Assembly: GCF_036365525.1 (NCBI RefSeq)
Contig: NC_090388.1
Location: 22,561,619 to 22,625,618, forward strand
Length of the DNA stretch: 64,000 bases
Reading direction: 5' to 3'
Source of the DNA: Heterodontus francisci
Lineage: Eukaryota
The notes under the pieces are model-generated. The model worked only from the letters and a program-made list of their open reading frames with translations, made no database searches and had not been told where the DNA came from. The position numbers and the translations under genes are program-made. The stretch's first letter is position 1; each line of letters starts with the position of its first letter. Shown in pieces: positions 1-64,000 of the stretch.

Positions 1-589
1 TCAAAATGTTTGTAATTGTGTTTACTTGACCTCTTGTTCCTGTATGTCCATTCCATTTATTGTTTTATTATCTATAATTGCCTTTTTTATGGTACCTTAA
101 AACAACATTTTGAGCCGATCTGTCTGCATCAACAGCTCCATAACTAATTAAGTTTATTGCTACCTTTTATTGGTGTCACACGAGATATCTTAATGTGTGT
201 GTTTATCTTCCAAGTCCCTAACAACAGAGACACAAATGGGGATTTCCCAACTTGTTTCTGCTTCATAACAGGGACGTTGAAAGACCTTGAAATTTTTAAC
301 TCTACCTTCTTAAAGGGGAATGTCGGTGAGTCTTGAAAACTGACCATTTATTCAATCTTTAATTCTGAAAGGTATAATATATTAACTATGTCTAAATGCT
401 ACCTAATTAAGCCTATTATACCTATATTCCATCACACGGTCAGATTTTAATGCCGCCAATACTGATACAAATTGAAGGGTTTGTTCATGACTTTATTTTT
501 CTCTTCTGTACACTATTGCTGGCACAGCAGAGATTGTGCTATGGCAGTACAAATGGGAAGTTTTCTGCTTTACATTTTAGTTTTGTTTT

Positions 590-1405
590 CATCCAGTACT
601 GGATAAGCAAAAATTTCCTCCTGTTAAATATTTGGAAGACTGAAGCCATTGTTTTCAGTCCCTACTTCAAACTCCGTTCCCTAGCTGCCGACTCCAACCC
701 TCTCTCTGGCAATTTGTCTGAGACTAAACCAGACTCTTGACAACCTTGGTGTCATATTTAACCCCGAGACGAGCTTCCAACCACATATTTATGCCATCAC
801 TAAGAGCGCCTTTTTTTATTTCCGTAACATCTTACGACTTTGCCTGTGCCTCAGCTCATCTGCTGAAACCCACATTCATACCTTTGTTAGCTCTAGACTC
901 GACCAATCCAAAGAGCTTTTGGCTGGTTTCCCACATTCTACCCTCCGTAAACTTGAGTTCATCCAAAACTCTGCTGCCAGTGTCCTAACTCGCACTGTTC
1001 CGTTCACCTATCACCCCTGCGCTCTAATGTTTTGATTTTAAAATTCTCATCCATGTTTTCAAATCCCTGCATGGCCTTGCCCCCTCCCTATCTCTGTAAT
1101 CTCTTCCAACCCCACAACCCTTCAGATGTCTGCTCTCATCTAATTATGGCCTCTTGAGCATCCTCAATTTTACTCACTCCTTCATTGGTGGCCGTGCCTT
1201 CAGTTGCCGAGGCCCCAAAATCTGGAATTCCCTTCTTACACCTCTCCATCTGTCTACCTCGCTTTCCTTTTTTAAACACTCCTTTAAAACCTACCTCTTT
1301 GACCAAGCCTTTGGTCGTCTGACCTATGTGGCTTGGTAGCATATCTTGCTTTATAATGCTCCTGTGAAGGACCTTTGGGATGTTTTATTACAATAAAGGG
1401 GCTCT
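590..1405 (+). mobile_element. L2-clade LINE, decayed 3' portion
   Basis: RT C-terminal relic (IQYWISKNFLLLNIWKTEAIVF; GRAFSCRGPKIWNSL; FKTYLFDQAF) and an L2-like tail (tgtgaaggacctttgggatgttttattacaataaagg). Boundaries approximate. Confidence 0.75.
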
Positions 1406-1879
1406 TTTGTTTTGTTTTGTTTTGTTTTTTATGGCAAAACTGAGAATTAACAGTGTCATGGAACAAAATAAGTAGACACTGATGCACATAACTTTGTCAC
1501 ACTCAGCCTCACGTGCACATGCAGGCATACGGAGTCCACAAATGCATTTTATTATGTAGAAGGCATTGTCACTTTTTCTGAAGAATGTAATAACTTTCAC
1601 AGTAATGAAACAGTCTGCTGCCGTTGATTATTCCATAATCTAAACATTAGAAGATGTCTTTCACTGATTATTAAAAGCACTAGTACGTCTTTGCACTTCA
1701 AAATAACAGTCAATCCAACAATGTAAATATAGAAATGAAGTATCAAAATTATCATCAAAGAAATTACATCGCATGACTTGCCACTCGTATCCAGCATGTA
1801 TGTGACATTTAGGTTTATATTTATATTTGAATTAAGCTGAATAGCATAAGTCTCACAGCTTGAAAGCTCTTATTCATAA

Positions 1880-3507
1880 ATAAAAACAAAGTGCTGGAAA
1901 TACTCAGTAGGTCAGGCAGCATCTGTGGAGAGAAAAGGAGAGTCAACGTTTCAGGTCAGTGATCTTTCATTAGATCCTTCAAATTAAAGGTGTTGCTATA
2001 CATACCCGCATGGGTTCTAGTTATGCCTGTCTTTTTGTGGGATATGTCCTTGTTCCAGTCCTACTCTGGCCCCCTCCCTCACTTCTTTTTCCGGTACACT
2101 GATGATTGTATCGGTGCCGCTTTCTGCCCAAACTGGAAAACTTCATCAACTTTGCTTCCATTTTCCACCCTTCTCTCACCTTTACATGGTCTATTTCTGA
2201 CACTTCCCTTCCCTGCCTAGACTTCTCTGCCTCCATCTCTGGGGTAGGCTGTCTACTAATATTCATTATAAGCCCACCGACTCCCAAGGCTACCTTGACT
2301 ACACTTTCTCACACCCTGTTTCCTGTAAGGACTCCATCCCACTCTCCCAGTTTCTCCGTCCCCGAAGCATCTGTTCTGATGATGCAACATTCCACAACAG
2401 TGCTCTGACATGTCTTCCTTTTTATTCAACCATGGATTCCCCCCACTGTGGTTGGTAGGGCACTCAGCTATGTCTGACCTATTTCCCACACTTCTGCCCT
2501 CACCCCTTCCCCTCCCTCCCAGAACCGCGACAAGGTTCCTCTTGTCCTCACTTTCCACCCCACCAGCCTCCACATCCAATGGATCATCCTCCAGCATGAT
2601 GCCACCACCAAACGCATCTTTCCTTCCCCTCCCCTGTCAGCATTGTTCCCTCCGTGATACCCAGGTCCACTCCTCCATCTTGCCCAACCCTCGTCCCCTT
2701 GCAACAACACCTTCCTATGCAATCGCAGGAGGTATAATACCTGCCCTTTTACCTCCTCTCTTCTCACCATCCAAGGCCCCAAACACTCCTTCCAGGTGAA
2801 GCAGCGATTTACTTGTCCTTCCTTCAGTTTAGTATACTGTATTTGCTTCCCACAGTGCAGTTGCCTCTATATTGTGAGACCAAACGCAGATTGCGTGACC
2901 GCTTTGCGGAACACCTCCGTTGAGTCTGAACGCATGACCCCGAGCTTCTGGTTGCTTGCCATTTCAATACCACCCCCCGCCACCCCGTTCTCATGTCTAT
3001 CCTTAGCCTTCTCCAGAGTTCCAATGAACATCAACACAAGCTCGAGGAGCAGCACCTGATCTTTCAATTGGGCACTCTACAGCCTTGCAGACTAAACATT
3101 GAGTTCAATAATTTCAAAGCGTGACTGGCCTTTATTCTGCTATTAACACCCCTCTCTGGACGAATGCTTTGTCTTTCACCACAATCATGAACACACTCTT
3201 TGCCTTTGTGCCATGACAGCTTTGTTATTTTAATCTCTCCTACCCTCTGCCCTATCGCACACCTTCCCTTTTGTTCTCTTCCCCACCAACCCACACCGCC
3301 CCCCCGCCACTTCACTTGCTTAAAACTTAATTCTTTTGTTCTGTTCCCCACCAACCCACAACGCCCCCACCCTCGCCACTTCACTTGCTTAAAACTTAAT
3401 TCTTTTCTAACCTTTGTTAGTTCTGATAAAAGATCTGAAACATTAACTCTGCTTCTCTCCACGGATGCTGCCTGGCCTGCTGAGTATTTCCAGCACTTTC
3501 TGTTTTA
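1880..3507 (+). mobile_element. Penelope-like retroelement, 5'-truncated, with inverted 5' pLTR
   Basis: RT motif FFRYTDD (~2085-2106) and GIY-YIG-like FTCPSFSLVYCICFPQCSCLYI (2796 ORF). Sense pLTR at ~3419-3507; its reverse complement at ~1880-1974. Confidence 0.85.
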
Positions 3508-3607
3508 ACTATTATTGAAGAAACGCATGTCTTGTCTTAAATTGTCAAGTGGCAAAATTGGCAGACATAGTCCGGGAGAGTAGGCGCCATGTTTTTTTTA
3601 CAGTAAA

Positions 3608-5745
3608 ATATATACGAACATATGAATTAGGAGCAGGAATAGGCTGCTCGGCCCTTCAAGTCTGTTCCATCATTCAATATGGCCACATGGCTGAACTGAT
3701 TGTAACCTCGACTACACATTCCGACCTACCCCGATAACCTTTCACTCCTTTGCTTATCAAGAATCTAACTACCTCTGCCTTAAAAATATTTAAAGACGTT
3801 GCTTCCACGGTCTTTTGAGGAAAAGACTCTCAACCCTCAGAGAAAATGTTTCTCCTCATCTCTGTCTTAAATGGGAAACCCCTTATTTTTAAAAGTGACC
3901 CCTAGCTCAAGATTCTCCCACAAGGGGAAACATTCTTTCTACATCAACCCTGTCAAGACCCCTCAGGATCTTATATGTTTCAATCAAGTCGCCTTTTACT
4001 TTCCTAAACTCCAGCAGATATAAGCCTAGCCTGTCCAACCTTTCCTCATAAAACAACCCGCCTATCCCAGGTATTAGTCCAACTGAACTGCTTCCAACAC
4101 ATTTACATCCCTTAAATAAGGAGACCAATACTGTACACAGTACTCCAGATGCAGTCTCACCAATGCCCTATACAACTGAAGCATAACCTCGCTACTTTTG
4201 TATTCAATTCCCCTTGCAATAAACGATAACATTGTATTAGCTTTCCTAATTACTTGATGAACCTGCTTAATAACCTTTTGTGATTCATTCATCAGGACGC
4301 CCAGATCCCTCTGCATCTCAGAGCTCTGCAGTCTCTCACCATTTAGATAATAGTCCTTTTTTATTCTTCCTGCCAAAGTGGCCAATTTCACATATTTTCC
4401 CACATTATGCTCCATTTGCCAGATCTTTGTCCACTCACTTTGCTGACTATATCCCTTTATAGCCTCCTTGTGTCCTCTTCGTAACTTCCTTTCCTACCTG
4501 TCTTTGTGTCATCAGCAAATTTAGCAACCATACCTTCGGTCGATTCATCCAAGTCATTTATATAAATTGTAAAACGTTGAGACCCCAGCACTGATCCCTG
4601 TGGCGCACCACTCGTTACATTTTGCCAACCAGGAAATAACCCTTTTATGCCAACTCTCTGTTTCCTGTTAGCTAGCCAATCTTCTATCCATGCCAATATG
4701 TTACTCCCCACACCATGAGCTTTTATTTTCCGCAATAACCTTTGATGTGGCACCTTATCAAATGCCTTCTGGAAATGTGAGAACTGTCCATCCACCGGTT
4801 CCCCTTTATCCACAGCACATGTTACTTCTTCAAAGAACTCCAGTAAATTGGTTAGACGTGATTTCCCTTTCACAAAACCACGTTGACTCTGCCTGATTAC
4901 CTTGAATTTTTCTAAGTGCCTTGCTGTAACATCTTTAATAATAGATTCTAACATTTTCCCTAAGACAGATGTTAAGCTAACTGGTTAAGCTAAGCAGTCT
5001 CACTCCCTTTTTGAATAAAGGAGTTACATTTGTCAGTTTTGAATCTGATGGAATCTTCCCTGAATTTATGGAATTTTGGAAAAATAAAACCAATGCATCA
5101 ACTATCTCAGTAGCCACTTCTTTTTGGACCATAGGATGAAGTCCATCAAGTCCCAGGGACTTGTCAGCCCGCAGCTCCAACAATTTGCTGAGTACCACTT
5201 CACTGGCTGGAATTTTTTTGAGTTCCTCCCTCCTTTCCATTTCCTGAATTACAATTATTTCTGGGATGTTACTTGTATTCTCTGTAGTGAAGACCGTTGC
5301 AAAATACCTGTTCAATTCATCTGCCATCTCCTTATTTTCGCTTATTAATTCCCCAGACTCACTTTCTATAGGACCGACATTCACTTTGTTAAGTCTTTTT
5401 TAAGTATCTATAGAGACTCTTACTGTTTTTATATTTCTAGCTAGCTTTCTCTCATACTCTAATTTTCCCCTCCTTATCAATCATTTAATCATTCTTTGCT
5501 GTTCTGTATATTCTGTCCAATCATCCGACCTGCCACCCATATTTGCACAACTATATGTGCTTTCTTTAAGTTTGATATTATCTTTAACTTTTTTAGTTAA
5601 CCACGGATAGTGGGTCCTCCCCTTGGAATTTTTATTTTCTCGTTGGATTGTATCTATTCTGTAATATCCCTTTAAATGTCTGCCACTGCATCTATTGATC
5701 TATCCCTTAACTTAATTTGCCAGTTCACCTTAGCTAGCTCTGCTA
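3608..5745 (-). mobile_element. CR1 LINE, 5'-truncated and frameshifted
   Basis: Minus-strand ORF fragments with FQKAFDKVPH, GAPQGSVLG, KFADDTK and LEYCVQYWSP; CR1 3' tail near 3608-3680. Confidence 0.92.
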
Positions 5746-8700
5746 CCCTAGATCGCCGGAAAAAGAATCGATTGTGTCACATCAATATGTTGAAACAATA
5801 TCACCGCCTGGAGGTGGATAAGCAAGCACAGGTATGTTAGGTAGTAGGGACAATGAAGGATGAAAGGGAAATTGAGGTTGAGACAGAAGGAAGCCTAGAC
5901 AATTCTAAGATAGAACTTCCTACTATCCGGTTAGCTAATACTGAATTGTTGGGGAGATTAGAGACTGTTGTTATGACCAGGTAAGAAAGGGGTCTAGGGT
6001 TCGCTTTCAGCCTTCACCTGGTCTCACTGTAACAGCGTTTAATTTTAAACACGCTGTGTTTTTAGCTCCCCCTTAGTGAATCCTTGTTCATTGCTTTCCA
6101 ATTATAAGGCAAAGAAACCAGACAAACTGGTTTTCTTAGGTTTAAAGAAGAAAGGTTGAACTTTCTTAAACTTAAACTCTAATTTGGTTAATGCCTACAG
6201 ATACGCGATGTGTCCACGCTATCATGCATACACGAAACACACATGCAGATAGAGACAGAAAAGAGCAGAAGTAATAAAGTGGAAAAGTTTGAGGCAATAT
6301 CTGAAGATGGTTTTGGTTACTGTTATTAGAGCTCGCTGTAGAGTCCTTGATTGTAGGTAGGCCTTGCTTTTCATTGGGGCCCAGTATTCTTAAACCTTGT
6401 TTGATGTTGGAGACTTTTTTCTCTTGAGGCTCACGTGTCTTCATTGGGTTTGGAGTTCCGTGAGAAGGAGATGGGAGCAGACAGGAGAGGTCTTCTCAAT
6501 CCAGGAGCAAACAGTCTTTGTGTTCAAACTGTCTGTGGCTAGTTCAAAAATCCCTGGACCAGCCAGTTAGTCATGTGATCACTTTTCTTGGCTTTGTGGA
6601 TTGGATCACCTTCGCAGTCTCTGGAATGTTCTTTCTTACACCTTCAATGTCTGGTGATCAAAATCAATTTGGGTTAGTTGGAGCAGGGTATAGCCCTTTG
6701 TCTCCACAAGCAGTGTCTTTTAGTATGCAAATGACTTTCCAGCCAAGTGATTTTATAACAAGTCCTTTCTTCACTCCAGCAACAGTTAAAATCAGTGTTC
6801 ATCTGACAAAATTAATATGCCTCATTCTTGGTAGGTGGGGGATCTGTATGACACTGCGCTTTCATATTTAGATACAGAACAGCAAGAAGACCTAACAAGG
6901 CTACTCACTACAAGGAGCCAGGATGTCAACCTTAGCCATATATGATGTGGATGGAGGAGAAACCTCTCCTATAAAACAGCATCCTATTGCTTAAATCCAG
7001 AGAAACAGGCCCAGGTGAAAGCAGAAATCGAATACATGTTGGAAAATCACCTAATTTGAACCCAGTCAAAGCAGCTGGAGTTCCCCAGTCATGTTACAGC
7101 CTAAGCCTGATGGTTCAATTAGATTTTGCATAGACTACAGAAAGGTTAATGCAGTAACAACGGCTGACTTCTATCCAATTCCTTGCTTGGAAGACTGTAT
7201 TGACAGTGTTGGTAGTGCCATGTTTCTTACAAAATTAGATTTGTTAAAAGGATACAGGCAAGTTCCTTTAACACCCTGAGCTAAATAAATATCAGCCTTT
7301 GTCATTCCAGACGGTCTTTTCCAATGCTGAGTGATGCCATTCGGGCTAAAAAAAAAAAGCCCCAGCAGCTTTTCAGAGACTAACGAACCAGGTGGTAGCC
7401 AGTGTTCCTTACTAATGGCTTACCTTGATGATGTGCTATTATACAGTGACACTTGGAACAACTAAAAGCTCTGACAAAATTACAGTCAGCTGATTTGGTG
7501 ATAAACCTTTTGCAAATTCACTTTTGACAAGGGCGAATAAACTACCTAGGGCATATAGTAAGGAAAGGAAAAATGCTCCCAAGAACAGCAAAAGTACAAG
7601 CATTGATGGAGTTTCCTGCTCCTAAGACTAAATGAGAGATCATGAGGTTCTTGGGGATATGTGGTTTCTACTGCAAGTTTGTACCAAATTTTGTAATATG
7701 GCTGCTCCACTGACAGTTTTGCTACAAAAAAAAGCCAAGGTATTGTGGTCAGGAGGCGTGCCAAGCATCCTTTGAGAGGCTGAAAGCATTTTGATCAATG
7801 AACCAGTATTGGCTGCCCCAAATTTCACTTAGTCTTTCAAGGTAGCAGTTGATGCTAGTGACCTCTGGGTTGGTGCAGTCCTGTTCCAAGACAATGAATC
7901 GGGCATAGTAAGGCCAGTGGAAAACTTTTCCAAAAAGCTAAATTGACACCAAAAGAAATGCTTAAGAGTGGAAAAAGAAACCCTGGGCTTACTACTAGCT
8001 CTTAAGCATTTTGAAGTTTATATCCCCCATGACTACAAAGAGACACTGGTATATACTGATCATAACTCCTTAGCCTTTGTGGAAAAATTGAAACACCAGA
8101 CTGTTTTGATGGAGTTTACTATTGCAACTCTATCACTTAAAGATTATCCACATTGTGGGGAAAACAATGTAATTGCTGATGCTTTGTCGAGAATTTAACT
8201 TTGCTTTGAGTTATCTGAATACAAAGCAGAACTGTATTAGTTGCAGGTAAAGTGTGAATGAGAAGGAATGTGGAAATATGTTTTAATATTTTTTCTTTTT
8301 TTACCACACTTTGTAATGAAACGATTTAAAAAATGGTGTTTTATTCCTCCAAGGATGGAGGTGTTATGAAAGTGCTTCCATTTTAAAATATTTTTTGAGG
8401 ACTTGTGTTTTAGAATTGTGCAAATGGATTTATTTGAGACTGGAGGGATTCCATGGACGTGTTTTTTTTAAAGGGTTACTGGAAAGACTGTTTAAAAACA
8501 ACATTTACTGGATGCCACATGTCTTCGGCTAAGTAAACAGCAAGGTACCTACTGACTATGGGAGTTGTTGACAAGAGAAGTGACATGTCAAGATTTATGG
8601 TGCTCATGAGTGGGTTTCATTTTTGAATACTGTTTTGAGTCAGTTGGATTTGTAGCCTGCTGAAAGAAATACCCAGCTCCATCTTTTCTCCCCCTCTTTG

Positions 8701-9222
8701 AGAAACCCTGTGGCTTGAGTAAGAAATAGAGAAACCAAAGCAGCATTTCTCCTGAGAAGCTTCTGGAAGACTTCCTCTCGACATCTCCTCAATGAACTGC
8801 TTCTTAAAAGATCCCAGTGACCTGTCTACGTGTACTCTGATGTCGGACTACATGCTAGCTGAAACATAACATCATCTTTTTTCTTCAAGAATTAACAAGT
8901 ACTTTGGCCAAAGCATCTTTATTTTTCCTTCAATGGGAGTGTGTGTGTTTGTGTTGGGTATTTAGAAGGGGAAATATATACATTTACTGTCATATTTCAA
9001 AATGTGTTAAAGCTTTGCATCTTTATTGACTAAGTCTTGTTTTACAATAAATTAATACTTTTGTTTATGAAGGAAACCTGGTTGGTGGATTTTATTTTTA
9101 AAAAAAATAGAGTATATAATTGACCGCATTGGTAACTGGGTACACATTTAAATATATGTTGTGAGCTGTGAAGAAGAGGAACCAGAAAAAGACAGTCCGC
9201 TCCTCCTGCCTCGGTCGTAACA
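5745..9222 (+). mobile_element. Ty3/Gypsy relic with integrase upstream of RT (Gmr1-like), including its 3' LTR
   Basis: Integrase C-terminal-like DRRKKNRLCHINMLKQYH (~5751-5804), then RT (PKPDGSIRFCIDYRKVNAV, LDLLKGY, YLDD) and RNase H (VDAS, EKETLGLL, YTDHNSL, NVIADALSR). Purine tract aaggatggagg precedes a TG...CA LTR at 8362-9222. Confidence 0.8.
5969..6853 (-). mobile_element. Solo LTR (family A) inserted into the Gmr1-like element
   Basis: TGTTATGACC...GTATGACA termini with 4-bp flanks ctgt/ctgc; reverse complement of the LTRs at 54596 and 58385. Confidence 0.85.
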
Positions 9223-9329
9223 CTACAGATAGTTTAAAGATGGTGTTCTAGGCAGGGGTCTTCCTCGTTCTGCTGGAGCTGATGTAATCTCTCTTTCTGG
9301 CTCTGCCTTTGTCAGCCCAGCATATACTT

Positions 9330-9460
9330 TTTTTAAGGGGAGTTGAGGGCTCTGAGGAGCTGGCACGAAAGAGGAGTTGAAGTCTGGGGCAGATCAGCCA
9401 TGACCTTATTGAATGGTGGGGCAGGCTTGAGGGGCCGAATTGCCTACTCCTGCCCCTGAT
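9330..9460 (+). mobile_element. CR1 3' tail fragment
   Basis: gatcagccatgaccttattgaatggtggggcaggcttgaggggccgaattgcctactcctg matches other CR1 tails in the window. Confidence 0.7.
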
Positions 9461-9889
9461 ATCTGTCATGTGACCGTGATTTCTATTTACCATTGTCTGA
9501 TGGGGCCATTGTTAGACAATGGGGTCTGCGTGTCACCCATCTTCATTCCAATTTGATAAAGTGGAGCTTTCCACACCCATTCATTTTAACTTTGAATTTG
9601 GAGACACCATGTCTGCCATGCCATTGTTAATCCAATTTGTTGAAGAGCGATAGCCTTTAACACAGAATGGGTCATTTACTTTTTAATGCCTTCTCCAAGG
9701 CTGGTCCAGACATGAAGATTGACTTGGGTTCTTGTAGTTTCCATATGTATTGGCAGTACAGGATAAGATCACATGACCTCTCGACTCCATCTTGTTTTTC
9801 AGGAAAAGTATCCATTTTAGTTTTGTTACGCAAGTTCTTGTATAGTTCATAATTTCCAGATGCGTGAGCGTGACAGTACAAACATCATG

Positions 9890-10014
9890 TAAAGGCAAAA
9901 GATGCTGGAAATCTGAAATAAAAACAAAGTGCTGGAAATACTCAGCAGGTCAGGCAGCATCTGCGGCGAGAGAAGCAGAGTTAAAGTTTCAGGTCTGTGA
10001 CCTTTCATCAGAAC
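9890..10014 (-). mobile_element. Isolated Penelope pLTR with a hammerhead-like motif
   Basis: Same pLTR sequence as 1880/3420; minus strand reads gtt-CTGATGA-aaggtcacagacct-GAAAC-tttaac. Confidence 0.8.
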
Positions 10015-10306
10015 AGTACAATTCACGATCAGTACAAAAATTATGCATTTTCCCCAAGAGGAGTACAATTTTTGCTGTTAATTAAAATTTTAATATGAAT
10101 GCCACAGGGAGTGGGAAGGGGTTCCAAGGTGGTTTTATATCACTGTCTTTCTTAAATACAAACACCATGTAAAGATATTAAAGTGAAAATCTCTTCTTTA
10201 AAGTTTCAAATATTTGGATAAAGTTACAAAAAATACATAATTGCATATTTTTATAGAGAACATATAAATTGTAACGTGTTAATTATTTGTTACTGCTGCA
10301 TTACAG

Positions 10307-10402
10307 GAACTAAAATTAAAAGATGAAGAATGTGAGCGATTATCCAAAGTCAGAGACCAACTGGGCCAAGAACTAGAAGAACTTACAGCTAGTTTATTTG
10401 AG
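10307..10402 (+). CDS. RAB3IP: RAB3IP coding exon (Sec2/GEF coiled coil): [32 protein letters not shown]
   Basis: ttacag|GAA...GAG|gtttgt, 96 nt, phase 0/0; peptide recognised as Rabin8. Confidence 0.95.
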
Positions 10403-10415
10403 GTTTGTATTTAAT

Positions 10416-11055
10416 GGGGAAATTTTATGCTTTCCTTTGTGGCAGGTTTGGAGGTGGGGAGAGCAGAGAATCGTGTGGACCCTGCCACCTTCTCGTCTCC
10501 TGCTGCCAATTGAGACCCTCAAGTGGACAATTAGCCAAGCGGTGGGCAGGCCTGTTGCCACATGGGAAGCATGCAAGAAAACTCATGCGGGTTGCTTGCC
10601 GGCTCCGGAGTTTCGGGTGATTCATTCATAAAAGACACTTAATGCCTGAACGAGGGACCTGGCATTGGGAAGGTTGGGAGTGTGGGTGTCCTCTGAGAGC
10701 TACACCCCTGCCCTTGCTGCCGACCCCCTCCCTGCGAGACCCCTTCAACTCTGATCTATCTTTGGCCTGGGTCCAGCGCCACTCGTCAGCCTTGGGTGAG
10801 TGCTGCACTGGCAGCAGTCACCACCTCCGCAGTGGCACTGTTCAGTTAAAGAGCTGCCGGCCTCTGATTGACCGGGAGCTCTAAGTGCGGGACCTCTGTC
10901 GTCTGGGTCCTTGATCCATTGGAAGGCCTGCCACTGTCCAGTTAAGAGCCTGATTGTCACTTAATTTGGCAAGCCTCACACAGAAGGGGCGGCGCAGGTT
11001 GCTCTGTGCTTTTGCCAGAGGTAGAGACCCCCGTCGCCCAGATAAAATCCTGGCT
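10416..11055. mobile_element. PIF/Harbinger-like MITE
   Basis: Imperfect terminal inverted motif ggggaaattttat/ataaaatcctggct with 3-bp flanks aat/aat; GC-rich, non-coding. Confidence 0.6.
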
Positions 11056-11379
11056 AATGAGTACGAGCTGAATTACGATCTAGGCTATATTGAATGGAAC
11101 TAATTCTGTTGAATGCATAATTCAATTTAACCTTGAGCTCTGTAAAACATGCTTACTTCATGTTAATTCCTAGGATGGATTGAACTGATTACTGAGTCAG
11201 GGCAGTTTTCTAGAATGATGTTTTTAGAACCGACCATGGAACAGACCATACATGATTTAATGATGGATAATAAACTGCAGTAAACTGGGCTGAACTGCTA
11301 ATGAGTAAACCTACAAATAGTGAGAAATATTCAAAAACAAATTTGGTACGATACAAAATCAGTCCGTACCTCTAAAAGG

Positions 11380-13400
11380 CAAAGGCTGCACATGTGCAGT
11401 TAAGCAACCAAGGTCAATAATAATGAGGTAAGTGACAGTATCAAGCTAAAAGCAAATGCAAGGGAAAGTGAAAATGTGGTGGACTCGGGGAGCTATAAAA
11501 CTAACAACGGCAAACAATGTAATGAGGTACTAAAATGGGAAATGAGAAAGAAACTGGTAACATACAAGCTAACAGCAAAAGTTTTTATAAATGTATTAAG
11601 AGGAAGAGAGTAATGTGGGCTCATTAAAGACAGGTGTGAGACTATAATGAACAGTAAGGAAATGGAAGGCTTGTTAAGAGTTCTTTGTATTCATTTTCAC
11701 AGTGGTGAAAGAGGACAAAATGCTCGTGGTATAGGAAAAAAAAAGTCAAGGTGAAGGATTTAAAATCAGCGATTTAATATCAGTACAAGTAAAATGGTAA
11801 TGGGAAAAAAATAATGAGACTTAAGATGGACAAATCTGAGACCTAATGCTTTCCACCCTAGAAAGAGAAGAAATTGCAGACGTGTTAGTCATACTTTTCT
11901 AAAGTTTTCTAGGAATTGTGCCTTTTGGTTTGAAAAATTATTGCATATCTTTGTATGAAGTCCATTTGGGCCTGGTGCCATGTTTTCTTTTAACTTCCTC
12001 AGTCTATCAGATAACTACCTTATCTAACATTTATTTTTATGCTAATACTACTTCTGTGTAGCCTTCTTTTCCCCACCCCCAAGGAATTTAGCTTTTGTGT
12101 TGGCGAATCATTGAAAAGAAGAATTCATTTTTGTATAATTGCTCTCAAGGCATTTCTGATCTTTCAGTGTTTTCTTTTCTATCTTGCTGCAAATATACTT
12201 AAAGAAATTTCCTTACTTTTTCCTTTTGTTTTAGCTTGCCCGCCCAGTTTATTTTGCCTTATGTTTATGTATTTACCTTGGCCCATTATGCTACCCACTG
12301 CTTTATACTTTACGGATAATCTATTGTCCTTATTCCCTATATTGCTTCCATAATTGCACACGTCGCTTTTTTCCCCATTTGTCACCCTTTTGCTCTTGTG
12401 ACATGCAGCTACTCTGTATTGTGTATATTATTTTGAAATATCCATTTCCTTCCACGCTCTTTCCCTTTAGCAGGGTCGATGGTCTAGTTTCCTTTTACTC
12501 GTATCCTTAAATCTGTTCAATATTTTGATTGTACAGGTTCAATTGAAGCATTCAAAAGGGAATTAGACTGTCAGATGAAGAGGAAGAATGTGCAGGGTTA
12601 CAGGGAGAAGGAGAGGGAATGGCACTGAGTGAATTGCTCTTTCGGAGAGCTGGTGCAGACACGATAGGCCAAATGACCTCCTGCACTGTTACAATTCTGT
12701 GATTGTGATTCTATGATTACTCATTGTCTTCTCCATTGTCAGTCTAACAAGCTCCATAATGTTGTGATCACATTTATCGAGTTTTGTTTTGGATCACCTG
12801 CTCTCCTATCTGTTCGTTCTTAATATCAGGACCAGTAGTGTCCCTGCTTGACTCGGTTCCTTGACCAGTTATTCTACGCAGGAGTCAAATGTGTTCAGGA
12901 TCATGTTGCGCCTGGTAAATTAAAGCTACCTATTACAATTAAATCTCTTCTGTACAGGCTTCATATAATTAACTACAAAGTTCTTGGTCCATCCTTTCTC
13001 TTAACTTGGTGGTGTATAGCAGCAGTCTGTAGTTAATGATGCATCTCATCCCTTTCCATTTTATCTACAGCAGACCACATTAGTCTATCTCTGTTACATC
13101 CATTTCACACAATATACAACAATATTTCCCAGTTTAGCTTTTCTACTACTTTTTTAAAAAACTGTGTTCCTGTACTTTTACCAAATCTGTCATTATTGAA
13201 GAACTAGGTCTGTATGATAACATTGGTTCATTCTCCAGAAAAGACTTCCCTACTCTATTAGATATCTGGCAGAAATGTTTTCACCTGCTCAGTTACATCT
13301 GGGAGGCACCATACCATTTGAGACTTCTTGGCACAGCTGCAAAATAGGCTCTCTATCCCCTTAATTATGGAGTTCTAATCTCTCATTCTTCTCACTAGTA
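11380..13400. mobile_element. Cluster of old CR1 fragments in mixed orientation
   Basis: Degenerate CR1 ORF2-like segments (+ ~11380-11940, - ~11950-12530) and a + strand CR1 tail at ~12535-12720. Boundaries rough. Confidence 0.55.
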
Positions 13401-13930
13401 TTTATTTTCTTCCCCATGGGTAACACTTTGCTGTTGTGTTGCTATTGATTACACTCTTCCTTTGTCCCTGAGAAATGAAATGGGCAGTTTGGGGTGCCGT
13501 TCTGAGTTTGAGGTTGTGACATGCGACTCGAGGGGGCATATGGCCTATTCCTGTTTCCATTCCTTTTGTTTTCAATGACCCGTTAATAGGACTGATTTAA
13601 AAAGAGCAATGTTCTACATCAAAACGTGCTGTATTTGATCCTTCAAGCTGACTCTGGGTCTCTGAAATGGAAAGTGTTCCATTTCCCAGCATTAACATTC
13701 TTCACCTTGGTGAATTTAAAATTCACAAAATGTAAGTATAGCACGAGCACCACACTTCCCTGCCCCATTAGTATGGAATTTCCATCAAATTTAGATCGGG
13801 TCTGAAAATGTTATGCTGTTGTTGAAAACTGTGAGGTTTAAAGTACTCTTTTTAATTTTGCTTTCATGGAGCTTAGTCTCTTTAAAGAATCAATAAGTTT
13901 AAAAGTTCTCACTGTGCCCTTGCTTTTAAG

Positions 13931-14008
13931 GAAGCTCATAAAATGGTACGAGAAGCAAATGTCAAACAAGCTGCAGCAGAGAAACAGTTAAAAGAAGCAC
14001 AAGGCAAG
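13931..14008 (+). CDS. RAB3IP: RAB3IP coding exon: [26 protein letters not shown]
   Basis: tttaag|GAA...AAG|gtaact, 78 nt, phase 0/0. Confidence 0.95.
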
Positions 14009-14306
14009 GTAACTGCTTGTCAATTTATTACAAAATTTAGTACGATTTTCCAAGTAGTTTCATGGTTTTATATAGCCATAGGATAATTTTTACTAATTCA
14101 TTAAGCATTTCAAGCATTTTCTTTGATTGCAATTTTTCAGTTCTTTGTTCTGGTCTGAACCTGCTTTGCTTCATCTTTTTATAAATCTTTGTTTTTGAAT
14201 TCAGAGTTTTGCTAATTATATAAGCAAAGTTTTGCTAAAACTGCTGCATACATTTGTTGAATTAACGAACTAATTGTGTCAAAATTATTTTGCATTTACT
14301 TAAAAG

Positions 14307-14507
14307 ATTGATGTACTGCAAGCTGAAGTGTCAGCATTGAAAACACTAGTCCAGTCCTCTTCACCAACATCACCTACCAAGGAGCTTCAGCCAAATGCAA
14401 AAGCTCATTTTAAAAAGGGACATGCTCGAAATAAAAGTACCAGTGCTATGGCCAGCAGCAGCCAGGAGCTGAATATGATGCAGCCTATTGTAAGAGATTG
14501 TAAAGAG
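14307..14507 (+). CDS. RAB3IP: RAB3IP coding exon: [15 protein letters not shown]...GHARNKSTS...IVRDCKE
   Basis: aaaag|ATT...GAG|gtaagc, 201 nt; retains the HxRxxS NDR-kinase motif known from Rabin8. Confidence 0.95.
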
Positions 14508-14593
14508 GTAAGCTTTATTTTTGAAAGTTTTTCAAAAATAAACTTTGAGTAACATGTGGTCCAATGACTTATTTGGAGTCCTTTGATTACTTA

Positions 14594-14900
14594 TTACAAG
14601 AACACAAGAAATGGGCAGGAGTAGACTATATGGCCCATTGACCCTGATCTGCCATTCAGTACGGTCTTGGGCTTCAACTGCTTTCCAGCCTGCTTGCCAT
14701 ATCCCTTGATTCCCGGAGAGGCCAAAAATCTGTCTATCCCAGCCTTAAATGTATTCAATGATCCACAACCCTTTGGGGTAGAGAATTCCACAGATTCACA
14801 ATCCTTTTGAATGAAATAATTTCTCCTTATCTCAGTCCTAAATGATTGACCCTTTATGCTGAAACTGTGCCTCGGTGTTTTAGATTTCCCCAGCCAGCTA
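14594..14900 (-). mobile_element. CR1 3' fragment, followed by an L2-like tail to ~14995
   Basis: ORF relic HSFSIKGQSFRTEIRRNYF...FKAGIDRFL and a CR1 tail. Confidence 0.75.
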
Positions 14901-15124
14901 CCTTTCTCCAGGTTACCCATCCTAATATCCTCTTTGGCTCAGTTTCAATTTTTGTCTGATTTATGCTACTGTGAAGCACCTGGGACATTTTGCTATTTAC
15001 TGTTAAAAAAAAAAAGTTAGATCTGATTTCGTTAAAGGAAAAAGCTCGTTACAAAATATTTTGATTTTGCTTAACTAATGTAATCTGTCAATCTCTGAAA
15101 TTTCTGGTGCTTTGCAGTTAGAAA

Positions 15125-16185
15125 GAAAGCGCTTGCATTTATTTAGTGCTTTTCAGGATCTCGGGACATCAGTTAAATTCTTTTGAATAGTGCCATGGAA
15201 TCTTTAACACCCTCCGGAGAGGTCAGATAGTGGCCTGGATTTTATTTTGCCAGCAGCTGCCATAAAAGATGGCAGCCCCCATGCCGTGGGTTTTACTCTG
15301 CGCAGCCGCTGCGATATTTTACATGGCGGCTCATTTATATGGCCGGGGTGAATCGCCCCCCCCGAATGAGATGGAGGGGGCAGGCGATCCGTCCCTGGCA
15401 ACGGTGTCCGACGCCATTGCACGGGCCATGGCACCATTTTTAAAGGGCTTCCAGCTCTTACATTTAATTTAAATTCTTAAAGACACATTACCTTAAAATT
15501 TATTAAAACTAATTAAATAAATGTTCCCAGCCCCTCTACCACCCCCACAATAACCTTACATTTCATCCTTGCCCTCTTTTTTCCCCCCCCCCCCACCCCC
15601 CACCCCCCCAAAAAAAGTTCAGAAACTTTTAACTTTGATCTAGCAGGTGATGGGAAGGGGTAATCAGGTAAGTAAGTTTGACCCCGCTCCCCTCTCTTTC
15701 TCTTCCTTCACCCCCCCCCCCCCCCACAACCACCGTTCTGCCTTACAACACTGGTCGTAGAACCAATGGCGCGGGAGTGCCGACCACCGATCGCAATATC
15801 GGAGCGCGACGGCTGATGGGACCAGGTAATTAATGAATTAACTTATTCATTTACATTAATTACCATATTTAAATATGGTTACCGTCACCCAGCAGCTGTG
15901 GGGGGGCGGGCGGGTTTGGTGCCGCCATGAGGCCTTTCTGCCGCTGACAATATGGGGCTGGGCCTTCCTGTTGTCGAGGCTCATGGCGGCCTCTCCCAGA
16001 ACCATTTTATGGCACCCCCACGCCCACCCCCCCCCCCCCCACAAACGGGTTGGTAAAATTCAGCCCAGTTTCTCGGTTTAGCATCTCATCTGCAAAGCAG
16101 CACCTCCGACAGTGCTCTGCTCCCTCAGTACTGCATTGGAGTGTCAACATAGGTACGTGTTTGAGTCTCTGGAGTAGATCTTAGA
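15125..16185 (-). mobile_element. Deu-domain SINE fragment split by a MITE
   Basis: 15125-15231 and 16070-16185 are collinear with the SINE at 37790-38235. Confidence 0.65.
15232..16066. mobile_element. PIF/Harbinger-like MITE
   Basis: ggcctggatttta...taaaattcagccc termini with a 3-bp agt/agt duplication. Confidence 0.7.
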
Positions 16186-16517
16186 TTCGTAGCAAAAGTA
16201 GGGTCTGTTAAAATCCTACATAATCTAAAATATTGTGAAAGGTGGTTTTCTAGTGTGGAATAGGAACAGTGATTTTGTGTAACTGTAATTTTGCAAACCT
16301 CTCATCCAACCAGAATAGATGCATTCGCTACAACCTTTACACATTTCTTTGTCATTTGAGGTAAATTAAGAGTTCAGTTAATGGCAAATTTTAATTGTAA
16401 CTTTAAAAAAAGTTGCAGACACAGTTTCAACCATTAATATTGATGAATTATTCGAATTTAGATCTTTGCAGTTTATTTTCAGCTTTACTTACAACTTTTT
16501 ATGTAAATTTGCAAAAG

Positions 16518-16646
16518 GTTGATTCGCTTCTGTTTGGTGAATTTAAAGCATGGAAAGAAGAACCAACAATCGATAGAACTTGCTGTTTTTTAGACAGAAT
16601 CTATAAAGAAGATATATATCCTTGCTTGACATTTTCAAAAAGTGAG
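16518..16646 (+). CDS. RAB3IP: RAB3IP coding exon: [43 protein letters not shown]
   Basis: caaaag|GTT...GAG|gtaaga, 129 nt. Confidence 0.95.
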
Positions 16647-17091
16647 GTAAGAAAGAACACAAATCAACAATTTAGGTAAAAGTAACTATATAGTAATGTA
16701 GTAACTAACGAGGCCAGTAGTGCTTACTGAATAGGTTGTGCTTGAAATTTGAATCTGTTTGTTTGTTTACTTTTAAATAAATGTTTGATCAAAGGACATC
16801 TTAAAAAGTAGAAGAAAGATAACAATTTAATTATTCTGTAAATATATGGTAGCCTTGTGGTTTTGGTGCTGGATTGGCGATCTAAGTGTTTTGAGTTCAA
16901 ATCCTGCCAAGGCAAGTTGAATTTTTTCTCGAATTTGTAATTTGTAGCACCAGAAATATAACTGTTGTTTAAAAACCTACTGATTCACTAATGTCATTCG
17001 GGGATCTGCTTAAGGCAGTCTTCGTCAACCCTGCAAAGTCGTTCCCATCAACATCAGTGGGCTGGTGCTTAAGTTGGGAGCGCTGTTCCAT

Positions 17092-17290
17092 GTCGGAACA
17101 GGAACAGGCCATTCAGCCCTTTAAGCCTGTTCTGTCATTCATCTAGATTATGGCTGATCTGTACCTCAATTGCACCTTTAATCCATATCTCTTGATTGTC
17201 TGACCGAACAAAAATTTATTGACAGTTTTGAAAGTTTCCATTGACTCAGTACCCACAGCCTTTCGGGGAGACAGTTAGATTTCTACTATA
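17092..17290 (-). mobile_element. CR1 3' tail fragment
   Basis: ggaacaggccattcagccctttaagcctgttc matches the minus-strand CR1 tail at ~34270. Confidence 0.7.
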
Positions 17291-17321
17291 GATTGTAAAA
17301 TTAGCTTTCCCCTTTCTCCAG

Positions 17322-17434
17322 CTGGCTTCAACGATTCTTGAAGCTGTGGAAGGCAATACACTAAGCATTGAACCAGTTGGATTTCAGCCACTTCCTGTTG
17401 TGAAAGCTTCTGCAGTGGAGTGTGGAGGACCCAA
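17322..17434 (+). CDS. RAB3IP: RAB3IP coding exon: [37 protein letters not shown](K/N)
   Basis: ttctccag|CTG...CCCAA|gtaagt, 113 nt, ends in phase 2. Confidence 0.95.
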
Positions 17435-19720
17435 GTAAGTTAAACTTGGATTTTACTACTTTTAATTTTTAAATGTTAATCCTGCATTTATTTTATACTG
17501 GGGGAAAATAAATGCACTTCTCTCTTTGCAAGTTAAATAATTGACACAGATCCAAGACATGATGGTCATTATTGTTTTTAAGCAATAGATATCAGGAACC
17601 AAATAATAAGACCCTAATTCATTGGATTGAATATGTAATTGAATGTAAGAGTGCAGCTAGAGAGGTTTATCTGCATCATCTGAATTCTTTGATGAAATTA
17701 TTGTGTTTCTCTTCAGTGTTCCTTGCTTTACTATTTGGATTTACACATTGCTTCAGAATTTTTTTCTAACTTGACCACCACTGAGTATTGATGTACAATG
17801 GTGAGGGCTCTCAACCAGAACAAAAAAGTTAATCAGTTGTATTGCATATAGTGGGTTCTTGATGCACCTGACTTTATTACATATTAATGTTTTGAATTGT
17901 TCCCAATCTCCAGCATATTAAAATATAACCTAATATCTATGTTCTAATATATTACATTTTTTGAATATGTGCTCACTTCCTTTGTCAAGTCTTTCCATTA
18001 AAACTTCTATAGTTACATTTATAATGGAAACCACCTATATAACTCGTCTTGTTATAATTACGTTCCTGCCAATGGTATAGCTATCGGACCGCAGTTTGGT
18101 TTCCTATCTCAGCCTATTTGCACTATTATGCCCCAGTCACCTCTGCTTCTCTGCTTTTCAGGTTACTATATGGTATGTTACTTAAAAATTAAAATGTTAT
18201 ATAAAATAGAAAGGGAATTGTCTTACTTGAAAATGGAAACTGAATTATGCTTGCTCGCATTATCCTCCACTCACTAACCCTACCATTCAATGATTACACC
18301 TGGTCTTAATTTCCCATATGCCACAGGCGGTCAATTAAAAATCTTGTGTCTGCATGCAGTTCCTGTCTACAGAACTTCCTGTTATGATTTTCATTAAACT
18401 TTTTTCTATTACTGCCACTACTTGTGTTCAAAATTAAAACGTAAACTGTTTATGTAAATGATTCACTGTGCAATTACACCATCTGTCCATTGAGTGGTCT
18501 GTATTATCTGCACCCCACAAATCGCTCAAGATGCTTTGTAAACATTATTTCACCCGTGTTTTGATGTTAGAAATACTCTAATTGTTTACACCCTTGCGAC
18601 AGAGATTCTGATCACTAATCCCAAAGAGCTATAGTACAAAACATATATGGATGGGGACTTTATTTTAATTAGATTTTAAAAAAATGTTTAAGTTTGAAAG
18701 CAAACAAAGCATATTTGAGTAAACTAGGAAGGAAGAAGTGCAGGCCATAAGGAAGCAGGTTGGCAGGAGGCCCTCTACTATCTTACCACCAGTTCTCATG
18801 GAAAGTGAATTAAAGGGGTGTGGGGGGTCATGGATGGAGGGTTAAGAGTGAGCTGTATGAATATGGCACAAATAGGAGGGGCAGGTGCAGGTATGTAGTT
18901 CATGGGAAAACCCAGGGTAATGGCAGTAATGGGGTGGTAGGAAGGGGAGGGAGTAGTGGGAAGGTAAAGATGAGATGTGAGGGAAGCACAAGTGCTTGTT
19001 TAAGTGGGATGGGAAGGGAGTCATTGGTCACTGAGAGCTGCGTTGTCCCCACAATCCCTTTTCCAAATGCAACCTGCAGCTGTTAGGCTTCCCGAAAGGA
19101 AAGAAGGAATGTACAGGCAGAAGTGAAAATAAAAAGCTGCAAGATGAAAAGATAGGGAAAGAGAAGCAGAAGAGGAGAGACTGAGAAACAGCAATGCAAA
19201 GGAAACAGTCAGGTATGAAAGAGACGCTGAGTAATTTTGTAATTGAAGTGAGCTGCACTCATCTGTTCCTGGCCTAGTTTCATGCTTTCCAGTAAAATCC
19301 ATGCTCTCTGGTTACGGTCGCCTGTTTGTTACTCTCCTGGCCTACCAGATTCAACCATCTGGTTTCACTGCTGTTCCCTTAGCCATCAGTGTTTGTCTTT
19401 AAAATGTTTTTTTTGGAGCTAGATATGTTCAGCTGTCTTGAGATTTAAGAAGGATTTGAATGTATTTCTGTACATGGTCCTAGGGAACTTACTGGTCAGT
19501 AACATTTAGCTGTATTCATTGTACAAAGAAATCACCAATGTATGTTACCTCTTAAAGCGTGCAACTTAAAATCATCTCCACTCATTATATTTCCTAAAAA
19601 CTTGATTTAATTTTAAATTTAACATGAGAGCTGTATGAGTTTCAGTTACGGAAACAGCCAGTAAAATCATGAGAACTTGAGCCAAATAGCTGGGGAGAAA
19701 AGAAGGCACATAAATGTACA

Positions 19721-20565
19721 TAAGAGCAAAGTACTGCGGAATCTGGAACTTAGAACAGAAAGTGCTGGAAACACCCAGGCCCGGCAGCGTCTGAAGAGAG
19801 AAACCGAATTAGTGTTTTGGGTCTGTGACCTTCATCAGAACGGGCAAAAGTTAGAAATGGAACAGTCTTTGAGCAAGTGAAAGGCAGGGTGGGGTGGTGG
19901 GGCCGGTTGAGAAGAACAAGAGGGAAGGTCTGTGGGAAAGATGAAGGAGGGAAGAGATTAAATGACAGAGATGTCATGGAACAGAATGCAAATGGGTGCT
20001 AAATAGTTGTAGTGAAAGACAAAGCATGAGTCCCGAGAGAGTGCTAATGGCAGAATAATGAACAGCTCTGTCCAAAAGCAAAAACATGAAAAACAAGTTT
20101 AAGACTAGTGCATGATATTAAAAATATATTAAAAAATGATAAATTAAAAAAATGGGGCTCATGGTCTGAAATTATTGAACTCAATATTGAGTCCAAAAGG
20201 CTGTGGAGTGCCTAATCATATGATGACATGCTGTTCCTTGAGCTTGTTTTGAGCTTCACTGGAACACTGCAGCAGGCCGAGGACAGAAATGTGGGCATCA
20301 GAGCATGGCGAATTAAAATGTCAAGCAACTGGAAACTCAACATCTGTCATTTAATCTCTCCCCACTCCATTCTTATCACAGACCTTCCCTCTTGTTCTTC
20401 TTTCCGCCCCCCCTCCCCCAATCCCTATCACTTGCTCAAAGACTGTTACACTTACAACTTTTGCCAGTTCTGATAAAGGGTCACAGACCTGAAACATTAA
20501 CTGTTTCTCTCTTCACAGATGCTGCCAGACCTGCTGAGTGTTTCCGACACTTGCTGTTCTTATTT
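19721..20565. mobile_element. Penelope-like insertion made of two inverted 3' ends
   Basis: Minus arm ~19721-20340 and plus arm ~20341-20565, each ending in a pLTR. Flanks cacataaatgtaca (19707-19720) and cacctaaatgtata (20566-20579). Confidence 0.8.
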
Positions 20566-20829
20566 CACCTAAATGTATAGTTGCTATTATTAACAAAGAT
20601 TAAATTTTTTAAGATTTTGGATGGATTATCGAAGGACTTTCCTATGCTCTGTACCTATGTCTGTGATTAGTCATTGTTTCCAAAACCACAGCCCTATTGA
20701 TCAGTTCATTTTTTATTATTATATGACTAGTAGGCTTCCTGTGGCAAATAAAAACAGAAAATGCTGGAAATAATCAGGTCAGGCAGCATATATGGAGAGA
20801 GAAACAGAGTTAATGTTTCTGGTCGATTG

Positions 20830-21310
20830 CAGAAGGGAGTGGAGGAGAAGCGGTGATCGCGGGTGGGGACAGGAAAGAGAAGTGGCAATTGAGGCGGTGA
20901 TCGCAGGAGAGAGAGGCGAAGAGAAAGCGGTGATCATGGATGAGAGAGGGGAATAGAAAGTGGTGATCGCAGGTGAGAGAGGCGAAGAGAAAGCGGTGAT
21001 CGCAGGTGAGAGAGGCGAAGAGAAAGCGGTGATCGCAGGTGAGAGAGGCGAAGAGAAAGCGGCGATCGCAGGAGAGGCGAAGAGAAAGCGGCGATCGCAG
21101 GAGAGGCGAAGAGAAAGCGGCGATCGCAGGAGAGAGAAGGGAAGAGAAAGTGGCGGTCACAGGAAAGAGCGAGGAAGAGGAAGCGGCGATCGCAGGAGGG
21201 AGCGGGGAAGAGAAAGCAGCAATTGAGGCGGTGATCGTGGGAGGGAGCAGGGAAGAGAAAGTGGGGCTCGCGGGAGGAAGAGGGGAAGAGAAAGTGGCAG
21301 TTGCAGGTGG
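20830..21310. repeat. Purine-rich, CpG-containing minisatellite (29-33-bp units)
   Basis: Units gcggtgatcgcaggtgagagaggcgaagagaaa (33 nt) and gcggcgatcgcaggagaggcgaagagaaa (29 nt), degenerating at both ends. Confidence 0.9.
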
Positions 21311-22510
21311 GAGTGGGGTACTTTTGGGTGGGTGATGGAAGTGGCAATTGAGGGGTGTGGGAGCTTGGGTTTAATTCATTTTTTTGTGTCAAGTTGAGCT
21401 GTGCCACCTTTATTACTGGCAGCTGCCTGAGACGTCGCAGACGGTGATGTTTCAGTTGATGTGGCTACATTTGTGCAGTGACAGTAGTACGCTACCTAGT
21501 GGCTGCATTGTCAGCAAACACAGCCTTTAGTTTTACTTTGTTTCTCGCTTCTGCTTTCGGATGGCAACTGTTCATTCTGCCATCGCACCACCTCTAGGTA
21601 AATCTAGATCTAGGTCACAAAAGATCATTTTCAGGAAGGTGCTTTTTTCAATTTGGACCCTTTAAAAGCCTGTGAATTGGACAAAGAGCAGGCATTTGAA
21701 ATCTTTGCTTGACCTGTTTGTAGCGAGAGAGAAAAGACCTAGAAAAGTGCAACCTCTCTTTCTGTAACGGTCACTCGCATCTCTTGAAAAGGAATTCTGC
21801 ATTTGAAAGGTAGCAGATTCCTGTTGTCTCCAGTCTCTGAAGAATTTCTGCCTCCTATGTTCTAACAAAATCTTGAAATCTAAAGAATTCTTCTACTGCT
21901 AGCCTGTTGCTTCAAAACCCAAGCAGACCTGTTGCTACACCCCTGATGGCAGACCTATGTGGCGCCTGCTGCAGTTAAATTGCGTGAACACCTACCCATC
22001 ACAGACTGTTCATCAACCTCGCCTGGAGAGACTTCAGGTGGTATCTGACTATTCGACTCTGGGATACCTCACCCTATCAAAAACATCCTACCAGAACGTA
22101 AACCTCAATTATTTTTTATTATTCCTTCTATTCCTAAGAAACAGTTATAATCCAAAACCCCCTTTTGAAACTGATTAACCATTTCTTTTGAATGTATGTG
22201 TGTGTGCACATGAGGGTTAAGAGAATAAGGGGTTTTTCATGTATAGATTTATCTCATTTGTAGTCACGACCTATTATTTCTTTTCTAATAAATAGTTAAT
22301 GATATTGTTTAAAGAAACCTGGTTTGGTATGCTTTATTCTGGGGGAAATATAGTGTGTTTAATTTGGCTATTCTTCGGCAGGTGGGAAATTTTATTTGAT
22401 ATTGTTGTGGAGAAAAGAACCACTCTCTTGAGTCTATGGGATTAAAGTAAATAAAAGTTTTTAATCAAGCACCGGCACAAGGGAGAAGTGCCTGGTGAAA
22501 CAGTCTGTAG

Positions 22511-22820
22511 TAAAGGCGGCTCGGGTCTGCAAATGAAACCCAACCCGAGCCTGACAGAACCACATCCGACCCCAGCTTGACCTGGCCCGATTCATTTTTT
22601 TGCCATGCCCGACCCGACCCGACCATCAGTTGACCTAGCTTCCGTTTTTCACTTTGTTGCTTATCTGCACAAGCTTAAAAAAACTGTAACTAAACAACAG
22701 TTCAAGTCCAAAAAGTACATTAACGTTGGAGCCACGTACTGGAGGTGGTGATAGTGTGTCCGACCCAAGCCCGAATGCCGGACCCAGAAGAGTGACCCGA
22801 CCCGAACCCGCCATGCTGTA
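22511..22820. mobile_element. hAT-like MITE inside the ERV 3' LTR
   Basis: 8-bp TSD gtctgtag (22503-22510, 22821-22828) and cccga/acccg subterminal repeats; absent from the other LTR. Confidence 0.8.
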
Positions 22821-23479
22821 GTCTGTAGTACAAACTTATAGAATCCAATAACCATTACTCATTTGTTCATATTACCCCGACACAACCCAGGTCTGCAGCT
22901 TGATCACTAAACTGAATTGTATTGCCCCACTAACATTTTCCTGTCATCTCTTTTCCCAGCCTTGAAGCTGGCATCTCCCATCGTTCATGGCCTCCTGTTC
23001 CATTTGCATTCACGCCCTTATCTCCTTGATTAGTGAAGCAAGGACAGCATGTTTACACAGATGTGGAGGCAATTAGGTTCCGGTTGTACTACTATCCCAG
23101 GGCTGTGGCCACGTATCCCATCATACCCTGGTTCCCCACAACTATAGTGTTTTTCCATATTTCCTCTAAGACTGTTAGCATATCCTAATGCTAAATGATC
23201 TACTAATGTTGCCCTACTGGTCCCACTTCAGTCCTTCCTTTTGGACCCCCGGTCAGGCGCATCACTTGACCCAGGCAGGACATTCCCAACATCCTCCACT
23301 CACCGATTGCTCCAGGGATTCTACTGGAGTTCAGTGGGCTTCGGATCTCTACTCTACCGTTCTCTTACGGTTTCACCAAAGTCCTATTGACTTGGCTGGG
23401 CCTGGAACCTCCATCCCGTTATATAGTGTAATCTTTATATATATTCAAAAGTTTCATATTCCCTGGGAGAGGGGCTCTG

Positions 23480-25140
23480 ACCACAGCGGATGCCAAGATG
23501 TACCCTTTATTGGCCAGCATTACCATCGGTACTGCTTGGGATGCCATCAGCCTTTGGTAACAACAAATATAGAGACCAACTTACAGGACCGCAACTGCTG
23601 CCACGATCCTTCCCTCTTTCCACCAGTTATACTGCATCCTTGCCATCTTGGCTCAATTGCTGGCCAAGTCCTCCAATAATCTAGCCACTCCTTTGGCTAG
23701 GTTCACCTGCATCTGGCCCCTCGTGATTGCTTGACGGCTTTACTCCATAAACCTCCTATTGGTGGCTAGGGCCCTTTGCACCACTTCCCGGGCTATTCTT
23801 TCCGGGACATTGTCAATATTTAGCGAACCATCCCACCCTGGACTGAATATATATGCGCAAGGACCTTGCCGCAAGGTGCAAATCCCCCCTGCTCGAAAGG
23901 AGTCAGTGATCTGTAGGCAGAAGGTGTGTTTATTATCATACTTCAATCCTCCGTACAAGAATCTTGTCCTGTTAGTCAAAAAGTACCACTGCGTGGGGGA
24001 GGTTTGGGCTGCCTTAAGGGCTCTTTCAAGAGGGCTGATCGATACCACTATGGCAGAGTCATTACTGATGGGTCTCAGTATTATTTTATTTTTATTTTTA
24101 TTTAGAGATACAGCACTGAAACAGGCCCTTCGACCCACCGAGTCTGTGCCGCCAACAACCACCCATTTATACTAACCCTGCAGTAAGGGCGGCACAGTGG
24201 CGCAGTGGTTAGCACCGCAGCCTCACAGCTCCAGATACCCGGGTTCAATTCTAGGTACTGTCTGTGTGGAGTTTGCAAGTTCTCCCTGTGTCTGTGTGGG
24301 TTTCCTCCGGGTGCTCCGGCTTCCTCCCACCGCCAAAGACTTGCAGGTGATAGGTAAATTGGCTGTTATAAATTGCCCCTAGTGTAGGTAGGTGGTAGGG
24401 CATATGGGATTACTGTAGGGTTAGTATAAATGGGTGGTTGTTGGTCAGCGCAGACTCGGTGGGCCGAAGGGCCTGTTTCAGTGCCGTATCACAAATAAAT
24501 AAATTCCCTACCATCTACCCTACACTAGGGGCAGTTTACAATGGCCAATTTACCTATCAACCTGCAATTCTTTGGCTGTGGGAGGAAACCGGAGCACCCG
24601 GCGAAAACACACATGGTCACAGGGAGAACTTGCAAACTCCACACAGGTAGTACCCAGAATTGAACCCGGGTCTCTGGAGCTGTGAGGCTGCGGTGCTAAC
24701 CACTGCACCACTGTGCCGCCCTTGCAAGAACCGATGATGTAATGCTGCAACTCAGTACGACATTCTCATGTCATCAAAAGGGTACTATTTAAACCTGGAG
24801 CTATATACCCCCGGGGTCCTACTTGATACACCAACTCATCCCTCACCACCCCCAAGAATACGAATTTATAACCCCCTAATAAGTACCATTTGCATGTTCT
24901 CGAGGCACAATTATTAGGAACTTGATAGAGGCCATGTAACTACCATTTCCTGTCTTTCCTCATGTAAATTAATAAGGTCTAATCTTTTCACAGCCTGATG
25001 TATGTGTTGCGGGATCGTACCAAATCTTGTATCTTCATTATCTGAAACAACTTTATCACCCACATCCTGAGCCAACATGTCACAGGCCCTTCCCTTTGAG
25101 TTCTCAAACAAATGGAGGCAGATTAGTCCATCCTGCCATG
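23480..25140 (-). pseudogene. Decayed env-position ORF of the ERV-like element
   Basis: Cys-containing reading frames with stops and frameshifts, split by SINEs. Ends in a helix-like stretch and the hydrophobic segment WWKEGRIVAAVAVL*VGLYICCY shortly before the PPT. Confidence 0.5.
24085..24721 (-). mobile_element. HE1/V-SINE-like tRNA SINE interrupted by a second copy (24187-24503, + strand)
   Basis: tRNA head gggcggcacagtggcgcagtggttagc, V-domain gtgggtttcctccgggtgctccgg and CR1-like tail; the inner copy is in the opposite orientation. Confidence 0.9.
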
Positions 25141-28100
25141 ATCAGTCTGGTGTTGGACGCCCTCGGGGTGCTCCCTCCTTTCGGTAGTTGCGCATTGTGT
25201 CCTGCAGGCAAGTGGTTCTGTTATTTACGGTGGGTGCCTCCCATGTTGCCACGGTTACCAGGCGGGTGATCGGGCTGCCTTTGCTCTAGTTTACCTGAAA
25301 CAAAATAATTAGATCTGCTGCTGGCCCTCCTGTTGGCAGAAACAGAATGTGAATCATGTAGTTTGACTTGAGACCATTGGGAATGGTGTCATCCCATGTG
25401 GCATTCCTGAAAAATAAGATACCAATCCCATCACTTTAAGATTTTTCCTTTTCAATCTGTCTATTCAGGATATACGTGTACCAAACCTCTGAGCTAACGC
25501 ACATTGATGATGATTTCATATTTAGTCCAATATTTACTGTTGTCCAAAAAGTAACCACTGAAACAGTGTGTGTAGATTTATTGTTTTCCTAGAATCTCTT
25601 TAAATTTCAGGTTAGAATACGACTCAAATTAATTTAATTTAATTCATCATCTTCAATTCATTGTAGATATCTGATCAAATTCCTGAAGCTGACAGCAATC
25701 TTGTTGCAATCAATTTTGAAAGTTGTATGATTAGTTTAAACTGCTAGCGGAAAGGGTTAACTTTCTGTTAGTTTGAAAGGGGGTGGGACGAATGTTCTCA
25801 ATGATGATGTCACTACCCCTTTTCCTACGAAGAGCGAACAAACCACGAGCTATGGAATAGTCTAAACACATACTTTTCAGGCAGATGAGAAATTTCCCAA
25901 TTAGCAGTATCAAACATTAAAAATTGGCCAGAAATCTCAATTCAAATCTTATAACTTAAACATTTAGTTTTGATCCAACTCATATTCCTCATTGTGAAAT
26001 TCCTTTTTTAAAATGTGCTGACACCCCTTTTGCACAACCACCCTTTAGAGAAGAAAGCATATTAAAACTTACACACCTACATTATCCACACAATTTCTGC
26101 AACACTCATTCAACTTAACTTAAGATGAAAGAAAAAAACAAAGGAAACGCAGTGGTCTTGGTCCTTCGTTTAAATCTGCTAAACTTCAAACCTTTCTCAA
26201 GCATGGGGGGAGTGAAAAGGTGGTCTTAGAGTTCTTCACCCACAGGAACAATTGAATTGACAGTGCTGAGTAACATTACCTATCGTCCCGCTTAAAGGGA
26301 ACCTTCTCTCTTTTCCTTTGCCAAAACAAAGCGTGTACTTTAACAGCTTCCCATCCATTTTATACAGCTATCAAAACTTTAAAACATCATGCAGGACCAG
26401 GCCACTGAAGGTTAATAAGCCATTAGTTTGGTGACGCCGACAGAGCTAACACAGACAGACAAGGAAATCACAGTACACTAATATAATGCACAAACAGAAA
26501 CTTATGCACGCACAAGTTTTCTTTTTTTTAAAATCTTTTCTGACAGCATTTTAATTTACTGTGGTGCTTCCAACTTAATTCCTCCTAACGCTTCTCTGAC
26601 TCCTGTTTGTGTCTGTTCAGGACAGTTCCCTAAAATGGTAAAACAACACCAAGTTGTTTACCGCTGACATTCGTAGATAATTTATCTTTCCTCATGACTG
26701 CTACGCACCATGCACCCACTCTCATGGCCTTATGTGCCCAAGACACAGAACTACAGTTCCCTTTTCTGTTTTATCCTCAGTTTATTTGTTTGTTCTTTAT
26801 CTTGGATGACATTTTAGTTTCTTAAAAGTAACTTGCTAAATTGCACTGGACTTTTTGCATCTCAAAGTTATCCCAAATTCAAATAACAGGGTTGCTGGGG
26901 TGACAGGTTTTGTTAATGTTCCATTGAGTTCCTCCCAAAAGAAACATTTCTCTATATTCAAAGAAACCGTATAGAATTTTTGTTTTTTTAATTAGTCTAA
27001 ATTTGATTTTCCTCTTAAACTTCAAAGCATCTCAATCAGAGAAGACAGCATTTTAGATTAAACTCTTAATTGTTTCCAAACTTTTAACATTTTGTAAGAG
27101 GTTCCTAACTCAAGGATTTTTTTTTTAAAAGTACAACAAAGATGATTCCAAATTCCAATTCACAGCCCTAAACATTTAAAAGTCAAAACTGCCAATGTTA
27201 TATACGAGTGAGCCTTATATCTGGAAGGTCACTAGTGAAATTCCAGTCTTCTCAACTTAACTGGTCAGTTAACCGTAATAATTTAAATTTAATTCAAACC
27301 AATGCTTATTAACTACATATAGAACAGAATAATACGTGCTCTTTTAAAAGAAAGCTAAATTACATCATTTTCATGGTCTTTCTTCCAGCTTCTTTTCAAA
27401 TGACTGTAATAAACCAAAAACTAAAGAAAAGGTTATTTAACATTCTTAGAACGAATACTTAACACCATCCTCTTAAACTGATTTTAAAATCCTTTTCAAT
27501 ATATCCTTTATTTATCCTTTAACAGTCAGTAAGATTTGTATTTAAACTGCAAAAAAGCAATAGTAGATTTTAAACTTTGGTCCAATTAAAGTAACACGTT
27601 TAAAAGCTTCAACTTGGATTTCTGTCAGGCATTTCCAAGCCTTCAAGGCTGACGCTTATCTCCGACAAAGATGAATTGTGCATTGTCTTTTCACAGTCTC
27701 AAAACCGGCTTTTAAAATACAAATAAAACACTGTACCACCATTTTTAATTTAAAATATTCATCTTTTATATCCTGTTTTTGGGTGCACAATCTTAAATTG
27801 AAATGAACACACTCAACAATCACAGTTTCTTAATTCTATACAACTTAGAAATATTGATTCCTGTAATGGGTTATGAATTCAAAGTACCAAAAATCTGCAT
27901 TAAATTTCCAGTCCCAAACCCAAGGAACACACCCAGGTTCAACTAGTTCACACCCAAAACATGACTCAAGGTTTCCACAGAAATATACATGTGCAAGAGA
28001 ACTAGTAACAGACTCATACTTTCAATGTTAAAGCCAGACAACAAAGGGTTAACGACTGTCAACTCTATAGCACACAAGCTACAGAGACAAGGACATAAGT

Positions 28101-29779
28101 CATGGAAGCTTCCAACATTCATACAGACTTGAACAAAGACACAGTAGCTTGTTTTTATGCACTTTTAAATTGCACTAAAGCATCTTGTTTAAATTGTCCT
28201 TCTGAACCTCAATCTGATACCTCTCACTTTCCCACTCTGGCTCTCGCACTTGTAACCTGTCTCTTTTCCTGAGTTAGCCTAGCTAATTCAGACATTCCAG
28301 AATGTCACATGGCAAGATAGCACTTGCATAATATAATGACTCCCTTTTGTCTATTCTTTCCTTTTACTTATCTGGAGTCCTCGAGGGATCCCAACCTTCC
28401 TGATCATTTTATCGAAAGGTCGTCTTGTTTTTGGCTGCCAAAAATTCGGTGAGTGACCCTTTTGGGTCGCCACTCTGAATTCTCATTTGCCATGGCTGAT
28501 GTTTTATAGTCTGACTATCATTACTACTTGTGTGGGTACGGACCTCTCACTACCCTACGATTGTTCCTACGTGGGAAACTGACCTCTCATTTCCTCTCCG
28601 ATCGTTCTTTCTTCCTCTCTGCGGGAAGCGGACCTCTTGCTTTCTCTATGGACGTTCGCTACTTGTGTGGGTATGGACCTCTCACTACCTTATGATCATT
28701 CCTACGTGAGAAATGGACCTCTTGTTTCCTCTCTGATCATTCTTACTTCTCTTGGTTAACCTCGAGAATGATATTACCTCCTCGTTTACCCAAGGAACTG
28801 CGATCCTGGCCCTGCACTGTCCACCTGTGGGCCCGTCCTTTGGTTTGGATCCTTAAATCGGCTCGCCAGCTTCCCATCCTGAATGCCGACCTCCCTATCT
28901 AATGGGTGGTAAAGTAAATGTGCTCACCTGCTCTCTGAGGCCAACATTCGACTGGGCACCATGACTGAGCCTTGAGGATCCTGCCAACTACGCCAAATTG
29001 TTGTGGAGAAAAACACCACTCTCTTGAGTCCACGGGATTAAAGTAAATAAATGTTTTTAATCAAGCATGGGAGAAGTATCTGGTGAAATATCCAGAGGCT
29101 TCTCAGTGAAACAGAGTCTGTAGTACAAATTTATAGAATCCAATAACCATTACTCATTCGTTCACATTACCCCAACACATTCCAGGTCTGCAGCTTGATC
29201 AATAAACTGGATTGTATTGCCCCACTAACATACTCCTGTTGTCTCTTTTCCCAGTTTTGAAGCTGGCATCTCCACTGTTCATGGCCTCCTGTTGCATCTG
29301 CACTCGCATCCTTATCTCCTTGATTAGTGAAATAAGGACAGCGTGTTTATGCAGATGTGGAGGCAGTTAGGCTCCGGTTGTACTACTTTCCCTGGACCAT
29401 GGCCACGTATCCTATCATGCCCTGGTTCCCCACAACTACAATGTTTTTTCCATATTTCCTCTAAGATTGTTAGCGCATTCTAGTGTTTTTTTTCCATATT
29501 TCCTCTAAGACTAATGCTGAATAGTCTACTAATGTTGCCCTACTTGTCCCGCTTCAATGTGCTATGACCTGTGGAGTAGTGGGACTGAATTAACAGAGCA
29601 TTGCTCCCACCTTGGTTGTAACGTGTTTCTTTACTTGTCCCATTACCACTCACTTTGGCTTTACACCACCAACCCTTTTGTCTTCCACCCTATGTCAGAC
29701 CTTCCTTTTTAGTTCTTTTCCCCCCCCCCTCCCTTCCCCTTGCACTTACATAAAACCTATTCATCTCATAACTTTTCCC

Positions 29780-29816
29780 AGTTCTGATGAAAGGTCATCG
29801 ACCTGAAATGTTAACT
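29780..29816 (+). ncRNA. Minimal type-I hammerhead ribozyme motif in a Penelope pLTR
   Basis: agtt-CTGATGA-a-aggtc(atc)gacct-GAAA-tg-TT-aact: stem I agtt/aact, stem II aggtc/gacct, core intact. Activity untested. Confidence 0.7.
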
Positions 29817-30469
29817 CTGTTTCTCTATCTAAAGATGCTGCCTGATCTGTTGAGTATGTTCAGAATTTTTATTTTTATTTCAGACTTCTGGCATCTACAG
29901 TGTTTTGCTTTTGTATTAGGTTTCCTGTCGTGTTAGTCATGAGTAGCTCAGGGCACTGATCAAGAGCATGTATGGAATGCTGGGAAAATATATTGAGAAT
30001 GCATGTGTTGAAAGTCATGTCAATGTGAAATTAAGGCATTTGGCATGTTTTGTACCCTCTTGGCATGTGGCAGATATAAAACTTTTAATCAGATAAATTT
30101 GTATCCAGGCTACATTAGTATGTTATGTGCAGCAAGTGACTTTGTATTATAACTAACATTTGAGCTCAAATTGATGAGTTCAATAACGACCACTGTTTTC
30201 AAATCTTGAGATTATTTCTATTTCTGCATTGCTTATTTAAACAGTTTGACATGAAATTTAAACATCTGCTCCCTCCTCTATTTTGTGTACTCTGGCTGCA
30301 GTGTGTACTATCTACAGGATTCACTGTAGTACCTCACCAAGGCTTCGTTAGCAGCATCTCAAACCAGTGATCTCCACCACCCAGAAGGACAAGGGGAGTC
30401 AGTGAATTGGAACATCATCCCTTCCAAGTCATACACCAATCTCACTTGGCCATATATCGCTTATCTATA

Positions 30470-32622
30470 TATGCCAAAAGTGGACTGCATACAGCTACTT
30501 GAATGAAAATCAGTGGCAAACCAGTGGGTGGCATTCAAAAGCGAGATACCACAGGCACAGAGTAGGCATGTCCCCACAAAGATAAACGAGGGAATACTGC
30601 CAAATCTAGAGTCCCCTGGTTATCTAGAAGCTTACAGAGTAAGTTCAAGCAGAAAAAGAAAGCTTATGACTATCACAAAAATCTTAATACTTTAGAGAGC
30701 TTAGAGGAGTATAGAAAGTGCAAGGGTGAAGTAAAAAAGGAAATTAGAAAAGCAGAGCGAGGACTTGAAAAATTATTGGCAGGTAAAATCAAGGAAAACC
30801 CAAAGATGTTTTATCAGTACATTAAGAGCAAGAGGATAACTAAGGAAAGGGTAGGGCCTGTCAGAGATGTACAAGGGAACTTATGCGTGGATGCAGAAGA
30901 TGTGGACAGGGTTCTAAATGCGTTTTTTTGTCTTCACAAAGAGGACGGTTGATGTAGACTTGTAGTTAAAGAGGAGGAGTGTGAAATATTAGATACAATA
31001 CTCATAATGAGAGGAAGTACTAGAGGGTCTGGCATCCTTGAAAGTGGATAAATCGCCAGGGCCAGATGGGTTGCATCCCAGGTTGTTAAAGGAAGCCAGG
31101 GAGGAAATAGCAGATGCGCTGAGGATCATCTTCAAATCCTCACTAGATACAGGCGAGGTACCAGACAGTTGGAGATCTGCGAATGCTGTACCATTGTTTA
31201 AAAAGGGTGTGAGGAATAGGGCAGATAATTATAGGCCAGTCAGTCTGACTTCAGTGGTGGGTAAATTGTTAGAATCAATTCTGAGGGACAGGATAAACTA
31301 TCACTTAGAAAGGCACGGATTAATCAGGGATAGTCAACACGGATTTGTTAGGGGAAGGTCATTTCTTACTAACGTAATTGAGTTTTCTGAGGAAGTAACA
31401 AGGAGGAATGATGAGGGTCGTGCAGTGGATGTGATCTACATGGATTTAAGTAAGGTGTTTGACAAGGTCCCACATGGCAGACTGGTCAGTAAAATGAAAG
31501 CCCATGGGATACAGGGGAATGTGGCAGGATGGATCCAAAATTGGCTCTGACAGTAAACAAAGGGTAGTAGTCGAAGGATGTTTTTGTGAATGGAAAGCGG
31601 TTTCCAGTGGCATTCCACAGGGCTCAGTGTTGGGTCCCTTGCTGTTTGTGGTATATATTAATGATTCGGACTTAAATGTGGAGGCATGATTGGGAAATTT
31701 GCAGATGATACAAAAGTTGGGCATGTAGTTGATAGTGAAGAGGATAACTGTAGACTCCAGAATGATATCAATGGTTTGGTTGAGTGTGTGGAAAAGTGGC
31801 AAATGGAATTCAATCCAGAGAAGTCTGAGGTAATGCATTTGGGGAGGGCAAATAAAGCAAGGGAATAAATAATAAATGGGAGGATATTGAGAGGGGTAGA
31901 AGAGGTGAGAGACCTTGGAGTCCACAGGTCCCTGAAGATGGCAGGGCAGGTAGATAGAGTGATGAAGAAGGCATATGGAATGCTTTCCTTTATTGGCCGA
32001 GGTATAGAATCCAAAAGCAGGGATGTAATGCTGGAACTGAATAAAACCCTGGTTAGGCCACAGCTAGAGTATTGCTTAGAGTTCTGGTCTCCACATTACA
32101 GGAAGGACATAATTGCTCTGGAGAGAGTGCAGAGGAGATTTACAAGAATGTTGCCCGGGCTTGAAAGTTGCAGCTATGAGGAAAGATTGGATAGGCTAGG
32201 GTTGTTTTCTTTAGAACAGAGAAGGCTGAGGAGTGACTTAATAGAAATGTACAAAATTATGAGGCGCCTAAATAGAGTCGACAGGAAGGGCCTGTTTCCC
32301 CTAGCAGAGAGGTCGGTTACCAAGGGGCACAGATTTAAGGTGATTGGTAGAAGGATTAGAGGGGACATGAGCAAAGATGATTTCACCCAGAGGATGGTGG
32401 GTGTCTGAAATTCACTGCCAGGAGCGGTGGTGGAGGCAGGAACCCACAATTCTTTTGCAAGGTACCTGGACATGCATCTGAAATGCTGTAACTTGCAAGG
32501 CTATGGACCACATGCTGGAAGGTGGGATTAGATTGGGCAGCTAGTTTTTCTTTTCCGGCTGGCACAGACACAATGGGCTGAATGGCCTCCTTCTGTGCCA
32601 TAATTTTTCTAGGTTCTATGGT
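30470..32622 (+). mobile_element. CR1 LINE, 5'-truncated, inserted in an older LINE 3' end (~30285-30460 and ~32622-32800)
   Basis: KSPGPDGLHP, NYRPVSLTS, GIPQGSVLGP, KFADDTK, LEYCLEFWSP; tail ttctaggttctatgg. Confidence 0.92.
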
Positions 32623-34247
32623 TGTTCATTGTCACTGGGCCAAAATCTTGGAACTCCCTACCTAACAGCATTGTGGGTGCACACCCAGTACATTGACTGC
32701 GACAATTCAAGATGAGGGCCCATCACCACCACCTCAAGAGCAACGAGGGTTGGACAGTAAATGCTGGCCTTGTCAGCAACACCCACATCCCAAGAATTTT
32801 TTAATTACATAACTGATTTCAATCTCCTGTGTCAGCACTCCAGGGGCATTTGTGTGTTTGTCACTCGTTATTCTAAAGTATGTTTTTTAAAATGTGCCAC
32901 TTATACCTGTTAAAACATGGCAACCATAGGTCAAAAGACCAGGCTTTGTATATTCAAACTGTCTGGCAAAGACAAAAGAATACATTCATAACGAACAGGT
33001 GTCAATTCATCCATCCTGAATCCATCAAAAGACACTTTTGAATTGAATAGGTTCTTCTGAAACAAAGAAGATGTGAAGTAGCCACATCCTGGGCCATTGT
33101 CAGTCACCACAGGGAGGAGAATCCCCATCTCCCACAGAGGTGAGATGTGAGAAACTTTTAGCTTTAAGGTTGTAAGTTTTCAGGTAGATGTTAACTGAAT
33201 AAAGGTGAGACAGAGGATACCCAACCTGCCTCACCTTGGGATTCTTGACCAAGATAGACCTACAAGGTACAGACTCAAGTTCTGTGATCAAGGCAAAGTT
33301 TATTAGGCTTAACTAAGATGCACAAAGCTGATATTTAAACAACGACAATAGGTATACAGCTGCAACTCAGCACCGATTCTTGCTTCTGAGCTCGCTGAGG
33401 CACGGACTTCTCTTCTCTTGCTGTGTTCTGTTGACCGTAGGCTAACTTCTTCTCAGTGGGCCAACGATATTCTGTTAACTCCTCTCTAAGTGTGCCACTG
33501 AAGTCCCAAACTCTCCTCTTTTTATTCCTCTTGGGGGGTCTCTGTCTTGCCATATTATTCCATGATCTAATTCAGCCAACATGATTGGGTTAAGACTACA
33601 TCCTTCTTTGCTCCTAGTCTCATGATGACTTAGCACATAGACCCTTACAGTTTTTAACTCTTGCCAGATACCTCATGTTCCCCTTTTTTACTGAGAGTTC
33701 AATTTCTGCAGCTTTGTGGATTTAACGACTGGACTCTTTGACATTTTTTATCCTTGTCTTGCATAAGTGCAGAAAAATATGTTTTCCAAACTCTACAAAT
33801 GACAATTCAGCATTAAGCACCTATACATTGACCTATTTCGGTTAAGTCTGTCCATCATGCCTTGCAGGCAAGCCTTGTCACTAGTTTCTTGCAGGAAGAG
33901 TATTAGAGTTATTCGTAAAAGGAAATGACGAAAATGTTATAAACCTTACAAGGTAGCTCCCTAAAGAGAGAGAGAGAGAGACGACCCAGGAAGAAGCATC
34001 ACTAAAAGCTGTCTGTTTATTTGACAAATAAATCACAAAGGGGGTTAAAACCCTAATAACAAAAAAGCACTTGCTGCAGTCAGGTGTAAGTTGAACAATG
34101 GGAGCCACCCACACTCCTCACCACGTGGCAGTACAAGACTAAGTATAGGGGGTCAACCGTTAACTCGAAGATGGTTCATTCAATCAGAATGTTGAAGCTT
34201 GATTCATTGTGCACAGATGCAGGAACACCTTGGAGTTTGGCTCAATA

Positions 34248-35069
34248 AACATAGGAACATAGGAAGATAGGAACAGGAGTAGGCCATTCAGCCCCTTGAG
34301 CCTGTCCCACCATTCAATGAGATCATGGCGGAACGCGGCCTAACTCCATATACCTGCCTTTGGCCCATATCCCTTAATATCTTTGCTTAACAAAAATCTA
34401 TCTATCTCAGATTTAAAGTTAACAACTGTTGTAGCTTCAACTGCTGTTTGTGGGAGAGAGTTCCAAACCTCTACCACCCCTTGCGTGAAGAAGTGCTTCC
34501 TAACATCTCTCCTGAACGGTCTGGTCCTAATTTTTAGACTATGCCCCCTAGTTTTAGAATCTCCAACCAGTGGAAATAGTTTATCTTTATCTAGCTTGTC
34601 CTTTCCTGTTAATATCTTGAAGACTTCAATCAGATCACCCCTCAACCTTCTAAATTCTAGCAAAAACAGGCCTAATTTGTGTAATCTCTCCTCGTAACTT
34701 AACCTCTGTAGTCCAGGTATCATTCTTGTAAACCTACGTTGCAGTCCCTCCAAGGCCAATATATCCTTCCTAAGGTGTGGGGCCCAGAACTGCTCACAGT
34801 ACTCCAAGTAGGGTCTAACCAGGGTTTTGTACAGCTGCAGCATAACCTCTGTGTCTTTGTACTCCAATCCTCTAGTTATAAAGGCTAGCATTCCATTCGC
34901 CTTTTTGATTATTTTCTGGCATTTTAAAGATCTATGCACCTGAACCCCCAAGTCTCTTTGGACATCCACTGTACTTAACCTCTTCCCATTTAGAAAGTAC
35001 CCTGATCTATCCTTTTTTGGTCCAAAATGGATAACGTCACACTTGCCCGCATTGAAATCCATCTGCCAC
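34248..35069 (-). mobile_element. CR1 LINE 3' portion with an open frame
   Basis: 248-aa ORF 34340-35086 (WQMDFNAGKC...LEYCEQFWAPH) and an (aacatagg)n tail. Confidence 0.92.
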
Positions 35070-35480
35070 AGACATTCGTAAAACAAACATCCCTCACTAG
35101 ATCAAATAGAGAACCATAGATAAACAGGAAATATTTATAAACAATTGAGGCCCTATCGGGGTCCTCAATTACTCAGTGAGTTTGCTGAGGAAATAGCGTG
35201 AGTTGGATTGTCCTGGACATGATCTCCAATTCCACTAGCAGTGTGCAGTAATTGCCTTCAGAACCCCTCGGTTAAGGATACCAATGTGTCCTTGACATTG
35301 CTTTAAAAAAAAAATGGAATTAATGGCCTACATCAAGTTGTCAGATTAGAAAGTAAAGCAGTGCAACAACATAGATTTGGATCGAGGGTTCCCATTCCAT
35401 TTGGTTATTTCTCACCAAAAAGCTGCACTCACAATTAAGTCAGTTGAGTTAAGAGTTCCAATCAAGTTAGATACTATAAT

Positions 35481-36237
35481 GGCCTGAAATTTGCAGTCAG
35501 CAGTGAAGGAATGGTGCTTGCTATTCACTTTGCTGTCTGTTGCCTACCAAGTTTTTTACGGGTTTTAGAGTGCAGACTTGCTCTGATCCGGCATCGGATC
35601 CATTGCGTGCCCTCTGAGCAGGGCAAGAAACTGGTTGAAGTGCTTCACTGATCAGATTGAAGAATCCTCACTGAGCCATGGTAAGTCTAAACCAGGAAAT
35701 ATAAATTAGATTAAAATCATGTACAGCAAGCAAAATAAAGATTGGGAAAGACAGATGGGATCAACAAAGAGGGGTGAAAGGTTATTGGAGTTAGGTGGAA
35801 ATGTGAAGTAATCAGTTCAGCCATAAACTTATTGAATGGCGGAGCAGGCTCGAAGGGCCAAATGGCCTACTCCTGCTCCTAATTCGTATGTTCGTATAAA
35901 AGTGACGTCAAATTTAAGTTTTTTTTAAAAACCTCTCAAACACTATCTTCTGAGGGAAAGAGACTCCATATTTGTAAAACTATTTTTCAGGGCCAGGGAG
36001 GTTGTTTGGCAATAATTATCACTTATGCTATTAAAAACCACTTCCTTCTGAATAAATGAGAGCTAACTTTTTCTGCTGCCTTTATTACAGAGCTAGTGGG
36101 AAAGCCCCTCAAGTTCATGCTGTTGCATTCAGTGCCGAGTCTATTGGCAAGAACACCAGATGTTGCTGTCAGATTTACTCTATTGTATCAGTGAGCACCC
36201 TTTGCCTCACCATTATCCTTATCACAAAATTTAGCCA
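35481..36237. mobile_element. Harbinger-like MITE with a CR1 tail inserted (~35775-35897)
   Basis: ggcctgaaatttg/caaaatttagcc termini resemble the other two MITEs. Confidence 0.55.
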
Positions 36238-37789
36238 AAGTCTTTGAAAATGAGGTTGATGATTATCTGGTTAGGAATGGGATTGAGGGTTATGTGGATC
36301 ATTAAAGATGGTGATAACTGCCATGTGGAGTACAGTAGTTCCTGTGTTTCAGGGCATTAGTGATTTTTAAAGTACATAAGAAACAAGTTTTTTTTTAAGT
36401 TTCTTGTTTCCATCTTGATTGCGCAAAGACCAATAAATACCTGAACACCTAACTGGACACAAGCTAGCCTGTGCCTGTATATCTTAAGTGTTACACGAGC
36501 AAGTAACACCATACCAAGACCTTACTAAAGAATAAAAACAAGAAAAACATTGGGGAGACACAGATTCTAGGCTTAACTTGTATTATTCTGTAGCAGAATA
36601 TTGCACCCTGGTGTTGCTCAACTCTTTTACACAGGGTTATAAATGCTCAATTGAATTAAACCATGTTGATAATAGAGATAATGAGACTACCAAACTGTCT
36701 GGTTGCTGGTCCTATCCAACATTGTCCCTCCTGGCATCAGGTGACGGATCACCTTGCATAATTTGTTGTTTGAGCTGCAAGACGTACTACATTTTGCTGC
36801 TTTTTGAAGATATGTTGAATCCACTAAGCCGTTGTCTTGGCTGAAGGCAACCCATGGACAGTTCCTTTTAAGGAACCTAGATGCCATCTCTTAGATGGCA
36901 TAGTAGGTGGCAAGACCTTCAAAGCCATCTGGGGTAAAGTTTCAGATGTAGAATGTTCAAATATACTACAGATAACAATAAGTGGAGCCTCTGTAACTCC
37001 CCCACCCACTCCCCATCCTGCTTTGACTTGACAGTCCATGTAAATGCAGTCGCAATAAATAAATAGTGCACCAAGTGCCAACATGATAATTGTGCTGTCA
37101 CTTCAATCACCTTTATAATGGTCAGTTTTACTAACCCAAGCTGGTAGGACAGGATACCCACTTGGAATGAGCCTGACGAGACACTTTGTATGAGCTGCTG
37201 CTCGTGAGTCCTTTCAAGAGCCGAACACATCAGTCTGATGAATGGATAGCCTGAGAATAGGGTCCACAATGTAAACCTCTAGGGCAAACACTCTCCTTGC
37301 TATTCTGCCTCATTATGCAGATAGATGCTGGGATAGGGCAGGATTATTAGTCAATTGAATGGGAGTCTCCTTGAATAGCCACCATGTACAAAAGCCATAC
37401 GTCTGAGTAATGTGCATGCAAAGACTACCTTTCCCAGGAAGGACGTGACCGAACTGCTCAGTTGTGTAACAAAACTGGAAAAAAACACTTGAAGGACAAG
37501 GACTGCTCTGTCTTGGGCGGTTAAGCTAGCTTTTGCTTGAATCTTTATGTCCCCAAGTGCTTCCAAAGGAACTACAGATGATATGACATACCTCCCAACA
37601 CATTACTAGCCAGTTTACATATTGTGTAGCTGAGTGTATCCCCTTATGTTATTCCTTGCTGGGTCCACTGAGGAAAATTAGAACTCCCTTTATTCATGCA
37701 GTTGCCATGTCATAAACCAACATGTGGCTTTTTCTGGAGACACTATGGAATAGTGTGCTTACCTTTGATGAACTTTTCAAAGAAAAAAA

Positions 37790-38235
37790 AAACTTTCATT
37801 TATATTGTGCCTTTCACAAACTCAGGCATCCTAAAGTGCTTTACAGTCATTGAAATACTTTTGAAGTGTAGTCACTATTGTGATCTAGGAAACATGGCAG
37901 CCAACTTGCAAGGAGCAAGTCCCACAAACAACTATACGATAATGACCAGATAATCTGCTAGTGATGTTGGTTGAGGGATGAATATTAGCCAGGATACCAG
38001 AGAGAGCTCCATTGCTCCTCTTCAAAATGATGCCATGGAATTTTTTGTCAACCCAAGAGGGCAAACAGGGCCTTGGTTTAATGTCTCATCTGAAAGACGG
38101 CACCTGCAACAGTGCATCATTCCCTCAGTCCAACACTGAAATGTCAGTCTAGATTTTGTGCTCAAGTCTCTAGAGTGGGGCTTGCATTCAAAACCTTCTG
38201 ACTGAGGTGAGTGTTGCCACTTGGCCATGACGGGC
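37790..38235 (-). mobile_element. Deu-domain SINE (SacSINE1-like)
   Basis: Minus strand contains gtctttcagatgagacattaaaccaaggccctg (Deu-like), a tRNA-like head and an L2-like tail. Confidence 0.75.
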
Positions 38236-38759
38236 ACTTTATTAATGTCTTAAGTTTAGACTTACCATAAGTACACTGACATTGCTCAGCTCCAAACTGG
38301 TCTGACAATGTAGCTCTTTAGAACTCCACTGCCTGATTGCATACATTAAAATAATGATCCCTTTTTCTATGTGGATGCTGGTAAAAGAGAGAGCATGTCA
38401 TATTACCACTATAGGTATGGACTCATTATTTGAAGAAGTTTAGCTTCTGCATAGAAAGCTTCCTATGGTCTACTCTGCATTTCACTTTCTGACCTATTGG
38501 CATGATTGAAGGAAGTGCTTTGTTTACTGCTGTATTTAATTTCTGTTGCTTGAGGTTCATTGCTCTTCTGGGTAAGGTCTAACCCATACTGTGGAACAAA
38601 ATGGGTAAGAGCAACAATGACATAGAATCATGGAATAATTAGTTACAGAAGGTCATTTAGCCAATCAAGACCCAAGTTTCTAAAGGTTTGCTGGCATTTT
38701 ATTCTCTCTACAATGATGATAATTCCTATTTATAGGGATCAAACTTCTTTAAAAGAATG

Positions 38760-38953
38760 AGCAAAATACTGCAGCTGCTGGAACTCTGAAATGAGAACAG
38801 AAAGTGCTGGAAATACTCAGCAGTCTGGCAGCATCTGTGGAGAGAACCCCCCCAACCACCACCCCGGAAGGGTCGCAGACCTAAAACGTTAACTCTGTTT
38901 CTCACTCCACAGATGCTGCCAGACCTGCTGAGTATTTCCAGCACTTCCCATTG
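38760..38953. mobile_element. Minimal Penelope insertion: two inverted pLTRs
   Basis: aagtgctggaaatactcagcagtctggcagcatctgtggag pairs with ctccacagatgctgccagacctgctgagtatttccagcactt; perfect 12-bp TSD tttaaaagaatg. Confidence 0.85.
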
Positions 38954-39216
38954 TTTAAAAGAATGGCAAGGACTGCTTTTATAATAGGTAAATTAACATT
39001 GATCAATTTTTGAAATCCTGTTACTACTAACAATGAGTTAACTAAATCTGCCTACTTTGTAATGGCAGTAGTTTTTTTAAAAAAAGCTTATAGAATTTCT
39101 TTTGTATGTAATACAAAAATTCTCATCTTTATTCTTGCTTTTTATTTTATGTGTTGCTGAAGCTGCTTTTCTTCCTGTTGTTTTGCATCTTGTTTTTTCC
39201 TCACTTCTCTATATAG

Positions 39217-39240
39217 TGGACGGAGAGCTGAAATTGTAAT
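39217..39240 (+). CDS. RAB3IP: Probable 24-nt alternative RAB3IP microexon (K replaced by NGRRAEIVI)
   Basis: Long polypyrimidine tract, atatag|TGGACGGAGAGCTGAAATTGTAAT|gtaagt; phase 2/2 matches the flanking exons and adds no stop. Confidence 0.75.
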
Positions 39241-39865
39241 GTAAGTTATTTTTGCACTTCTCATGTACAGTGGTGTAATTGATATTGAATCCTTCTCAAG
39301 ATAACTGATTCTCTAGAACACCAAAATCAATCTTACTACCTCTCTAGGGTTTGTTTCACGAGCAAATAATTCGTTAGCACAGAAAATTTTGATATATGAT
39401 GGACAATTATTTTCAGGTAATATACAAGGCTTCCTAATGAAGCTGCTGGACATCTAGATTAACAGGGCTGGAAGTTGAGAATTCATAGTCAAATGGTACT
39501 TTAATATTTAAAGTTGTAGTTTAAAACACAATTTTGTAAAGAACATCCTCACCAAGGAATGTTGAACCGGGTTCACTGATTTTATCCTACATTCACTAGT
39601 TTATTATTGAGTACTGATCATGTTATTCCTTATCAATAGGTAATATAACTTGAGTAATTTGTGATAATTGTACATAGTGTCCAAAACTTTATTAGTAAAA
39701 TAGAAGCTAATGACAATTTGAGCTCAGTTAGCTGATGCCAGATGGATATGGGATCAGTTCTACTCATTCAAGAAGTAATTAGCCAGAGTTCACACTTCTG
39801 ATTGATGTCCAGTTCCTCCTGTTGGAAAGTGTGTGCGGGTGAGGATAGCACAGACTCTGTTCTGG

Positions 39866-42212
39866 TCACAATACCGTAGAGGAGGAATTCTTGGAGTGTA
39901 TACAGCATGGTTTTCTGGACCAATATGTTGAGGAACCAACTAGAGAACAGGCCATCCTAGACTGGGTATCGTGTAATGAGAGAGGAATAATTGGCAATCT
40001 AGTGGTGCGAGACCCCTTGGGGATGAGCGACCATAATATGATAGAATTCTTCATCAAGATGGAGAGTGACGTAGTTGATTCTGAGACAAGGGTCCTGAAT
40101 CTTAGTAAAGGAAACTACGAAGGTATGAGGCGCGAGTTGGCCATGATGGATTGGGAAACTACGTAAAGGGATGACGGTGGATTGGCAATGGCAAATATTT
40201 GACGAGCGCATGGATGAACTGCAACAATTGTTTATCCCTGTCTGGCGCAAAAGTAAAACGGGAAAGGTAGCCAAACCATGGCTTACAAGGGAAATTAGAG
40301 ATAGCATTAGATCCAAGGAAGAGGCATATAAATTTGCCAGGAAAAACAACAGACCTGAGGATTGGGAGCAGTTTAGAATTCAGCAAAGGAGGACAAAGGG
40401 ATTGATTAAGAAGGGGAAGATAGAGTATGAGAGCAAGCTTGGGGAGAACTTAAAAACTGACTCTAAAAGTTTCTGTAGGTATGTGAAGAGAAAAAGATTG
40501 GTGAAGACATATGTAGGTCCCTTACAGTCAGAAACAGGGGAATTTATTATGGGGAATAAAGAAATGGCTGACCAACTAAATGCATACTTTGGTTCTGTCT
40601 TCACAAAGGAGGACACAAATATCATACCAGAAATGTTGGGGAACACAGGGCTTAGTGAGCGAGGAACTGAAAGAAATCAGTATTGGTAGAGAAATGGTGT
40701 TGCGGAAATTGATGGGATTGAAGGCCGATAAATCCCTAGGGTCTGATGGTATGCATCCCAGTGTACTTAAGGAAGTGGCCCTAGAAATAGTGGATGCTTT
40801 GGTGGTCATCTTGCAAGATTCTATAGACTCTGGAACAGTTCCTACAGATTGGAGGGTAGCTAATGCAACCCCACTATTTAAAAAGGGAGGTAAAGAGAAA
40901 GCAGGGAATAATAGACCAGTCAGCCTGACGTCAGTAGTGGGGAAAGTTCTAGAGTCCATTATCAAAGATTTTATAGCAGAGCGCTTGGAGAACAGTGGTA
41001 GAATCAGACAGAATCAGCATGGATTTACGAAAGGGAAATCATGCTAAACAAATCTACTAGAATTCTTTGAGGATGTAACTAGTAGAGTTGATGGGGAGCC
41101 AGTGGATGTGGTTTATTTGGACTTTCAGAAGGCTTTCGATGAAGCCCCACATAAGAGATTAGCATGTAAAATTAAAGCGCATGGGATTGGGGGGAGTGTA
41201 TTGTGATGGATAGAAAATTGGTTGGCAGACAGGAAACAAAGAGTAGGGATAAATGGGTCTTTTTCCGAATGGCAGGCAATGTCTAGTGGGGTACCGCAGG
41301 GATTGGTACTAGGACCCCAGCTATTCACAATATACATTAAAGATTTAGATGAGGGAACTAAATGTAATATCTCCAGAACTGGGTGGGAGGATGCAGAGAG
41401 GCTTCAGGGTGATTTGGACAAGTTGAGTGAGTGGGCTAATGCATGGCAGATGCAGTATAATGTGGATATATGTGAGGTTATCCACTTTGGTAGCAAAAAC
41501 AGGAAGGCAGATTATTATCTGGCTATAAACTGAGAGAGGGGAATATGCAGCGAAACCTGGGTGTTCTCGTACACCAGTCGCTGAAGGTAAGCATGCAGGT
41601 GCAACAGGCGGTAAAAAAGGCAAATGGTATGTTGGCCTTCATAGCGAGAAGATTCGAGTACAGGAGCAGGGATGTCTTGCTGCAATTATATAGGGCCTTG
41701 GTGAGGCCACACCTGGAATATTGTGTGCAGTTTTGGTCTTATGTGAGGAAGGATGTTCTTGCTATCGAGAGTGCAGCGAAGGTTTACCAGACTGAATCCT
41801 GGGATGGCAGGAATGACATATGAGGAGAGATTGAGTCGGTTAGGAGTATATTCGCTGGAGTTAAGAAGAGTGAGAGGGGATCTCATAGAAACCTATAAAA
41901 TTCTAACAGGACTTGACAGGGTAGATGCAGAAAGGATGTTCCCAATGGTGGGGGAGTCCAGAACCAGGGGTCATAGTCTAAGGATACGGGGTAAACTTGT
42001 CAGGACTGAGAAAGAAATTTCTTCACCCAGAGAGTGGTGAGCCTGTGGAATTCGCTACCACAGAAAGCAGCTGAGGCCAAAACATTGTAAAGGGATCAAA
42101 GGGAATGGGGCGAAAGCTGGAACAGGACTGAGCTGGATGATCAGCCATGATCATAATGAATGGCGGAGCAGGCTCGAAGGGCCGAATGGCCTACTATTTT
42201 CTATGTTTCTAT
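39866..42212 (+). mobile_element. CR1 LINE, 5'-truncated (end of APE domain through RT and tail)
   Basis: LGMSDHNMIEF, NNRPVSLTS, GVPQGLVLGP, LEYCVQFWS; (ttctatg)n tail. Confidence 0.93.
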
Positions 42213-44071
42213 GTTGCAAAAGTTGCTACCACGTATTGGGCTCACACGAAGAATGGTCAGTTCGGATGCATTGTCCCTTTGAGAAATTCATGCCCTTTAT
42301 GCTGCCTGTTTGATAAAGAGATTTTCCTGAAGTTTATTCTGTACAAAGGGTAAGGTAGCATCGTAGTTACATTGTTGGGTTAGTGATCCAGAGATGGGAG
42401 TTCATATCTCATCGTGTAATCTGGAAATAAAACATAGACATCAGTAAAAGTGACCATGAAGCTGTCAGATTGCAAAAATCCTAACTGGCTCAGTAATGCC
42501 CTTCAGGGAATGAAATCTGTCATCCTTACCCAGTCTGGCACAAATCTGATTGATTCTTACCTGCCCTCTGAAATGGGGTAGCTAGCCACTGGCTTACTCA
42601 TTAACTTTTGTTCCAGTAGTTCTGGTCTTTTTTTGTCAAAGCTTTTTTTTAAACACAAGATGCTGGACCTTTTGAAATCTTGAAACTGACCATTATCAAA
42701 ATCATATTATAGCTTGAATCTAAACTCTTCCATGCCACATAGTTCGCAATTCCAATAAGTACTAAGTTGAAATTGTACTTTACATTTCCTTAAGTTCATT
42801 TTGTATCGTAACTGATTTCAGTTGTGGAAGATTCTTGTTTCTCCCGTAATTTTTTCCATGCAGAGCTATAGCAGTTAGATTATAGGGATAGTGAAGTAAA
42901 TGATCTTTGTGACATAACAACATAAGGGATGGTATTTTAAGGACCTTCTGTTCTGCTTACCCAGTGATTTCACTTCAAAAAGCAATTAACTGAAGGCGAA
43001 GCATTATGAGATGTCCCAAGGACATGTTAGAAGTTCTTTCTATATCAGAATATTTCCATGAAATGCCTATTTGTATTGATAAAACATATTAAAATGCACA
43101 TGGATACAGACTATTTGGCAATTAATTTTACAAGAGGCAACATTCTTGAGTCATTTTCCCAGTTCACTAACTTAAAATTATCAGCTATGTAACATAAAAG
43201 AAACACACCAGACAAGTTTCATTTTGAATACAAACTCTTCCCTTACAAAAATGCAGCGGTCCTTTAAAAGATCAAGACATTAGTAGCCTGAAATTGAGTA
43301 TCAGATTCAGGCACTTATGCTTCAGGTTTGTTACATTTAAATGCTGTTACGTTTGTAATATATTGACACAAATTTTTGATTTATGCTATGCATATGAATA
43401 TTATAACAAACTAATGAGCTACTCAATTAGCATAAAAATCAGTTATTTGCTTTGGGAAGTGGTGTCACTGGATAAGCAGGGCAGAAGATTCCTCAAAATG
43501 TCTTTCCTTATGCTGTTATGCTACAAAGATCCTTTACTCTGCTATCCTGAAAAACTAACTGCTATAACTCTGGCACGGGGCAAATTACATGGGATGCATG
43601 CAATTAAAAATTCTGTCATATTTCAGAAACAAAGTTTCCTGGAGAAACTTGGCAAAGGAAAAATGAGCAATGGTGACCCATTTTGACAAAAGATTAGAAA
43701 AGCATCATTAGAATGGGTTCAGTCATATGAGTCATAGCGTTGTAGAGTAATTAGAAAGCCATTCGGTCCTTCAAGTCCATGTCTGCTCTCCATGGAGCTA
43801 TTCATCTGCACACTTCTTAATCATGACCCCTAAATTTAAGTCTAAATCATTTATATATAACCACAAAAGGTATGGGGCCTAGTACTGAGCCCTGCAGAAC
43901 CCCATTGGAAACAGCCTTCCAGTCTCAAAAACAGCCATCAACCATTACGTTTTGCTTCCTGCCTCTGAGCCAATTTTGGATCCAGCTTGCCACTTTGCCT
44001 TGGATCCCATCGGCTTTTCGTGACCAGTCTGCCAATTGGGACCTCATCAAAAGCCTTGCTAAAATCCATAT

Positions 44072-44720
44072 CTTTTTTCCTTCTTTGGCCTCCTTGTCTC
44101 GAGAGACAATGGGTAAGCGCCTAGAGGTGGTCAGTGGTTTGTGAAGCAGTGCCTGGAGTGGCTTTAAAGGCCAATTCTAAAGTAACAGACTCTTTCACAG
44201 GCGCTGCAGATAAAATTGGCTGTCGAGGCTGTTACACAGTTGGCTCTCTCCTTGCGCTTCTGTCTTTTTCCTGCCAACTGCTAAGTCTCTTCGACTCGCC
44301 ACTCTTTAGCCCCGCCTTTATAGCTATCTGCCAGCTCTGGCAATCACTGGCAACTGATTCCCGCGACTTGTGATCAATGTCACAGGACTTCATATCGCGC
44401 TTGCAAGCGTCTTTAAAGCGGAGACATGGACGGCCGGTGGGTCTGATACCAGTGACGAGCTCGCTGTACAATGAGTCCTTGGGAATCCTGCCATCTTCCA
44501 TGCGGCTCACATGGCCAAGCCATCTCAAGCGCCACTGGCTCAGTAGGGTGCATATGCTGGGGATGTTGGCCACCTTGAGGACTTCTGCGTTGGAGATACG
44601 GTCCTGCCACCTGATGCCAAGGATACTCCGGAGGCAGCGAAGATGGAATGAGTTGAGACGTCGCTCTTGGCTGACATACATTGTCCAGGCCTCGCTGCTG
44701 TAGGGTAAGGTACTGAGGAC
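44072..44720 (-). mobile_element. RTE-clade LINE copy 1, 5'-truncated
   Basis: RLRWLGHVSRMEDGRIPK; flanks ctaaaatccatat/cttaaatctatat. Confidence 0.9.
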
Positions 44721-45431
44721 CTTAAATCTATATAGATTAAATCAAATGTGCTACCCTCATCAGCCCTCCTTTTTACCTACTCAAAAAATTCAATCCAGTT
44801 GGATGCGACCTTCCCTTAACAAATCTGTGCTGACTGTCTTAATCTGTGCCTTTCCAAATAATGATCTCTACTGTCTCTCAGAAAGTTTTCCAATAATTTT
44901 CCCACCACCAAGGTTAGACTGACTGGCCTGTAATTACTTGGGCTATCCCTTTCTCCCTTTTTAAACAACGGTACAATGTTAGCCATCGTCCAGCAACATG
45001 AGTGTAGCCAGACAGGATTGGAAAATGGTGGCCAGAGCCTCTCTTATTTTTTCCCTTGTTTTCCTTTGCAACCTGGAATACATTTCACCCAGGCCTGGTG
45101 ATTTATCCACTTTCAAAGATGCTAAGTCCCTTAGTTCCTTTCTATGTTTATACCATCCAATACTTCATGCTCCTCTTCCTTTACTACAATGTCTGCATTG
45201 TCCCACTCTTTTGTAAAGGCAGATGCAAAGCACTCATTAAGACCAATGTCCGTGTCGTCGTCTTCCGTACACGGGTTCCGTTCTTGGTCTCTAATTGGCC
45301 GTACTCTTTCCTTAGTTATAGTCTTACTTTTTATGTATTTATAAAACATCTTCGGGTCTGTCTTTATTTTACTTGCCAATATTTTTTCATGCCCTCTTTG
45401 TTTTCCTAATTTTCTTTTTAATTTCACTGCT

Positions 45432-46310
45432 TCTTCTTCTTTGGCCTCCTTGTCTCGAGAGACAATGAGTAAGCGCCTGGAGGTGGTCAGCGGTTTGTGC
45501 ACCAGCGCCTGGAGTGGCTATAAAGGCCAATTCTAGCGTGACAGACTCTTCCACAGGTGCTGTAGATAAAATTGGTTGTCGGGGCTGTTACACAGTTGGC
45601 TCTCTCCTTGCGCTTCTGTCTTTTTTCCTGCCAACTGCTAAATCTCTTCGACTCGCCATGCTTTAGCTCTGCCTTTATGGTTGCCTGCCAGCTCTGGCGA
45701 TCGCTGGCAACTGGCTCCCATGACTTGTGATCAATGTCACAGGACTTCATGTCGTGTTTGCAGACGTCTTTAAAGCGGAGCCATGGACGGCCGGTGGGTC
45801 TGGTACCAGTGACGAGCTCACTGTACAATGTGTCCTTGGGGATCCTGCCATTTTCCATGCGGCTCACATGGCCAAGCCATCTCGGGCGCAGCTGGCTTAG
45901 TAGGGTGTATATGCTGGGGATGTTGGCCGCCTCGAGGACTTCTGTGTTGGAGATACGGTCCTGCCACCTGATGCCAAGGATTCTCCGGAGGCAGTGAAGA
46001 TGGAATGAATTGAGACGTCGCTCTTGGCTGACATACGTTGTCCAGGCCTCGCTGCCGTAGAGCAAGGTACTGAGGACACAGGCTTGATACACTTGGACTT
46101 AAGTGTTCTGTGTCAGTGCGCCATTTTCTCACACTCTCTTGGCCAGTCTGGACATAGCAGAGGAAGCCTTTCCCATTCGCTTGTTTAATTCTGCATCGAG
46201 AGACAGGTTACTGGCGATAGTTGAGCCTAGGTAGGTGAACTCTTGAACCACTTCCAGAGTGTGGTCGCCGATATTGATAGATGGGGCATTTCTGACGTCC
46301 TGTCCCATGG
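45432..46310 (-). mobile_element. RTE-clade LINE copy 2
   Basis: 201-aa ORF, (gaa)n tail and a perfect 13-bp TSD taatttcactgct (45419-45431, 46311-46323). Confidence 0.92.
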
Positions 46311-47435
46311 TAATTTCACTGCTACGCTTTCAATATTCCTTTTGACTTTCTGCAGTATTAAGCTCGCGGTAGCCAACATGAAGCTTTTTTTTTGAAGAAA
46401 ACTTTATCCTACTCTATGATCTTTGATATCTGGGGAGGAAGGTTTAGGTTTGAGTCCCACCCTTTTTCTTTGTGGAAACGTATTTGTTCTGAACCCTTTT
46501 GTATCTCCTCCTTGAATGCCTCCCACTGCTCAAGATTTACCTTCAAATAGCTGTTGCCAGTTCACTTTTGCCAAACCACATCTTGGCTTAATAATATTGG
46601 CCTTTCCCCAGTTTAGAACTTTTATTCCTGGTCTATCTCTATCTTTTTCCATAACTACTCTAAATCTAACTGGATTAAGATCAATGGCACTAACATGCTC
46701 TCCCACTGATAGCCTTTCCAAATGCCCAGAATCATTCCCTTTAACTAAGTCCAGAACTGCCCACACTCTTGTTGGGCTTGCAACCTACTGCCTAAAAGAA
46801 AGTTCTCTTGAATGTATTTTAAGAATTCTGCTCCTTCTGCACTTTTTATACTGGTTTTATCCTAGTTGAAATCTCCTGCTATCACTGCCCTATTGTTTCT
46901 GCACTTCTCAGCGATTTGTCTACATATTTGCTTTTCTATCTCCCTCTGACTGGGGGTCTATAGTATACTCCCAGCAGTGTCATTACTCCTTTATTGTTCT
47001 TCAGTTCAGTACAAATAGCCTTATTTGATGCTCCTTCTAGCATATCATCCCTCCTCACAGCTGTGATTGTTTCTTGAACCAATATTGAGACCACCCCTCT
47101 CTCCTTTTTCTTATCCTTCTGTATCTTGTCTGAAAACCCTGGGACCAAGAATGCTGAGCTGCCATTCCTGCCCTTCTTTCAGCCATGTCTCAGTAATAGC
47201 TATAATCTCTTACTCCCACCTGTCAATCTGTGCTGTCAGTTCACTAGCCTCTTTCATTGAAGTATATACCATTAAGCACTGCCAAACTTCTTTATTGTCT
47301 ATTTTCTGGCCTTTGTTTCCTGAAAGATTGCCTAGTATGAGTATTGTTATCAATATTTCAGATGCACTGCGTGCAAGGTGTTGTGTTTTATCTCACTGAT
47401 TTAAGAGAGTATTAAACAGAATTTTTCAGTGTATT

Positions 47436-48896
47436 CTTTTGGGCCTCCTTATCTCGAGAGACAATGGATACGCGCCTGGAGGTGGTCAGTGGTTTGTGAA
47501 GCAGCGCCTGGAGTGGCTATAAAGGCCAATTCTGGAGTGACAGGCTCTTCCACAGGTGCTGCAGAGAAATTTGTTTGTTGGGGCTGTTGCACAGTTGGCT
47601 CTCCCCTTTCGCCTCTGTCTTTTTTCCTGCCAACTACTAAGTCTCTTCGACTCGCCACAATTTAGCCCTGTCTTTATGGCTGCCCGCCAGCTCTGGCGAA
47701 TGCTGGCAACTGACTCCCACGACTTGTGATCAATGTCACACGATTTCATGTCGCGTTTGCAGACGTCTTTATAACGGAGACATGGACGGCCGGTGGGTCT
47801 GATACCAGTGGCGAGCTCGCTGTACAATGTGTCTTTGGGGATCCTGCCATCTTCCATGCGGCTCACATGGCCAAGCCATCTCAAGCGCCGCTGACTCAGT
47901 AGTGTGTATAAGCTGGGGGTGTTGGCCGCTTCAAGGACTTCTGTGTTGGAGATATAGTCCTGCCACCTGATGCCAAGTATTCTCCGAAGGCAGCGAAGAT
48001 GGAATGAATTGAGACGTCGCTCTTGGCTGGCATACGTTGTCCAGGCCTCGCTGCCGTAGAGCAAGGTACTGAGGACACAGGCCTGATACACTCGGACTTT
48101 TGTGTTCCGTGTCAGTGCGCCATTTTCCCACACTCTCTTGGCCAGTCTGGACATAGCAGTGGAAGCCTTACCCATGCGCTTGTTGATTTCTGCATCTAGA
48201 GACAGGTTACTGGTGATAGTTGAGCCTAGGTAGGTGAACTCTTGAACCACTTCCAGAGCGTGGTCGCCAATATTGATGGATGGAGCATTTCTGACATCCT
48301 GCCCCATGATGTTCGTTTTCTTGAGGCTGATGGTTAGGCCAAATTCATTGCAGGCAGACGCAAACCTGTCGATGAGACTCTGCAGGCATTCTTCAGTGTG
48401 AGATGTTAAAGCAGCATCGTCAGCAAAGAGGAGTTCTCTGATGAGGACTTTCCGTACTTTGGTCTTCGCTCTTAGACGGGCAAGGTTGAACAACCTGCCC
48501 CCTGATCTTGTGTGGAGGAAAATTCCTTCTTCAGAGGATTTGAACGCATGTGAAAGCAGCAGGGAGAAGAAAATCCCAAAAAGTGTGGGTGCGAGAACAC
48601 AGCCCTGTTTCACACCACTCAGGATAGGAAAGGGCTCTGATGAGGAGCCACCATGTTGAATTGTGCCTTTCATATTGTCATGGAATGAGGTGATGATACT
48701 TAGTAGCTTTGGTGGACATCCGATCTTTTCTAGTAGTCTGAAGAGACCACGTCTGCTGACGAGGTCAAAGGCTTTGGTGAGATCAATGAAAGCAATGTAG
48801 AGGGGCATCTGTTGTTCACGGCATTTCTCCTGTATCTGACGAAGGGAGAACAGCATGTCAATAGTCGATCTCTCTGCACGAAAGCCACACTGTGCC
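47436..48896 (-). mobile_element. RTE-clade LINE copy 3 with an uninterrupted 456-aa RT/C-terminal ORF
   Basis: FIDLTKAFD, GVKQGCVLAP, LLFADD and C-terminal CxxC...H; TSD tcagtgtatt (47426-47435, 48897-48906). Confidence 0.95.
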
Positions 48897-49936
48897 TCAG
48901 TGTATTAGAGGTAAAGAATATATGACAGCACCCTACAATACCCCCACATTAATGCAGTAGGGATATGACAACATCCTATAATACCCCCACATTAATGCAA
49001 CAGGGATATATGACAATATTCCCCCTGCTGCAAGCACCCACACTGTGTATTTGAATTACTCAGTGACCACCCAGCAGGTTTCTCTTACCCAACCTTGGAG
49101 TCGGTCCAACAGTGCACATGTTGAGCCCAGAGTTCTTGTACTTCTGCGAGGGTCCATCGTCAATATAGATCTCATAGTGTGAGGCCCTATGAAGTGTAGT
49201 GGTTATGTTATTGGACTAGCAGTCCAGAGTCTTGGACTACTGACGCAGAGAATTTAAACTGGCACTGTGATGGTTTGAGAATTTGAATTAAAAAAAATAT
49301 GGAAATTAAAACCTGGAGTCAGTAAAAAGTGACTGTGAAGCTATTGGATTGTCATTAAAAAAAACCAAAAACAACTGGTTTGTTAATCTTTAAGGATTGA
49401 AACCTGCCATCCTTAACTGGTCTGGCCTGTATGTGACTCTATTTCCACACCAGTGTGGTTGACTTTTAACTCCCCTCTGAAGTGGTCTAGAATGCCATTT
49501 AGTTGTATCAAACCGCTCAGTGGTTCAAGAAAGCAGCCCACAATAACTTTCTCAAGGTAATGGGCAATAAATGCTGGACTTGACAGTGCCACCCGCATCC
49601 CAAGGATGATTTATTAAAAAAAAAAGCTATACTGTGCTATTATTCATGTGAAAGACTCTTCCCCTCCCACTCCTGGGCGTCTCCTTTGCAGGGGCATACC
49701 TCTTTTTTTTACCTCGGGTGGAATATCCTCCATTTTTTCCCGCAGGTGATTGAAAAGGAAGGGCAGAGGACACAAGGGAGTGTTAACCCCATTACAGAAA
49801 GCTTGGTGATTAGAAAACTGTTCATGGTAAATGAATCCATCTAGAAGGACACAAACAGCAGGTGTATGGGAACACCATCATCTTCAGGTTCCTTTCCAAA
49901 ATCTCACACCATCCAGACTTGGACATATATCACCAT

Positions 49937-50295
49937 TTAGATTAGATTAGATTAGAGATACAGCACTGAAACAGGCCCTTCGGCCCACCGAGTCTGTGCC
50001 GAACATCAGCCACCCATTTATACTAATCCTACACTAATCCGACATTCCTACCAAACATCCCCACCTGTTCCTATATTTCCCTACCACCTACCTATACTAG
50101 TGACAATTTATAATGGCCAATTTACCTATCAACCTGCAAGTCTTTTGGCTTGTGGGAGGAAACCGGAGCACCCGGAGGAAACCCACGCAGACACAGGGAG
50201 AACTTGCAAACTCCACACAGGCAGTACCAGGAATCGAACCCGGGTCCCTGGAGCTGTGAGGCTGCGGTGCTAACCACTGCGCCACTGTGCCACCC
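49937..50295 (-). mobile_element. HE1/V-SINE-like SINE
   Basis: Full-length reverse complement of the 57210 copy with a (tctaa)n tail. Confidence 0.9.
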
Positions 50296-50870
50296 ACTAA
50301 TTTCTTTATCGTCACTGGGTCACAATCTTGGAACACTCTACCTAGCAGCATGGTTGGGAGTATCTTCACCACATGGACTGCAGTGGAGCAAGAAGACTCA
50401 CCACCGCCTTCTCAAGGACAACTAGGACAATAAATGCTGGCCTTTCCAGTGACGCCCGTTTTCCGAAAATGAATAAAATAAACAAATGAAGGATTTGCCA
50501 TTTGGTGTCAGGATACAGTGGAAAATGCTACCAAATTCATATATCCCAAAATCCTAATGCTTAAACATTTTGGTTAATAAGTGCCTTGAATCACTTTTTC
50601 GCTCTTTCAAAGCAAGCTTTCCTCACTGTTGGATTGGTAGGGAAAATGGAAGGTGAGAGATCCTCCTAAGTTTTCAGTTCTGGTATAATATTTATATATA
50701 TTCATCATATGTTTATCCATTCTCATAATTTTGTTTAGCATATTGTGTCCTGTGCCATAATTTCACTGGAGTAAATATTTGATCACTTATTTAGCTTTTG
50801 ATCATGATTGCATAATTTAATACAAGTTTGCCTCATCAACTTTCTTATTTTATCTTATCTGTTTTTACAG

Positions 50871-50970
50871 AAAGTGTGCCCTGAGTGGTCAAACTAAAAC
50901 TTGCAAACATCGAATTAAGTTGGGAGATTCCAGTAGCTACTACTATGTTTCACCATTTTGTAGATACAGG
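50871..50970 (+). CDS. RAB3IP: RAB3IP coding exon: [33 protein letters not shown]
   Basis: tttttacag|AAAG...AGG|gtaagg, 100 nt, phase 2/0. Confidence 0.95.
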
Positions 50971-51095
50971 GTAAGGAATGATGCATCTTCTATTTTTTTT
51001 AAAGCATTATTGTACTTCAGAAAATATTATAAACTGATAAATCATTATAGTCTGGTACAAACGAAAATTTTGTGTTTTTCTGTCTTGCTCTCTAG

Positions 51096-51165
51096 ATTAT
51101 GTCTGTATGCAACTTCTTCACTTATATTCGATATATTCAGCAGGGTCTGGTTAAACAGCAAGATG
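51096..51165 (+). CDS. RAB3IP: RAB3IP coding exon: [23 protein letters not shown]
   Basis: ctctag|ATT...GATG|gtaagt, 70 nt, phase 0/1. Confidence 0.95.
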
Positions 51166-51410
51166 GTAAGTGATGATTTTGAAAACAGTAATTGTAATTA
51201 AACCTTGTTTTAATGGCTATTAAGGAAGCATTATTGCCATTTGAGGGTTTGCTGTGATAGTTTGTAATCAAAGGCAGATTATGTACTTTGCTGCACATTG
51301 CCATGGTCCCAAAACGTGTAAGTGAAATTTTAAATTTGGCTGTGGTGGTGACATTGGTATTGGTACTTTCAAAAACAGTAGAATTGTGGATGTAGACACG
51401 TTGAAAACTA

Positions 51411-51750
51411 GGGCGGTGCAGTGGTTAGCACCGCAGCCTCACAGCTCCAGCGACCCGGGTTCAGTTCTGGGTACTGCCTGTGCGGAGTTTGCAAGTTCTA
51501 CCTGTGACCGCGTGGGTTTCCGCCGGGTGCTCCGGTTTCCTCCCGCAGACAAAGACTTGCAGGTTGATAGGTAAATTGGCCATTGTAAATTGCCCCTAGT
51601 ATAGGTAGGTGGTAGGGGAGTATAGGGACAGGTGAGGATGTGGTAGGAATATGGGATTAGTGTAGGATTAGTATAAAAAGGGTGTTTAATGGTCGGCACA
51701 GACTCGGTGGGCCGAAGGGCCTGTTTCAGTGCTGTATCTCTAAATCTAAA
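51411..51750 (+). mobile_element. HE1/V-SINE-like SINE
   Basis: tRNA head, V-domain and CR1-like tail. Confidence 0.9.
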
Positions 51751-54595
51751 AAAAATCTGTACCTGGTCTGATCTATATGTAACTCCATCCCACACTAATG
51801 TGATTGATTCTTAACTGCCCACTCGGAAGCTCGTCAATTGGCTCATTGTCCAGCATTCTCAGGGCAACGAGGGATGGGCAATGAATGTTCGAGAATGGTT
51901 ATTTTTAAAAATCGCACTGCATATAGACCTATGATATGTAATTATACTGAGAGTGCAGTGGGGCACAGGCTTTTTATAGCTTCAGCTACATGTATACTCA
52001 ACATTCTTTGCTTAAGTAGCAGAAGATTGTAGAAAAAGCTTCCTGTCTTCAAGAGAAATTGTGGATATGCATTTGCACCCTTGTTATATCTAATAAATTG
52101 TTTATCGGATTGTCACAGTGACATAGAAGCACTTTTCACTCCTCTTCATTCCCAAGTTCATGCAGGTGCATCCTAATTTCTCATTTACTATCCCACTCCC
52201 TTCCTCCTTCGCATTCAACTTCCCACCCCTTACTTTCTCAATTCATATTGGTGCCTTTTTTTCTTGCCTACCACCCGCATTCGTTAATATGGGAACTCTT
52301 TTTCTTCTCCCTCAATACATGTTGGCATTTTTTAAAATAACAGTAACAAAAATAGCATGCATTTATATGAGGTCTTTAATGTCAAAAAGTGCTCCAAGCC
52401 TTTTCAGAGAACCATAACTGGACAGAAATGGATGCCAAGTGAAGGAAGTTATCCAGGATGACTAAAGTTTAGACAAGAATCTGGGTTTAAAAAGAGACTT
52501 ACAGGAGTAGAGGGACGCAGAGAATCTTGGGAGGGAATTAGAGCTTTGGGGCTAGATGGCAGAGGCGTGGTCACTAGTGTTGGAGTGAAGGGAGTGGGCA
52601 TACAAAAGAGGCCAGAGTTGAAGATGAGGTTTCCACATTGCAGTTGGGAGTCTGATTTAAATTTAACACTTGCTGTCCAGATTTCCCACAGCTTGCGAAA
52701 TCTGGGGAGGGAGGCAGGAACTGCTAGCTCAACCACGTAAGTGCCTTTTGCAGCATTCCTTTTGAGCCAGGAGGAGGAGGAGTGCATCCCCCATGCACAT
52801 CAAGGAGACTTTTGGCCTCTCTTCTGCCCATTGCAGCCTCTCTCTTCCCCCTGCCACCATTTGGATACCCCAACTCTGAGCCCTGATCTCTGGCTCCCTC
52901 CTGATTTACACTTCCCCCACCTCATCATTTTGAAAGGGAAAAGGACAATTTTGTGATATCACTTTAACTGCTTGAGTGTAGTATGCATCATCACAGGAAG
53001 TGATGTCAACCAACACGTGATATAGCAGTTGGAGTAGTGTTCGTCTTCAGTCAGCATGTGCATTACAGAGCTGTCTTGTAAATCTATTGCTTTGCAATAA
53101 AGAACCCCTCATTCAACTTACCATTTAGCCTGATTGTTTGATATCTTGTTGCTGAGAAAGCAATAACATAATATGGTGGCAGCAGTGTATTTTTGAAGAG
53201 CACAATATGGTTGTAGCGGAACACGTCGGAGCAGCAATAGTGCAGAGAGGCTCAGCAAGCCAGTAACGGTGTTCATGTGGGGCAGCGATCTCGAGCAAGA
53301 CATTGGGAACGGCGATTCCTCCCGTGATCATCCTATAAGGTTCGGTCAACACTGCACATTGCCGGAAGAGGATGTGGTATTGCACTTTTAGATTTGATGA
53401 CCATCTGCAGGAATCGGCGCTCAGGGAGAGAGTACTGGATGGTGGTTGACAGAAAAGGCAGTAATCAGGCTCATGAAAAGTGAACAGTCAGTTCAAGTCG
53501 GGGCTGTGGTATGACACCGCCATTACACATTGAGGCTTTCCCGCCAGAAGAGCTTCATGGACGGAGTCTCCTTGATCACAGGATGAAAGCCTGCACTGCA
53601 GGCACAGCAGACCTGGAATATTTTTTCCTTCAGGAATAGTTTTAAAAATAAAAGGAAGCCATTAAAAGGGGATGCTTCTGCAAAGATTTCTTGCAGACAA
53701 GAAATTTGACACCATGACCACCAGTACCTGTCGATGAACTTGAAAGTTCAAGATCACCTCCACGAGTTCCAACTCTTCAAGCAGTGCATGGAGTTGTGCT
53801 TTTTGGATCTTGCTGTCACAGAGCTTGACAAGCAAGCAATGAAGATAAAAATGCAATTGGCAATGAAGGGCTCCATCGCATCAACTGCTCAGGACAGTCT
53901 GAAGTGGACCAGAAGGACCCGGTGAAGCTTTGGACTACATTAGACGACCTGCCGAAGGTCAAGGTTAATTTTAGGATCTGTTGTCTGAAACTGATGGCAT
54001 ACAGACAGCAGTCCAACGAGTCCATCGATCAATTTGTCAGCAGATGCTGTGAGAAAGGAAAAGTCTGTGATTTTTCGGGTGAAGAATTATCTGAATACAT
54101 AATGGAGTTAGTAATTGGATCTACCCCAATAGAAGCATTTCAAAAAGACCAGCTGGACAAAGAGAAAGGATATTACACCAGAATACGATACAGGAAAGTC
54201 TCCTGAGTGAAGGAAAGAAGTACGAAGCTATAGCTTCAAGCAGACAGTGCATATGAGCGCTTGGAGCAGCAACAATAGGGGAGGTAACCAAGACACAGGG
54301 CAAGGTGTGTGGCAAGTGCGGTCTGCTGTACTGGCCAAGAAATTGTTCTGCTTTCAGGGATTGCCTGTAAAGTGTGTGATAGAAAGGTGCATTAGGCAAG
54401 ACTGTGCAGAAGGTCTGACAATGGAGAAGTAGCCAGAGACCACAGTAAGACACAGTTCAAGAAGAAATAGACACCGCTTAGTGGGGAAAAAAGGAATGAA
54501 TTCACCAAATGCCAGTTAAATGCAAGCCTGTCCATGAGCTGGACAAGGACCCTTATGACAAAGAAGGCACTAAGGTGAACAAGCCTTCCGCATGG

Positions 54596-55499
54596 TGCCA
54601 TGCAAGCCCCCACCTGCCAAGAATGAGACATTAATTTCACCACATGAACATTGATTTTTAAACTGTTACTGGAGCAAAGAAAGAACTAGTTTTAAAAAAA
54701 AACAGACCCTTGACTGGAAAGACATTTGTATAGTAACAGACAGTACTTGGAAAGGACAAAGGGGCCATTCTCTGCTCCAATTTAATCCACAATGAACTTT
54801 TGATTGCGAGACATTGAAGGTGGAGAAGCTAGCATTCCAGGTTAACTGCTAAGATGGCCGAATACACAAACAGACATGGTCAGACCAGTTTAGTCACATG
54901 ACTAACTGGCTGTTGGAGTTTTTTGAATCTGAACTTGCCACAGAGTCATAAACTGGCAGAAAGTTCTTTGCTCCTGGACTGAGAACATGTCTCCTCTCAT
55001 CTCCTTCTCACTGAACTGAAGACACATTGAAGACACATGAACCCCAAGAGAGAAAGGTCTCCTACAGTGAATAAGGTTTAAGAAGAATACTGGGCCCCAA
55101 CGAAAAGCAAGACCACCTACAAGCAAGGATTCTACAGCGAGCTCGAAGCACAGTAACAAACCCTATTCAGAGATTGTCTCAAATCTCTCTCTTTTTCTTC
55201 TCTTTTCTGTTTCTATTTGCATGTGCGCATTGTGTATGCATGCAATCGTGTAGCGCGGCATGTATCTGTAAGTGTTAACCAAATTAGAGTTTAAGTTTTA
55301 ATAAATTTCACTTTTCTTCTTTAAACCTAAGATAGCCTATTTGTGCTCATTTCTTTGCCTTATAATTGGAAGGCGGTGAACAAGGATTCACCAAAGGGGA
55401 GCTCAAAAGACAGTGTGTACAAAACATAAATCCTGTTACAATAAGACCAGGTGAAGGCTGACAGAAACCCCTAGACACCTTTCTCACCTGTTCGTAACA
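54596..55499 (+). mobile_element. Solo LTR (family A)
   Basis: TGCCATGC...CGTAACA with a perfect atgg TSD. Confidence 0.9.
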
Positions 55500-56391
55500 A
55501 TGGTAACATATGCAGTTGCATAGCAGGAAACATTCGCTACAGTCGATATATGTCCAGAAAACAGTGGCAAGCGCAAGCTACAATTAAAGATCGATACAGG
55601 GGCAAGTGCAAAAGTTCTGCTCCTGAGAACACTAAAGTATATGTACCTGGCAAGATGGGAAGCCATGATACAACCTACAAGAGCCAGATTCACTGCATAC
55701 AATGGTTCAGCAATCAACTGCGTGGGAGCACTAATGTTGGGGTGCAGTTATGGAAATTCTGCATGGTTGCCTTCTATGTTGTTGATGCCAATGGTCCAGC
55801 AGAAGCAGGACTACCAGCATGTGGCAATCTCCAGATTGTGACAATCCACAAGATCAGCAGTGTTCCAAGGATACACAATCAAGATGCATGTGACCCCATT
55901 GAGTCCATTCAGGATTTGCAACATAGGTGCTCAGACAGATTTGATACCGTGGGCAGCTTCAAAGGAAACGCTGTTTTTCATTTGAGAAATGATGCAGTTC
56001 CTTCCATAGATCCACCAAGGAAATGCAGTGTCCTTGTCAAGGACAAGCTGAGCTGAATGCTATGGAACAGCAAGGAATTATTCAGTATGTTCAGCAACAC
56101 ATGGATTGGTGCAGCTCTATAACAGCTGTGGTCAAAAAAGACAGCACAGAGTATGTCTAGAGCCTGGAAGGTTAAACTGAGCATTAAAAAGATGTCCTCG
56201 TAAAATCTCTACTTTGGAAGAGTTAAATCCAAAGTTTGCCAAATCCGAGAGCCAAATTTTTCTTGAAGTTGGATGCAAAACACAGATACTGATCGGGCCA
56301 TCTTTCTGAAGGTTCACGAGCTAACAACTTTCAGATATTAGGAAGATATTATTTTTTGCGCTTACCGTTTGGTTTGTCAGTAAGCCAAGAT

Positions 56392-56987
56392 TGTTAGACT
56401 GAGGTGGGAGGAGTGCTCTGCTAATTCAATCCCACTTCTCCACAGGTCACAACATATTCTTCAAAGTTTTCCCATTTGCTGAAAGTCAACTGGATACACT
56501 ATTTTCCCCCTAGAATAGAACACACTAACTAGGTTTCTTTACTGAACAATAACATTAACAGTTTATTACAAAACAAGTCTTAACTAGTATTATCCAACCC
56601 CCCAACTTGACTGGAGGAAGCAGCTGAATGGAAGACTTTGAGGCTGGAGCTCTCCCCCCTTGCTCCAGGCCTCGTGCTACCTCCCTTCAGCCGCTCGCTC
56701 CAGACTTCGCTGCTCCCCTCCACTCCCCTGGCGGCTGATCGACCGGAGAGCAGGGTGGCACGAGTGGGGAACAATCAGCCAGGGGAGTGGGAGGGAGCAG
56801 CGAGGTCTGGAGTGAGCGGCTGCGGGTGGTGGGGTGGGGGGGGAGGGAGGGAGTGGCTTGTGGGGGGGGGGGGGGGAGGGAGGGAGGGAGGGGCCTGTGG
56901 GGAGGAGGGGCATTTGTTTGGGGGGGTGAGTCAGAAAAGTTAATTGGGCCGCATTTGGCCCGCGGGCCATACTTCGGGGACCCCTGA
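56392..56987 (-). mobile_element. Gypsy LTR end (~56392-56600) plus a hAT-like MITE fragment (~56620-56987)
   Basis: Reverse complement of tgttgtgacctgtggagaagtggg...taaca; terminus caggggtccccgaagtatggcccgcgggccaaatgcggccc is hAT-Charlie-like. Confidence 0.65.
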
Positions 56988-57209
56988 TGTACATAGACTA
57001 TAATTTCCAACACTTCCACTTAAGGAAAGGGGAATGTTGTGATATCTTGCACTTCAAGTGCTTGAATGTCATATGCATCATCAGAGGAAGTGATATCAAC
57101 CAACATGTGATATAGCAGTTGGCGTAGTGTTATTCTACAGTCAGCCCATGTATTGCAGAGTTCTCTTGTAAATCTCTTACTTTGCAATAAAGAATCCTTC
57201 GAATCCTTA

Positions 57210-57573
57210 GGGCGGCACAGTGGCGCAGTGGTTAGCACCGCAGCCTCACAGCTCCAGCGACCCGGGTTCAATTCCGGGTACTGCCTGTGTGGAGTTTGTA
57301 AGTTCTCCCTTTGTCTGCGTGGGTTTCCTCCGGGTGCTCCGGTTTCCTCCCACATGCCAAAGACTTGCAGGTTGATCGGTTAATTGGCCATTATAAATTG
57401 CCCCTAGTATAGGTAGGTGGTAGGGAAATATAGGGACAGGTGGGGATGTGGTAGGAATATGGAATTAGTGTAGGATTAGTACAAAATGGGTGGTTGATGG
57501 TCGGCACAGACTCGGTGGGCCGAAGGGCCTGTTTCAGTGCTGTATCTCTAAACTAAACTAAACTAAACTAAAC
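57210..57573 (+). mobile_element. HE1/V-SINE-like SINE inside the Gypsy 3' LTR
   Basis: Full-length with a (taaac)n tail; the LTR sequence resumes afterwards. Confidence 0.92.
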
Positions 57574-58384
57574 TTACCATTTAGCATAAGATTTTTTGAT
57601 CCTTATTGCTGAGAAAGCAATAACACAACAGACAGTGCCTGAGGAGAGGGAGCCATTTACAGTGTCCTCTAGTATGGGAACTCGGAAAGAAGTTATTGCT
57701 CAGCAGTTTAGTGGGAATAAGATGGGTGGAACAGCAGGTGGATCTCATGGATGAGATAGTGGACTTGAATGGAGTTAGCGTTAGGGCAAAATGAAATCAT
57801 GCAGGACGCATTGCTTGGTGTGCAAAAGGGAGGAAGATGGTCCCAATCTTGGGGATAAAGTCATCTATGACTTGTTGCTGTTGGAGGTGAAGATGGAGTA
57901 GTGAGCAGTTTTGTCAGAGCTGATCAAGGGCCAATAGTATTTGCTGTGCTGCAGCCATATTTGGTGATGCATGGCTAAATCAGTGTGGTTCACCAGGTAT
58001 GTTCAAGTTTGCATTCCTTGGATCTGAAGGAGCAAAGATGCGGGCCATACTATGGGGAATTACCAGGGCAGAAGAGAGTAATGATTTTACTGGGGACGAA
58101 CGCACAAAGGTGGAGGTGAGGGAGTGATTGAGCAGATCAATGGCTGCAGAAGTGTGGGTGAATGGATAGCCAAAAGGTAGACAGGGAGCTGTAAGTGCAG
58201 TTTTATGTGACTTGTGAAGAATTTATTTAAGGGGCCAATGCAAAAGGGAGTGTGGCTTCTTCTTGAGCCTCCTCACTTCAGGCTGCCACTCTGCTCTCAT
58301 CTCATCTCTCAGTCAATGCTGCTGATTAAATACTCCAATAATTCCTCCTTATGTGTGTGAATAACAATGTTCATGCAACTACAT

Positions 58385-60561
58385 TGTCATGCAGGCCCCT
58401 CACCTGGCAAGAATGAGGCACATTAAGTTTGTCATATGAACATTGATTTGAAAATTGTTGCTGAAGTGAAGAAAGGACTTGTTTAAAAAGAAAATCACCA
58501 GGCCCTTGGCTGGAAAGACATTTGCATGTTAACAGACAGTGCTTGGGGTGACAAAGGGGTTACTTCCCTTATACAATTTAACCCACAAAGTACTATGAGC
58601 ACCAGACATTAAAGGTGAGGGAGCTCAAATTTCAGGACACTGCTGGGATGGCCGAATCCACAAACCGATGTGGTCAGATCAGCTGGTCATGTGACTAGCC
58701 TGCGTGACAACCTGTTTTTTCTGAATTGTACAAAGAGTTTTGAACAGAGAGACTGCAGTATGCTCCTGGACTGAAGAAGATCTCTACTGTCTGGCTCTCC
58801 CTCACTCCCAAATTCACTGAAGACACATGAACCTCAAGAGAGGTAGGTCTCCTGCAGCGAGCAAGGTTGAAGAAGAATACTGGGCCCCAACGCAGAGCAA
58901 GATCTACTTACAATCAAGAACTCTACAGTGAGCTCGAAGAACTGTAGCAAAAACCCTCTCCAGAGATCGCCTCAAACTTTTCTACGTTATTTTCTTTTCT
59001 GTTTCTATCTGCATGTGTGTATCACGTGTGCATGCTAGCGTGGGCGTGTCGTGTGTCCATAGGCGTTAACCGAATTAAAATTTTAAGTTTAATAATTTTC
59101 AACCTTTCTTCTTTAACCCTAAAAAAACCTGTTTGTGCTGGCTTCTTTGCCTTATAATTTGTCAGGGGTAGATCTTGTCTAACAAACTTGATTGAATTTT
59201 TCGAGGCAGTGACCAGATGTGTGGATGAGGATAAAGCAGTTGATGTAGTCTACATGGACTTCAGTAAGGCTTTTGATAAGGTCCCACATGGGAGATTGGT
59301 TAAGAAGGTAAGAACCCATGGGATCCAGGGCAATTTGGCAAATTGGATACAAAATTGGCTTAGTGACAGGAGGCACAGGGTGATGGTCGAGGTTTGTTTT
59401 TGCGAGTGGAAGCCTGTGACCAGTGGTGTACCACCGGGATCGGTGCTGGGACCCTTGCTGTTTGTAGTGTACATTAATGATTTAGATGTGAACATAGGAG
59501 GTATGATTAGTAAGTTCGCAGATGACACCAAAATTGGTGGTGTTGTAAATAGTGAGGAGGAAAGCCTTAGATTACAAGATGTTATAGATGAGCTGGTAAG
59601 ATGGGTGGAGCAGTGGCAAATGGAATTTATTCCTGAGAAGTGTGAGGTGATGCATTTTGGGAGGACTAACAAGGCAAGGGAATATACAATGGATGGTAGG
59701 ACCCTAGGAAGTACAGAGGGTCAGAGGGACCTTAATGTACTTGTCCATAGATCACTGAAGGCAGCAACACGGGTAGATAAGGTGGTTACGAAGGCATATG
59801 GGATACTTGCCTTTATTAGCCAAGGCAAAGAATATAAGAGCAGGGAGGTTATGATGGAGCTGTACAAAATGCTAGTTAGGCCACAGCTGAGGCACTGTAT
59901 ACAGTTCTGGGCACCACACTATGGGAAGGATGTGATTGCCCTGGAGAGGGTGCAGAGGAGATTCACCAGGATGTTGCCTGAGCTGGAGCATTTCAGCTAT
60001 GAAGAGAGACTGAAAAGGCTAGGGCTGTTTTCCTTAGAGCTGAGGGGGGACATGATTGAGGTATACAAAATTATGAAGGGCATTGATAGGCTAGTTAGGA
60101 AGAAACCTTTTCCCTTTGCAGAGGGGTCAATAACCAGGGGGCATAGATTTAAGGTAAGGGGCAGGATGTTTGGAGGGGATTTGAGGAAAAAAATTTTCAC
60201 TGAGGGTGGTTGGAATCTGGAACGCACTGCCTGAAGAGGTGGTAGAGGCAGGAACCCTGACAACATTTAAGAAGTATTTAGATGAGCACTTGAAACGCCA
60301 AAGCATACAAGGCTATGGGCCAAGTGCTGGAAAATAGTTAGAAAGTGTTAGAATAGTTAGGTGCTTTATGGCCGGCACAGACACAATAGGCTGAAGGGCC
60401 TGTTTCTGTGCTGTATGACTCTATTAATAATTGAAAAGCAGTGAACAAGGATTCACCAAGGGGGAGCTAAAAACACTCTGTTTAAAATTAAACCCTGTTA
60501 TGGGAGGACCAGGTGAAAACTGAGAGGGAACCCTAGACCCCTTTCTCACCTGTTCGTAACA
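58385..60561 (+). mobile_element. Solo LTR (family A) interrupted by CR1
   Basis: TGTCATGC...CGTAACA with a perfect acat TSD. Confidence 0.9.
59161..60427 (+). mobile_element. CR1 LINE 3' portion with a 348-aa open RT frame
   Basis: MDFSKAFDKVPH, KFADDTKIGG; ataatt repeated at both flanks. Confidence 0.93.
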
Positions 60562-60827
60562 ACATATAATTTTGTATTGACATAGGTTAAGGTCAGTGCA
60601 TGATTAAAGAAAATTTTGTCTCAATTTATTTACCACCTTGCAAGGCGTTGTTTTGAAAACTTGGTGCTCAACACCTCAAATATATCTTAAGTTATTTAAT
60701 ATATACAATGCAGGTAATATGTGAACAAAAGTTCGAGATTATTGTAGTTGTACATCTCAGGAAAATTCTGACTACTTCCAGTCACTATTGTGTAGTTACA
60801 AACATTTGGAGCACAAGTGACTCTTAC

Positions 60828-61905
60828 TGCATTTGGGGAAGGCTCACAAGGCAAGGGAATAATCAATAAATGGTAGGAAACTGAAGTGTAGAGCAACGGA
60901 GGCATCTTGGAGTGTCTGCCCACAGATCCCTGAAAGCAGCTGGACAGAGAGATAAGGTGGTCCGAAAGACATACAGGACACTTGCCTTTATTAGCCAAGG
61001 CGTAGAATATAAGAGCTAGGAGGTTATGAATAGTTGTATGGAACACTCGTTAGGCCACAGCTGGAGTACTGCATGCTGTTCTGGTCACCGCACTATAGGA
61101 AAGATGTGATTGTACTAGAGAGGGTACAGAGGAGATTTATGAAGATGGTTCCTGTACTGGAGAATATTAGGTATGAGGAGAGATTGGATAGGCTAGGATT
61201 ATTTTCTTTGGAACAGAGGGGGCTGAGGGGAGATTTAATTGAAGTGTATAAAATTCTGAGAGGCCTAGATAGAGTGGAAAGGAAGGCCCTATTCAACTTG
61301 GTTGAGGGGCCCATAACACAATGGGTTGAATGGCCTCCTTCCGTGCTGTAAATTTTGACCTCCGTTATCTGTTATGCAACACGTTTGTAAGGAAAATGAA
61401 TGCTTTATGTGTGCTGGCTTTCTGTTTTCATGAGCTGTATTTTAAAATAGTTTGACAGGATGTGTGGTTTTCATTCTCCGATTAACAAATCAAACTTTCC
61501 ATCATTTGAATTCAATTTCAGTTAATAGTGGTTGGGTTATTGATTTCACATTGTGCACTTTAAATATAGTATATTTTCTAAGAATAATACTTTATAATTC
61601 AAGTCTGTAGCATATCTAAGACAAATTAAGATGTGAAAAGGACTAATATGCAATGCATTAATTATGAGGGCAAAGAATTAAGTTAAAAGGTAGGAGGTTT
61701 TGAGGGAATTTGCGGGGCAATTTGTTCACCCAAATCTAGAACACTCATTCCTGAAAGGGTGGTGGACACAGAAACCCTCATAACATTTAAAAAGTACTTG
61801 GATATGCACTTTAAGTTCCATAACCTACAAGGCTACAAACCAGGAGCCGGAATGTGGGATTAGGTTGGATGGCCTCCTTCCGTGTTGTAAATTTCTATGA
61901 TTCTT
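60828..61905 (+). mobile_element. CR1 3' portion interrupted at ~61319-61665
   Basis: VRPQLEYCMLFWSPHY...VEGPIT breaks off, then resumes as gagggcaaagaattaagttaaaagg and runs to a ttctatgattct tail. Confidence 0.85.
61349..61665 (+). repeat. 317-bp direct copy of RAB3IP 3' UTR segment 62337-62653
   Basis: Ungapped manual alignment with about 15 substitutions (~95% identity). Confidence 0.95.
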
Positions 61906-61972
61906 TGATTAAATCAAGAGTGATGTACGTTACATTTTTTTGTAATGTTCTTTTTATTTTCTGTTTTTACAG

Positions 61973-62055
61973 TTGAACAAATGTTTTGGGAAGTGATGCA
62001 TCTGAGGAAGGAAATGTCACTAACCAAACTGGGATTTTACAAGGAGGAACTCTGA
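61973..62055 (+). CDS. RAB3IP: RAB3IP last coding exon: (V)[26 protein letters not shown]
   Basis: tttttacag|TTGAA...CTCTGA, phase 1; the KEEL C-terminus fits RAB3IP rather than RAB3IL1. Confidence 0.95.
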
Positions 62056-63210
62056 GATCCAGCCGCTGGAAAAAATGCATGAGCTTTAATGAGTGATCAA
62101 CAATAATGTGGTTTCTAAGACTTTATTGTCTTAATATTTATTTTTCTTACACTAGGTCCACCAGCTCTGATTTCTTTTCAGCAGCTGTACTTAAGTGCTA
62201 TAAGGGTAGTTAATTTTGACAAATGACAAAGGACGGAAAAATATTTTTCTGTTTTAAGAACTGTGTTGTGTATTTACAACTGTATCAATGGCACTGCATA
62301 GAAAAGAAGTTATAGGTGTAATGAAAGCAGCTGAAATAAATTTTGACCTCAGTTATCTGTTACGCAACACGTTTGTAAGAAAAATGAATGCTTTGTGTGT
62401 GCCGGCTTTCTGTTTTCATGAGCTGTATTTTAAAATAGTTTTACAGGATGTGTGGTTTTCATTCTCTGATTAACAAATCAAACTTTCCATCATTTGAATT
62501 CAATTTCAGTTAATAGTGGTTGAGTTATTGATTTCACATTGTGCACTTTAAATATAGTGTATTTTCTAAGAACAATACTTTATAATTCAAATCTGTAGCA
62601 TATCTGAGACAAATTAAGATGTGAAAGGGGCTAATATGAAATGCATTAATTATACATTACTGTAACAATCTATAAATGCACTAATTGACAATAAATGTGT
62701 CTGGTAAATGTTAGCTTGCAGTTTTGAAAATTATCTGCATATAAAGTTATCATAGTGGGAATACTGATACTGAATTATCAGGGAAAACTGATGGGTGGAG
62801 TTTTTGGAAAACATATCTTACTGAGTGCATTATCCAAAATTTGATCATCTATTTTTATGCTCTACCATGATAGAATTTCAAAAGAAATTCTGTTCAATTC
62901 CTTTTATCTAATTGTCATTATCGGTTACATTGCTGTTTCTCACGTAAACTGTGTATTCAACTGGTCGGGGTTTAGGGAATAATCAATTTTTGACTTGGCA
63001 TCCAATGGTTTTAAAAAAAACAAAACAATGTCTTTGTCAGTGACAGTGAAATGTGCTTGCTGAGCCTGTGCTGACAACAATTGATTGTTTCTTTGCCATC
63101 TTCCTGAACTGGAATGTCTCTGAGGGTGCAGGGTAGTGGTTTTGACCAAGTTTCTTACTAGTTTTAAAACCTTTATCTGTATAAATAAAAAAGGGAAGCA
63201 AATGCTGTGC
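62056..63210 (+). other. RAB3IP: RAB3IP 3' UTR with candidate poly(A) signals at 62335, 62690 and 63184
   Basis: AT-rich, repeat-free sequence after the stop with AATAAA hexamers. The true 3' end is unknown. Confidence 0.55.
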
Positions 63211-64000
63211 GCCTGAAGTAGAAATCTTTAGCTTGTTTGTGGGTCATCATGGATAATTTGGATGATGCCTATTTCACTTGCTGTTCTCCATATATTTTTC
63301 AATTGTACCCTCCCGTGAAAGCAGGGATTCTGCAATAACATCTTGAAAGTTTTAGGACTGAGGTTCTGTGCTTTTCTGTTGCTTTGTTAAAGAGAATTGC
63401 ATGGCAGATCATTGGACACATCCATATCATGGCTGCTGGTTTTTTGAAGAGTCTTATGAACCATTGAGCAGTTAAGTAGAGGACAATCACTTCCTCCAGG
63501 GAGGGAGAAATTTCAAGAGCCATCTCTTTGATAACCAACTATTAGTAGTTATATAAGGGATTGATAGATGCTTAAAAGTGGACCTCATGCCCTCTTCCTC
63601 TGTGCTTGGGCTGTTTAAGTCTAAAAAGCAGGAACTAAAATGTTAAAATTGGCATGAAAGGGGATGATACATTTATTGTATGCTGAGAATCACTTTTATA
63701 GAATGAGCACTAAGCGACAACAATGGTGAGTTAAGTCTTCAGTGTAAAAGGCTATAACTTCTGAAGCATTGAAGAAAAACTAGATATCATATTCATCACA
63801 AAGAACTTTTTGGTTTCTGACTGAATTGTCAGTATTGAATGCCTTGATTTTCACTGGGGTGGGGGTGGGGAGAGAGTGAAAAGGGTGCAGGGGTGCCCAG
63901 TGATGGGCAATCAACCCGTCAAGGCTGGGAACATAGAGTCCCTACCAATCTCTACAGCAGGGCCTTATTTAAGTAAATCTCTGCAGTGTCCTACCCGACA

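What the first reader, a model, noticed from the sequence alone, without database searches (positions are those of the whole stretch)
39120..39250. Hidden 24-nt microexon in the Rabin8 C-terminal domain
Seen: a TE-free island in a 33-kb interval has a ~90-nt U/C-rich tract with several UGC triplets, then AG, 24 nt and a perfect GTAAGT. It is frame- and phase-compatible, changing GGPK-KCAL to GGPNGRRAEIVI-KCAL. Known: UGC motifs near the 3' splice site typify SRRM3/4-dependent neural microexons, and the Rabin8 C-terminal region binds Rab11. Inference: a tissue-regulated isoform tuning the Rab11-Rabin8-Rab8 cascade. It is invisible to the ORF track.
Basis: partly seen in the sequence, partly recalled or inferred. 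Interest (0 to 1): 0.7.

Follow-up and report, generated by a model that had tools for sequence, protein, structure and literature searches.

The report
Ancient Rabin8 microexon shared by paralogs
A 24-base optional exon in a shark gene for the vesicle-traffic switch Rabin8 adds eight amino acids that are kept in sharks, chimaeras, bony fish and even the sister gene, and it is likely switched on mainly in retina and nerve cells, as a catalogued zebrafish exon of the same gene is.

Summary
The microexon is real: window 39217-39240, TAG|24 nt|GTAAGT, in frame in RAB3IP. It is the only one of 42 candidates in the 33.4-kb intron to pass my acceptor filter. The same 8-residue insert is annotated in isoforms of sharks, chimaera, sturgeons, gar, bowfin and many teleosts, beside skipped isoforms, so RNA-based annotation already has it. 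The paralog RAB3IL1 in this genome has a homologous 24-nt exon at the same junction, as do fish, bird and whale RAB3IL1-type models, so the exon likely predates the duplication. Cyprinids carry an 18-nt version; a zebrafish 18-nt rab3ip exon is a catalogued retina microexon, 84% included in retina and reduced in srrm3 mutants. Linking it to this junction is inferred from length. Inclusion was not seen here: 4 of 4 runs showed only skipping (tissues unknown). UGCs lie far upstream (-33 or more). The insert falls in a flexible loop 42-51 residues before the known Rab11-binding residues. Verdict: new member of a known kind; protein function untested. The scan had no earlier RAB3IP note.

The parts
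17322..17434 (+). RAB3IP coding exon upstream of the microexon (ends in phase 2, GTAAGT donor at 17435)
   Evidence: matches human Rabin8 chain 4uj3_B residues 75-112; joined directly to 50871 in 4 of 4 runs
39121..39216 (+). Extended pyrimidine tract and acceptor of the microexon: 78% pyrimidine, TGC at -81/-62/-53/-33, 52-nt AG-free zone, branch-like pentamers with A at -92 and -14 (branch point not determined)
39217..39240 (+). 24-nt cassette microexon; net +8 residues, junction reads NGRRAEIVI
   Evidence: homologous insert in 140 records; 15 of 24 nt identical to the RAB3IL1 counterpart; inclusion not observed in RNA here
39241..39246 (+). Consensus donor GTAAGT
50871..50970 (+). RAB3IP exon downstream of the microexon (KCAL...RYR)
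51096..51165 (+). RAB3IP exon holding the equivalents of the Rab11-binding residues T419/Y423/L428
61973..62055 (+). Last coding exon of RAB3IP

Best explanation
[quoted passage not shown] Shown: exon anatomy, frame, skipping, conservation across jawed fishes and in the paralog RAB3IL1. Inferred: (1) the exon arose before RAB3IP and RAB3IL1 split; (2) the long tract, strong donor and upstream UGCs let SRRM3/4 lift it from full skipping to inclusion, probably with a second retinal factor because the srrm3 effect in zebrafish is partial; (3) the insert leaves the fold and the Rab11-binding helix intact and changes a side surface (a basic G-x-R turn followed by beta-branched residues that may extend the adjoining hairpin), so it would tune which partners or membranes the Rab11-Rabin8 complex engages during high-flux transport to the photoreceptor cilium, not switch Rab11 binding off.
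For: Anatomy and rarity in the intron. In the search not aimed at the insert, 14 of 120 records carry the 9-residue junction, 5 a cyprinid 7-residue junction, 88 the skipped one and 13 do not span it. Seven same-species pairs differ in length only by these 8 residues. Among 24 distinct versions N1 and G2 are invariant, R4 in 18, E6 in 19, I/L/V7 in 24, T9 in 22. The RAB3IL1 intron of this genome has a 24-nt AG/GTAAGT exon reading NGWRAEVLT as its best candidate; sawshark, darter, plaice and dipper RAB3IL1 records and an unnamed fin-whale model of RAB3IL1 type carry the insert. Zebrafish rab3ip DreEX0060280 (18 nt): retina PSI 84.4, neural 10.65, others 1.5; srrm3-mutant eye dPSI -12.5, -20.8, -16.4 at 60 hpf, 72 hpf, 5 dpf. 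Retina microexons are enriched in cilia and vesicle-transport genes (PMC9303857, passages) and the Rab11-Rabin8-Rab8 complex acts on rhodopsin carriers (PMC11828469, listing abstract and passages). Models: same domain elements with and without the insert; insert in the loop between strand 349-353 and KCAL, pLDDT under 50 at 361-372, an extra short strand pair 380-382/389-391 in the included model; fold matches 4uj3/4uj5. Two SRRM_C-domain loci exist in this genome.
Against: No inclusion junction seen: 4 of 4 runs (3 samples, tissue unknown, contigs only) show 17434 joined to 50871. That DreEX0060280 lies at this junction is inferred from its 18-nt length; 0 of 5 named Danio records seen carry an insert and cyprinid isoforms show two other 6-residue differences, though one is an N-terminal extension and the other is the end of a long exon in this window. 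The cyprinid peptide is shorter and diverged, so its regulation need not be ancestral. The nearest UGC is at -33; if the branch point is the pentamer at -14, no UGC lies between branch point and AG; the paralog has a single TGC at -55. Downstream UAG count (3 in 200 nt, intron mean 2.5) gives no Musashi signal. The extra strand is three residues in a single-chain model without Rab11. No human orthologous event is listed.
Confidence: 0.6

Rival explanations
1. A real conserved microexon whose inclusion in sharks is pan-neuronal, endocrine or muscle-type, or driven mainly by factors other than SRRM3/4; retina enrichment is a cyprinid specialisation that came with shortening to 18 nt.
For: UGCs are distal; the srrm3 effect is partial; a neural PSI of 28.8 is given for the zebrafish exon in another tissue grouping; the insert is annotated in very many teleost genomes, not all of which need have had retina RNA.
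Against: Zebrafish muscle 2.3 and endocrine pancreas 0; UGC between branch point and AG is not strictly required for SRRM4 response (10.1101/2024.09.17.613571, passages); a chicken RAB3IL1 17-nt exon is also retina-enriched.
Confidence: 0.22
2. The insert acts directly at the Rab11, FIP3 or dimer interface and switches binding strength markedly.
For: It lies inside the Rabin8 C-terminal effector domain (PF25555); the complex rests on several weak contacts (PMC5902227, passages), so a small change could matter; strong residue conservation.
Against: The reported Rab11-binding residues are 42-51 residues downstream on a long helix; the loop is low-confidence in both models; crystal chains lack 3 to 10 residues inside the aligned range (which residues was not seen). 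Distances in the complex were not measured.
Confidence: 0.12
3. A tolerated, nearly neutral loop insertion or decaying relic with no specific job.
For: No insert in 0 of 9 named tetrapod RAB3IP records, 0 of 14 ray and skate records, and 0 of 7 bichir records that span the junction; single microexon deletions in zebrafish are reported to have small effects (PMC12626420, title and abstract start only).
Against: Sequence and length kept across cartilaginous and bony fish and across two paralogs.
Confidence: 0.05
4. A chance pseudo-exon in a long intron.
For: No inclusion read seen; 42 raw candidates exist.
Against: 8 of 9 residues match annotated catshark isoforms and a homologous exon sits in the paralog.
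Confidence: 0.01

Closest known systems
Zebrafish rab3ip microexon DreEX0060280 (VastDB; RetMIC table of PMC9303857 and neural table of PMC12626424; supplement rows seen)
   Same: Same gene; 18 nt equals the +6-residue cyprinid insert KM[AV]QTLV found at exactly this junction; skipped outside retina and brain.
   Different: 18 against 24 nt, diverged peptide; same-intron identity inferred, not mapped; no regulation data for the shark exon; neither paper's main text was seen to discuss it (rab3ip 0 occurrences in the listing).
RefSeq/UniRef RAB3IP isoforms with NG-x-R-[AS]-E-[ILV]-[VI]-[TK] (e.g. XP_072341195.1, XP_041071283.1, XP_007901933.1, XP_058841587.1)
   Same: Same position, length and sequence; paired with skipped isoforms in the same species.
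   Different: Automatic predictions with no tissue or function data; the last residue is I here, T or K elsewhere.
Retina-enriched and neural SRRM3/4-dependent microexons (RetMICs; Ciampi 2022, PMC9303857)
   Same: 3-27 nt, frame-keeping, long tract, strong donor, host gene in ciliary vesicle transport, surface loop.
   Different: UGCs distal; no human RAB3IP or RAB3IL1 row in the paper's 18 supplementary files; shared between two paralogs.
Protrudin (Zfyve27) exon L (PMC5247714; abstract and outline read)
   Same: SRRM4-dependent microexon adding 7 residues to a neuronal trafficking protein (its Rab11 link is recalled, not from a call).
   Different: Unrelated protein; UGC immediately upstream and function shown by experiment, neither true here.

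Membership tests
RAB3IP/Rabin8 gene | Sec2p GEF coiled coil plus Rabin8-like C-terminal domain; closest to RAB3IP, not RAB3IL1 | tested here: met
   paralog is a separate locus on C14
Alternative microexon | 3-27 nt, canonical AG/GT, frame-preserving | tested here: met
   24 nt
Alternative microexon | Skipped form exists | tested here: met
   4 of 4 runs
Alternative microexon | Included form exists in this species' RNA | tested here: inconclusive
   not seen (contigs, unknown tissues); annotated in related sharks
Alternative microexon | Evolutionary conservation | tested here: met
   (protein level; orthologous intron DNA not available)
SRRM3/4-dependent neural/retina microexon | UGC between branch point and acceptor AG | tested here: inconclusive
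   TGC at -33 to -81; branch point unknown; feature present in 74-79% of known cases
SRRM3/4-dependent neural/retina microexon | Long pyrimidine tract/AG-free zone and strong donor | tested here: met
   94 nt at 78%, 52-nt AG-free zone, GTAAGT; no MaxEnt score computed
SRRM3/4-dependent neural/retina microexon | Retina- or neuron-enriched inclusion | tested here: inconclusive
   only via zebrafish DreEX0060280; no tissue-labelled shark RNA
SRRM3/4-dependent neural/retina microexon | Inclusion responds to SRRM3/4 | not testable with these tools
   zebrafish counterpart dPSI -16 to -21 in srrm3 mutants; needs a minigene
Microexon that remodels a binding interface | Insert contacts Rab11, FIP3 or the second protomer | not tested
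   no complex was modelled; sequence distance to T419/Y423/L428 is 42-51 residues

The most novel reading that the evidence does not exclude
Both vertebrate Rab8-GEF paralogs inherited one photoreceptor-type microexon from their common ancestor; it builds a dedicated docking loop for outer-segment cargo traffic, was shortened in cyprinids, lost from tetrapod RAB3IP and kept in RAB3IL1 of birds and some mammals, so tetrapods may have handed the retinal isoform to the sister gene.
Probability: 0.25. Interest if true: 0.6.

Novelty: new member of a known kind. Interest (0 to 1): 0.36.

Why it matters
Rabin8 is the hinge of the Rab11-to-Rab8 cascade that carries rhodopsin to the photoreceptor cilium, and the structural and cell work I saw treats one form of its C-terminal domain. 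A second form, conserved across jawed fishes and shared with RAB3IL1, gives a concrete test of how retina microexons adapt generic trafficking machinery. It also reinterprets a zebrafish exon listed as having no human ortholog as a likely remodelled ancient exon. The class is well known and the exon is already in automatic annotations, so the surprise is moderate.

Tried and rejected
RNA: no holder on record as RNA was listed (24 runs, guessed RNA). Laying 4 runs on 38600-51400 was swamped by repeats; 15 joints were shown and 59 hidden, none of those shown was 39240-50871, and the microexon bin had no cover; contigs drop rare variants, so this is no evidence of absence. UGC enrichment is not supported against dinucleotide shuffles. 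Musashi UAG, RBFOX UGCAUG and QKI ACUAAC motifs gave nothing nearby (motif patterns recalled). Tetrapod loss could not be settled: one search listed 120 of 852 hits, all fish, and reached only a few tetrapods; cluster lists show at most 15 members. Tree (22 rows, microexon residues removed): RAB3IP clade 83/95 and bony-vertebrate RAB3IL1 clade 88/86, neither starred; hagfish and the aberrant sawshark model unresolved, so dating to a genome duplication is not shown. Literature: text searches listed no paper on a RAB3IP or RAB3IL1 microexon (1 unrelated circRNA review). Supplement searches had no rows in PMC12626420 (12 of 13 files) and PMC7821500, and only an unrelated 219-nt RAB3IL1 exon and expression rows in PMC7935315 (12 of 19 files). 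Supplements of PMC10987577 could not be read and bioRxiv supplements are closed; they may list this exon. The primary structure paper (Vetter 2015) and a related review were not held. No complex prediction was sent: no Rab11 sequence was at hand and the dimer is a solved structure. The tblastn rows for the longer catshark insert were cut from the output and were not seen.

Full report
Observation. The window lies at G000:C18:22561619-22625618 in a 6.0-Gb genome and holds the 3' part of RAB3IP (Rabin8): the exon at 17322-17434 matches human Rabin8 in PDB 4uj3, and a catshark protein maps exon by exon from about 10298 to 62052. The closest homologs are cartilaginous fishes. The proposed exon is exactly as described: TATATAG, 24 nt at 39217-39240, GTAAGT; the flanking exons end at 17434 and start at 50871, and inclusion replaces one lysine by NGRRAEIVI. 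The upstream tract (39121-39214) is 78% pyrimidine with TGC at -81, -62, -53 and -33 and a 52-nt AG-free zone. Of 42 frame-keeping candidates in the 33,436-nt intron only this one passes a simple acceptor filter; 0 of 44 pass on the antisense strand and 1 of 60 shuffles gives a pass (filter set after seeing the site). The TGC count exceeds base shuffles (2.7% reach 4) but not dinucleotide shuffles.

Conservation. In a search with the upstream exon alone, 14 of 120 listed proteins have a 9-residue junction NG-x-x-x-E-x-x-[TK], 5 have KM[AV]QTLV, 88 the skipped K, and 13 do not span the junction. A search centred on the insert listed 120 of 852 hits, all with the 9-residue form; this count is selected by design. 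Cluster look-ups add two catsharks, smooth-hound, white shark, elephant shark (chimaera), sterlet, paddlefish; gar, bowfin, eels, herring-like, catfish, characin, salmonid and percomorph records also carry it. Seven same-species pairs differ in length only by these eight residues. Over all 538 proteins held, 363 span the junction by my pattern: 213 skipped, 140 with nine residues (24 versions), 10 with seven, all ten cyprinid (names). That such predicted isoforms usually rest on RNA-seq introns is my recall, not checked. Not seen: 0 of 9 named tetrapod RAB3IP records, 0 of 14 ray and skate records, 0 of 7 bichir records spanning the junction, and the one hagfish record. These lists are partial, so loss is a lead only.

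The paralog. A search of the genome with the downstream exon found a second locus on C14, whose exons resemble RAB3IL1 records. In its 8,774-nt intron at the same junction the best candidate is again 24 nt, AG/GTAAGT, reading NGWRAEVLT, 89 nt after the upstream exon, 15 of 24 nt identical to the window's exon. Named RAB3IL1 records of sawshark, darter, plaice and dipper, and an unnamed fin-whale model that groups with jackal RAB3IL1, carry homologous inserts. The single human RAB3IL1 record seen has the skipped form. Inference: the exon was present before RAB3IP and RAB3IL1 separated. The tree recovers both paralog groups with only moderate support, so I do not date the split. More distant, unnamed representatives have a much shorter loop here (about 15 against 26 residues), which suggests that loop and exon are vertebrate additions; their taxonomy is not given.

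RNA. Four runs from three samples and three studies (two from a close relative; tissues not disclosed) each give one spliced contig in which 50871 is preceded by the last 30 bases of the 17322-17434 exon. So skipping is shown; inclusion is not. Contigs drop rare forms.

Regulation. Supplement rows of PMC9303857 list zebrafish rab3ip DreEX0060280, 18 nt, as a retina microexon (PSI 84.4 retina, 10.65 neural, 1.5 others), falling from 41.0 to 24.6 in 5-dpf srrm3-mutant eyes and by 20.8 points at 72 hpf. PMC12626424 lists it as a neural microexon (28.8 neural, 2.3 muscle, 0 endocrine pancreas) with no human event ortholog. Eighteen nucleotides equal the cyprinid insert at this junction; the two other 6-residue isoform differences in cyprinids are an N-terminal extension and the end of a long exon, so the link is likely, but no Danio record seen has the insert (0 of 5 named). 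The cyprinid peptide aligns loosely with the last seven residues of the 24-nt form, as a 6-nt downstream shift of the acceptor would give; the window's exon has such an internal AG at +9. This is inference without cyprinid DNA. Published passages say a UGC between branch point and AG is found in 74-79% of SRRM3/4 microexons and is not strictly required (10.1101/2024.09.17.613571) and that neural microexons have longer branch-to-AG distances (PMC12871342). The shark site fits if the branch point lies upstream of -33, and not if it is the pentamer at -14. The genome has two SRRM_C-domain loci (paralog identity not tested).

Protein. AlphaFold2 models of the included and skipped catshark isoforms have the same domain elements; the insert falls in the loop after strand 349-353, with pLDDT under 50 at 361-372, and its end forms a three-residue strand paired near the next cysteine. 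The domain matches 4uj3/4uj5 (Z 24.6, rmsd 1.1 over 155 residues). The residues whose mutation is reported to disrupt Rab11 binding, T419/Y423/L428 (PMC11828469, passage), map 42-51 residues after the insertion point on a long helix. I therefore favour a side surface that tunes partners over a switch at the Rab11 contact; no complex was modelled and no distance measured.

Comparison and verdict. It works like a retina/neural SRRM3-responsive microexon in a ciliary trafficking gene; membership is met for anatomy and conservation and open for tissue pattern and SRRM3/4 response in this species. The exon is in automatic annotations and its likely zebrafish counterpart is catalogued; searches listed no paper that discusses it, and closed supplements or subscription papers may. 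New here are the shared exon in both paralogs, the cyprinid remodelling and the possible tetrapod RAB3IP loss. Papers seen: supplement rows and passages for PMC9303857 and PMC12626424; passages for 10.1101/2024.09.17.613571, PMC12871342, PMC5902227, PMC11828469; abstract and outline for PMC5247714; supplement searches only for PMC12626420, PMC7821500, PMC7935315. Earlier scan notes held nothing on this gene. Interest 0.36.

Noticed in passing
G000:C14, exon starting about 46821558 (loci L004-L009): RAB3IL1 has its own 24-nt microexon at the homologous junction, only 89 nt after the upstream exon, with one TGC at -55.
   Followed up: yes
PMC9303857 supplement file 2, chicken table: Chicken RAB3IL1 has a 17-nt, frame-shifting retina-enriched exon (GgaEX2030211, PSI 30 retina, 0.5 others); whether it overlaps the 24-nt exon is unknown.
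   Followed up: no
P0338 (Bombina RAB3IP isoform X3): Protein stops one residue after GGP, ending in N, the first residue of the insert; could be a decayed microexon with a stop or an unrelated terminal exon.
   Followed up: no
P0005, P0232, P0233 (small-spotted catshark): Isoforms with 45-52 extra residues in front of the microexon-coded peptide, suggesting a further cryptic exon or extended acceptor.
   Followed up: no
window about 10298-10402: The 32-residue exon in the GEF coiled coil is skipped in many fish and rodent isoforms, most of which lack the Sec2p Pfam hit; possibly GEF-impaired forms.
   Followed up: no
alignments A2/A3: The cysteine of KCAL just after the insert is invariant and two further cysteines are at least 90% conserved across 89-91 homologs; a metal site was not tested.
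   Followed up: no
ray, skate and bichir records: No insert in 14 batoid and 7 bichir records spanning the junction; loss or missing retinal RNA.
   Followed up: partly
window 20845-21328 and 24095-24723: A 33-nt-period tandem array and a roughly 630-nt inverted-repeat element with a related copy near 49950-50295 lie in the same intron.
   Followed up: no
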